Notes under the pieces: generated by a model
The model's database searches: none
What the model saw: the letters and a program-made list of their open reading frames with translations, nothing else
What the model was told of the DNA's origin: nothing
Source of the DNA: Vermamoeba vermiformis
Taxonomy: Eukaryota
Assembly: GCA_045837725.1 (NCBI GenBank)
Contig: JBEWZL010000219.1
Span: forward strand, 1-64,000
DNA: 64,000 nucleotides
Reading direction: 5' to 3'
Translations under genes and position numbers: made by a program
Shown here: piece by piece, positions 1-64,000 of the stretch
How the letters are laid out: each line of letters begins with the position of its first letter
Position numbering within the stretch: position 1 is the stretch's first letter

Positions 1-472
1 TGTATAATGAAGGCGATGCATTGGACTGATCGGGAATTACAATCCATTCACCATTTGTTCGAGGAGCGTAGTTATAGTGATCGGTTATGTTCGCGATCTC
101 GTTGTACATCCCGTTGGGATCCCTTCGACGGACCGAAATACTGTTGGTGGAATTATTCACTTGAGAAAATACCATCAAATCGCCCCATAAGTCTATTGGA
201 AAAACAGCGCCGCTCAGAGGAACGCGAATCTGGGTCGAGGCTTTAATTGCCGTGAAAACCTGCTTGTATATTAATTATTATTAGAATCATAATGCTATCT
301 AATTTTAGCCAACAAGAGTCACGATAATATATTTATTTATAATTTATTAATCTTAATCTTAAAAAATTTTTGTTCAAATCTGTCGGTTTCTTACCGGTAC
401 AGCCAAGTTGAGGCCCATAGTACATAAAATAACAACCACGAAGAGTGATCTTTCAGAATTAACTATTACCAT
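1..472 (-). CDS. Secreted or surface protein of unknown function, 5' part (runs off the window)
   Basis: ATG 472. Exon 1 MVIVNSERSLFVVVILCTMGLNLAVP is signal-peptide-like and ends at a GTAAG donor. A downstream open frame (~259..1) reads VFTAIKASTQIRVPLSGAVFPIDLWGD...; the junction phase was not resolved. Confidence 0.55.
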
Positions 473-604
473 CGTTACGCTTTGTGGTGTTGCATAATAA
501 AATAATTCATGAAAAAAATAGACTACGAGTTTCAAAAGCGGAGGAGTCCAAGACCATATAATTTTATCGGTCCTACTTAGTAGAAGGTCGGAATAGGCCT
601 CCGA

Positions 605-3600
605 TTAATTCCTCAACACATCCAAACAAATCCAGTTTACTAATATTCTATCTACAGCCAAAATAAAACAAAGACCAACACAACACTCAAATAGCTTGAC
701 TACAATCGATGCCGAAGATACAGCTTCATCGTTATTGTTGCCGAACTGAGCTTCGTTCGCACCACCAGCTACAACAGCCAAGATCGGTCGATTAACATCA
801 GCCTCGAGACTATTAATGAGCACCAATGATTCGTCAGGGCCAGGAGTCGTACGGACAAAAGCAAACGAGACATAAGAAGCACCTGCACTTTGTCTGCCGG
901 CTACGTAAGAAGTGACGTCAAATTCGTAGTAAGCAATTGGATGGTTAATATCAGTGCTCGTTAATAGAACTCCAAATGCTGGTCTATTATTCCAAGTGAT
1001 AGTACTTTGGCTCCACCTAACCGAAAATCGTTATGTCAGATCGGATGTGGATGCGACCAGGATCTAACTTACGAGACATCAGGCACGGTGTAACATTGCA
1101 CGCTAAGAGGTCCTAGAGTTGATTGATAATATCCAAACAATCGCACAACTACGCGTTGAGAGCCAACTGTAGTGAGGCCGGAGATCGGGAACTTGACATA
1201 AATTTCACGCGTGAAGTTTGGATCCAACGAGTACTTGATGTACATTGTAGGTTCGAGTCCGTAGTTATCATTAGCATAGGTGCCTAAGGGACATAATCAG
1301 ATCAGCCCTCAATGTCATATAAAATTGTCACATACCACTGCGAACAGTCGCGTCATCAGTGGGATAAACAAAAGTTTGCGTGGACACAGGCGTGTTCGAA
1401 TAACGCGTCAACACGCGGTCGAAGATCAACGGAGGCAGACTCTCGTGACTCGAAGGAAGTGAAGGCAGCTGACGATTGGTAGAGTGATTTGATCACGACC
1501 GATAACGTGGTTTGACCGCTCGAGATCAATTCATTCGCATATGCTGTCAGATCAAAGTGGTACCATCCAATCGTTGACACATTGACACTCGTAAGCAAAT
1601 TACCTTAACAATGTGTTAGTTAATTGGTACTCGGGTCCTACTTCAAATAGACATACCAATTGCCGGCTGTGTGTTCCACGTCAATGTGTTTTCGTCCCAC
1701 GAACTTGACGCTCTGAAGGCACCCAAGATCGAATAGCTGCCGTCGTCGCGACCACCGTATAAATTGAGCGTCAAGCTAGCCAAGTTGTTCAAGCCCTATT
1801 AAGAAGTTCAGTGTAAACCCTACATTTTATTAAAAGGATGATCAAACGCATACGCTCAAGTTGATTTTGACCCAAGTCCAGCGACTCCAATCAGGCGTAG
1901 TATCGTTCTTGACTTGCAGAGTCGTAGCAGCTCCGTAATTAGTGTTGGCATAGATGCTAAAAAGCACGGAGTCAGCGAACGACCTTGATCATGTCTCGTC
2001 TTTACGTACCCATCACGGACGAAAGTGTCAGCAATCACTCGTGAAGGAGGGACTGCAACGGGTGTGCTCACGGGCGTTGATACTGGAACAGTCACAGGTG
2101 TTGCTACTGGCGTTGAAACTGGTGTAGCAACGGGTGTAGATACTGGGGTTGACACGGGGCTTGACACGGGTGTAGAAACCGGTGTCGCGACAGGAGGGGA
2201 GGAAGGAGGCACGGAGACTGGTGTGCCAGTGAGTTCAAGAGCCTCTATAGTTAAGACAAGCATGTAAGTTAGATAATCAAGTCCAAAATTGACTTTGAAG
2301 GCACGTACTTCGAACAGCTGCTAAGGGGTCAATGGCACCATTACCGTATTCGTCGTCCTATTACCAGTTAATAATAAGCTTTAACGCTATCATTTGTGTG
2401 CTACTTACACGACCAGGGGCACCAAGATCAATAGCCGTGGTCTCAATGATGGATCTGACCTCAAAGTTTGTGAAAGAAGGATTAACACTCCAAATGAGCG
2501 CAGCCAATGCTGAAACGTATGGAGTGGCCATAGAACAACCGGTCAACGAGGCATAGCTGTTAGTAGGATATGTGCTCCAAATGTCCGTGCCTGCAGATCG
2601 TGTCAGATCTTGATCTTGTTTCGGTTCTGTCATTTTGACAGCTGCGTGTCTAGAATAGCAACGCTGCACTTACCAGGGGCGGCAATGTCAATATAATCAC
2701 CCGTGTTAGAAGCTCCGTATCGGCTGTACACGCCATTGGCATCGATCTGAAGGTTGGTGACCGCAAACGAGTTGTTCGCAGCACCAGGCAACGAAGGAAG
2801 ATTGCCATCATAGAATAAATTGCCTGCACACGCGACGACCAAAGTTCCTGAATAGCAAAGTCAATCAAAGTTACTCCGGAGATACGTCCGAAGATACGAT
2901 CCGCACCTTTGGCAGTAGCATAATTGACAGCGTCATTTACGGAATCCGTGGGACCATATCCCTATTCATGTGATTAGATCAGTCATATTTAAGGTAGTTT
3001 CCGTACTTGAATGCTCAAGCTGACAATGTTCATGCCAGCATTTGCTGCATATGTGATCGCGCTTATAACGTCGCTCCAGGTTCCTCCGTTTGAAGCACCT
3101 AAGACCTTCAAGCCCATAATATTCACGCCTGGGGCAAGGCCAGAGACGCCTGAATGAGATTTCCGTTAGTTTCGTACGGATAATACTCGTGCAAACCTTT
3201 TGCATTGTTTTGTGTTGCGGCAATAATTCCGGTGACGTGAGTGCCTATAATGCATTTAATTAGCATGGTGTTTATAGTACCCGAGTCCTGCATACCATGG
3301 CCATTATCATCAAAAGGATCATTGTCACTATTGACGAAATCGTAACCGGGCAAGTAGTGCACATCCACCAAATCTTCGTGATTATATTCAATTCCAGTAT
3401 CAGCCACGGCAATTGACTTTTAAATATAACGTTAATATAAATATACTTTTGAAACCACGAGGAGATTACTCTGTAATTTCATGAAATTTTTCAATGGGTA
3501 CTGGTTTTATGCCCCGAAAGGCAAAACAACTTACAATGTTTGCAGCGGGATTGATTCTCACTAAGTCCCATACTTCGTAAGCTCTTAACTTGGTAAGAGC

Positions 3601-4067
3601 CCATTGTTGCGGAGCCAGCGGATCGTTGATCGCGTAGCCAGTAGAACCTGAGTAACAATCATAAGTTCATTCTATGGCTGGATATTATTACAATATCTTA
3701 CCAATGCCGTCTTGTTCGACAGAAAGTACGTCAGGATGTTGTCTGATTTCAGCCATCTTAGCTTCAATGTCGTCATCATCCACCTTTCAGTGAAACAAAA
3801 AGATCCATTAGAAACCTTTGGTACGAAATGGGATATCATTATCAGTATACGTACTCTGATGACCCACATATTTAAAGGTTCAATTCGTTTGACAATAGGT
3901 CCAAAGGAGCTTGCAACTTCTTCACCATTTTGTCGGATCTTGATGATAAGATGACGACGAGCTTCAGCTACGGCAGCTTGATACTGAGCGTCGTGAATAG
4001 ATTCTATTGAGCCTTGTACTGTAATTAGCACAAGGCAGAGCGCGGCAGCAAAGAGTAGTAATCGCAT
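605..4067 (-). CDS. Secreted subtilisin-like S8 peptidase with Pro/Thr linker and two DNRLRE/CBM96-like domains, multi-exon
   Basis: Signal peptide MRLLLFAAALCLVLITVQG. Catalytic motifs ADTG, DDNGHGTHVTG, oxyanion ACAGN, GCSMATP. TPV(A/S) linker. Two repeats of D(T/A)xVRxG..NYG..W.E/Q..(L/I)TWN..P. Probable indels near 1395 and 700; the alternative C-terminus SYLSVVLVFVLFWL* stops at 652. Confidence 0.9.
2045..2229 (-). repeat. Coding tandem repeat (TPVA/TPVS, 12-bp unit), mucin-like linker
   Basis: Translation reads PPVATPVSTPVSSPVSTPVSTPVATPVSTPVATPVTVPVSTPVSTPVAVPP. Confidence 0.85.
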
Positions 4068-4733
4068 TGCAGATCGAGGTACAGATCCAATTAATTGTGT
4101 TGGTGTCTTCGTTAATAGATTATACTAGCTGTGGCTGAACTTTTTTATACTTTACTCAACGTCTTTCGTCAAAGGGATACGCTGGGAAGTCCACAAGAGT
4201 TTTCTCGCGGATGCGCACCATTTATTGACTTTTCCCCATCTCTGGGCCATTTGTTAAGACTTGTTTGTAGGTTCCTGGAGTATTAATAATATCTCATAAT
4301 AAAATGCGCACGTAAGGTTATAATAGAGCGTCAGTCGTTTCATGGAACAAATTTGAGTCAAATCCAAACGAATTTTTCCTCGCTTGGTGCCTCAAAAAAT
4401 ATCAAAAATATTTATAAAGATTAGTGAAGGGTTGATCGATGACAATTTCAGAAAGAATAAATACGAAGGACGCATCTTGCAGAAATTTTGTATTAAACGC
4501 CAAAACATCGAGTTTTCTTGCGCTAATATCAGCCTAGTTATTTTATAATCCCAAATAATTTTACCGGTTTCTTTTCGACGACATCTGTTTCGTATGCATT
4601 AAGATCAGACTGGACACTGAGCTCCAGTTCCGTGTAGTGCTAGTGGTAGACAAAAAAAAGGATAAGCCCAACCTGTGTTGATCCTTCTTTCGGCACTAAT
4701 TAAAAATACCGCTTACGGTGATTTTGGCGGGCT

Positions 4734-7700
4734 TCATTTTTGATCCATTCTCGAGCCAAGTTTCACCCCTTCTCCATCGAATAGTTCAACTTTTGTGCTT
4801 GCGAATCTGATCTTTCCTGTAGCCGAGTCCTCGTCCGCGTTGTCTTTAGCTAGATTCGCCTTTGGCGACGAATCTCCTTGCAGTTTCTGATCAGAAACTT
4901 TTTCATGAGGGCGATTATAACAAGCTTTATTCTTTTTCTCAAATACTGCAACGAACTATCTCAAAATATGAGTTCGAATATATCAGCGCCTTTGTATTCT
5001 TGCACCTTCTTGTTGAGCTCGTCGTTCGTCGTGTCAAACTTCTTACTTTTCAATGCGCTCTTCAACTTGTCTTCAAATCCAAACCCACGTCGATTATAGA
5101 TGCATAATGCTTCGAGACTTTTATCTATTATGCACGCTGCCAAGTAAATGATCGCTTTTTCAACTTTGGTCCGCCGTTCTTGATCCGCAATTTCTTCGAT
5201 CTCTTCACTGAGTTCGTTCAATAATATTTTTTTTCGTTTTAATGCCTATAATAATATTATGTTATACTTTTTGTGTGGGAGATGCTCTGTAGAGTTACCA
5301 AGGGATCTATTCTATCGTAGAGTTTCCAGCCACCAATTCTGAAAATGGATGCATGCAAGAGACCAAAAATTTCCTAAATTCAAATCAGCATATAACAGTA
5401 TTAACTAATGGGCGTACTTTGCTTTTCCAATAGTTTTCGTATTTTTGGATGTGCTCCGGAAGTACCTCTTGTGTTGCACGAGGCCAATGTTCTTCCACCG
5501 TGAACAACGTCTGTAATAACTGCACATGAATACATTAGTGATAATTAACATTGAAAGTATTGTTGACTTTCATACGAAACCCAACTTCTTCTCTTTTTGC
5601 CTTAAGCAATACTGCAGGCTAAGCTCCAAAACTTCACGTATCACTTTTGCAGGCACTAACGGCACTGTTAATAGGACTTGCATAACCTATTGGCCAAGCA
5701 CGGTTATGAGATCCTGGATCTTGAAACACAAATCTTAAGCGATGAATAAAATACCTCGTCAAACATTTTGCCTAATAAATCCATTGCGTTTTCATCCAGT
5801 TGAAATCCTTCCTCGAAATACGTGTTCATGGATCCAAAGATGATCCGAGTGTAATAGACGATGTGATTATCGTCGAGATGCGGCGCAAGTAACTTGAACA
5901 TAAAAATAATTTCGTGTATGTTTTCGTCCTCTAGCTCGGATTCCAATCTGTAATATCCCAATAGTGCGTGGAAGACGCGTTGAGCGTACGGAAGAAATTT
6001 CTGCGTGTTAATTTTGTAAGATAGTTCGAACTTTCTATTATACCACGTACCTCTTTGTCCCAATACTCGCCAAATCCAACCAGTTTATGCACGGCAGATT
6101 CGATATAAACGTTTTCTAAGATCTGCACGACAAAATATTAGTGTGACACATTTGACATTTTTGACATTTTGACATACGTAGCCCATTTCTTGCGTATCAA
6201 AATCATCTTCGGTAGCAACTTTGGTCGTGTCGAGAAGTTCAATAAAGGCACTGCACTTCTTCGTACTTTCAATCTGAGGCTCATCAAAGCTGCACAAAGC
6301 CTTCGCATTGAGTGCCTGTTCGCGTTGCTCCTTTGTGTATGGAACATATTTTGGTAAATTAGTATTAGGCGCTGGTACTTCAATGTGCAAATGATTATTG
6401 TTATTGCCCTGATAAAGTGGGTTGTTTTCAACGAGCACTGCTGCAGGACCACCTAGTGGAGCTTCATCGAGATCACCACTAACATCACTTTCGTAGTTGA
6501 GATCATAGTCAGATAAAAGCGGGCTCTTGCCATATAAGGAAAGTTCTGGTGGTAACACTGAGAAGATTGACTCGATGAGGTCATTTGAATTCGCCGCTAC
6601 ATCTAGCATTCGTGCTCTTCCGGAACTAGCGAAGAAGAACTCCTTGCGCACTGGAAAGCCAATTGTTCCGTCTTGAACGGACTTGACAATCTCGAATAAC
6701 TCGGGATTGAATTCTTCGTCCAGGAGATAAATGGCTGAATACAAAATCAGTAAAATTGAAATATGCGTAATTAACGTACCCATATCAATGTATACTCGTA
6801 GAATCAGCTCCGAGTCAATCTGGCCTCGCAGTTCGGGAGACTTCGCGATTGAAAACAAAACTTCGCGGTACTCAGGCAAATGCTAGCAATGTCCAAATAA
6901 ATCAATGTACCGTCAAGCGTATACTAATACGCACCTTTATCAAGCGTTGAGTTGGCAGCATGTCCAAAAGGGCCAATTTTCCCAGCCCAGCATCGAATTG
7001 ATGATCGGGACTTGCAACGACACCAGGTCTCTTCAATGCATCGAGAATAGCTCTATTGACCTTCTCAAACAATTCGTCGTGCACACTGAGAGTCCAATCC
7101 TCCTTGGAGATGTACTCGCAGGACAGTAAAAGTGCTTGTAGACCATGGCATCTGTTGGAAATTTGCACCGTCAAAAGTGAGTCTAATGCGTTTTAACAAT
7201 TAATTGTACTTACGCAATGCGTACTGGAAGCGAGGGAAGTCTATCGCAAATCAATCCAATAATTCTGTGAATTTGTTCGGTGGTCAAACTTGGACTGACT
7301 TCCTGACGAAGCTGGCTTGTAACTGCCAAGCTTAGCCCCAGAAACGCAGCAAATTGCACCTCTGGATGTTGTTTAGGGCCTTCTAAAACTTCCAACGCAA
7401 AACTACAAAAAAGTGTTACTTGTAGTTCGAATCAATCTGGCCAACGTTCGGTCAACGCGAATCTGACGCTATTAATGAGCACGTACTTTAAGCAGTCAAT
7501 AGTGTACGCAGTGTGTAGTACCCATGATACTTGAGTTACTGCAAATGCACTCGCTTTGACCCGAAAATCATCGCTCTTGTTGAATTCTTCACGCGCCGTT
7601 GAGATTAGGACAGGGTGATAATGAAATGCGATATGACGCTCTCTTTCTTTGAAAAACACAGGTCATAACTTCTTCTTTAGGATATTTGAAACTAAATTCA

Positions 7701-8994
7701 ACTTCGGTATTAAGATCTGTTGTTTCAGATCCGTAATGAATCATTCTTCGAATTAGCGTAGCGAAGAATTTCTTATTCTTTTGCGTTTCCTCACTATCTC
7801 CACGAGAATCAAGTGGGTATTTAATCCCCTTAAACTTGAATATCTCGCATGCTATTGTGAAGCATTTTTCTGAGTGCTCGGGAAAGTCCGATTTGACTAG
7901 GTCGCAAACTCTTAAAAAGTCTTCTGCTTGCCTATAATAGCATTATTAGCTTACTGTAATATAAATAATACTATCGGGTTAATAAGAAACTCACTCTATG
8001 GGGCCGCCACGTATCCAAGGACGCATCTCAGTCAATACATTGAGGGCATTTTTGACGTCATTAGTTAAATTGTATTGCTTCAATATCTGGTATAATCAGC
8101 ATTAAAAACTCTTGTTGATCACCCCGATACCATCCGTTCTGGGATGCATCATCTTCAAATTCGGGAGCGGCTATACTATGATCAATCAATTTCGATATAA
8201 CCTCATACGTTAATTCTGAATCTTCATCTAACGGTCTACAGCCTCCTTCCTAATTATAGAAAGTTTACAGATCCGGATTCAAATAATGCCAATATTTTTT
8301 TCTTTCGTTCACTCACCTCCATGGCAACGAAGTCAATATATTCTTGTATTAAATGATCGATAACGCCTCTTTATAAGAAGTTAGTTTCATTGAGCGTCAC
8401 TTAACACAATGCGAACCTGATCCGGTAGTAATTCATCCAATCGATCAGTTGTTTGCCATTTTCTATAAATATATTAATATAATTTCTTCACAACAAAATC
8501 CATACCGATTGACATTGGTATCAGAACACGATCAGGATCGCCTTCTTTTTGTGAGTAATTTGAGGGGCGATTTGGTGCAATATCTTCGCCCCATCGAACT
8601 ATTGAATTCGCTCTCCATAAATCTTTGGATCTTGCAAGCCTATTCCAGCGAGTACAGGCCTGACGCAAAGCAACTACGAAACAATTATTAATTAAATGAA
8701 AAGAATTCCCGCCAAATTATTAATAAATATTGAATAGAGTTAAGTCTAAGAAGCGTTTTTAAAATTAGAAAACCTAACTAATAAATTACATTGATGAATT
8801 GACAAATTTTAAAAGCTAATAGAGCGCATACCTAGTTCGTCTGCATCGAGTTGCGAAAAAATGCCGATCAACAATTCATCTTGCAAGCTATTTAATTCAA
8901 TCGCATTACTTTTATGCTTTTTAAAAGGTCTTTCATCTTCTTCGTCGTGTTCCCCTTCTCGATTTGTGTTTGACATCTTGGAGATCAGCTCCAT
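4734..8994 (-). CDS. F-box protein with long helical (ARM/HEAT-like) C-terminal region, multi-exon
   Basis: N-terminus RPFKKHK...LNSLQDELLIGIFSQLD..LRQACTRWNRLARSKDLW..IDWMNYY fits an F-box. A chain of GT-AG exons with helical composition follows. Last exon ends GSRMDQK* at 4734. Confidence 0.7.
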
Positions 8995-9299
8995 ATCTAA
9001 ATTTAGTCGGTCAAGATAAACTTATCGCATGAAATAATCAGAATCTGATATCTTTATTTTGAAGAATAGAATACAATTGACTACTTTGTAGGAACAGGAG
9101 TTTGAATTAATAATTCATAGCAGTGACGAAGAATTAAAAGAGTAATACTATAGCAAATACCGATAAATGGATCGATACAAAAGTGATGCGAAGGTACGTA
9201 GCGTCGGGGAAACTGGAGGAGGAGCGGATTGCAGAGAAGGTTTTCCCCTTACGGTTCCCTCGTTAATGACGATGTATAATATCTTAACATTCTCCGCTG

Positions 9300-10146
9300 A
9301 ATCGTGACGCACAACAACCCAGCAAAGAGACCACACCGAGAAGCGAGAAGCCAAAAAGCCAAAAAAAAAAAAAGAACACGTTTGGACCACGAGACCCAAG
9401 GAGACCGAGCAAGCGCAAGCAGCGAAGAGACGAGCAGAGAGCGAAGCGCACCCGAGACGGGTGTCAACGTCTGCACATGAGGTGCCACGAGAATAGGGTG
9501 TGGGGAGAGGGATTTTTTTGGATCGGGAGTAAGGGACCGCGAGACATTTATATTGGTGAGTTTGCAGCGGGGGTGAGCAGAAGTTTTGTTAGGACCGGAA
9601 GCAAAGGCTTTAACGGGAGGCGGCGACTGGAGAGTGCTCCAAGAAAATGTTATAATTGAGATATGACGTGAGTTGGAAGTATCGTTTGGGGAGCTTTTTT
9701 GTAGATTGAGGGGTGTTGGTGTGTGGGGGCAGCTGGGCGGTGTGTCGCTTGCGTTTCCATCCCATTTTGAGCCCTGTGTTTGTGGTAGTAGCGTTGTATA
9801 CAAATTTATATCGAATATGCTGCAGAAAACTAACGATTAAATTTGTGGTTCCTTGCTGTCATTTCAAAGGTGACACGGGACAAGATCTGCCTGCGTTATT
9901 TTGGGTTAGAATTTTGCCACTAACGGTAGTTAAAAACAAATGTACTTACTAGTGGTCACAGTTGACAGTCACTTGAGTTCGTTGGCGAAAGACAGTAGGA
10001 GAAAGTTTCGAAGCCACTATTTCATTAGGTTGGAGGTCTGTCTACAAGAATAAGCAACAAATATATATATTATATTTTTTAATTATTAAGAAGAAATTGG
10101 TTTTTTTTTTTTTGGGGGAGGGGAAATTTTTTTTTTTTTTTAAAAA

Positions 10147-10190
<44 letters not shown>

Positions 10191-10235
10191 TTTTTTTTTG
10201 GTAATTTTTATATTTTTTTTTTAAAAAAAAAATTG
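9300..10235. other. Low-quality or low-complexity segment, probable assembly artefact
   Basis: Abrupt compositional shifts, purine-rich noise, long poly-T/poly-A runs (10081-10230) and no splicable ORF. Confidence 0.7.
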
Positions 10236-10481
10236 AAGATCTGGGTTAAATCTGTAGGTAGGTCTGCACGAGTACCCTCCGTCGGTGAAATAATCATATT
10301 AAACGCTTGTCTTTTAATCGTAAAGGCGAACTGCCGTGGTCCTAGGTTGGTTGTAAAATGATTTATCTGAGTATTCACTATATTCGTCTTTTTTGAGTTA
10401 GTTCTCGCTAGGGCCCACTTCAAGTTATGATTAACGATAATTTATTTATAATATGTACAAATACCGTGTCAAGTTACGGAG

Positions 10482-12380
10482 TTAAGCTTGGTTGTGGAAG
10501 TTAGGATTGATCTGGTACGCGAAAATAAGCGATCTTGTATCTTCCGTGTAAGCGTCGTCTAAATTCTTCTTAGTAGGGTCAGTTTTGATATTCACAAAGT
10601 CTTTAAAGCTTCCATCAGGCTTCAAGTGGAATGTCATCGAGTTGTGGATGTGGGCGGTACGTTTGTTGTCACAATGCACGTAGAAGGGTGGTTTGACTTC
10701 AGTCTTAGCCAAGTACAATGTCTCTTGAATGGCGCGAGGGAATTGCAAGTCAATGTACTCGTAGGGACTCGTGAACTCGGTGTTCAGCATGTAGTAGTCG
10801 TCCTCACGCTTCAGAATGCCAATGGCCTCTAATTGCTAAAATAAAACGTTAGAATAATGAAGACCGAATACCAAGTGCATATTTTATTAACTGAAATAAT
10901 ATTTGTGTACTTTAAGCAGGTAAAAAAGTTTTGGATCTTGCGCATCTGACACAAGTGTTTGAATAATAATCATACCTTAAGATGGAATCCTAATCGTCGA
11001 ACTTGACGCAATTTCAGTGCAAGCTGTTCAGCAGTGAATTTGAGCGTCTCTTGCTTTGCTTCAGAAGGTACGCTATCTTGTGTATTCAAAGACGGATAGT
11101 TGAACAAACTGAGGATCGCGAAGTGATCTACATCGACCTTGAGCCAGACAGGCTTTTGTAAGTATGTAGCCTCGATCTCAAATACTACAAGATCGTTCTT
11201 AAGCAAAAACTTGCGACCACGCGTTCGTTGCCAGTACTGATCTTCGTAGTTCAGCATTTCAACTTCCATGTTCGTCTACAATAGGTAACATTAATTATAT
11301 TAATATCGTCGATTTATATAAATTCTAAATATGCATATATTTGATACTTACAGGTAACTGAGGCTTTTCTTCTTCGATGTTATGCAAGTTCCACAAAGAC
11401 GGCACGATAGTAGACGACAATAGGAGCATATTATTATGATAGTTGTTGCTTCCTTCCCACGACTGCCAGTTTTGAATAAAATCCTCCATCGCTTGCACGA
11501 TTGATAGCAAGGCAGTATGGTTTTTGAACGCAAACTTGATTAAAAACGTTTAGTATCCTACCTCGTGGATTAACAAATAAATAAATAAATAGCTTACCTT
11601 GAATAAGTCAATTACAAGCATTTCAGCGCTAATATTTGAGGCTTGTTGCACGGCTCTGAAAATAAGACCATTTCCATGGTAGCGCAGCAGATCGAAGCCC
11701 AAACAAAACGACTGCGATATGATAAGTATGCCTCGAGCCTTGTACAATAAGTATATTAGTTCATGAGGATTAGGTTTGCATCGCCACGATGAAATCTAAT
11801 ATTCTTGGATTCGCCGTAATAACTTACAAGTTCACCCAAGGCATATTGCAATTCAGCATTCGTTGAAAATGGCAATTCGTTTGTTAGAATATAGTTGAGA
11901 GTAATCTCGATGCGTTGGATAATATCGTCGGTCACTTGCTCAAGCGGCGAATCTGTATCCAAAAATTTAAGGCCCATAAGACGCTTGACGAGCTTAACGT
12001 CACTAGCGATCATGTGCCTCCAAATATTGCACGTAGATTTTATGTTGACCCAGTCCTTCAGGTCTCTATTAATCGGAATTGAATTAGCAGCTGAAATTCA
12101 GATTCGATCGTCTTTTACTTACGCCAAGTAGCTGAACACCTTCTTCCAGATGGCACTATTCAGCGGTAGGTATTTAGTTGAGTCAACTGCATCAGTGGGA
12201 AGGCAGCCCTGTTGCAATAACAGCTCGTCTTGAGGAAGAAAGAGTTAGCAAAGATCTCCACAGGCACGGGTCATTTCAAGCAGTAAACTTACTGAAAGGA
12301 ACATATTTTCGAGCTTCAGCAGGAACCTCGAATATTTCGAGCGTGCAGCAGCGAAGTAAGTCAAAAGGAACACTTTGCAT
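10482..12380 (-). CDS. F-box-like protein with uncharacterised C-terminal domain, multi-exon
   Basis: ATG 12380 (MQSVPFDLL...). YLPLNSAIWKKVFSYL..DLKDWVNIKSTCNIWRHMI is F-box-like. Exons correspond to ORFs 11756-12013, 11550-11747, 11325-11510, 10970-11269 and 10482-10790. Confidence 0.65.
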
Positions 12381-12883
12381 GATAAATCCGGATTTGACTT
12401 GATTTGTTCGGGTGTATAATTTTAAAAATTACTAAAAGATGCCCAACGAGCCTATTAGACTTGTCTCGGAGACCAAAAATAGGGATAAATTATTGAAATA
12501 TTATTGAAAAATCAATGAAAAAACATCTAACTTGTCTGGGTCTTGCGAGGAGATTGATTTGGCTGCGCGATCGTTGCAAAATTCGAAGGAAATGATGATG
12601 TATGGACTAACCCTCAATTAGGCTGTTGCCTCGTAATTGGAATTCCAGTTTGCATCTGATCGAACGTTGGGTTGGGTTTGGTCTTAAAATATGCTCTTTC
12701 CTAAAAACGTAGATGGAATTCTAAAATCGATAACCTTGACCAATCGTTAATCTGCTACAAGGTTCGGGTAATTAGAAATTATCGCAATTATTTAGGGAGG
12801 CTTTATTTCTGGCAACAAAAAAAAACGGTCAAATTCGCAAACCATTTTATCTCACAACTACCAACAACACTACCACACCTAAC

Positions 12884-13631
12884 ATGTATCCTAATCAACC
12901 TGGTTACCCTGGCCAACCTGGCAACCCTTACGCCATGCAGATGCCGGGTCAAACCTATCCTGGTCAAGTTCCGGGCCAACCTTACCCCGGCCAACCTGGT
13001 ATGCCTGGAGCTTACCCTCAACCCGGTCAACCTGGTTACGTTCAACAGACCACCGTCACTACCACTACTAGCGGTCAAACTGGCTATCCTCCTCAACCCG
13101 GATACCCTCCTCAACCTGGATACCCTCAACCTGGCATGCCCGGAGCTATGCCTGGCATGCCTGGAATGCCTGGTGCTATGCCTGGTGCTATGGTTAGCAT
13201 TCCTGGCCAATGGTCTCGTCCTTCCTTCCAATACAACATGCCCTACTCTCGCCAAGAGATCTTCATCATCCCTTACGGCATTGATCCCGTTCAAGCTCAA
13301 CGCATGACTCGTGCCTCTCAAATCTTCCGTACCTTCGATCGCAACTACTCTGGTACCTTGTCCTTCAAGGAGTGGAAGAAGGCCATGAAGGCTTTGGGCT
13401 ACCACATGAACAAGTGGGACAAGGAACGCTTGTTCTTCATGATCGATAGCAACCGATCAGGCCAGATTGACGAGCGAGAGTTCTGTAAGTGAAATAGCAA
13501 ATTTTTAAGATTTTTTGCATTATTTTAGGATTTTTTTAGCTCACAAAAATTAGATTTGAAAAAAAAACTTTCAATCCGGAATTCTAACCAACGATTATTT
13601 AGGCGAATACTGGGCCCTCTATGGCTACTAA
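12884..13631 (+). CDS. EF-hand calcium-binding protein with Gly/Pro/Tyr/Gln-rich N-terminus (peflin/annexin-A7-type low-complexity tail)
   Basis: PGQPGY repeats. Two EF loops, DRNYSGTLSFKE and DSNRSGQIDERE. One intron 13485-13602; last exon (C)EYWALYGY*. Confidence 0.85.
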
Positions 13632-14019
13632 ATTATTTAGCGTGCGTTCACGCTCACCGATTTGTATGATTAAAGATAAGACTAGCTGTTAATAAAATTA
13701 AAATTGAAGCAAATCCGCGGTGAATCTTCATGATTTCGTGATCATAACGCTTGTTTGAATAATCGATTTTCAATAAGTGAGCATTTGATGATTGTTTACC
13801 ACCCGCGGCTATTCATGAAAGTAAGATGTACATCCGTTTGGTCTATCTCATTGTCTTCCAGCTCTATTGCAATACAAATTACTGGGTGTATTTTGTATGC
13901 AAAATAATACCGAGGCAAGCTTATTGACTCAGCCGCACACGAGTTCAATTTGTGTATTTTGTAAATAGATCTACAACCACAACACTTGAAATTTTATTAA
14001 TTTCTATTATATTTATATA

Positions 14020-17000
14020 ATGGTCGATGCAGAGGCAGTATCATACGTAGACAAATTAATAGAGGAATACCTGTTGTTCAGGGGATTCACACAGTCACTT
14101 AAAACCTTCCAAAATGAAAAGAAAAATGACAAAACGAAGGGATATAAGGTACAGTAATATTAATATATATGCGCAAATTACATTTCAACGATAAAATTTG
14201 GCGTGAAGTAAAATTCGATTGAAAGGCATCTGTAAAATTCAAATAAAATAATGGGCTGTTCCTGTACCGTCCGTTAGACATTTTTTAGTATATATTATTA
14301 ATATAAAATACCTATAACATATTTTCTAATTTAAATTCATTAATTACAGGTGCAGAAGATCGTGAGCACTTTGTTGTCCAATATTCAAAGCCTCAATATA
14401 CAATCAGTATTGGAAATGTGGAATCATCTTCAACAAACATTTTTTCAACGATTAGACGAGGATATGACCCTTACCGTGCAACAGCTCGAGATATCTGTCA
14501 AGCGTTATTACTTGATCCACGCAATTCAACAAGGAAAAGCAGACAAGGTACGTGCATGATATTAATGCAATTATTTGGAAATTATTTTGACGATTGATGA
14601 CTTTTATTTAAGGTCACTGAATTCTTTACTATTCTCGGCGACAGTTTAGCTCAAGATAAAAATTGGAAGAACTGGTTTGGTACGTACAATCCTCCTAATA
14701 ATACATGCTGCTCATAATAACAATATGATTGATTCGAATTATTTTAAATATTGGATCTGGAGTCTCTTAAATTGATTATGAACCTTAGCTTTGCCCTACA
14801 TGAAGAACCCCGAGACCGACATAAATTTCCGCGTTTTCTTCTCGAAGACGTGGTACGAAGCATTTACATTGTCATTGCACAACTTTTTGAGCGTCATTTT
14901 CCAAAATGTCCGTATCCTACTTTGAACCAATATTGCACTTTTAGATAATAGTACATGGCAGTTTTATTTCCTTAATTCTATTCATAGCCTTGCCTAAAAT
15001 ACTCAACTTCAATATGGAGCGAACAGCACGATTAACACTCGAGGCACAAATCAATCATTTGACCACTGAGAACGAAAATCTTAGAAAAAAATTAGACGAC
15101 GCAAAGCGCGATATCGACTCACTACACGTAAGTCATATTGGCACTCACACTTATTGTATTTCTAATGTCGTCTTATTTGGGACAGAAAGCTGATCGTGTC
15201 AAGCGAGCGAATGAAATATTGGTTGAGGAGTCGAGTAAAAGTCGAAGCAATTCAATTGTAGAGCCGCCACAGGGATACACGAGCTTTAATGAAATTCAAC
15301 GAAAACGATTGCACAGTTCAGCTACTGAGTAAGTACCTGGTATTTTGGATCGGGTGATCCCATCACTTTCAGCCAAAACTTCTCTTCATGGTAGGATATA
15401 TTCGTAATACAATACTCATACTATTATTATGATAGGCTGGATAAGCCTAATAGACCAGAAACTCCGCCAAAATTTGAAAATCCCTCGCCACGTGTCTCCA
15501 CACAACCGGTCAGTATCGGTCAATCTACAGCAGCCAAAGAGCCAACACTACCGAACTCACCGAGGAATCAAACTCTTAGTATTGGTCTAGCGCACAGGTA
15601 CGTCATTATTGGTGTTACTCGGAGTCATGTTGTGGCCGCCGGATCTAACGTCTGACTTTTCTTAAGACAAACGTTAGAACAACATTCAGACGAGCCGCTG
15701 CCCAGTTCATTCAACCTAGTGATCTCAAACACCGAGGCCTTTTCTATCAACGCACCTATCAATTGTTGCAAGTTCTCTTCGGACGGATCCTACTTTGCGT
15801 GTGGCTCGAAAGCTGGTGTTATCAAGCTAGTCATTGTTTATATACCTTATTAGTTCCATTGATAGTAACACTCGAGTTATACAGAATATTCCCTTTGGGC
15901 AACGCACACAATAAAAATGCAGCCACGATCATTGGTCAAGCAGAGATCCAAGCCCTCGAATGGGATCACAAGACAAGCAAGCTGGTAAGTATTAAATCCA
16001 TTATTTCTATTTAATAAGCCATTAATAATCGAAAATTCAGCTATTTTTGGGCACGAACGACGGTCACGTGAAGATTTGGAATGTGTCCTCGGACAAGTTT
16101 GTTGGTGATATTACTGTTGGCTCTGGCTACAAGAAGTAAGTCATTTGAATGTTAGGCGACGTAGCTAATGGTCATTATATTGTAGAGTTAAAGACATTGT
16201 ATGCAGTCCTTCAGATAATTCGTTTGTCTGTTCGCTTGGCAATGCGGTCGAATCTCAGCCAGGCGCAGTTGTCACTTACAATCTGAAGACCTTGCAACAA
16301 AGTGTACGTCGAGTCTTATCAAAAATATACGTGCATTAGACTAACGTTATTGTTGCAGGCTAAGATTGAGGTCATGCCGCAAACAACGATCAACGCACTC
16401 GCACTCAATCACAACGGGTCAATGATGGTGGCTGCAGGCACTGACGGCTTGATTCGATTGTACGACATGACGAGTTACAAGCCAATTATGGGCTGGAAAG
16501 CTCACAATGGCGAAGTTGCTGGCGTTCGATTTAGCGTCGATGAGACCTCTATTTATAGCGTTGGTGCTGACTCGAAGGTACATTAGTCTGATCAAATATA
16601 GTTGATATCAATAGTAGATGGGACCTATATTACAATACTGATGATATTCCTCTTGTAGATTATGCAGTGGAGCATTCATAACATTGGAAAGATGATGAAA
16701 CAATACGAGTACGAAGGCTATTACACTGAGAACGGCGTAGCACCGAGAAAGGTCGATATATCGTTCGACGAGAACGGCAAATACTTTTTAATAGGCTCTA
16801 AGAATAATACAGGCCTCATGTACAACGTAAGTTGATTGAAGCGATCTCAGATCTACAGTGACACGCGGTATTCTTCAGAGTCTCCTTAGCTCATAATTGT
16901 TCTATTATAGGTCGATCATTCATTACCTATTCTAAGTGTCGGTAAGCACACGAAGCCAGTTATATGCATCGATTGGCATCCAACGGAGAGTTGCTGCTTG

Positions 17001-17072
17001 ACGGGAAGTTTGGACTGGTCCGTGTGTATGACTTCATTTGCGCAAGTACCAAGCTCACCGCTGCACGATTAA
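14020..17072 (+). CDS. WDR91: WD repeat-containing protein 91 ortholog
   Basis: VDKLIEEYLLFRGFTQSLK...KRYYLIHAIQ...WFALPY...SLHNFLSVIFQNVPLPKILNF matches the WDR91 N-terminal region. A coiled coil and C-terminal WD40 repeats follow. Confidence 0.92.
14912..14987 (+). other. U12-type (minor spliceosome) GT-AG intron in WDR91
   Basis: 5' splice site GTATCCTA. Branch site TTTCCTTAAT (14967-14976) lies about 12 nt before the AG. Splicing restores QNVP|LPKILNF. Confidence 0.8.
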
Positions 17073-17288
17073 TAAATTGCAGCAATTATATGTACATGAC
17101 ACGAATTAGTTTCGAAGCACGTGCTTTTGAGGGGGAGCGACGTAACTTTATTCGGTTAAAATATTATGTTACGTTACCACAATTCCAAACTGCGTGTTTA
17201 TTTATTTAGGGCAGTATATGGATTTTAGATATCACAGATATCTCACGAGCGTATTTTGATGTGATTTGGAATCAACAGTGACCATTTC

Positions 17289-19370
17289 ATGGACGGATTT
17301 GTTAAATTGCAAGTTGAAGATTACGGGGATAACGAGCAAAAAATAACTGTAAGTTCAAATATTTACGGGACATATTATTTGTACAACAACGGCGAGCTCA
17401 ATATTTGTAAATTAATTGATTTAATGCTTGATATTTCGTGGCGTTGATCTGAGGCCACGGAACTTTCATTATTTTAATTAACCAACAAATTTAAATAGGC
17501 CACGACGCATTCATTAATTGCTGCTTGCTTGCAAAATGACATACCATTTGAAATTGGCACTCTAAACACGTTGGTATTGAATACAATGAACGAGCACCAA
17601 AATTTAGACTTATTAAAAGACGCTCTTATAAGTACAAGCTCCATTAAGCGAGTTAATGCGCAGGATAATTGCCTTGCGTTTCCAAAAATTGCAACCGCTC
17701 TGGTCTCTAATAAAGCAGTAACGTGTTTAGATCTGACACGCAACAAGGAGTACTGCGCGCTGGACACCCTAGCTGATATTTTACAAACAAATACGACATT
17801 AACGGACCTGATATTAAAAGAATGCGAGATTGGATCCAAGGGATCTTTGAAGATCAGCGAAGCCCTGAAGACAAACTCGGCATTGAAGAGGCTAGATTTA
17901 TCGTCGAACAAGATCGAGACGGAGGGAATGCAAGGACTAGCCGAAGCATTGAAGATCAACAAGTCACTGAGCCATTTAATGATTGGTGGAAATGGCGACA
18001 ATATTCTGACGAATCTGTTTGACGCGGTCAAAAGTCATGACACTTTGACACGTTTGGACTTGTCCACGACGTACCTCAGCAACCAAGAGTGCCAATCATT
18101 GTTCAACGCGCTAGCCTCCAACAAGAAGATTCAAGTGTTAGAACTGAATCGATGTATTATAAGCCACGAGGGCTGGACCATGATCGCCAAGTTGCTGGAG
18201 ATGAATGACACTTTGACAGATCTGGATCTGACAACTTCAAATCTGAAGGCTGTGGACTGCGAGAAGATATCGCAAGCCCTAGCCATAAACAGCACACTCA
18301 AGATTCTTAAAATTGGTTCGCGCAACATGCCAATCTCGCAAGAAAGCATGAACATTGACCGCGCAGTTGCAAAGGCGTTGCAGAGTAACAAATCACTGAC
18401 TGACCTGCGCATACACAAGCTGATTATGAACAACTCTGTCGTGGATATTTGCGAGGGTCTCAAGGTCAGCAAGACCCTCACTCATTTGTATATTAGAGAG
18501 ATTATGGACATGAAGGACTTTGGCTTTGAAGCGTTCACTGAAGCGTTGAAAGTCAATCCGACATTGAAGCACTTAGACATTGGAAGTTACAGCATTGATA
18601 CTAGAGCATATGCAGCATTCAGAGAGTTCTTGTACAACGACTTTGTGTCACTGGCGTTTCGCAACTGTGTTCGGCGGCACGAAGAAGTGCAAATAATTTA
18701 CGAAAGATTGAACGTGCATTCAACGCTGAGGAGCTTTTCACTGAAAGGATGCGACTCACTTGGCCTCGAATCATTTCTGCTATTATCATCCATATTGACG
18801 TCGAACACCGTGCTCCGGTCATTAGACGTCAGCGAGATCAAACTCGAAAAATCTTTTGCAATCTGTCGAGCACTACGACATAACTCGACATTGACGAAGT
18901 TGGCAATTGACAGCAGCGCACGAACATTGGACAGAAATCAACATTTGCGATATTATCAAGAGCTAGCAGCAATTCTCAGAAAAAATCGGTCTTTGCGAAT
19001 TCTCGACTTGACAGCTGTCCATATTGACACCACAATTGCGGCGGAGTTATTTGAGTGCCTAAAATTCAACGATTTTATTGTCGACATTAGATCCAACGGA
19101 GATATGGCTCGAATTCATAGTCCAGAATTAGCTGAGCGATTAGAAGAGAACCGACAAGATTTTATGAAGCTGAAAGAGACCGTTAAAAACACAATTACCA
19201 ATTTATATATTTTGGCGCGCAACGAAAAAACGAGAAATTTGTTGCCCGTCGAGATCTGGACCGCGTATGTTTGTAAACACATTCGCTTCCAAGACGTTCA
19301 TGTAGATTTTGTACCAATAGGTCAACGTATTTGGGCTGATAGTTTTTCTATTCGCAAATACGTTGATTAA
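17289..19370 (+). CDS. RNI-like (NLRC3-type) leucine-rich repeat protein with C-terminal F-box-like motif
   Basis: Exon 1 17289-17348, intron 17349-17498, long exon 2. About 28-aa repeats of ALKxNxxLxxLDLS. Ends NLYILARN..LLPVEIWTAYVCKHI. Confidence 0.85.
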
Positions 19371-19921
19371 ACTAAACCTTCGAATTAAAAGAATAAACAC
19401 CGTGTGCGTACCCGGGATCCGGTGCGCCACGTGATCGAAATGAAATCTCATAAGTGTCATTCGTCAATCCACGCCACGTGGTACCCAACAGGTAAATATA
19501 ACTACAAAATAAGCACTATTTACTCAGGATTTTTAGTTGGATCTGCATAGGACTGAGGAATTTTCCGTGCCACCTCCCGAAAGCGGAATAACTCGATTTT
19601 AGCCAAGTATGGCCTCCGATTCAAGATTGATTCATACGTCCTATTAATGACTAGTATCGATATGCTTAACGGAAGGTGATTTGCAACCGGATCCAAGTCT
19701 TTGTATGTTTTGCGCCGTAACTTTGTGATTCGAGTACAAGTTACTCTGGCGCACAATCACACTTCTCGGCCCGGAGATATCTCCGGAACATCTATATTTA
19801 GTCCCGTCATCTATTATGCTAGGTCGGAAACTTGCCGCCAGAAGATTGTGGCCTAAAAAGTTTTGTTGCGGCTCCAATTATTTGTATTCTCTATTCGAAT
19901 CAACCACCACACCACGCAAGA

Positions 19922-20579
19922 ATGATCAACAACGAGCCCAACAACACCAGCGCCATCAGCAACAGTGCTCCTAATGGTACTTCGAACCAACAGACTACAC
20001 AGATCGGCACCGGTCAAAACATCGTAGTGAATGTTGGTCAGAATCAGACCATTCGCGGCCCTATTGTCGATCCTACTCGCTTATGGAGCACTGATCTATG
20101 CGACTGCTGCATGGATTGCGGTACTTGTAAGTATAGATCAAATAACGGCTCTTTCGAATCCGGGATCTAACTTCGTGTTAGGCGCTATGTCATGGTTCTG
20201 CCCTTGCGTTCAAGTAGGCATGAACGCCACTAAAGTCAGTAACTGCAGTTCGCCACATTTAGAAGGTTGCTGTTGCGGTTTCTGGTACTGCATGTTGTGG
20301 TTAATGTGCTTGGGTTACTTCTTCGGATGTGGTTTGCGTATGCGCATCAGAGAGCGAAACAGAATCTACGGGTATGCTTTATTTAATATCAAAATTGCAA
20401 TTTTAACGGTTATAATCAGAAATCCCTGCGGTGATTGCTGCACTCACTTTTGGTGCCCGTTCTGCGCTGTAGCACAAGAAGGTCGAGAAGTTAAATATAG
20501 ACTCAAAGCCCTAAGAAACGCTCAAGAAATGACTACTGGCATCACCGGTTGTTTCGCAAATGCCCAACGTCTAATTTGA
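19922..20579 (+). CDS. PLAC8/cornifelin family cysteine-rich protein
   Basis: WSTDLCDCCMDCGTC, WFCPCVQ, RMRIRERNRIYG, DCCTHFWCPFCAVAQEGRE; two introns. Confidence 0.92.
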
Positions 20580-20718
20580 CGACTTGTATTCCTAATTCTC
20601 CATTACAAAATCTTTTTTTTTGTTTTTTTGTGTACTTTTCGGTGGAATAAATATTTATTTTAAGTCAATTCGGTCTTGTTTTTATTTATTTAATATCAGA
20701 ATCACTGAAGGAATCAAC

Positions 20719-22613
20719 ATGTCAGTCGCTTTACCTCCGTCGAATGAAAATACAAGCAGACGAGTTTGCAAAATGAACGAGCAACCAGCAGAGCCATTAC
20801 CTAATCCTTGGTTTGAGGCAGTAAACAAAGGATCGCTAACGGATCTGTGCAGTTTATGGCAACAAGGAGAAGACATCGACCAATTCGACGAGAAAGGCAA
20901 GCCAAATAGCTCAAAAAGCTGTTTCTAACGCGAAATTTAGGTCAAAACGCTCTTCACCGTGCAGCACAATATGGCTACCTCGAGATCGTTCATTTTCTGA
21001 TTATTAACGGCTTGGATCCGAATCAACCGGATCAAAAAGGTACGAAGTAATTCTTAAGACTGATCTTAATTAATATTGTATTCAGATGGATCAAATGCTT
21101 TGCATTGGGCGGTTGTTAACAACAAGATTGCGGTTGTACGATATTTAATTGCTGGCGGTTCCGATCCGCTAGAAAAAACATCGCGCGGCGTTAATGCGCT
21201 GCATTTAGCGGCAGGATTAGGTAATTAATTAATATACATAGTCTAAAAAAGCCTCTGTCGGCGCTTTACCGCTGGCGTGTGAATCGAATTAGATTTCGTT
21301 TTCGACGGAAAAACCCCGCCGCGAATAACGTGTACTAATTTTGAAACAGGTCATGACGAACCATTATTGGCTCTATTAGAAAAGTGCACTAATACGACGT
21401 GGAAATCGAAAGACGATCAAGGAAGAGATCCGATCCCAGTCGCAGAACAAAATCAACAGCTTCATGTCTCACAATATCTGCGCAAATATAGGAAACTCAA
21501 CACTTCATATAGTCCCATTGGATGGTCACTATTAGGTCCTCTTTTGATTGCATTAATTGGGATCGCACCTTCGCACCCTTGGATCGCACTCCTTGTTGTG
21601 GCTTCATTGATCGGTTTCTCCAGAACACCATATGCACCTGTCATACTTAGCGCTCATAGAGGCTACTTCTTCTTTTTGGGACTGGTTTATTGCTCTCTTT
21701 CAGTAGATCTGGTTCACGCTTTCGTTTTCTACGGTATTTAATTCGTTACTTTGCGATTCCGAATTTAATATTAATTTTCCCGTATTTTAGGACCCTCAGC
21801 ATTTTTCATATTCAGAGTTTGCTTGACGCTGGTTGCTGGTGGCTTCTACGCTCTTGCCATCTTTTCGGATCCCGGAATTCACAAAGCGGATAAAGCTCAG
21901 GACGACCAGGCAATACTCTTCGTTGTTGTCAATATCAAAAGAGAATACTAACCATATTTAGGAGTTCATTGCTCAAGTAAAGAACGGTGACACTTCGGTC
22001 AAGATCTGTCACACTTGCCGAGTACGTGTCAATAATCGACTATACATTCAATACTAATATACTCTATTCAGATCCGCAGACCAGCACGTGCCAAGCATTG
22101 TCATCAAGTAGATGGCTGCGTACGACGCTTCGATCACTTCTGCGTGTGGACTTGCAATGCTGTCGGAGCTGGAAATCATCTCTATTTCCTGTTATTCGTA
22201 ATTACGATCATTCCCGTGCAGTTTTTTGTCGCAGTGCTGCACTATCAGAGTACGTACCGACATTGCGAGAATTTTGACAACTGGATCTGAATCTTAACAC
22301 CTATTTAGTTATTAGCAATATCATTACTATGAATCTGTCCGTATGGGACTCATTAGCAATGCTATGGAGTCAGCCATTAACGCCGTTCTTGTTTGTTTTT
22401 GCCGTGATTGGACTTTGGCAGATCCCGCTCTTAATGTCACAACTTTACGGCATTGCCAATGGCGTCACTGCGTATGAAAAGATGACAGCTGCGCGTAAGC
22501 AAAGAGATCATTGCCAAGGAGGGTCGTGCAATCATTCTGTTGCGACGAAGCGTTCGAGTGTCAAGCAAAACATTCGTGATTTCCTGTTTAACTGTAACGA
22601 AGTCAGATACTAG
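20719..22613 (+). CDS. Ankyrin-repeat DHHC palmitoyltransferase (Akr1/ZDHHC17-like), DHFC variant
   Basis: Ankyrin motifs GQNALHRAA, GSNALHWAV and GVNALHLAA. TM helices and DPG. Cys-rich domain ICHTCR..RAKHC...VRRFDHFCVWTCNAVGAGNH; GVTAYE. Contains two GC-AG introns. Confidence 0.9.
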
Positions 22614-22856
22614 TACTATTTGTAAGAATATTTAGCGCATGTAAACCATTATTATAATTGTAACCCAATCCACTACAATGTCAAAGAACGTACTTTTCAA
22701 TCTGTCCCGTCCCTTAATTTGTGCCAGTTGCTTGTACCATATGGAACAATTGCTACGCGATTAAGAAACATTACTTGTGGCGAAAGAAACACAATAAATG
22801 AAGGAACAATTTATTCGATTTATCGTTAATTACTGTCAAGTAGCACACTAGTGACA

Positions 22857-24161
22857 ATGGCTGCATTAAGTGCGACAGCAGTTAAAAGATACCGAGAAGA
22901 AGAGAATCAAGAGGAGAACGAGCGAAGAAAGAGGTTCAAGGCGGATCATTTTGGCTTGTCGATCCTACACGTTCCAGATTGTAGTGGGGGGGGTGGGGGA
23001 ACTCGCTGAAAAAATTATTAAAAATATAATGGAATATCCCCGAGCCATTCTTAGCATGGCGACGGTGTCTAAAATGTAAACAAAAATGGTATTGCATTTT
23101 TAAAATTATTTTGATTCGTTATTTTTAGGCACTACAACTTGGTCCATAATAAATCGATGTGGGTAGATTTAGGATATTCACCAAATATAACATCCGAAGC
23201 ACAGCTACCCCACAAAGTTCTGCTGGTGTTACTGGCGCAAATCCGCTTGGCTCGTCAGACCAAAAAATTAAGCAAACTCAAGCAAGAGATTAAAGCAACA
23301 AGCAACATAAGTTTAAAGTACGTATATATATATATCTTCGAAGATTATATACGTCTCTTAATAATGAAATACTTACGCGGGATCTAGCGCAGCACAAGAA
23401 GTTTCAGGAGATCTCCAGCCAGAAGAATACCAGCAATTTATCGCTAATACTTACCTAACTGATAAGGCAGCGAAAGCGTTGCTAAGGATAATGGAGAGAC
23501 CTAACGCTAAGCACTTTACTCTAAAAGAGCTTGTAGATTGGTTAGAGATGCCCCTAAGTAAGCATTTCTTCGTTAATAATCAATCTCTTATATCATTAAT
23601 TTATTAGACCATAATCGAGAGCCCCTTGACTTTATCAAACGAATGACATTTCCAAATAGAACGCTTCCATACGACGTTATATTTACTTACTACAAACATC
23701 CATTTGATGGAGATACCAGTCTGATGCCTCAAATTATGAGCGTGTGGACAGACGATGGATCAAATGATTGCGATGTTTATCGATTCCCACTAGCAGATCC
23801 AAACAAAGCGCTGCTGTTTACAAGCTTGCAGAGGAGTTCTACCTCATTCATTAAAGTAATGCAATTTATAAGAAATTAGTGTAAAGCTTTATCTAACGTC
23901 TACTTGCAGTTAGATAAAGCTAAGAACCGAATTGAATGTTGCGGAGATTTTGAAATCTACGCGGCGAAAAAATTCCGTGGAGATTACGCAAATGCATTAA
24001 CTTGCTTGTGCGAAGAAGATGGCTCGTTGACCTATCCAGCGTGGGGATTTCAGTTCTTAACAGAACATCACTTCCTTGTATTGAAAGAACACCCGGACTT
24101 AAATGGTGCTGACGAAGCGTTTAGCGTGCACGTTGTTGAAGATATTCAATTTCGAAAGTAG
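22857..24161 (+). CDS. F-box-like protein of unknown function, multi-exon (noisy G-run near 22985 breaks the frame)
   Basis: MAALSATAVKRYREEENQEENERRKRFK...LHVPD / IIKNIMEYPRAILSMATVSK..HYNLVHNKSMW is F-box-like. Downstream exons end VEDIQFRK*. Confidence 0.6.
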
Positions 24162-24608
24162 AACGTGCCGCTACAATCGCGTTGGGCGAAATCTCGGGAA
24201 ATCTCCGATTGAAGTTCTTCGACATATGCCCGTAACGATGCCAGTAATTTCAGCTTTAAAATATAAACGACAGCATTACTTAATGGAAAGATCTTTCTTT
24301 GAGCAGATCCGCCCGCGTAGACGTCGAACAAAGCTATGCCAGGGAGGAAAAGTTCGTCGTGGCACTGCTGTACGCGAAAATTTTGGAGCTCGTACGTAAG
24401 TAATAAAAATTCAGTAACAAAATCAAACGGGCAGTCTCGCACAGCTGTGCAAGCAATAACGCCCGAATTAATTATTTATTATTTTTTCTACGAAAAAACT
24501 ATGCCTCCTCTTTAAATCACAAGGACAGAAAAAACCAAGAAAATAGAAATTATATTCGCCATTAATTTTGTAAACAGAATCTTTAGATCTGCAGAGTGAA
24601 TCCAACAA

Positions 24609-26992
24609 ATGGACACCTCGACTTCGTCTTTCGACACCCTCCTTGATGATGTATTTTTACTGGTCATTGAGCTATTACTGGACGAAGAAGATCCAGCTCT
24701 TGTCTCTGTATCAAACAAGCATCACCGCACAATGCAGGAAAACTTCTTCGGAGAGTATCGTAAGCCTGAAAAATATTCCTTTCTTTAATACCATGCCGAA
24801 TATTAAATTTTAATTGAATTAATTAAATAGTTGGCCACCTAGTACGAAACTGAGCTCAACAACCCGCCCGACTACGTATTCGATGAGTTCGAGGAGAATA
24901 TGGACGACGAGCCTCAAAATACTTTGCAGGGCATTAATAGAGACAGCTTTGGGTACCATCATGTCATTACGCTGCGCAGTGTTTCTAAGAGCATGAAACA
25001 ACGGATCGACAAACTTCCGTTCGTTTCAATTCGTTCGGATCTCGATCAATTTTATCGCGAGAAAGTAGCCCCGCATAAAAACCGAGACTTTGTCATGCTT
25101 GGAATCAAGTCAGAAATTCACATCGCAGAGCTGCAACACAAATGGCCTCGGATCCTGCGCGACTACCTTCTTCGATCAACTTCCAGCGACAAGAAGACCA
25201 TTGAAAAAGAGTTCACTGCGCTGTACAATAGAGCCAAGTTCGTCTACAATGAACGCTGCGAAGATCACAACGGCAAAGTGTACGGGAAAGCATCGCTGTT
25301 GGAGCTCGAGTTCATCGATGTCAACAACGAGCGTAAGTAGCAACGATCGATTATAGAGTATAGTATTGTTATGTTACCGATGTCTGCTCACGATGGAGCT
25401 CATAATAAGTTCTTAAAAGTCATCACATTTGTGGAACCAACGTACTAATGTTTGACCTATTGGTGTAGCATCGAAGATTCAAGTGAAGTTGGTGCATTGC
25501 TGGGACGTGCGCGAATCGAATTGGTACACTCAGATCTTCATCTATGCATTGAACAAGGAGCGTCAAGTCGCGATCAGACCTAAACTGCCTCCCAACGCAC
25601 CCCGCAACAGAGAGAGTCCTCCGCCGCCCAAGAACTGCTTGATGCAGCTGTGGAAGGAGCGCGGCTGGCTGGACTTGACCTACTTTAATGGCGAGCTCAC
25701 CAAGACGTAAGTTGACGCGTTGACACTTTTGACACGTGTCATACTAATGACTTGACTCTCACAGTGTCTGCCAAGAGCTGTCACTCGATCAAGCTTTCTG
25801 GGTGGGTGACAACAACTGTTTGCTACTGGAGTTCTTGTTACTGGCGGCTGGTATGTACTGCTCGTTCGTTTTGTCACGCGTTATTTATTAATTTTCGAAG
25901 GCGAGGCAAAGTTCACACATTTTGTTCCGATCGCTATGACTAAAAAGGACGAGGATCCGTATGGCACCAAGCCACAATCGTACGACTGGGTAATGGTGTA
26001 CGAGAACGACAGAGAACCGAAGGACAATGACGTAGGTCCACCTTGCTGTCTCATTTGAGCCATAATTAATCCTAACTAATTGCAGCAATCGTACTTGACA
26101 CCCGTCAACGAGTTCAGAGACACGTTCTTATTGAAAAAGATTCCGAGTGGCAAACTAGGACAACGATACTTGTTGAATGCAAAAGTGCAGCTCGGTAAGT
26201 TCTTGAGCAAGTAATAGCTCAAACTGACATGCTCTTCAAGGTGCTTCCGATGTCGAGTGTTCACTGAAAACATCCACCGAACCCATCGCCAAGTGCATTG
26301 AATCCATCTCGCACTGTTATGACCTCGAAGTGACACCAGGTGAGTTCGCGCACCTCAACTCGTTCTTCATGAAAGCCACCATGAAGACACATGACGGCGG
26401 CTCATTCGTGCTGTGGCTCGCTGAAAAGATTGGTCACGGCTATCACACCCCTTGCGACTACATCACGCTGCAAGTGATGCCAATGAACGCAGTCAGTGCT
26501 CGTGCATTGGGACTCAAAGTGTATCAACAAGACGTGGTGTACTATCACTTCTTCGCAAAGCAAGTCTTTGCAAACGAAGGACTGAGCGAGAAGCTAATCG
26601 CGGTAAGCTTGCGTCATTCTAATTAAGCAATTGAAGGTATACTAATTCGGGACCAAACACAGCATTTGAGAGCTGCTTTTCAATCCAGCGGTGCAGAAGA
26701 TGACGAACAATCATCGGACAATAAGAAGCGCAAGGCCCAAGGCAATACGGACGCAGATCGACCGACCAAAAAGCTACGAACTAATAATGGAGCTGTAGAT
26801 TCCGATATGGCCAAGCCGGTGACATTTTTGACACTTTTTGACACGCTGCTCAAAATACGGTTCTGTGTCATGCGTCGTATGGGCGGATTTATTGGCCTAG
26901 AAGGCTCGTATTTCCGCGGCAATGATGTGCCGGGCTTCTCGCACGAGTCAATCTGCAAAGATTGGAAGTTGGTGAGACCAAGATTGTGGTAG
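24609..26992 (+). CDS. Uncharacterised multi-exon protein with split F-box-like N-terminus
   Basis: MDTSTSSFDTLLDDVFLLVIELL and later VITLRSVSKSMKQRI. Exons correspond to ORFs 24900-25340, 25483-25710, 26330-26626 and 26666-26992. NLS-like KKRK..PTKKLR. Confidence 0.6.
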
Positions 26993-27270
26993 AACTGAAA
27001 CCTCCGAAAATATTAAATTAGTGATTGATAATTCACGAATAGAGTTCAAATAAAGCTGACTTATTTTACCAACTACTTGTAAACTCGCGATTATTAAATA
27101 CAATGGCAGTATCAATGCGCTGGGATAGGTCGCCACAGAGCTGTAGCCACAAAATCGTCGCAATGATTGTGGACAACCACAAAAAAACCTAGAATGGGAC
27201 AGAGAACTAGTCACTTGCGAAGCATTTTTAAATAGGAAGCCACCATTTGTATTGCAATAGCTTTTCAGTA

Positions 27271-29359
27271 ATGCAGGTACGATCCGAAAAGAGAATCTAA
27301 TTCAATACCACAAACTTTCTTAATTAACATTATAACAAAAATTGATAATAATATTGTCGCATAAATAATACTGATAATTATACCATTTAACGATTTTTAA
27401 TTGAAATTAAAAAAAATAATTAACGGCTAAATTTTCAGCTCGCCAAAACCTTCCCAGACATCATCAATTATCTTCAAAAAAAGCAACCCTTTCAAATAGT
27501 CGTACTACCAAAATTAGCCATTCAAAGTCTGACCCGATTTTCGGATCTCAGCCTGTTGATAGATGCGCTCGAAAATACGACCTGCTGTCACAGAATTAGA
27601 TGCAACGCACGACGTAGTAGCATTTCCTCGTATAGTGAAGAGTCTATTCAAAAATACTTCCATTACATTAGTAGATCTATCCAAAAACCAAACGTGCAAC
27701 GCAATCTCCGAATTATCTGAAGCATTGAAAGTCAATAAGACCATCAAAGAGCTGATCTTACGAGAATGTAATATTGATAGTGAAGGTCTACGTAGTCTCA
27801 GCAACGCACTCAAAGTCAATTCAACGTTAAAACGACTGGATCTGTACGGCAATATTTTGGCGGAAGAAGCAATCAGCGAGTTAGGCACAGCATTGCAAAT
27901 TAACACCTCAATTAGATCATTGTCAGTCACATTTATCGCAGTAGTACGTGAATCAGCCGGAAAAGGAGGCGACAAAGCCTATTTTACCGTACCAGGTCCA
28001 CAAAGCCTTATTAGCGACCTAAAACTCAACACGAGTTTGACACATCTGGATCTGTCGAACTCAAATCTGACCGATACCCAGTTATACGATCTCATGGCAC
28101 ATAACAAGCACATTGAAGAGTTAGATTTGAGTGGCTGTGTTGCGACTATTGACAATTGGAGCAGAATTTTGGACTTTATTGACACGAATGACACTTTGAC
28201 ATGTCTCAACTTGACATCTGCAAATTTGACGGCGGAACATTACCAAGTCATTCAAAATGGACTACAAAGCAATAAGACATTGAAGTCGTTGGTTACAGGC
28301 ATGAAGACCGTTCAACAAGGTGCCGAGAATGGATCGTTCATAACTAGCTCCTTGGCAAAGGCCCTGCAAACGAACCAATCATTGACTGAGCTAAAAATAG
28401 ATCAATTACTTGGCAGCGAGGAAGTGGCTAGTTTCATTAACGGATTACATTCCAATTCAACGCTGTTAAAGCTGTCATTGGCTGTCAGCACGATTACAAG
28501 ACCAGTTTTGGTTTCGTTCAGAGAATGGTTTGCAAATGGCGGAAACTTAGAAGAATTGGAACTTGAATCGAGTCATATTGAATCCACTGTCCATGCTAAT
28601 TTCGAGTTTAAGCAGTTTGTGGCACTTCCGTTCAAATCGCTAGGACTGCTCCGATGCGTGTCATTCGCACAACAAGAGTTTTTGGTGCAAGGACTGAAAG
28701 AGAACAAAAAATTGACTGGTCTATCAATACCGAGTAGTATTGATTTTTTTGGTAGTAGTCGCCAGGCTGTACTGCTCGCCGAATTTTTAAATTACTCAAC
28801 GACAATAAGAAAGATAGATATTAGCGGAATAGGCGTGCAAGAGACAGCGAAGATAATCGAATTATTAACGCCAGCATGTCCGTTGAAGCATATAATTATA
28901 GACGGTCGTAACAAGGTAGCGCCCATCCAACATTTTATGGAGCTGGATGAAGAAGAGCTTTTCAGCAGTTTGAAACACTACTTGAAGTTCAATAAGAAGA
29001 TTAGAGTCATTGAATTAAAGGAAATTCAAGCGAGTTCAAATTTTGCCAAGAAATTCTTGGAATGTTTAGGCGATAATTCGACGTTGGTGGATCTGATCAC
29101 TCCAGGCGACAGAGCGCAGCTATTATGCCCCGAATTACGAGAAAAATTACAAGACAATCTGTTACAAACATTTCAACGAGCAAGAGTCAATATTTACGTA
29201 CTCGCACGGAACAACGACGTCAGATCTGCTATTCCGTTCGAATTATGGCTTCAAATATTCGAATTTATTTCGCCAGAGTTTGTAAGAGTGGCAACTGCAA
29301 TATGGAACGACTGCTTTACTATCGAGAGACGCTACAGATGGCAAAAGAAAAAATATTAA
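27271..29359 (+). CDS. RNI-like LRR protein with C-terminal F-box-like motif, paralog of 17289-19370
   Basis: Same repeat pattern and shared N-terminal segment (LIDALENT / AFPRIVKSL vs LKDALIST / AFPKIATAL). Ends NIYVLARN..AIPFELWLQIFEFI. Exon from 27439; probable indel near 27580; start uncertain. Confidence 0.82.
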
Positions 29360-29891
29360 ATATTTCTGCTGAACGTTTATCTCACCACCATTATGCATTA
29401 TAAATACCAATGTTATATATATATAGTATATAATGTCTTACTATATTTTCAAAGCCATTTCTTTTGGTTACTCGACATTGCAATAAACTTTATTGCCAGT
29501 GGTGTAACGATCTCGAAGAAACGAGATCGTTGAAAGGAATTATCTATAAAAGGAAAAGCAAATAGTATCGGACAAAATAAACATTGTCTTCCCTCGCGTA
29601 CGAACAACAAGATCGAATTATTAGGCGAAGCGTACACTGTCCGATACCAAAACGTGCTCAGCAGGAGCACTAGCGTCCAAGGAGCCGAGGAAGCAAAAAA
29701 CCGTAAGTCTCCCCGGCGCGCCACCTAAAAAGGGGAAGCGGAAGCGGAGAAGAGAGAAAAAGAAGCGGAAACCCCCTACGAATCAACACAGATCGAATTT
29801 ATTAGGCGAAGCGTTACAAGTGGTTTAAGACTAATTTTTTTTTCGCCATTAATGCAGCGTTAATTAAGCAGCAAATAAGCATATATGACTC

Positions 29892-31957
29892 ATGTTTCGT
29901 TATACTGTTCGCAAGATCTTTCAAAAGAGAACCTTCAGCCGATCTGCACGGCGTTATCTTTCAGATCAAGCGCCAAGCGAAACGAAAACTAAATTAATTA
30001 TAAATAAGCCAGAAAAATATAAAAATGGATTAAAATACACTCTAGGAGGAATTCTAGTCGCTAATACAGGTAAAATTAATTTGAACTTGAAATATTTTGT
30101 TTCGCAATCACGTAAAATTAAACGACGACCGCTGGCATAATAAATTTTCTAATATTTTTTAGCATTATTTTGCGCCTGGCAAGTGGCCGAACGAAACATT
30201 GACAACCGGATGGAGATCTTTCTCGAAGATAATTTCAGCTTCTCATATTATAATTATTATGAAGGTAATGTCGTTAATATACCCTTGCGACTATGATCCT
30301 TTAATAAGCCGAGCCTACAAGGCAGCATTTTCAGCTTTTTAGATCCTCAATCAATTTTTTTTATGTCTCATTAATACTAATGGCCTGATTAGGACGCTAT
30401 TGGACACTACTGACATCAAGTATATCGCACTCGAGACCTCAACACTTTTGGCTAAATATGGGCTCGTTGTGTGTCATCGCACAACCTCTATTTCGACGCA
30501 TTGGCCCGACACGATTTCATCGCAGCGTATTTGTTAGGCTCAGTTGGATGCATTGCTGGTGATGGCAAGTAATTCATTTTCACTGAAAAAATATCTTTGC
30601 ACCGCAACGTAATTTTTTCACGGTTTGACACGTGTCATTCAAAATGTCACTTCTAAATGCGATTCATATCATAGTACTTGGTGATATATACTTCAATGGT
30701 CCTATTAAACTACCCGAAAAGCAACCGCCGCAAACACTAGTCAAAGAATATAACATGTCTCAAGCACATCCACAAACGATCGATTACGATGACTTTGATC
30801 TCACTAAACCCGATCAAACAGACGAAGACATTAGTAAATATCATTATGAGATTGATTATCAGTTAGAAGAAGAGTCAAATTCGCTGTTCCGCATGATTTC
30901 TCGAGGTGCGAGCGGATCCGTCTGTGCGCTAATGGCCCTGACAATGATAGTCGCTCCAAACGAGAAAATTCATTTCAGTAGGACATTATTCTTCGTTCAT
31001 GAAGCGCTGAAAAGAATTCAACCGAACGCTGGCTGGACATTCAAATGGGTCCGCGTGGATGCGAAATTTTTTGTGCCGTTTTTAATCGCAAGTAAGTATT
31101 GGATACTCATACTTTATCATAAATACTATTACTAATGGTATTTTCAGTGAATTTCGTTTCAATTTATGCCGCGAGGTCTTCTCTCGTGGATAAACGATTA
31201 CTGCCCCCGCAATTCAATCAAGAAAATATTTCGCAGTCGACTGTAACAATAAAATTACGTTTTTCAACATAGAACGACCACACTTATATCTTAAAGTTAT
31301 ATTTCTGTAACCCTGAATTGACGGGGGCTTTAAGCAGTGGTGTTTTCTGATCCGCAAAAATCGACTAATTCCATCCAACTCACGTTTTAAATCAAATTTT
31401 TTCTAATTAATATTTTATTTCCTTAGCAAATATATTGCCTTAAAAGGGAAAAAATCTTTGAATTAAATGAATAACACCTGAGACGGCCTGAGGCGGCTTG
31501 ACGCAAAAAACCTCGTGTGTAGGCATGAGATTTGGGGATGTCAGCTTGCTTCAGATTTATTCAATAATCACCTGCTAGGCTAACTGTTAGTAGCATGTAA
31601 CACGTTGTGGTGTAGCATGAGCACGAAAGTGCCTGAGGCAGCTTTGACGCAAAAAACCTCGTGTGTAGGCACTGAGAGTTTGGGGATAGTCAGTTTGCTT
31701 CAGATTTACTCAACAGACGATAGCCTGGGCTACTATTGAGCTTATTTATGAGAAATGGGAGCAGCCATGTCCAAATTCTGGTACGTCTACCGTGTAGACT
31801 TCCAGTTGGTTAAGGAATATTTCAGTTAGTAATACTGGCCACTTAGGTACGACCCTCTATTAGGCAGTATTGATTTAATTGGTACTTTTATTAATTACTC
31901 ATTGTAGGAGGATTTCTGACTGGTTTTATGATGTATTTGTTATCTCCGTTGAAATAA
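29892..31957 (+). CDS. Mitochondrial-type rhomboid protease (PARL/Pcp1-like)
   Basis: Arg-rich presequence MFRYTVRKIFQKRTFSRSARR. GRYWTLLTSSISH..HFWLNM. Catalytic GASG, and catalytic His in the spliced SNTGHL|GGFLTG. Exon structure between 31150 and 31780 is uncertain. Confidence 0.8.
31486..31713 (+). repeat. Imperfect ~80-bp direct repeat (31486-31564 and 31631-31713) inside the rhomboid gene
   Basis: Both copies read GCCTGAGGC..TTGACGCAAAAAACCTCGTGTGTAGGCA..TTTGGGGAT..TTGCTTCAGATTTA and differ mainly by single-base indels. Confidence 0.85.
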
Positions 31958-32199
31958 ATATGCCATATTCATAAACAATTCATTTTGGTTCTAAATAGCG
32001 CCGAACGACCAATAAACATGTTTGAAATTACCCGGCGAGACTGGCGAATTGCCCTTTTCGAAATTGCGAGACTTAAAATTGTGAATGTCAATTCTCGATT
32101 CAATTTTAATTCAATTTCACGAAGAAAAGCAACGCAACACGTAAACCTTAATAATGTCAGGCAGAATTTACGCCCTCGGATTTGATCCACCATTTTGTA

Positions 32200-32463
32200 A
32201 TGCCCCTTACTGTTGGACTCGTGGATGATCCCGTTACTGGCCTAAAATTTATTCATATCAAGAACAGCAATCAGATCCGACCTCAGTGCACTTGCAAGAA
32301 CCATAATGATGCAAGATTAAAGGGCAAGCGCTTCATTTACACAAAGACGGGCAAGGACTTCTCGTTCAATAGAGAGGACGGTGGAATTCTTTTTTGTTCC
32401 GCTAATGCACCGGGTGTGGCTGTTGAATATAAAGACTCGCCTGACTTTTACTTTGTAAAATAA
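32200..32463 (+). CDS. Small intronless protein (87 aa) of unknown function
   Basis: Clean ORF MPLTVGLVDDPVTG...DSPDFYFVK* in AT-rich flanks, with a CTCKNH motif. Confidence 0.6.
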   Translation: MPLTVGLVDDPVTGLKFIHIKNSNQIRPQCTCKNHNDARLKGKRFIYTKTGKDFSFNREDGGILFCSANAPGVAVEYKDSPDFYFVK

Positions 32464-32554
32464 AATCAACAGTTAAAATATTTTCATGAACGGATCGATC
32501 CGTTCTTTTTCGCTACCGACGTAGTGTAAATAAACTATACCAATATTTATAAAT

Positions 32555-33735
32555 CTATACAGTGTATCCCTTTCCTGCCAACAATTCAACAGATTTGTCC
32601 CACAATTTCATGGCGCTGGTCATGTCACCTCCGATCTTGGTCAGTTCAGCGACCTTAGTCGTTGACCAATATTGACCAGTAGTCAAGTCTGAATCAGGCA
32701 AAGTAGCCACCGCGATCGTAGGCTTAGTGGCTATAATAAAAGTTCGTTAGTACTTTCTTGTTGGCTGAAATTTTTGTCGCAAAGTACCTTGTTCGGGTGT
32801 CAAAAAGAACAGCTTGTACATCAAGCCAAGAAGTGGCTGCAACAGCTTTGGGGCCTCACGTGATAGTTCGCTTCGGACAGCACCCGGGTGCATGCAAGCC
32901 ACGGTGACACGTGTCGCTCCTAATTAGGAAAGTCGTTTAAAACTGGATGCCTTAGAGGATTAAAATTACTCACCTTGTTCTTCGAGCTTTTTTCTTAAAG
33001 CGAGTGAAAACCACAAGTTGCATAATTTGCTGCTACCATATAATTTCATAGCTGATAAATACCACATGCCCTTTTCTTGATCGACTTTCACCGGGATCTC
33101 GTCAACGTTTGACGGTCCAGCAACTTTTTAAATTGTTAAAATAACAGTATTACTATCGAAAAATATATTTACGTACATTTATAGGCATCGCTGCCGATAA
33201 TAATAATTCTAGCGACATGCTTGCTGTTTTTAAGTGCGGGAATCAACCGATCTGCGTTGAGTGTTAAATAATGTTTTTAATTTATGGCTAGTCTGATGGT
33301 CTTACTCGTCAATAAGAAGTGGCCCAAATGATTCACTTGGAACATCTTCTCAAAGCCGTCTTGAGTCTTTTCAAGTTTGGTCGTCACCTAAAAAATTAAT
33401 ATAAATTCTGAAAATTTAATAAATTCCCCAGTATCGGGTTGTAGTATTACCATGCCAGCGTTGTTGATCAATAGATCAAGATAATCGTATTTTTTGTAGA
33501 AGTTCTCAGCGAATCTGTTGACGGTCTCCAAATTGGCAAGGTCGACGTGCATATATTCGAGTCTTTCATCGCTTTCTTTACCACTAATAATTTTAGTAGC
33601 TTCCAAAGCCTTTTTCTCGTCTCTAACCGCGAGAATGACGTGGTAGTTGTGATCGCGCCAAAGAGATGTCGCTGTAGCCAAGCCAATGCCAGTAGTAGAA
33701 CCAGTAACGATAGCTAACCGAGGTTTTTGTTCCAT
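32555..33735 (-). CDS. Short-chain dehydrogenase/reductase (retinol dehydrogenase/WWOX-like)
   Basis: TGSTTGIG, DLLINNAG, DGFEKMFQVNHLGH, YGSSK, MHPG, KLWDKS. Confidence 0.92.
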
Positions 33736-33906
33736 TTGTGTTGATTTGTTGCGTAAAGTTAAATTAAATTACCCGGTCCGCAATTTTTGCTTTGTACAAA
33801 ACAGGAAAAAGTTTTATTACGATCGGATCGGATCGATTCAAAAAATATTTCAAAATAAAATCAGTATTGTTAATTTGGCATTTTATTTATTTCGAGAGTA
33901 GATCTG

Positions 33907-36397
33907 TTACTTATTTTGATGGTAATGATGCAATTTGTACAACAAAACTTTTCCGTGCACGTTTCCAACGGCGAGCATTGCACTGTTCGGCGAGAAATCA
34001 AATGCAGAGACGCGAGTCAAGGGCGTCTTTTCTTTAGGCCAGTTCTCGTACACAGTGCAGGTCGGTACGTGGACCAATCTGAAGGCATTTCTTTTCTCCA
34101 TAGAACTCAATGCTAGCAATTGAGCGTCGTGATTGAACTGCACTTGGTTGATCTCCGTCGTGAGATTCATGATAGCCTTAATTGGCTTAGGAGTCTTAGT
34201 TTGACCGAACAATGGATCCGCCATATCGTAAATGTTAACCACACCATTGTCAGATCTATAATAAAATCATATTAATATAACTCTGCCTCGTATAAATAAG
34301 CGATAAAGGTTTCAATTAAGAGAAATTTTGATTTAAGATCTCGGCCCGGATTCACTTACCCTGTAGCCATCAAAGCGTGTCCTTCGAGATTATGCGATAC
34401 AGTCAAGAGCGGTATTATAAATGCTACCTTCATCGACGAATCGACGAACACAACGACGAGTGCCAAGATCCCACTGGTAGATCTCTCCGTTGGTCTTGCC
34501 TAACAAATGTATACTTATTAATACCTATCATATTAATCGCATTCATGCACTTTATATGCTAATTTGTATGTAACTGATGAGTCTTACCTCCAGCAGAATA
34601 CATGTACTTCGAGTCCTTGGAGAATGCGATGGTGTTCACGAGGCCGTTCATCTTCATATTGAATGCCCACTGCTTCGTCTTGTTGCTCAATACTACGACA
34701 TTGCCGTCGTCTCCAAGTAGGCAGATGTATTGATTGTCCGGGGACACTTGACAACCACGCCACTTGCGCTCCATACGGCCTATCAAAAAAACAAAAATTA
34801 GGTTCATAAATAATTTAGTTATTTTTTTCTCATTAAGGACGGCTTCTATATAAAATGAATATATTTCGCTCAAAATACACAATTTGAATGGAATATAATT
34901 ATTATCGCGCGATGAGGTACTTACCAATGACTTGATCCACCTTTTCTACTTTTCCGCTCATCAATTCATACAAATAAAAGTGCTTATCAGTGCCAGTAGC
35001 AATAATTTCTTTGCCGTTCGGTGTAAACATGGCATGTGTCAGCGGCAGATCCGCGAAGAAGACTGTCTGAAGCTTTTCATTTTCTTTTCCGTCAATCTAT
35101 TCAAAATTATTAATATAAGGTCAACAATGATATACTAAGTATAATTGGCTTGGGCAGGGCGGCGAAGCTTGTTTAAAAAAAATTATAACTCACCTGGAAT
35201 AATCGTAGCTTTTTATCGAGACCAGCTGTTAATAACAATTGTCCATTTGGATGGAATTTAACTGATTGAATAACGGCCTATAAAAAGATATTAGAAAAAG
35301 CACCAAGTTGGACAGTGTAACGGCGCGATCCAGTGTTGGATCGTGCTTTTTGAGTAGTGGTACTTACGTTTGCTGGTTCTTGAATATTAGCGTCCTTAAG
35401 TCTACCAATAGCAATATTTTTCGGTTCTAACTTTCTTCGGTCTTTGTTGCCAACGAGGGACTGAGTCGATCGCAACATTTCAAGCGCAGGATCTTCGTCA
35501 ACGATTTGATACTGAGCCCATTTGAGATTAGCGTGCCTATTGATTTTGTTGAATTGTTCTCTTAATCTGTCGCTATATTCTTTGCCTGACACTTCTTTCT
35601 CGTCTCGCGCTGTTCTGAGCTTTCGCAATCTGCCAAAGAAAATTTAGATAATTCATTCTTCTATCCGTATTAATACCAATAATAATTAATTACGAAAATA
35701 TACAAAAAATAGAAAATTAAAACTGATATTTTGTTGTGGATTTGGCGATCTGGATCGCGATCTAATTACCTTTCTTTGTTTACAATATTAACAACAGCAT
35801 TCTCGTCGTCCTCGTCTTGCCAAGCAGGTTTAACTTCTATTTAAATAACAATTTAATGAGACTTTCGAAGATAAAGAAAGCGATCGTTTTTTCTTACTTG
35901 ACGGATCCAACTTCCTTCGCTTCTTTCTGTCCTCTTCGTCCTAATATTCGTAATAATTATATTAATTAACGTATACTGAGCCGATTAATTGTTATAAACT
36001 AAAATTATTATCGCGATCGAGTCGTTAATAAATTTTTTAAATTGTCTATTACCACCAAAAAATGTATATTAATCATATAACATACCTCTGAATCATCTTC
36101 TTCGTCAGGAATTTCATCCTCATCTAATAAGTCACCGTGATCGCCCAAATCAAGTTTCAGTTCATCCGCATCGCCAAAAGCATGCTTCAATTCTTTGCCT
36201 AATCTATTTACAACTGTTGTATCTCCAAAGAGCATATTTTCTAACTCTATTTCCTCTCTATCCTTGGGCTTGGGACCAGCTCCTGAATCCGCATCGCCAT
36301 CTGTATCACGCTTTCGCTTCTTAGCGCCATTGGTATTGGACCTAAGATAGGCCACGATATCACCACTGTCAGAATTTGAGTTCTCGTCTTGATCCAT
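33907..36397 (-). CDS. UTP18: U3 snoRNA-associated protein 18 (WD40)
   Basis: EIELENMLFG, PAWQDEDD, RLRKLR..SGKEYSDRLREQF, RLKDAN, AFRLVHVPTCTVYENWP, FSPNSAMLAVGN..GKVLLYKLHHY. Confidence 0.93.
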
Positions 36398-36775
36398 TGT
36401 AAACGCTAACTATGACAGGAGAGCACGAGAAAAATCAATTTACCATTTTTTGAATCAAAGCAGCACAGGCCTGGGAAGATTTATCTCGTTCGTGCATTCA
36501 ATTAACAACGAGATATCAACTAACAATCGCTGCAGTAGAGAAGCGGCATGATGATTATGTGACACGAGATGCACCCATCGGCAAGATGAAGTAGTAGCTC
36601 TGCTTTGCTTGGGGCAATTTTCGCTATTTAATTAGTTTGAATTTTAATCTTACACGAGGTATATCTACTTGCACGATTTATCTACCAAGATTACATTTTT
36701 GAATTATTAATTTTGGGGGTAGCTATTTGTTTTCTCGCTGTTATTTTCGTTTTTCTTTTGATATTGAGAGCCACA

Positions 36776-39700
36776 ATGTTGAGGATTAATTATGTTACTA
36801 TTAGTGGGTTCAAGGCAAGTATTGCGAGATCCAGGACCGTTGCGTTGCTGCGGATTGAATCCGCGGCCTTTCTTAATACTAACATGTCTTCTCACAGAGT
36901 TACGCCTCTAAACATCATATAGGACCATTTAGCCCTCGAGTTACATTGTTAGTAGGCTGCAACGGCAGCGGCAAGAGCAGCTTGCTCGAGGCAATTTCAT
37001 TCGTACTGGGATCGGACTCCGTTACACTGCGTTCAAACAGTAAGGAAAATTAGATCAATTTCATATAATTTAGCGCATATAAAGTCCTCTAACGAAATAC
37101 CTATGGCAGACCTCCGAAGCTTAATCGCTCGAGCCAAATCCGAAGACACTCCATGCTCGGTCGCTTTACATTGTTCTATCGTCCAGAATTCTGATGGTGA
37201 ATGCATCGAGACAGGGTATAGACTATACATAATATCGTATTAGCATCTATCTAGTTCGCCTAACCGAGTTTTCTTCAGCAACCTGGATGTGACTCGCACC
37301 ATTGACAAACGAGGCACAAGCAAGTATTACCTCCGATTGAACGATGAAGTCGAGAAGCCAATAAAATTCGACGAGCTACAGAGAATCATGCGAGAGTACG
37401 GCGTAGATATGTCATTGAGCGAGAGGTAAGTCGACTTGAGGTAACGTACTGGCGCTGGATCTAACTTTGAGCCAAAGGTTTATTATACGGCAGCATAATA
37501 CCGTGCAGTTGGCTCAAAAAACTGTCATTGAGATGTTGGAATACTTGGAGCTTCAAATGGGCACGAAGAAGATCCGCAACGAGATCGAGGCCAAAGTAAG
37601 TCGTTACAAATAAATGCTGGACTTATGGCTAATAATTATTTTAAGACTAAAGATTTGGAGGAGTCTTGCAAGGATATTGAGGCCTTCAAGCAGCAAGAGC
37701 AGCAAGTCAACAAGGAGATCGAGCGCTTGAAACCTTTTTTGGAACAACTTACAGAGTAAGTCTAGAGTAGTAAGCTAATTCATTCTGGAGTTAATTCATG
37801 GAATTAAATTAGGTACAATGCATTGCGAGATAAGATCGGGGCCAAGTCAAACAAGATTAACTTTCTGCATCTGAAGTCGATCGAGTTGGGGGAAAAAGAA
37901 CTGTTAGAACAGCTCAACGAATATAACAAAAGTTTAAAAGGCAACTCTAAGAAGAAGAAGGCTAAGGAAAAGGGAATTAACGAGTTGAGGGTACAGCTCA
38001 AAACTCTCCAAGAGTCCTTGAACAAGATGGACATCGAAGGTCAGAAATTCAAAGAGCAATTGTCAGCGCAGAATAAAAGACGAGCCACGCTCAAGGTAAT
38101 GTCGTCTATAGTATCATAGTATCATACTTACATAGTAACATTTAATTAGGCCAAGAAACAGAAGCTCGAGGCGGCACTAAGCAGGGACAGATTGGACGCC
38201 TCAAAGATCGAGCAAGAGATCGACGAGCTGAGTAGCGTGTTAAATGCGCATAACAAAGACGATAAGAGCGATTCTCAAGAGGCGAGGCTTCGAGAGCTCA
38301 AGTCTAAGAAGGTAGTTCAATCAATGGCACGTGCAATTTTCTGACGTAATTTTTAGAGCAAAATCGTGTCGAAATGCGAGATATCTGCTCAGGATGTGCT
38401 ACGTCAATACCAAGGCCTTCGAACACAACTCTTCGAGGCTCTGACGGCAGGAAACGATCTCAAAAATTGCCAGCGAGTGAAGGAGAACATGGAAGTCGAG
38501 CTACATGATGTACTAGAGAAGATGTCGAGATGCGAGCAGAAAAAAGAAGACATATCAAAGAAGCTCGAAGAACTCGACGGCAAGAGAATTGCGCTGAGGG
38601 CGCAAAAGGATGGACTCGAGAACGAGCTTCGAGGTGTCAGTAATGAGGTCGCTGAGAAGAAGCGCGCTATCAATGCCATGAAGAAAACAAACGACACTAG
38701 CAGAGAGCAGAAGGTGAGTTACATCTCCTTTGGTTTCGCCAAATACTAATCAGCTGGCAGTTAATGTCAGACTTGAAAACGTTGTCAGTTGGCGTTCTTG
38801 GCTTCGTCAAAGATCAACTGAAGATACTCGATGAAGACAAGTACTACGTGCCGATAATGAACATCTTATCTTCAGTGCGTAACCACGTCGTGGTGAGGTC
38901 TCGTGCTGATGCTAGGCACGTGATTCAGTACTACGAGAAGAATAAGATTGGGTAAGCCAACGCATCTGATTTGAGTATCAGAGACAAACTAAACTGTACA
39001 CAGCACTGTCACGTGTCAGATCCTCGAAGAACAGAAGATATTTTCAGTGAAGGAGGATGGGTCCAAATTATTGACCGCACTTAAGGTCGTGGACTTCAAC
39101 GAAGAGCTGCGGCCCTTGTTCTCGACTTTATTAAGGTAATATTGTATTTTCTGTTTTTACCATGCAGCATGCCTGACGCTTGCTCAGCTCCTGGTTCATT
39201 GTCGAGGACAAAACGCAAGCACTTCGAGCATCATTTGATTCTGCAACAAAGACTCGCAGAAATGTCGTCACGATGGAAGGACACTTGGTAAGTTACTACC
39301 AACGATAGGTACTTGGAAGCATACTCACCTTCATGGCGCTAGTTCAAAGCAGACGGTGAGATACTGCCTCAAAGAATTGGGTCGAACAAAAATGAACGCG
39401 ATGGCAGCACGATGTTGTCGAAGTTGCAAGACCAGTTGAAGAAATTTCAGTTGAAGGAAGAGAGCCTTAAGCACGAGCTGTTGAGCGTCACGAATCATCT
39501 TGGCGCTGTCAAGCAAGAAGTGCATTCCATTTCTGACGAGCTTAAGAACTCCACTGAGCAACAGAGCGCATTGAAGGACCGACGTGAACAGCTAGAGGAG
39601 GGCCTTCAAGAAACGAGCGCAAAGCTCGCTGACTACGAGCAGTTACGACGGGCTGAAGACCAGTTCAAAGAGTTATCTGGAAGTGCACCGTTGATCAAGG

Positions 39701-41198
39701 AGTTATTCGGCGTTGAGCGCGAGATGAAAGAACTTGAAGACCGAAAAGACAAATTGTTGCAAGAACAGCGCGAAGGGATCAAGTTGAAGGCTAAAATTGA
39801 TGCTTTGAAAAAGAAACACGATCGTTTACTGCAAGACATCTCAAGTCACGAGAACGAGGACCGCGCAGTCAATGAAGAGTACGAGGAAATTGAGACCGTG
39901 GCCAAGAAGATCAAGAAACAGAAAGCAGTGGCTGATAAAGAACAGAAGCTTAAACAAACCGAAGCTGATAAGCTCAACGACGCTGTAAGTAACAAACACT
40001 TTCAAACAAAATCTTCAGGATACTAACAGTCTATACTTAGATGGCTGAAAGAAAGCGCGAGTTGAACTCATTGGTTAAGCAATCAATCGCTATTGAAGAC
40101 GAAATCAAGCAAGCACAGGTCAAGCTGAATTCATTGAACGAACAAAAGAAAGAATTGCAACAAGAGGTTTTGAACGTCATGGACGCAAGCGAAGACAACG
40201 ATTTCGACATTAGTAGTGAAGAATACAAACGAAGAATTAAGCGCTTAGAGCTCAAGTTGCGAGATCTGAATCGACGACTGAAAGAACTTGCTGAAAACAA
40301 TCAACTAGACCTCGAAGCGAACGAAAAACACGACAAACTGGTGCAAAATCTTGATGAGACGAGGAAATCGATGGAAGCCGTACAAAACAGAGCCCGTAAG
40401 TAGACACCTTCATGCCGTTAATGCAATGTCTGGTGCAATTCCTAATATGGTAATGCATGTAGGCGAGCTCCAATTGGAGATTTCGAAGCTTGAAGACGAG
40501 CGATTCAAAACTTTTTGTTTTTACATTGACAAGATCAACAACTCACTGAGCGACATTTATCACAAATTGACTATTAACGGCGATTGTTATCTTGGCTTCA
40601 CCGAGGTTAGTCACTGGTCAGTGTTAGAATGGTCATTAATATCCTTATTAGGATAAAAAAGCGTTGTTTGAGAGCGGCGTGTGGTTCCAAGTCAAGCCCG
40701 ACAGGAATCAATGGCGATCGTTCAATGATTTGAGCGGCGGTCAAAAAGCGGTTGCAGGTAAAATCAAATTTTTAGTAAATGCAATTCACCATTTTATTTC
40801 TAGCATTGGCACTCTCGTTGGCCATTAATGACGTCTTTCCTTCCGCCATCTACTTGTTTGATGAAATCGATGCCTCATTAGATATTGGAGGTAATAGATT
40901 ACTATATTGTTGGTATTACCAAAAAAGGAAAGTAGTTTCTAACCTGAAAATATTAGCCGTTGGTCGAGTAGCGAAATGGCTTCAACGTTTGAGCCAGACA
41001 AATGCCTCTCAATTCATTGTTATATCGCATCGTGTGCCGTTCATTCAGGTACGGACCAATTCAAACAATTGTTTTTATTCACGAATTTCGTAGTCAAGCA
41101 ACGTTCTTGTCGGCGTCTACCAAAGAAACGGAGAGAGTCAAGTTGCAGTTTTCAAGAGCAATGAGACGGAAGAAAATGAAGCTACTAAATCAAATTGA
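36776..41198 (+). CDS. SMC-family ATPase, divergent, subfamily unclear
   Basis: GFKSY (restored across a GC-AG intron), Walker A GCNGSGKS, coiled coils, hinge, signature LSGGQK, Walker B/D-loop YLFDEIDASLD, QFIVISHR. Confidence 0.92.
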
Positions 41199-41510
41199 GT
41201 TCGGAGAAACTTGAAAATTAATTGTGCAAATTTTCCACGCTTTTTTTGTAACACAATCCGTAGGGACCACAAGAGATGATAAACTCTTTGCCTAGGTAAT
41301 TGAGTGCTCAACCAACCTCAAAATAACACTTTTTATTGCATCTCGTAACCGCCGAAATATTAATTTTTTTTGAATAACGTTTGCAGATCGTCTTTGGACA
41401 GTAAGTACTTAATTTCAATTAGATATTTGTAGCTTTCTATTTTTCATAATTTCTTGAAGGATTTAACGATTTTTTAGCAGATGAGGAGGCAAACGTTGGA
41501 GTATTAAATT

Positions 41511-43100
41511 TTGCGTATCTGCCAAAAGCGCTCGCTTTTTTGTTTTTTTCTTTTGCCCGTTTTCCCCCCCTCCCCCCCGGGCTTCCAAGTCCTTGGTTAC
41601 AAAAGAGAACGCAGCTCGTTCTTAACAGTGTTGCACGCCTATTCTAAGACCCCCTCTGAAAAGCTTACAGTGCGAGAAAAAGCTATTCAATTGTTTGCAG
41701 TCCTGCACAATCTGCATTATCAAGGAGTTGTCAATAATGGGCTGGAGAGTATTCAGTGGGACGGTGACAAACTTATCGTAAGCATTTGCAACATGAGAAC
41801 CTCTCTTTTTGATATGCCACGGCTCCTTCAAAAACACTAACCAGCACCACTTTTTCAGCTCACGGATTGGAACGCTTGCCTATTCCGAGGAGACTGTAAT
41901 GACATGTTCAATTACGGCGATGATTACTTGGACGAGTCACAGCCGTTCAGAGAAGTCGGCGTAGCTGGAAAAATACTAAAGCAATGGGCCGAAGCCGAGA
42001 ATTGTCTGGAGGAGTTTCAAGACATAGTTGCAGCACTGGTACGAGCTTTATAGAAACCATTAATTAGTTAATAATGTAACATAGACCCACTCAAATGCGT
42101 TTGCTCGAATTACCGCCGCGCAAGCCCATGCATTGTTAAAGGGCGAAAAAGTCCATTGGTTGACACGCAACGAGTACAAAAACGAGTTAAAATTTTGCAG
42201 CTAATCTTGTTCCTTAGGGATTCTATATTCACTCAACTATCATACCAGCGAGTAGTCAAATTATGTGTAGAGAGGTTTGAACAAGAGCTTCAAAGTGCGT
42301 GTAACGACGTGTCGACTTTTGACGCGTGTCAATGGCATTATGAAGCAGCTTCTAAGCGCGACACCACATTAATGTTTGGTACTCGGGAGGGTCAAAACAT
42401 TGTAGCTAAAGTGATGCGTGAAAGCCCGCGTCATATCGGTATGTCATCGACGTAACTACGGACATCAAACCAATGTATTTCTCATCATCTCTTCAGCCAA
42501 GGAGTATTACGTCACGAAAATGATGAGTGGAGTTTCAAAGCACTTTTCAACGGTCACATCGGCGAGTACATTGAAGTTCGATACAGAGATTGAATCTGGC
42601 TTCATCATCGTCATGCCTGAATACCACACAACACCGAGGCAGAAAAACATCACGAAGACTTTTCACGAGCTGATTGACGTCTTAATGACACTTCAACGAT
42701 TCGGATTGGTGCACGCTGATATTGCTCCGCAGAATATTATGTGGGATAATAACGATGACCTCGTGGTAAGTCCATAACATTGGAAAATATTCATTTAAAC
42801 GATATACTAATAGCCTCATAGTTGATAGATTGGGGAAGTGTGTTCATGGTCAATCACGAGTTTATGGGCCCAGACGCGATGTTTGGAGGTCACGACGGGT
42901 ACATGGCGCCAGAATGGGTCAAAACACTAGCCTCGGACATTTACAGCGTCGGTAAAACGATGCAGTATTTCATGAAGGAATGGAACCAACATAACGATGC
43001 CATTGAAGCTATTATATTGAAGATGACAAGGACTGAATGGTATGCTAGACCGACTGCAGACCAAGTTTTTCGCGAGGTTAATGGATCGCATCAGCAATGA
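41511..43100 (+). CDS. Protein kinase preceded by a degenerate kinase-like domain (5' end unresolved, noisy sequence)
   Basis: C-terminal domain has VAK, HADIAPQN, LIDWG, GYMAPE, SDIYSVG, RPTA. The upstream half has LHNLHYQGVVNN..LTDW..ARITAAQA. Confidence 0.8.
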
Positions 43101-43409
43101 GCTGAACTAGCGTTATGTAAATACGCCGTTGATGTTACTGTAGATATAAGTAAATTTTAAACTATACTTGACAATCATTAAAGAACACTAGCTAAAAGTT
43201 CGATAATTTGAATCCGCCATAGAGTTAAAAGAGACTGGGTAAATGGGCAATTACCTTAAAATACGCATATTTTACTAGATTCGCCTAATATCGTTAGTTA
43301 TTTGTGTTGTCCAATGCTGGTGTGCGCTCGAAAAAGCTCTGAAAGTTTGCCGCCTTTTATTTTCAACGACCTTTTTGAAGACCACACGTCGCTGGTTATT
43401 CGTATATTA

Positions 43410-46400
43410 ATGGACCCCCTTAAAGGAACTACGAATACGACCATCAATGCGGTCAAACAAGCGACGCAGTATCTGGAAGAGTGTTTGAAGCGAGATGAAG
43501 AGTATCCAGAATTGTGGGACTTCTTTGGACAAACCTCGTCTGGTCAATACTCATTAGGAGATGCTATTAATATTCCACAGTTTTCTCACAAGAAGTGGAT
43601 TGTCCTGCCTGAAGCACTGATAGAGCAATACAACTGTATCCATGCACGCAGCAATAATTACGCAAAAAATAATCCTAAAAATTTATTTAAGCTATAATAA
43701 TAACATACATGCTATAAATAATCAACTAAGACGATATAGGACGCTATTATTGCTATAAGAAATCAATTTTAGATTTGCTTTTTGAAAACTATTTATAGCG
43801 GTCCCTATTTCAACTGCAAATGTATTTTCTTTGACTAATGTAATAGATTTGGAATGTAAATCATTTATGGGGCTCTTACCTGAAATAAATCGAGCGTGGA
43901 TCACCATCGACAACAGATTATTCCTGTGGAACTACGAGGATGGGTATGTACAATTCTTTCGTGCAAAAAAATTACAAATAATATTCTATGACGAATACTC
44001 CAATAAAACGCACGATTATGAATCGATACACGTGAATCCAGATCGTGAGCCAAAGATATTTTTTCAGTTTTTCAACTGCTTCGCCATCACCACCGTAATG
44101 AAAATAGTATTATTGGCTAATAATAAGCTTTTAGACGCGATTTCCAAGTGTACGACGGACTGGATCAAATTATTGTCAGTGCTGGCTTGGCGAAGCCTAA
44201 GAAAGACATTTTCCAAGACATTGACATTAAGTAAGTTAATAATATGATTTATCATGAATTATCCATATATTTGCCTATTAATTTAATTAAATTGATGAAA
44301 AATTGGTCGGCAGTCGATAGTGCTCGATATGTGCCTTTTGATTGGAGGTGGCAAGTCAGAATTTTTAATTAATTTTAATAAAAATAGGCACGTGCTCGTC
44401 TTGGCAACACCAGTTGAAATCGTCATGCTCGCTATTTACTTGCAGCCTGGCTCGAACGAATTGACCCTCCATCCTAGTACGTGTCATGCGTGTCATCCAC
44501 TAATTTGACTAATGCTACTATATGCACTAAATAATCTATAATTGTTTAATTTGTACGTGTTTCACTAATACCGGTGTTTTTTTTAGCTAAATTTGCTTTA
44601 CCTTCTGACAACGTCAACATGCTGAAAATTGGTAAGTGTTCATTTATTACATTGCGATAGGTTACGTAACAATATCGATAAATACTAACGTGGTGTCGTC
44701 TGCTTTTAGTTGGCAGTGATAACGGAAGAATTTTTATGTGTGGTCGTGATGGATGTTTGTACGAACTTGACTATCAAGCAGATGATCGCGCGTGGTTCGG
44801 ACGACGAAGAAAATGCAGAAAATTGAACCACTCTGCTGGAAAATTCTCATCTTTGGTGCCTTCGTTCTTGAAGTATGTCCCACATTATTCTTCTCGCACA
44901 TTTTGGGTTACAAATTTTGACCCGAGATCACCAAATTTGAAGCGATAATTTTCAAAGCGTATGATTAATAACCACATATTGGTCCGTGTTAATGAGTTTA
45001 AATGATTCGGATAGTACTATGACGCTTTTTTTTTGTATTTCGATTGCTTCGTTTATTTTGTTGGCCGATCTAAACTGTTTTTTTAGGCTTGGATCTGATG
45101 ATGCTTTGATTGACATCATTGTTGACAACTCAAGAAACATTTTATATACCTTGTCCGAGCGATCTGTTATTCAGGTACGTAATGTTGAAAATAACTTTGG
45201 ATCTCGATCGTTTGACACGCGATCAGGTCTTTGATCTTGGTGAGGACGGCAAGAGCATTTCAAAAGTAGCAACTGCTTCACACATCGCACAAGAAGCAAT
45301 CAAGATGTGCCCGCGAGTTCAGAACTGGGACGCACAAATGTTCTCGATTATTGCTGCTGCTCCTGTCACGACTTCTGAATCAGGACCCGTGCACTTAGTG
45401 TGCATCACGCAAGGTGGATTGCGATTGTATTTCTGCACCAATTCTAGCCGAGTTAACTCGCGATTGGTAAGTTTGAATGCTATCTCTCGGTCTATTTCCA
45501 ACACTAACTTTAACGCCACTGTAGACCTACTATAAGAAGACCAGACCCGATGGCTTGTACCTCGTGCACGTCAGATTCCCGCCCAGTGCCAAACAAGCTG
45601 CAACGAACGCGCCTACAGCTAACGGTCACACCACCACAACTGACCAATCACAGCCTACTGGCGCGAACATTCACAACGCGTTCTATTCACAAGGTGTCTT
45701 GTTGATGGCCGATGCTAAGACTCCCGTACGTACAGTTATTATCGAGCCTAAAAATACACGTGCTAACAAAACTTTCAGACTTCTGACATCATTTTGAATA
45801 TTTGTCCCGACGCGATTGACGCACTGAAGAGCCGTGGCAATTAGTAAGTTCAATGATATGCAAAAGTTTGATATTAGGTGTTCTAATATATTTTTGTAGT
45901 GTCAACTCATTGGTAGAGAAAGCGAACAGCATTGAAATTGAAGGCCGTACTTGGGCTATTTCAGAACTGCCTCCCTCTGCTATCTTCAACTCATCAACTC
46001 TGCTTAGCAGTTTGAAATCTTCTGCAAGTAAGTAATAAGTTTAAATTAATATCGCTAAATGCTCGTACTCATGTGTTGTGCAGCTGACGGCCGACCAATT
46101 GAATTAGTTATGCGCAACGAATTAGCCATTCAACACATGTTGCCACCGAGACAATTCTTGTGCTTGACTTCTTCTGGCTCTGCACTTGATTATGAAATAC
46201 AGACCTGTTGATATCCTGCGTGAAGTTTTGGGTGGATCACGCGGATCTGATACTCCTGATGTTCGCGTACGTGTGTTTCATTAATACCAATATTATGTCT
46301 AACATGTTGGTAGTCATTCTTCCTCAACTACGGCCCTGACCAAGCTTGTGCTATGTGCTTGATTTTGGCGTGCAATGAGGCCAATTCTGGCGTCAATTTT

Positions 46401-49400
46401 TCAGCTGCCTCGCCGGCCAAGTCATCGGAATTAGTCAACTGGGCCACTCAAGTGTTTTTCCGCCTCGGAGGAGTTCCTTTCTTCGACAACCCGAACAATT
46501 TCCCGCTAAATACCGAAGACGCTAGTACGTACCTTTGCCTCCCAATTGACACGAGACACTTGCTGACTTTAACTTTAGAACAACGATACATGCGTTACAG
46601 TGCCAGCCACGATGGCCTCGCGTTGTATTTGTCCCGTCTGTTGCGTCCTGTTTGGTTCCAGCCTTTGTTGGACAAGAAAAAATCAGTCTCGCACGATCCG
46701 AACAACCCATTTGCCAATCAAATGAGCGATAGCACTGGCTTCGTTACTTTCAGCAAAGAGTAAGTACTAGTACGATTGTTAATTTTGGTATCCCATATTA
46801 ATGTTTTTAGGGAATACGGAGACTTCATTTCACGACTCACAAAGCAACAATTAATCGAACTTGAAATTTACCTCACTCAATTGAAGAGTTTCTTGGATAA
46901 GAGTAAGTGCCACGAAAACATGAGATGAGATACTACAATCGCACGCTCAATCAAAATTACGGCAGTATTCTTTGCATTTATTGCATTGACATTTGTCGTA
47001 GTTGTGCTAGTTGTGCTATATTAACGACCAGCATTTTTAATACACTGACGGGGATGTTAAGAAGATCTACTCAGTGCCCAAAATGCTTACATACCCATAC
47101 ATATTCAATTCTCTTTTGATGATTATTTTAACTTTTTTTGTGTTTAGACCCACAGTTTGCCATGCTCCGAGCACCAGATGCTGGCGCAAAATTAAAGGGT
47201 CTCGAAGTTCAAAAGCTCGAAGAAGAGGCTAAGCGTGTATGTATAATTTATCAAGTGACGCTGTTCACATCTAACTTTTTGACGCAGATCGAACAAAACT
47301 CGCTGTCCAATTTGCACTTCACTTTGCTGAGAAGTTTGGAATCGTTGGCCTTGTTGTCAATTTTGAACGATTTCTTGCCCGACAGCTATTTGAAGTTGCC
47401 GAGCTCTTTGATCAACAAGATCACTTCGATGAAGTTCCGCGACTTGGTCTCTTCTGAAGAAGGTTTCCAAGTTGTTAAGAGTTTGGTCGAGGCGTTGATC
47501 CAAGACGCTAGAGTAAGTCTCGAGTACTATTAATAAGAGTAATTACTAACGGAATCTATTACTTTGCAGGTCGATTCCATCAGTCAAATTCTCGCAGCAC
47601 GCTGTCCCTCGTTCTTCTCTGAAGCTGATCGTACACGCTACCAAGGCTTCGAGTTGATGACTAAAGCGAAGTACGCCGAGCGATTCGACGAGAAAGAGAG
47701 CTATCTGCGTGCTTCATTAGAGGTAAGTTTTTCGTGGAAATAATTACCCGGATGCACCAGATCTGATCTACTTTTCAACAGTTGTTCAAGAAGATTCCCG
47801 ATCACTTGAACCGCCAAGATGTTCTACAAGCCATTACTGAAGAGTACCAATACTTGCGCTATTACGAGGGTGCTGTTGTGTTAGCCTTAGAGTGCGCTAA
47901 TGCAGCAGATCCTTCTGGCGCTGGCTTCACGTGGTTCCAAGAGGGCATGTCAGACAAAGACGAGCGTGGCAAGACTGCCTATCAAAAGCGAATCAAGGCC
48001 TATTCGAACATCATTCGTGTCTTGGACGAGTTGCACACTGGCGCCTTTACCGGACTCGTCACCGACAGATCTGTTCCGAGACCAACTCTCGATGCCACTG
48101 AACTCGAAAATGAAAAGCTTAAAGTCATCAAGGTAATGAAAATTATTATAGGAAGTAATATATAAGCATTCTCACAATCTTATTTTTTTAGGCTTGCCGC
48201 AAATCCACAGACGAATTGTTCCATATTGTATTATACAAGTGGTATTTGTCGCAAAACTTGGACAACGAGCTGCTTCAACTTCAAACACCATATTTGGAAG
48301 TGTTTTTGCGCAAGTACAGCGAGAACAAGACACAAAGCATGGATCTGTTGTGGAAGTACTACGTCCGACAAAAGAAATATGCCGCTGCAGCTGTTATCTT
48401 GGCCAAGTTAGCCGAGACCAAGTAAGTTTCCCGATGAGATATTTCCAAATAAGGAAATCATACTAACGCTCGTCTGTAGGGAACCAACAAAACTCGAAGT
48501 TCGCATTGAAAATTTAGCACGTGCTATTACAAACGCTAAGAGTGCTATGGACCAACATCAATTGAGCAATCAAGTTGACGGTGAATTGTTGCACGATCTT
48601 GAAGAAAAGATGGAAGTAGCCCGCATCCAGTTGAAGATCTACAACGACTTGCAGCAAGTTGCCGATGTTAGACTGCGAGACCAAGCACGCGCTGAACTTG
48701 ATACTCAACTGTACACTGTTTCTGAGGTATGTGCTGTCATTTTTTCATCGTCGAATCATTGCTAATATTTTATTTAGTTGTACAACCGTTACGTGAAGAC
48801 GTATGGTTTGTGCGAGTCAGCTTTGGCCATCATTCACGTGTCAAGACACAACGACCCGATCTTGATCAAGAAGCTGTGGGAGAACATCATTGCTGATGGT
48901 ATGTGTCAAAGCTATATACTTGGTTAGCGGAGGATAAGGTCGTGTAGATCCGGATCTGACCCACTCTGTTCACAGAACTTAATCAAGTGCAGCATGAATA
49001 CAAGATTGCTCCTTTGGTCAACAAACTTTTGGACTTGGGTCGTGCTTATAGCAGCAGCGAGATCACGTTCCCTGTTGAATTCTTGGTCGAGATTTTGGAG
49101 CGTAAAAGCATCGAGTTGAAACGAAACTGGGAACGATCACGCAACTCCTTCGACATTAGCTGGGTTGTAAATACTATGCTTGACATTGGCATTCCTCATC
49201 ATAGATTGTTCTTTGCTTATAATGATGACCTTTTGGAGAAGACTGTAAGTTTTGTTAATTTTGTGTTGGATCCGCATCTAACCTATTATCTCGTAGGATC
49301 CTTTCTGGAAAGACCCAGCCAATCAATTCCACTTAATCGACGTGCTTTGTGTATTATTAGACCGATGGATCAAGCACGTTCGCTCAGCTAGTGTTTCAGC

Positions 49401-49590
49401 GTGGGACATCAAACAATTCAGATCCAAGCACGTGGACACTGGCATTGAAAAATTAGTAACGAGATTACATGCACTTAAGATAGGCGATGCAAAGGCAGAC
49501 CAATTGAGCAGCAAGTTGCGAACATTGAAGAAAGAAGTTTTGGATTTCAAACCAAATCCGTACACTCTCACACCGATGAGACAATTCTAG
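43410..49590 (+). CDS. NUP155: Nuclear pore complex protein Nup155/Nup170
   Basis: LPEALIEQYN..MGLLPEINRAWITIDNRLFLWNY, LVLATPVEI, GRIFMCGRDGCLYE, CRKLNHS, YSASHDGLALYLSRLLRPVW, FHIVLYKW, DLLWKYY, LEEKMEVARIQ. Probable 1-bp indel near 46178. Confidence 0.96.
43636..43846 (+). other. U12-like intron in NUP155
   Basis: 5' splice site GTATCCAT. TTTCTTTGAC lies about 12 nt before the AG and overlaps a U2-like ACTAAT. Splicing restores EQYN|YLECK. Confidence 0.6.
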
Positions 49591-49848
49591 CGAGATAACA
49601 AGAATTAAATAAATAATTTAATTTGCTCAATACTTTGTAATAACAGCGCAAGACCTGGAACGAATCCAATCCAACGACGACGACGGGAACGGAAAAATCA
49701 GGAATATTCCTTGGCAAATAATTAATTGTCTTGCAATACAAGAGCCACCGTGTAAGAATTGATACATGGAACATGCTTTTGCACTGTCACATGATTTATT
49801 CGAAGTATACCAAGCTTTATTGCTAACAACAAAATCTTTTTGTTAGCT

Positions 49849-50158
49849 TCATCCACGTTGAGGAGCAGTAGCAACAATTCCATTCTCGTCTACATAAATT
49901 CTAACACGATCCGTTCGATAATCCATGGTAACCATCATGTCTTGAGTCACGATCGGAGCAGTATTTTCTGATCAATTAAAAATATCAGACTTTAGTCTCC
50001 GCAATAAGCAATAATAGTATTATTTAATTAATTAGTTTTTAAATTCTTATGAAATATTAGGCAACAGTATATTTACGATTGAAGCCGCGAGCAAATAACA
50101 TTTGTTGAGCTTCTTGGCCGGTCTTGCCAACGAGGTCTGCGAATTCGTTTCGATCCAT
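49849..50158 (-). CDS. Potato inhibitor I (MEROPS I13) serine protease inhibitor, two exons, absent from the ORF track
   Basis: Exon 1 MDRNEFADLVGKTGQEAQQML; exon 2 MMVTMDYRTDRVRIYVDENGIVATAPQRG*. The splice phase does not match cleanly (possible indel). Confidence 0.88.
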
Positions 50159-50487
50159 AATAGTGCAGTTTTGTTGTGCTTGATAATCAGATTAATATTA
50201 TAATGAACTTTTCGCGTTGCAAAACCGAAAGTATTATTGCAAGAACACTTTTCACGAAAAGCACGTGATCGCACGTTCTTAGGAGTGCCATGAAGTCATA
50301 GGTATTTAACACATGAAAGAAAAGTAACTTTATAACCAAATGAAGTCAGATCTCTGGAAAGCAATCGTAATTTCATGAAATTTCTAACACGTGGTTCTTT
50401 CGGTTCGTTACAAACGTTGTTTAGGACGTATTTTTGTTACCACAATAGCGCATTTATAATATTAAAGGATAGCGCAATATCTTCGCA

Positions 50488-53363
50488 ATGGGCCAAACAC
50501 CCAGCACCTCCAGCAAATCCAAACTAGTAAAGCTTACGATAAAAAATTCAAATAAAAGTAATAATTAATTTACAGACAAAACATAAAAACGATAAGCCAA
50601 AGAGCTCAACTAAAGAGGTTGGCAATCCAAATAAAATTAAAGGAAGGAAAATTAAAAAAGTAAGTTAATTTAAATACTAGTATTATTACTAATAATCTCG
50701 ATATAATATTAATATGAGTAGCCATCACATAGACTAGTATTAGAAAATGTTTTGCGACCAAACGGCCTATTTCCACCTGAAATTCTAGAGTTGATCCTCG
50801 TTCAATTGGAAGACTATGCCCTAATACAGGCGACGATGGCGTGTAAATTGTGGATGGAGACGTCTATTCAAGTATTTAAGGTAATTATTAAAAAATCTTG
50901 CATTGAAGACCAGATCTGATTGGAAATTTCGAATTTCAGCGACTTTATTTACGGCACTTCTGTTCAAACCCTCAATCTCTACCCGAAAACTTTGACTACG
51001 TATCAGCATTCATCCATCATACTATAATTAAAAAGCATATGAAACAGAACGTGTAAGTACATCCGTTACAAATAATTTAAATTTTGTTAACGGAAGTTTA
51101 AAGCTATTGGGCTGAAGATATCGCACTTGGATATGGATGTCGCGGCATGGTAGGCGGTGTTGGATTCACTTGGACCAGCGAGGGCAATAAAGTCGCTATT
51201 AATTACGATAAAACTAATCACACGTAAGTCCGATCGATCGAGATCGTGTTGGATCTGCCACATGAAAAATACGTATAATAACGATTATATCGCCTTATTA
51301 CAGGTCATTTGGCCCATACACTATGCACACCGAAGGAGTTCTGTACGACATCGAAAAAAGAACGCGCCAATCGATGAGGTACGGCACGCACTTGTGGAAC
51401 GGAAAAACTATTATCCCGCAGGACAGTAACTTCACCGCGTGGGAATGGAACACGTGTACTGTCGTGCTGGAGGAGGGCAAGAAAAATAATAAGGAGATTA
51501 AAATAGGTACGGATATTAAAGGCCAAAAAGTAAGGTGTCGAACAAGATCTGACAAAAAAATTTCCTTTTTTAGAAAGAGAGCATAAATTCGTTCGACCCG
51601 ACACGGGAGATCCCTGGCAGGCATTAACGTGTCCCGAACGACTAACAGACGCATTTCCAAATTTGGACGGGTCGCCTCAAATACTCACGTGGGATCGGTG
51701 CATGTAAGTTTAAACAATCTCGAATTCTTTGCAAAAATTCTTATTCATGAACGCATTCTTTGCAGAAATTCAGGCACGCATGACTTTATGTGCGAAGTTT
51801 ACGATTTAAATACTGGCAAACAACTCTACACATGGCCGCTGAAAAAGTACTGCGAAAGAATTATTGGATTTTACGTAAGTTTAATTCAATTAACATATAC
51901 TTATATGATATTAACATATATTATAGAAAACAAGTGTTATATGCAAGCGAAAGTCGGATGTGGCGTTTGTAGATTTGACCAACGGAAACGAATTGGGTAC
52001 ATTGCCCTTGTTTCAGATCTATCACATTCACAAGGATAAGGTAGTATTATACGATATATAGTACTATTTATAACGCTATATTTAGCTTGCAATAGCCGAG
52101 GCTTCAAGTCCTACAAAAGTGTCAATTTGGGATCTCGAAACAATGCAAATATTACATCAACTAGACATTAATTCAGTAGGAATTGAGTATGGCGAAGGTA
52201 ACGAGGGCTCTAGTGTACGTATTCTAATGATTCTGAAAAAAATTAAGTACATCCAGGTCAAGATCTGGATCAGTCGGATCCAGATCTTTCAACTTTCATT
52301 TCATTATGACAATAGATCTTATATTAATAAGATGCATAATTTCAGATCGGAGGTCTGGCCTTTGACAACTGGAAGCTAGTCGTGAACATTGCATCGACGG
52401 AGAATGGCCTGCTCACAGTCATTTTTGACATGACTGACAAGTACAAGAAATTAACGCAAATTTGCAGCCCTGGTGTACGGAACACCAGCATTAAAATAGC
52501 ACTGCCGACGAACGGTTCGATCGTACTTGGGGGCCGGTACGCAACTATAATCATAAACCTTTCAAATAATAGTGACCACTATTTGTTATAATTGACCTAA
52601 AAAATCAGATTTTCTTATAATTATTAATTTATTAATTTATTGTTGTGCCAGGCAAATTACCGTGTTGGACTTCAATCATCCGTATTTGTACGGAGAAATT
52701 CCGATTGCGTTTTGCTCCAGCGTAAGTTTTATGTTTATTGCCTAATTTGGTAATAGAGCTCTGATCGTTCTATTCAATTCACAGAAAGACAGCGCGACGG
52801 TGAAAATCAAGCAGTACAATATCAACCCAACGGATCTATTCACTCAAGCAAAAAAATTACTACAAAAGGAGAAAATTGCTGATTTGATGATCGCAACCTA
52901 CTTTTGCATCACTGGATAGTAAGTACAAAAAAGTGTTCTCTTATTGTTTGAGAAATCTGGTCGGATCTAACCCAATTTTTTCACAGCAATCAATATAGCG
53001 GTCGTGTGACATGTATCTCCGCACTGCCAGATAGACATGTCGACTATTACTATGAGCGAGTGGGTCGTCAAGGAATAATGAGCAAAATTCTCAATTGGAA
53101 GAAAATTTTTGGCGTTGGATCCGTTATTTCATTAACCTGCTTAGACCTGAAAGAAGTAGACTCTGAACATCTTATTTCGTAAGATCATATTATTATACTC
53201 AGTATTAATACTTTCACTCATCGTGTTTGTTAGTGGTCGATCAGGAGTGTCAGATCCGTGTGTGATGGTCTTCGAGCAGTACGACAGCAAGACGCACACG
53301 TGGAACATTTGTGAGCCACATTGGCCTGATGACGTTGTGGCATTGATTGAACAGACCTCGTAG
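50488..53363 (+). CDS. F-box protein with beta-propeller-like C-terminus and putative N-myristoylation site
   Basis: MGQTPS start. LFPPEILELILVQLEDYALIQATMACKLW F-box. Beta-rich repeats (CEVYDLNTGKQL, VSIWDLET). Ends ALIEQTS*. Confidence 0.75.
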
Positions 53364-53476
53364 TACTAAGCAGATGTAATCAATTTGTTGTGTTGTACCG
53401 GATCCAGTAAAATTTGATCGTTTACATCGGGTGGATATTTTTGCTATAGTCACTAATTCCATTGCGCATTTTTGGT

Positions 53477-53952
53477 TTATTTTTGACTTAGTTGGTCTAA
53501 ACAATCGACAATTAAGAAAAATAGAGCAAATCCTAAGACAAGACCTCCGAATCCGAGCAATACTGCGCCTGAAATTATAAAATCCGCTAAATAATACTAT
53601 AATTAGTACAATTTAAGAAATAATAACAAAGGATCAAATTTCTACTTTTAAATTATTGTCCGTTTAGTACATCCGACAAAGACTTTAAATCCCTGTTTTT
53701 ATGAATCAAGTGTTTTTTTTAATAGCAACTTACTTTGATTAGGGGAATATTTATATAAGCTGAATGCTAATGATAACAATATGATCCCAGGGATAATGCA
53801 CGCGAGAGGCTGGGAATACGAGGTGACCACGTGTTATTCACTTCGAACGATCCCCCCGCGGAAGATTCGTAGCACGCTGCTAGCAAACCTCTGCCCCACG
53901 TAACTAAGCAGAGTTTTATCTTTGATAGTTCCCGAGCATTTCCTCGACCCAT
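53477..53952 (-). CDS. Small two-TM membrane protein, tandem paralog B
   Basis: MGRGNARE...LACIIPGIILLSLAF..YSPNQ|TDFIISGAVLLGFGGLVLGFALFFLIV..*. The first splice junction is not cleanly resolved. Confidence 0.7.
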
Positions 53953-54106
53953 CGTGGTAGTTCAGAGATGTTATGCTTTAAGGAATGTGCGACCTAGGAC
54001 CCGCTAAAAATGGATCTGCTCCTCGGCTAAATTTTTAATTCAAACTGTTTTTTTCTTTACTATAATACACTTCATAATGGCATTACTGAAACAAAAAAGG
54101 ATTGGT

Positions 54107-54496
54107 TTAGTTTTTACAAAGGATAACTAATATTACAATGGCCAAAATTAACACCAGCCCTCCAAATCCGAGCAGCACGGCGCCTGAGATTATGAAGTCC
54201 GCTAAAATTATTAAATTAATACTGTAACATTCGTTACGATGCCTATAACCTCATTTAATGTCACACCATCATAAATTTCATTTTTGATTTTTTCAGTTAA
54301 CTCCCGATCCGATAAATCAAAAATAAACCGACGAGGCAAACTTACGTTGATTAGGATAAAAATTATATTTTCCATATGCTACGGCGAGCAATATGATGCC
54401 AGTAATTATGAACGCGCTAGCAACACCAAGGAGCACTCGACTGCACAGTTGCATGCAAGGCTTCACTGGCGATGGTCTTTTGCTTCCTCGGCCCAT
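54107..54496 (-). CDS. Small two-TM membrane protein, tandem paralog A
   Basis: MGRGSKRP...VLLGVASAFIITGIILLAVAY..YPNQ|PDFIISGAVLLGFGGLVLILAIVILVILCKN*; one intron. Confidence 0.75.
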
Positions 54497-54873
54497 TGTG
54501 TTCGAATACTGTATTGAATGTTAATATTCCAATTTATCAAAATCGATTTTCGAAGTTACAAAATTAGGTGTCAAAATAATCAAGAATCTTTATCATTGGT
54601 CAAAGAGACTTTTGTGATGCTATTCAACAGAAGATGGTAAAGATGACTTGGACGATTTGACTTCGAAGAGTTTGACGACGATAGACGATGAGACGTTTAA
54701 AATTTATTTTTAAGTTCGTATAAAAAATTCTAGAATTAAATTACCAAATTTAGCAGGTGCATTAGATAGAGCGCATTTAGCATCGTGTCATTGCCTCTTC
54801 TAATGTTCATAATATACTGCTAAAACACTGCTTTGGTAATAGAGTTGACACAAACCCAGATGTGGGTCATAAC

Positions 54874-56391
54874 CTACGCCAACTTGTGCGCGTTAGTGCT
54901 CAGTAATTCATGGAATAGTCTTGCATCAGGCAATATCTGCTTGATCTTATCCAGCGCTTCTAACGAGACATTTTTGCACGCCCATAGATCTAAGTGTCGA
55001 ATGTTCGGACACTTATTCACTATTTCTAGGACCGCCGCGCCCGTGCACTCCTCGACTCTACGAGGTATATATTAGTCATCATGAAAATAATACTGAACTG
55101 TGGGGCAGTTAAACAGGTGGCGAGATCTGGTTCCGAATTTTGACAAGCGAAATAAAAACAACTTGTTATAATCTGTACTTACTCCCTTAAGCTTAAATAT
55201 TGCAAATTAGGACAAAATTTTGCAATATGAGCGAGCCCCTTGTCTGTTATGTACTTGCATTCAGATAAATCCAATTTGCGCAGGGTCGGGATCCGCTTCA
55301 CTATGAACAACAAGTTGGTATCTGTAGCCCTATAAAATAGCATTAATACACTATGACCGGGACCTACTATATAAGGTAATTACCCCGTGAAGCATCGTGC
55401 CAATGACAGGGCAGTCAAGTGCGTGCAAGTGTTCGCCACAAATTTGAATGTGCTGTCTTCGAGCAACAAACCACTCAAATCGAGAGTGAGGGCGTGAGGA
55501 CTAATCAACATTTTGAGTGTTTTGTTCGATATTTTCTTCGCGCCCGTTATCTCCTAGTGGTTACACAGCAGATCAGTAACCTGGATCTCGATACAGAATA
55601 GGTATTCCCTATTCGATTATTATGCATACCTTTAATTTTTGTAGTATACTATTGATTAAATATCCGTCTTCTAATTCGACGACTTCTGGAAATTCTTTTA
55701 TGTTGGAGGCGACGTAACTCAAGGTGAGGTTCAACAAGGAAGGGACATTTGGATTGTCCTTATCCGTGGCATCTGTTCGATCACGTGCATTCGATATATC
55801 AATACCTGAGTCCTATATTAAGCCAAAGAACTAGATCAGCCCACAAAAACTTGATCCGATCGCAAACGAGAAAATACTTACGGTCACGAAAGAATGACCA
55901 TACGTCGCGCGTACAAATGTTTGTCCATTTGAAGATTTTACTTCTAATTGAAAGGATCAGTAAATCAATTCATTAGCTAAAATAAGTTGATGGATCTGGC
56001 TTACCAAATCTCGGCTCATTTTTGACCGAAGAAACACTCCAATCAATACACTCTAATAAATCTTGCTCATTGTGACCGCGAAGATGCGCTAATAAGTCAG
56101 CTGTAAATATTTGAAATTGAAGTCAGTCTTGGTTCCATTGAGAAATCGGTAAGAAAATTCGCCATAATTCAAAATGACATCCTATATTGTATTATACGTA
56201 CCTATATGCAAGTATCCGCCCTTATACATTTTTTTGCCAATATCTGGATATTTTACAGGCGCGTGTCGTAAAATAAACGCGAGTCGCTTAGACATGACTT
56301 TCTTCCATTCATCTCTATTAGTATATCCACGCTCCATGGTATTATATTTGATATTAATATTGAAAAATGTGTGTTTCCCTTGCTTGGGCAA
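54874..56391 (-). CDS. Tpt1/KptA N-terminal (RNA-binding) domain + BC-box + AMN1/FBXL-type LRR fusion protein, 7 exons
   Basis: MSKRLAFILRHA..GGYLHIADLL..KNEPRFE..FVRATYGHS, then VPSLLNLTLSYVASNI, then LRRs (LRKLDLSECKYITDKGLAHIAKFCPNLQYLSL). All junctions are GT-AG and in frame. Start at 56391 or 56337. Confidence 0.82.
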
Positions 56392-56454
56392 TTAAAATTA
56401 AACTTGAAATGTCCTTTCAAAAATTTTATCGTGTTACTTTATCAATTTTATTAT

Positions 56455-58169
56455 TTAAAATACAGCTGATTTAAAGTACTTATACAATAGTGGCATATTA
56501 TCAAGTTTATATTGCGCTTCACTAGATAATTTGCATTTAAATTCGAGTTCTTGAAGCTGCGTCAATTTCGAGATAAATGCGCCAGTTCAACGGCTTGGAA
56601 TTTCTTATTTTTAATCTCGTTAGATTAGTCAAGCTAGTTAATAAGCACAACCGCTCTGACTCTTCATCATGAATGGTCAAGTGGACCAGATCTGTCATTT
56701 GTTGCAAAGTCGTCCAAAACAAATCACTCGTATTCACCGCATGGTTCGTTAATGCTGTCAAATGCAATGTGCCAAGATGAGTAATGGCGATATTGCCATA
56801 TCGACCTGAGTCTATTCGACCACCGAATCGTTGCAGCGATGTCAAGTGTGTCAGATCCGCTACGCCAGCACCTTCATTTCCTCGAATATACTCCAAATCA
56901 CCTTTAAACTTGGCCATGAGCATGCCACGTGTCTTGAACACTTTTAATTGCGTCATTTTGCATGCAGTATACTCCAAAGCGTTGATGCCTTTGGTCTTGC
57001 TCGAAATGTAAGTTAAATGTGGCAGTGACAATAGAGGCTCCCAATTATTTGTAACTTCATTAATGCCAATACTGAGCTTTCTAAGATTGATGAATCTGTC
57101 CAGCACATTCGGACCCTCTCCGGGAAAAAATGTCAATTCTTCCAAGGCCTCTGCGTTCATGCTGCTCAATGCGCCGGGTGATATCGACCATTTTAGTCCT
57201 TCAAACACTCGTAAATTCTGCAAATGTGCAAAAAATCCATCATCACCACGTGTCATATCACGTGACTTGAGCACTAGTAGTTTGGTCATGAACATGAGTC
57301 CATCGTATCGTTCGACATTAGGTGGCACGTCTATTCGCAAATAGGTCAAATTGGTCAGCGCTAACACCGAGTCCAACAGCATATAATGTCCTTCAATCGA
57401 CAGCCAGTCAAGATTAGTCAACGTGCCTATTTTGACGTGTGTTGGCAGGTACGCTACTCTTAGTGCCTTCAATTTGGTCATTGGTGTGACGTCAACGAGT
57501 GGATGGTCCAAGTACTCGAGTGAAAGGTGCGTCAGTTGTGAGGCCAGGCCATAAACGATGCTACTCTTCTCGTGCACGGTGTTTTTGCCCTCCAAGCTTA
57601 AACTTTCCAAATTTGTACATTTCTCAAGCAATTCTCTATCGTCTACAAAAGTACTACTGCCCAATCGAACACGTTTCAGTCGTGGATTCGCTGCTGCAAC
57701 TGCCGCGACAACAGGTGACTTGATCTCGCGCAGATTAGTCAAAGTTGTAAATCTATGCATAGTATCTCGATCAATAAATAGCTCGCCAAAATCCAAAGAG
57801 GTAAGTTGAGTTAAATTCGATATCAGGCCTAAGTGCTCCGAATCCAAGCGGATGCTCTTTCGTAATGCTAGACCAAACGGCCATTGTTTTTGTTGCAATA
57901 TTGATACAGCTTCTTTTAATCTGGCATTATTGGCCAATTGAATGGTGTATGAATAGCATTTCAAAGATTTGAACCAATGCCTGTTGAGTACGCGTGTCTG
58001 TTTTTTGAACTTTCCATCTGCGTACGCTTCAATAATTAATATTAATTCCGTAGGCAATGAATCCTATAAAAAATAAGTATTATAATAATATTAGTATTTA
58101 TGACAATAAATTGCAAATTATTTATGATTAATTTTTCATGCCATCTGAGCCTTGCGTGCAACTTACCAT
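56455..58169 (-). CDS. F-box/LRR protein
   Basis: ATG|intron|DSLPTELILIIEAY..RVLNRHW. LTNLTxLxL repeats. Probable +1 indel near 56588, after which the LRR continues ISKLTQLQELEF to a stop at 56455. Confidence 0.8.
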
Positions 58170-58325
58170 TGCAATTATTCTTTAGTGCTGCATATAAACT
58201 GCCAATTCAAATTTATAGCCACCTGTGGTGCATCTACTGGTCTTTAATGGCAAATGGATCCTTTGAAATCAATTAATTTTAGGTTCTATTTATAGTACTA
58301 TTATACAGGAGAAATCGATAAGATA

Positions 58326-60469
58326 TTATTTCTTTGCTCGACCTCGTGCAGCAGGCTTCTTGCCCTTGGCAGGAGATGCCTTCGCAGGCGACTTCTGTGG
58401 GCTCTTGGCTGGTGAAGCCGATCCAGCTTTTCGACGAGGAACCTTCTTCTCAGTGCTCTTAGGAATGCCCTTAGCTGGATTTCTCTTAGGCACAGCTTTT
58501 TTAGGCGTAGCTTCTTTCGCTGGTGAAGCGGATCCCTTTTTAGGGGTGGCTTTCTTGGGCGTGGCTGGCCTTCTTCGGTGAAGCGGCAGTCTTCTTAAAG
58601 GCGTTCTTTTTAGCGGCTGTAGTCTTGGCAGGAGACGCTTTCTTCGCAGGAGATTCCTTCTTAGCTGGCGAAGCAGATCTCGATCGAGACTTCTCAGGGC
58701 TTTCGGCTGCAGCTTTTTGAGCCTTGGCAGCTTTGCCGGTCTTCTTAGCGGCAGGTGCCTTCTTGGGCGTAGCTTCCTTGGCGGGCGAAGCAGCGGCAGC
58801 TTTCTTGCCAGCATTCTTCTTCGGAGTTTCAGCCTTTTTAGGCGATTCTTTCTTCGCAGGAGAAGCAGATCGGGATCTGGATTTCTCGGGACTAGCGGCA
58901 ACTTGCTTAGCAGGCTTTGCCTTAGCGGTAGTAGCACTAGTTCGTTGCTTCTTAGCAGGCACGACCTCTTCAACTTCGTCGTCATTTTCTTCGCGCTTAC
59001 GCTTCTTTGGGCTCTCTTGTGCGGCAGTAGTGTTGCCCTTCTTTTGAAGCATTGGTGTTGGGTCTCTTAGGCTTCGAGTTCTCTTCTTTAGTATAGCTAG
59101 GCTCATCGTTGTGGTCCTTGTCATTAGTGAAGCCAAACACGGACTTCATCTTGCGCTCGTTGTCTTTGTCGAACTTGTCCACAGTCTTAGCGCCCAATTG
59201 GCGCACGGCAGTCTCGCGCGACACGTCAGTAGGGGCATCAAAGCCCTCGTACTTGACGACATACACAGTTTCACCCCTGCAAAAGTGATGTTAGACACGT
59301 GTCGGCAGTCTTAATTGAAGCTCAATACTTACTTGACAAGCTTCGAGCGCACAATCTTTTCGATCTTGCTGTTCTTCTTGGGACTTTGAGTCGCTTTCTT
59401 GGCAGCTTTTTTAGCCTCTTCTACGAGCTCGGTGACGTATTCTTCAGGCACGACAGGAACGCCCATCTCTTTGGCCTTTTGCAAGACCTTGTTGTTGTTC
59501 TGATCATTTGAAGATATCACGTGGGTGATTGGACGTTCAGTCTTGGAGTTCAAGCTCGGAAGCACGTGGCCACCGTTCTCCTCGATCCAGTCGACAAACT
59601 TCTCGCGCTCCATTGAGAACTTGCCGTTAATAACAACGACCATATTCTTAAGTGCTTCAGATTGAAGAACTCGTTTGGGCTTTTGAGAGCTTTCGGATTC
59701 AGGTTCTTTAGCTTTTTTAGCTCTGTACAGATCAAAATTAGCTAAACTAAACGCAAAATACTACTATAACTATGCATACTTTGTGGCCTTCTTTTTGTCC
59801 TCCTTCTCCTCGTGTTCTTCATCGGCTTCAGTTTCTTCAGTCTGGCGACGACCGCGGCCTTTCTTTGCAGGCTTAGCTTCCTCTTCTTGAGCCTCTTCTG
59901 CTTCATCCTTAGCTTCGTCGGCCTTGTTCTTACGACCACCGCGCTTCTTCGCTGCAGGAGCTTTTTCTTCTTGCTTCTCTTCTTCGGCCTGCTCTTCGGG
60001 AACTTCTTCCTCGTTCGTGTTATCGTCGTTCTTTTCCTTGTTCTCGGAAGGATCGTAAGCATAGTTAGCTTCGGCTTGCTTCTTTTTCTTTTTCAAGCTT
60101 TCAGCTGTTCGACAGAAAAGACAATTGTTAGACGTCAACTTTGCGATCGACGAATACTATTTTGATTTCGCGATTAAAACACGATTTTAGCGTACCAATG
60201 AACTTCTCGTTAACCACGTGCACGTCGCTATTTTTTGATAATTTTTCGTAGGCTGCAGTATCTTCAGCGCCGGTACCGCACACCAGATGCGTTATCTAAT
60301 TTATTTCAGGCATTAATTCTACTCATCCATATGTAATTTATCGTGCACTTACATTTTTTCGCACAGCTTTTGCCACTGTGCCTTCTGCATCCTTGATTTT
60401 CTTTTCGAGCTCATCTCGTGAAGTCGATGTCTCTCCGACAATATGGAACACTAAACCAGCGAATGCCAT
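58326..60469 (-). CDS. Protein with two BRCT domains, a chromo-like domain and a histone H1-like Lys/Ala/Pro/Ser-rich tail
   Basis: FAGLVFHIVG..RDELEKKIKDAEGTV..VTHLVC..VVNEKFI; VVVINGKF..WIEENGG..ITHVI..VPVVPEEYV; IEKIVRSKLVKGETVYVVKYEGF; repeated SPAK/TPKK. Several apparent indels. Confidence 0.8.
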
Positions 60470-60746
60470 TGTGTTAGATGATCGTTGATAGTAAAATAAC
60501 TAATGTTTTTGTTTCGCGATTTGAACTTAAAAAAAAACGGCCAAAAAATCGAAGGCGGGAATTTCATCGGCAGCATACCCCAACAATAGACGAAGAAAAG
60601 TAAACAACTTTTTAGGATACTAGAACGAGCATTGTTAACGCAACAACACGGTATGTCTTGTAATGCACCGCTTAAATTTCGGATTGTTGATCGTCGATCC
60701 GCATCACGCAACTGATCTAATATAATTACAGCCATAGCAGTAAAAA

Positions 60747-63745
60747 ATGCCGAAAGGAAAAGGAAAAGGAAAGAAGGGCAAGAAGCGAGGAATGAAACTC
60801 GAAGATCTGCTCGATCTTGCGCAAGAGAAAGTGCAAGAAAAATTGGATAACAGAGAAAAATTCACCGATGTCTCCTACTTGAATTATCGTAAGTTTATTA
60901 TCATAAGATACAAATTATTTCATTTTTGGCATTTTTTGGATGCGATCCGATCTGAGATTCGTGGTTAACGTTTGTATAGAGGAGGCTCCTGAAGCTGTAG
61001 AAAAGAGAGAAGAAGATGCATTGGAAAAGGCAGCAATGGTTGAAGAAGAGGAGCAGCAGACCGCATACCAAAAGTTATTACAGACACTCGGAGCAGATCC
61101 AAACAAAAAGGTACCTAATATCATTCTTTTAGGCACATAAATTTACAAAAAAAATAGAGAAAACGCGATGAGGACTCAGACAGCACTTCAAAGAAGAGTA
61201 AGTGACACTTGATCCTAGCTAGGATCAACGCACGTAGACTAATTGTAACTTATAGAGCGAAAGAAGCGAAAAAAAGTTAAGCAACAACAGCAACAAGACG
61301 ATGAAGATGGCGACGGTGAAGAGCCTAGTAGTGTAGCTGACAATGGTACGTGGTATACTTGACATGTAGTGCGTGTCAAAGTGTTAACTTGCTGTCTTGT
61401 GTGCAGAGGAATCTGAAACAGGCGATGCAGTGATGAAGGCTTGGAACGAGAAGAGAGACAAGTTGATGAAGAAGGAGCAGGCACATCGCGATGCCAAGGA
61501 CAGAGAAATGGAAGGGTACGTGACACGTGACAACGATTGTTTTATGCAATCACGTCTCTTTCGCTGAGAAGCTATTGGTCTAATAATTCTTGTTTATGCA
61601 TATAGTGATGAAGACAGTGCCGAAGATTATGAGGAGAACTCGTAAGTAACATGCAGTCTACGTATGCCGAGATCAGATTTTGATTGTTTTGTTTGTTGTC
61701 AGTGAGGACCAGCTGGCCATTGATGAAGTTGAAGAGTTTGCAGCCAACGATAACTTCTTGCTGCGATTTGAAAAGAACATGACCAAGGCTGAGATCGAAG
61801 CTGGAGTGGGCAAAAAAGGTACGACAAGAATGGATAATATATTTGACGGCAGCGTGCTTATTCCCATATTTAGAGTTCAAAGAGCTTACGGGCTTGAAGT
61901 CAGCAGAGAGTTTTGGCAAAATTTTGAGCAACGGACTCGCGGTCTTGCCAAAGTTAAAGCACTCCCTTGAAGAGTACAAGGTACGTGCCACTTATAGAGC
62001 AGTATTAAGACGACGAGTACTAATATTGTGTATGATAGATTAAGCCCAGATTGATCACTCAATGGAAGAATTTCTTCAACAAGTGGTACGAGAACGCTGA
62101 TGAGCCGATTGATGAAATTGACGGTGTACCATCATATTCTGACGTCAAAATGACTCCTATGCAACAGAGGTACGTAGCTACGACGTTTATGAGTGCAATC
62201 TTCTAACAGAGCATTGTTAGATTGTTTTCGTTGATGAACGAGTACGTCGATATTTGCTACAGTGGCCGAACAGTGCAAAACGCCAAACAAATTCGCGGTG
62301 CTTATGTCTTGCACACAGTCAACCATTTGTTCAAGACGCGCGATAGAATCTTGAAAAATAACGGAAGATTGCACAGCAACAAAGACTTGGAGTTCAGAGA
62401 CCAAGGCTTCACTCGTCCTAAAGTTTTGATCCTTCTGCCAATCAGAAGCGCAGCCTTAGATGTTGTTGAAGATATTTTAAGCTTAATGCCGAAAAATCAG
62501 CGCGACAGAGTGCAAAACAAGAAGAAATTCTACGAAGAGTTTTTGGATGCGACGTACACACCTGTGAGACCTAAATTGGGCGAGTGGTTGCAGATCTTCC
62601 GAGGCAACACTGACGACAGCTTCAGAATCGGTCTTGCCGTGACAAAGAAGTCCATCAATCTCTATAGCGTAAGTATAATAGCCTGTACGAGTACCTCAAA
62701 TCTAACACGTGTCCAGGAATTTTATGGATCCGACATCATTGTTGCGTCACCTTTAGGCCTCCGTCTTGCCATTGAACAGCATGACGATGATCACGACTAC
62801 TTGTCTTCCATCGAGCTTACAATTGTTGATCATGCTGACATGCTTCTCATGCAAAACTGGGACCACCTCAAGTTCATCTTTGACAGACTCAACAAGACTC
62901 CCAAGAAGCCCGATCACACCGACTTTTCACGCGTTAAACAATGGTACCTAGATGAGCACGCACAGTATTACCGCCAGACATTGGTCTTCAGCGGCGCGTT
63001 AAATATTGACATCAACTCGCTGTTCAACCGCAGCTGCCACAACACGCTGGGCAAGCTCAAGATCAAGCCCAATTACAGCGTTGGTGCCGTGAGTCAAGTT
63101 ATCCCTAAGATCAGACAAATCTTCCATCGCATTGAATGCACGTCTGCCAAACAACTCGATGACGCACGATTCAATTACTTTGTAACGGAAGTTTATCCGC
63201 ACATCAAGACTACACTGCAGCACGGTGTGTTGATCTACATCCCTTCGTACTTCGACTACGTGCGCATCAGAAACTTCTTCAGACAAAAGCAGAAGACTGA
63301 AGAGATTCTGTTCACTCAAACTTGCGAGTAAGTAGCGAATGCGGATTTGGATCCGATCTTCTTACTAATAACTTCGTAGGTACACTTCTGAGGCTAACAT
63401 TTCTCGAGCTCGTTCAAACTTCTACCACGGCAAGCGAGATATCCTGCTTTTCACTGAACGCTTCCATTACTATAACAGGCAAGTAAAACCAAAAGAATGA
63501 AAATCCGGATCTAGGCCTAATTCTTTTTCTTTAGATTTTTCATTCGTGGAATTAAGCACATTATCTTCTATTCGTTACCTGTATTCCCGCACTTCTATCC
63601 AGAAATGGTCAACATGGTTCCAGATGACGGCACCGTTCTCTCAGTGTTCAGCCACTTTGATGCCCTCCAATTAGAACCTGTTGTTGGCACTAAGCGCTGC
63701 GAGCGATTATTATCGTCAGAAAAAGCAACACATTTGTTCTGTTAA
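60747..63745 (+). CDS. UTP25: U3 snoRNA-associated protein 25 (DIEXF/Def)
   Basis: RDQGFTRPKVLILLP, FRGNTDDSFRIG, FYGSDIIVASPLGLR, DYLSSIE, MQNWDH, IPSYFDYVRIRN, TERFHYYNRFFIRG. Confidence 0.96.
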
Positions 63746-63863
63746 TACAAAATAAATTTTGAATTAGATCCCGTAGAATTTTTGGCGGCCAAGTTTTTTT
63801 TCGCAAGTCAAGCTAAAACCGCGTTCCAAAATATTGCGCATTATTATTTTGTACACTGAAAAT

Positions 63864-64000
63864 ATGTCAAAGAGAACCGCAGATGAGATCGGACTTGGAG
63901 ATGAAGAAAGATCCATCAAGAAACAAAAATTAGACGATAATATTAGTCATTTCGATAACCTTCCCATAGAAGCATTATTAACAATATTTTTATGGGTACC
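63864..64000 (+). CDS. F-box protein, 5' fragment
   Basis: MSKRTADEIGLGDEERSIKKQKLDDNISHFDNLPIEALLTIFLW; runs off the window. Confidence 0.7.
   Translation, partial: MSKRTADEIGLGDEERSIKKQKLDDNISHFDNLPIEALLTIFLWV

Follow-up and report, generated by a model that had tools for sequence, protein, structure and literature searches.

A minus-strand gene in the window (the whole 64-kb stretch of DNA that was analysed) encodes a protein in which the N-terminal RNA lobe of Tpt1/KptA is followed by a capped leucine-rich repeat (LRR) module. The clamp residues of the lobe are retained and the NAD+ lobe is lost. We predict, with a probability of about one half, that the gene product is a non-catalytic RNA-phosphate reader-adaptor belonging to the Tpt1/ADP-ribose world.

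Gene structure and splicing

The coding sequence runs from 56337 to 54874 on the minus strand and comprises seven exons, which together give 978 nt and 325 aa with a single terminal stop. Introns 1–6 measured 101, 61, 69, 76, 54, and 125 nt, and all of them (6/6) had GT..AG borders. The first ATG was located at 56337, and 56391 is a stop-to-stop ORF boundary. The initial annotation had proposed seven in-frame exons from the sequence alone. All seven were found, and every peptide quoted there (SKRLAFILRH, PRFE, VRATYGHS, VPSLLNLTLSYVASNI, and the Cys-containing LRRs) was present in the one CDS.

The spliced model was also confirmed by RNA for introns 4, 5, and 6, which were exactly absent from RNA contigs. 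In X9 RNA contig sequence, 55629/55630 was joined to 55552/55553, so that the 76-nt intron 4 was skipped. The X9 sequence spanned 55383-55552, and its loose end matched 55312-55328, the start of exon 6, which indicated that intron 5 had been removed; 55183 was joined to 55057, skipping 55058-55182 (intron 6). RNA reads of X22 stopped at 56202 and then ran into sequence that resembles exon 2 but comes from a diverged copy. Three raw RNA runs under the same species label gave 3–11 reads each, all 95–99% alike, and their source was therefore probably a diverged copy.

All of the nucleotide differences among those listed (11/11) were synonymous and fell at third positions. The close relatives P0001, P0003, and P0004 possessed an uninterrupted 325-aa ORF on transcript-like contigs of ~1.2 kb, with 297–299 of 325 residues identical to the window protein; P0001 (297/325) aligned with the window model without gaps. 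The ORF was intact across the window, these three relatives, and L004 at 63–92% identity, with an intron layout common to them, and L002 was intronless with a single uninterrupted ORF. The single ORFs in P0001, P0003, P0004, and L002 showed that the Tpt1-like and LRR exons belong to one gene. This gene is spliced and is under purifying selection.

The RNA lobe of Tpt1/KptA

Residues ~13–99 are the RNA lobe of Tpt1/KptA, in which Arg24-His25 and Arg76 are kept. Exon 1 (56202..56337, minus strand; aa 1–45 plus 1 nt; start codon 56337-56335) encodes helix 1 of the lobe with SKRLAFILRH, which includes Arg24 and His25. Exon 2 (56005..56100, minus strand; aa 46–77) encodes helices 2–3 and the PRF motif (Arg76, Phe77), and PRFE spans the exon 2/3 junction. 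The beta-hairpin wing with VRATYGHSF is encoded by exon 3 (55882..55943, minus strand; aa 78–98), where the Tpt1-like part ends.

Single-exon Pfam matches were too weak to decide the domain identity (PTS_2-RNA on exon 1 alone, E 0.065). The Pfam, PDB, and AlphaFold evidence was taken from P0001, a 91%-identical proxy for the window protein. PF01885 matched P0001 with E 6.3e-9 (36.6 bits against a cut-off of 26) at profile positions 5–85 of 177, and relatives P0085 (E 5.6e-11) and P0104 (E 4.1e-7) also matched the first half of the profile only. The window's own spliced protein matched a family HMM built without its clade (E 3.5e-91, aa 13–310) and, by BLASTP, E. coli KptA (E 8.5e-5, aa 16–95 against 13–86). 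In hhalign against E. coli KptA (probability 88%, E 2.8e-6), LRH, RF, and RAxxGHS were aligned, and the alignment ended at residue 88 of 184. The family profile matched solved Tpt1 chains with E 3.6e-8 to 1.3e-4 at positions ~7–102, in their N-terminal halves.

The AF2 model of P0001 had a mean pLDDT of 83.6 and a pTM of 0.58. Residues 8–101 of the model superposed on mouse TRPT1 (7yw2_A) in VIA with Z 11.9 and an rmsd of 2.0 Å over 86 residues. Only the VIA wide search recovered this match, which ranked 48th, and the Foldseek search with the same model gave LRR matches and no Tpt1 among the matches listed. Linker residues 111–118 had a pLDDT <50, and the relative placement of the two domains is not fixed by the model. 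The initial annotation had recognized a Tpt1 RNA lobe with its Arg-His...Arg residues and had noted that the C-terminal NAD+ lobe was missing. Both statements held: the Pfam and AlphaFold comparisons run on the proxy matched the Tpt1 fold at the N-terminus, and the Pfam and hhalign alignments ended near the middle of the enzyme.

The motifs were conserved in the family. LRH was found in 8/8 sequences having an N-terminus, and Arg76 and Phe77, aligned to KKRF of E. coli KptA, were invariant in 9/9 aligned sequences. R89, A90, Y92, H94, and S95, aligned to IRAVQGHS of KptA, were invariant across the family, and 10 of the 20 family-invariant columns fell in residues 41–95. Compared with Tpt1, the window protein carries Tyr in place of Gln in the GHS motif and Glu in place of the Lys of KxRF; this Lys has been reported to be non-essential in Tpt1 (PMC6333775). 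The window protein thus has in common with Tpt1/KptA (PF01885; E. coli KptA, mouse TRPT1 7yw2, and C. thermocellum Tpt1) the winged-helix RNA lobe, the motifs SKxLxxxLRH, RF, and (I/V)RAxxGHS, and the Arg-His...Arg clamp. However, the NAD+ (ART-fold) lobe with the fourth catalytic Arg is absent, and residues 119–325 consist of the cap and LRR module instead. It is a Tpt1 domain homolog and not a Tpt1 enzyme.

The RNA lobe of Tpt1 is a winged helix, and Arg18, His19, and Arg68 of CthTpt1 were reported to contact RNA phosphates and ADP-ribose-1''-phosphate (PMC6333775). Because the Arg-His...Arg clamp is kept, the lobe of the window protein most likely binds a 2'/3'-phosphate RNA or nucleotide, or an ADP-ribosyl-phosphate. 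ADP-ribose transfer is not possible, since the protein has lost both the NAD+ lobe and the fourth Arg. No evidence was found for RNA binding by an isolated Tpt1 RNA lobe without the NAD+ lobe.

The N-terminal lobe might instead be a small-molecule sensor rather than an RNA reader, in which a ligand switches partner binding by the LRRs; pAp, CoA, NADP(H), and ADP-ribose-1''-phosphate/Appr>p (2'/3'-phospho-nucleotides) would be candidates. The crystal structure of CthTpt1 showed the pAp moiety of CoA lodged in the RNA lobe, and ADP-ribose-1''-phosphate is likewise contacted by the clamp residues (PMC6333775). Tpt1 was reported to act on NADP(H) too (PMC10622864), and NADAR fusions hint at ADP-ribose metabolites (PMC9503650). 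However, the winged-helix lobe of Tpt1 evolved for RNA, and in the relative L005 the RNA lobe is preceded by an RGG-rich stretch of the kind typical for RNA-binding proteins. We consider a sensor of this kind quite improbable, and an RNA-phosphate reader is preferred.

The LRR module and its cap

Residues ~119–325 form a three-helix cap followed by Cys-type LRRs, and their closest matches were FBXL2, Rad7, SKP2, and AMN1. Exon 4 (55630..55812, minus strand; aa 99–159) encodes the low-confidence linker and the three-helix cap with PSLLNLTLSYV (Leu124), a BC-box-like or atypical F-box-like element, and VPSLLNLTLSYVASNI is encoded by this exon. The final cap helix and the first LRR units are encoded by exon 5 (55384..55553, minus strand; aa 160–216), Cys-type LRR units (LDLSECKYITDKGL...) by exon 6 (55183..55329, minus strand; aa 217–265), and the last LRR units and the C-terminal helix by exon 7 (54874..55057, minus strand; aa 266–325; stop TAG 54876-54874).

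LRR_6 of Pfam matched exon 6 with E 2.4e-6, and P0001 matched LRR_6 (E 1.4e-6, 28.3 bits against 23.4) and LRR_4 (E 1.9e-6, 28.3 against 27). The tandem units carry the pattern LxLxxCxxITD. The family profile matched FBXL2 (4.8e-60), FBXL17 (1e-37), Rad7 (2e-20), TIR1 (9.4e-20), and SKP2 (~2e-17). The P0001 model superposed in VIA on FBXL2 (Z 20.2), Rad7 (Z 18.3, rmsd 2.1 Å over 170 residues), and SKP2 (Z 15.6). The ESM clusters nearest to residues 116–325 were labeled "AMN1 homolog" at 0.94, which serves as a lead only. As had been proposed, the RNA lobe is therefore followed by an LRR module of a type that cullin-RING ligases employ in their substrate receptors. AMN1, FBXL2, FBXL17, SKP2, and KDM2A/B share with the window protein a short helical cap and then about six beta-alpha LRR units with LxLxxCxxITD, and the AMN1/FBXL-type proteins were its best sequence and fold matches. 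In contrast to these receptors, the window protein has no F-box recognizable by Pfam or hhalign, and the RNA lobe was found as an N-terminal partner domain in none of the listed AMN1/FBXL matches.

The helices of the cap cover residues 124–134, 140–144, and 148–162 in the AF2 model of P0001, and Leu124 is invariant in the family. The initial annotation had read the cap as a BC-box and the protein as an Elongin-BC adaptor with the layout of ZYG11/PRAME-type proteins. The consensus of the BC-box is (S,T,P)LxxxC/S/Axxx-phi (PMC4878042), and L18 and C22 of the ZYG11B BC-box contact Elongin C (bioRxiv 10.1101/2024.06.24.600508). The BC-box-like stretch of the window is S123-L124...T128...V132. The C/S/A position was Thr in the window and P0081, Ala in P0001, Gly in L004, Cys in P0085, P0104, and P0027, and Leu in P0036, L002, and L003. 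In ZYG11B, LRR-1, and PRAME (BC-box/VHL-box LRR receptors) and in Rad7, an SLxxx(C)xxx-phi-like helix lies directly before the LRRs, as in the window. However, the window motif is a partial fit compared with the BC-box/VHL-box receptors, and neither a Cul2 box (phi-PxxphixxxPhi) nor a Cul5 box was conserved in the alignments, which were read by eye.

Two explanations were considered for the cap. The first is that it is a BC-box/VHL-box which binds Elongin B/C and a Cul2/Cul5-type cullin, which would make the protein a ubiquitin-ligase substrate receptor that is guided either by phosphorylated RNA ends or to them. The family reading S-L-x-x-x-[T/A/G/C]-x-x-x-[V/I], with its invariant Leu and the Cys of three relatives, agrees with this, and the cap profile aligned around the BC-box of ZYG11B. 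In addition, the second-best structural match was Rad7, a SOCS-box LRR protein (Elongin C; Elc1-Cul3 in yeast), and OTU/otubain-like domains were found upstream of the cap and LRRs in P0045 and P0025. However, the ZYG11B match was not significant (E 0.93), Thr or Leu occupies the C/S/A position in the window and in three relatives, and the Rad7 superposition begins at model residue 139, past the putative BC helix. FPEVVELED in the window is a partial fit to the Cul2 box; its Pro is missing from the other clades, and the "DGxL..." helix does not have the Pro that P0027 has. Any LRR solenoid also needs a hydrophobic N-terminal cap. Moreover, ligases of the Cul2/Cul5-Elongin type have been inferred to occur in animals only (PMC2785787), against the amoebozoan origin of the named relatives, and ZYG11 proteins are metazoan (PMC4878042). 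We regard the BC-box as an unlikely identity for the cap.

The other explanation is that the cap is a divergent F-box of the AMN1 type and the protein an SCF (Skp1-Cul1) receptor with the RNA lobe as its reader. Its layout would be like that of KDM2A/B, where reader/enzyme domains are followed by an F-box and then by LRRs. In VIA, model residues 118–325 of P0001 superposed on FBXL2 14–251, 123–321 on COI1 23–234, and 127–325 on TIR1 25–258. All three superpositions start before the LRRs of the matched chain, in ranges that we take to be the location of the F-box helices. Residues 116–325 also lie nearest to the AMN1 clusters. Yeast Amn1 was reported to have an atypical F-box, to co-precipitate with Skp1 and Cdc53, and to drive the turnover of Ace2 (PMC6181423). 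Cryptic F-boxes were described as common among the Skp1 interactors of the amoebozoan Dictyostelium (PMC9485057), and SCF-type ligases are ancient (PMC2785787). However, no Pfam F-box family matched P0001 at E <= 1 or the cap-bearing P0074, P0025, and P0120 at E <= 0.1. In a single hhalign comparison, the cap profile gave no alignment with the canonical F-box that P0161 carries (probability 0.2%), and no conserved Trp-containing third-helix motif was seen by eye. An F-box is thus a possible but doubtful identity for the cap.

The cap-only profile matched nothing significantly in the PDB (best LRRP 9e5c_1l, E 0.048). The literature search returned no paper with both "AMN1" and "Elongin C," and AMN1 does not occur in the main text of the human E3-ome paper. 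The proposed Elongin layout therefore stands only in part: a cap helix with S-L...V does precede the LRRs, but it carries Thr at the C/S/A position and comes with no conserved Cul box and no significant ZYG11B match. Likewise, LRRs follow the cap as in ZYG11/PRAME-type proteins, but the nearest named module is AMN1, and yeast Amn1 uses Skp1. Taking Skp1 and Elongin C together, it is plausible that the protein is linked to a cullin ligase, and this is tentatively predicted, at somewhat less than even odds.

NADAR-bearing relatives and the proposed role

The Tpt1-lobe-LRR proteins form a new family of at least 10 lineages. Sought in other organisms, as had been suggested, the RNA lobe, cap, and LRR architecture was found in this family; the number of lineages is a lower bound because LRR proteins filled the best 150 of 17173 matches. 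Word-index homolog searches returned LRR relatives only, apart from P0001 and P0085. The full-text literature search found no description of this architecture. The named relatives were amoebozoan only, which rests on two named relatives; P0085 is annotated as "NADAR domain-containing protein" of Balamuthia mandrillaris. OTU/otubain-like domains upstream of cap-LRR modules matched with E 4.6e-7 in P0045 and E 0.051 in P0025.

A C-terminal NADAR domain was detected in three lineages: P0085 (E 4.5e-28), P0104 (E 2.7e-24), and L005 (E 6.7e-30). These Tpt1N-LRR-NADAR proteins (P0085, P0104/P0170, and L005; amoebozoan and environmental) have the RNA lobe, cap, and LRRs in common with the window protein at ~30% identity and align with it in one stretch, residues ~14–310. 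The difference is the C-terminal NADAR ADP-ribosylhydrolase domain, which the window protein does not carry. NADAR (PF08719) was absent from P0001 in Pfam and after exon 7 of the window gene, and a tblastn search of all 64 kb of the window with the NADAR-bearing relatives gave no NADAR match at E <= 0.01. NADAR-less forms were present in at least seven lineages.

The window gene could be read as a Tpt1N-LRR-NADAR gene in decay, which has lost its enzyme domain and no longer has a function, since three related lineages carry NADAR and the window gene stops right after the LRRs. However, the synonymous differences, the ORF kept intact at 63–92% identity with the same introns, the spliced RNA, and the many NADAR-less lineages all speak against decay. 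This reading is disfavored and has hardly any probability.

KptA and NADAR have been linked in RNA-repair contexts (PMC9503650), and NADARs strip ADP-ribose from guanosine in RNA (PMC11833690). Through the presence of NADAR in three related lineages, the family is connected with ADP-ribose/RNA chemistry rather than with proteolysis in particular. However, the NADARs tested so far were reported to be inactive on phosphate-linked ADP-ribosyl RNA (PMC11833690), and the combination of a phosphate clamp with NADAR is thus not straightforward.

The role that we propose for the family is that of a reader-adaptor. The winged-helix lobe (N-terminal ~100 residues) would read its ligand through the Arg-His...Arg phosphate clamp, and the flexible linker would tether it to the AMN1/FBXL-type capped LRR solenoid, the putative protein-binding platform. 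In the sister lineages, this reader-cap-LRR unit bears the NADAR ADP-ribosylhydrolase in cis, which suggests that the common task of the family is probably the delivery of an effector to RNA marked by phosphate or ADP-ribose. The NADAR-less form in the window may recruit its effector in trans via the cap and LRRs; a cullin ligase built on Skp1 or Elongin C is a possible candidate.

We further speculated that a Tpt1 RNA lobe freed from catalysis has come to work on its own, reading 2'-phosphate or ADP-ribosyl-phosphate marks that RNA carries. Such a reader in amoebae would use NADAR in cis or an AMN1-type cap leading to a cullin-RING ligase, and marked or damaged RNA would be coupled to proteolysis or to an innate-immune-like response; bacterial ADP-ribosylating or RNA-cleaving toxins might be the triggers. 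This wider scenario is not likely at present.

The cellular role of Tpt1/KptA beyond tRNA splicing and the meaning of RNA 2'-phosphates form the unclear background to this family, and the physiological meaning of phosphate-linked RNA ADP-ribosylation has also been called unclear (PMC11833690). A protein family made of the phosphate-recognizing lobe alone and a protein-binding LRR module, with an ADP-ribosylhydrolase in its sisters, would be a natural reader. If so, half of an enzyme would have been reused as a recognition module, and the domain, being small and conserved, would offer an experimental handle through three obvious point mutants and defined candidate ligands. Binding of Skp1 or Elongin C by the cap, if it occurs, would link a chemical mark on RNA to ubiquitin signaling.

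Gene structure and transcript evidence

The Tpt1-lobe-LRR gene lay on the minus strand and comprised seven exons (56337–56202, 56100–56005, 55943–55882, 55812–55630, 55553–55384, 55329–55183, and 55057–54874). Spliced together, they formed a reading frame 978 nt long, which comprised 325 codons and a single stop at its end; all six introns (101, 61, 69, 76, 54, and 125 nt) were bounded by GT and AG. The peptides quoted in the initial annotation were all recovered, in the order claimed, from the translated minus-strand exons.

A search with exon 4 alone retrieved P0001, a 325-aa "hypothetical protein" identical to the spliced model at 297 of 325 positions without gaps; two members of its cluster, P0003 and P0004, were identical at 299/325 and 298/325. 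The contigs of these three proteins were only ~1.2 kb long (1196–1216 nt), so the introns cannot fit in them. Contigs of X9, a public run guessed to be RNA from a close relative, skipped exactly intron 6 (55058–55182) and the 76-nt intron 4, and a 17-nt loose end of an X9 contig at 55383 corresponded to 55312–55328, the beginning of exon 6, on the far side of intron 5. Three raw RNA runs labeled with the same species as the best DNA run contributed 3–11 reads each, all 95–99% alike. Reads of X22 that stopped at 56202 ran on into sequence resembling the start of exon 2 (23 of 30 positions, counted by eye); they represent a diverged copy spliced from the same donor. Among the public runs aligned to the locus, no read spanned the exon 3–4 junction of the window's own allele. 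The nucleotide differences listed in these alignments were all synonymous and at the third codon position (11 of 11).

Of the best 150 hits listed in an exhaustive search, four aligned continuously with P0001 over both the lobe and the LRRs: P0036, P0085, P0104, and P0081, which is truncated at its N-terminus. A metagenome scan with a pattern around RAxYGHS added L002–L005, and the family then covered at least 10 lineages, the window included. The lobe was continuous with the LRRs in L002 (an intronless 360-aa ORF), L003 (a 354-aa ORF), and L004, a genomic copy with 63% identity and the same exon layout as in the window.

The window was eukaryotic, with a G+C content of 40.8%, and carried ordinary eukaryotic genes for UTP25 (62207–63331, plus strand; E 4.4e-98), PLAC8 (20031–20579, plus; E 5.3e-15), and an EF-hand protein (12776–13492, plus; E 4.1e-12). 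LRR genes were abundant, including several intronless ORFs. One of 508 aa (56537–58063, minus) ended 200 nt upstream of the Tpt1-lobe-LRR start codon; its N-terminus looked F-box-like by eye (LPTELIL...W), and Pfam detected LRR families only (LRR_14, E 2.3e-8, under the cut-off). Two with LRR_6 matches, at 17499–19370 (plus, 623 aa) and 27563–29359 (plus, 598 aa), were paralogues with 30% identity over 603 aa. Several short ORFs at 53250–54520 (minus) had a hydrophobic segment, two of them began with MGRG, and two had a near-identical stretch in common (53477–53596 and 54107–54250); they are candidate tandem genes for small membrane proteins. At the DNA level, no repeat was detected with E < 1e-5.

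The N-terminal Tpt1 RNA lobe

The RNA lobe of Tpt1 is described as a winged helix, and its second module as the NAD+ lobe (PMC6333775). Judged from profiles and a predicted model, the N-terminal part of the window protein is a Tpt1 RNA lobe, and that lobe alone, as initially annotated. Pfam PTS_2-RNA matched residues 14–98 of P0001 (E 6.3e-9; 36.6 bits, cut-off 26; profile 5–85 of 177), P0085 (E 5.6e-11), and P0104 (E 4.1e-7), and scored 22–24 bits, slightly below the cut-off, in P0036, L002, and L003. The family profile matched solved Tpt1/KptA chains with E 3.6e-8 to 1.3e-4, in every case in their N-terminal halves. With hhalign, residues 13–97 aligned to 10–88 of the 184 residues of E. coli KptA (probability 88%, E 2.8e-6), and SKxLxFxLRH, RF, and (I/V)RAxxGHS all lined up. 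The script-computed window protein itself matched an N-lobe HMM from which its own clade had been left out (E 1.1e-27, aa 13–99) and KptA in BLASTP (E 8.5e-5).

The AlphaFold model of P0001 (mean pLDDT 83.6, pTM 0.58) predicted helix-helix-strand-helix-helix-hairpin for residues 10–90. A search of 48,161 chains that did not rely on Foldseek matched model residues 8–101 to mouse TRPT1 (7yw2_A; Z 11.9, rmsd 2.0 Å, 86 residues), at rank 48 after LRR proteins. The window protein had R24, H25, R76, F77, R89, Y92, H94, and S95; in CthTpt1, Arg18, His19, and Arg68 are described as touching the junction phosphates and ADP-ribose-1″-phosphate (PMC6333775). Aligning nine family sequences gave 20 invariant columns, 10 of them within residues 41–95; no other part of the protein is as strongly constrained as the lobe. 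Nothing resembling the NAD+ lobe was detected beyond residue ~98, which agrees with the absence claimed earlier, and thus the window protein is not a 2′-phosphotransferase.

ESM Atlas contained clusters of 105–125-aa PF01885 proteins from bacteria and plants; these could be Tpt1 RNA lobes that stand alone, or fragments.

The cap and the LRRs

After a linker at 111–118 (pLDDT < 50), the P0001 model predicted helices at 124–134, 140–144, and 148–162, a short fourth helix, and six beta-alpha LRR units. The C-terminal part matched FBXL2 (4.8e-60), FBXL17, Rad7, TIR1, KDM2B, and SKP2 in sequence and profile searches. Structural matches were FBXL2 (Z 20.2; model 118–325, chain 14–251), Rad7 (Z 18.3, rmsd 2.1 Å, 170 residues; model 139–320), FBXL17 (Z 18.0), and SKP2 (Z 15.6); Foldseek gave the same families. 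The LRRs proposed behind a box-like element were thus borne out. As a lead only, the closest language-model clusters to residues 116–325 were labeled "AMN1 homolog" (0.94).

The box itself, initially read as a BC-box, fared less well. The consensus is given as (S,T,P)LxxxC/S/Axxx-phi, and that of the Cul2 box as phi-PxxphixxxPhi (PMC4878042). The window cap reads S123-L124-L-N-L-T128-L-S-Y-V132; the S-L pair stood and Leu124 was invariant across the family, but the C/S/A position varied (Thr, Ala, Gly, Cys, Cys, Thr, Leu, Leu, Leu) and no Cul box was conserved in the family sequences. The cap profile reached the box region of ZYG11B, where L18 and C22 touch Elongin C (bioRxiv 10.1101/2024.06.24.600508), though only at E 0.93. 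One study inferred that Cul2/Cul5-Elongin ligases are confined to animals (PMC2785787). A putative Elongin-type link of the cap is improbable.

A putative Skp1-type link is somewhat less doubtful, but still unlikely. In the model, the cap superposed on the pre-LRR N-terminal part of FBXL2, COI1, and TIR1, and precedents are described in yeast Amn1, an atypical F-box protein bound to Skp1 and Cdc53 (PMC6181423), and in cryptic F-boxes reported among Dictyostelium Skp1 interactors (PMC9485057). However, Pfam detected no F-box family in P0001 or the cap-bearing relatives P0074, P0025, and P0120, and no alignment was obtained between the cap and the canonical P0161 F-box. The probability that there is no cullin link at all is put at roughly 0.6.

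The cap HMM also matched within longer LRR proteins (P0027, P0074, P0041, P0120, P0056, P0025, and P0077; E 2.6e-7 to 3.2e-4). An OTU domain preceded the module in P0045, a separate, long cap-LRR relative (residues 665–741, E 4.6e-7), and a weak otubain-like match did so in P0025 (residues 53–121, E 0.051); these upstream deubiquitinase domains give a contextual hint that the cap-LRR module works in ubiquitin signaling.

NADAR fusions and the putative role of the family

A C-terminal NADAR domain occurred in three of the at least 10 lineages. One is the P0085 cluster, which comes from Balamuthia mandrillaris under the label "NADAR domain-containing protein" (E 4.5e-28); the others are P0104/P0170 (E 2.7e-24) and L005 (E 6.7e-30). 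L005 had an RGG-rich stretch ahead of the lobe, and its lobe and LRR-NADAR part were in two frames (122–835 and 832–1767) of a single 1769-nt contig, reflecting either an intron or a frameshift. The only named organisms were Balamuthia (P0085) and Clydonella (the cap-LRR relative P0027), both Amoebozoa, Discosea. Neither a NADAR nor a second family copy was found within the 64-kb window. NADARs are described as removing ADP-ribose from guanosine bases in RNA, and those tested there as inactive on phosphate-linked ADP-ribosyl RNA (PMC11833690).

Full-text literature searches yielded no description of a Tpt1 RNA-lobe fusion to LRRs or NADAR, although supplements of the cited papers might list such architectures. 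The individual domains are known and their combination appears new.

The conserved family core is the phosphate-clamp RNA lobe, cap, and LRR, with the ADP-ribosylhydrolase (NADAR) as an optional cis effector, and the window protein was therefore read as a non-catalytic reader-adaptor. Beyond the demonstrated domain assignments, ligand, partner, and biological role are inferred: the protein would recognize phosphate- or ADP-ribose-marked RNA, or a related nucleotide, and would act in trans via its LRR/cap, with a cullin ligase as a plausible putative partner.
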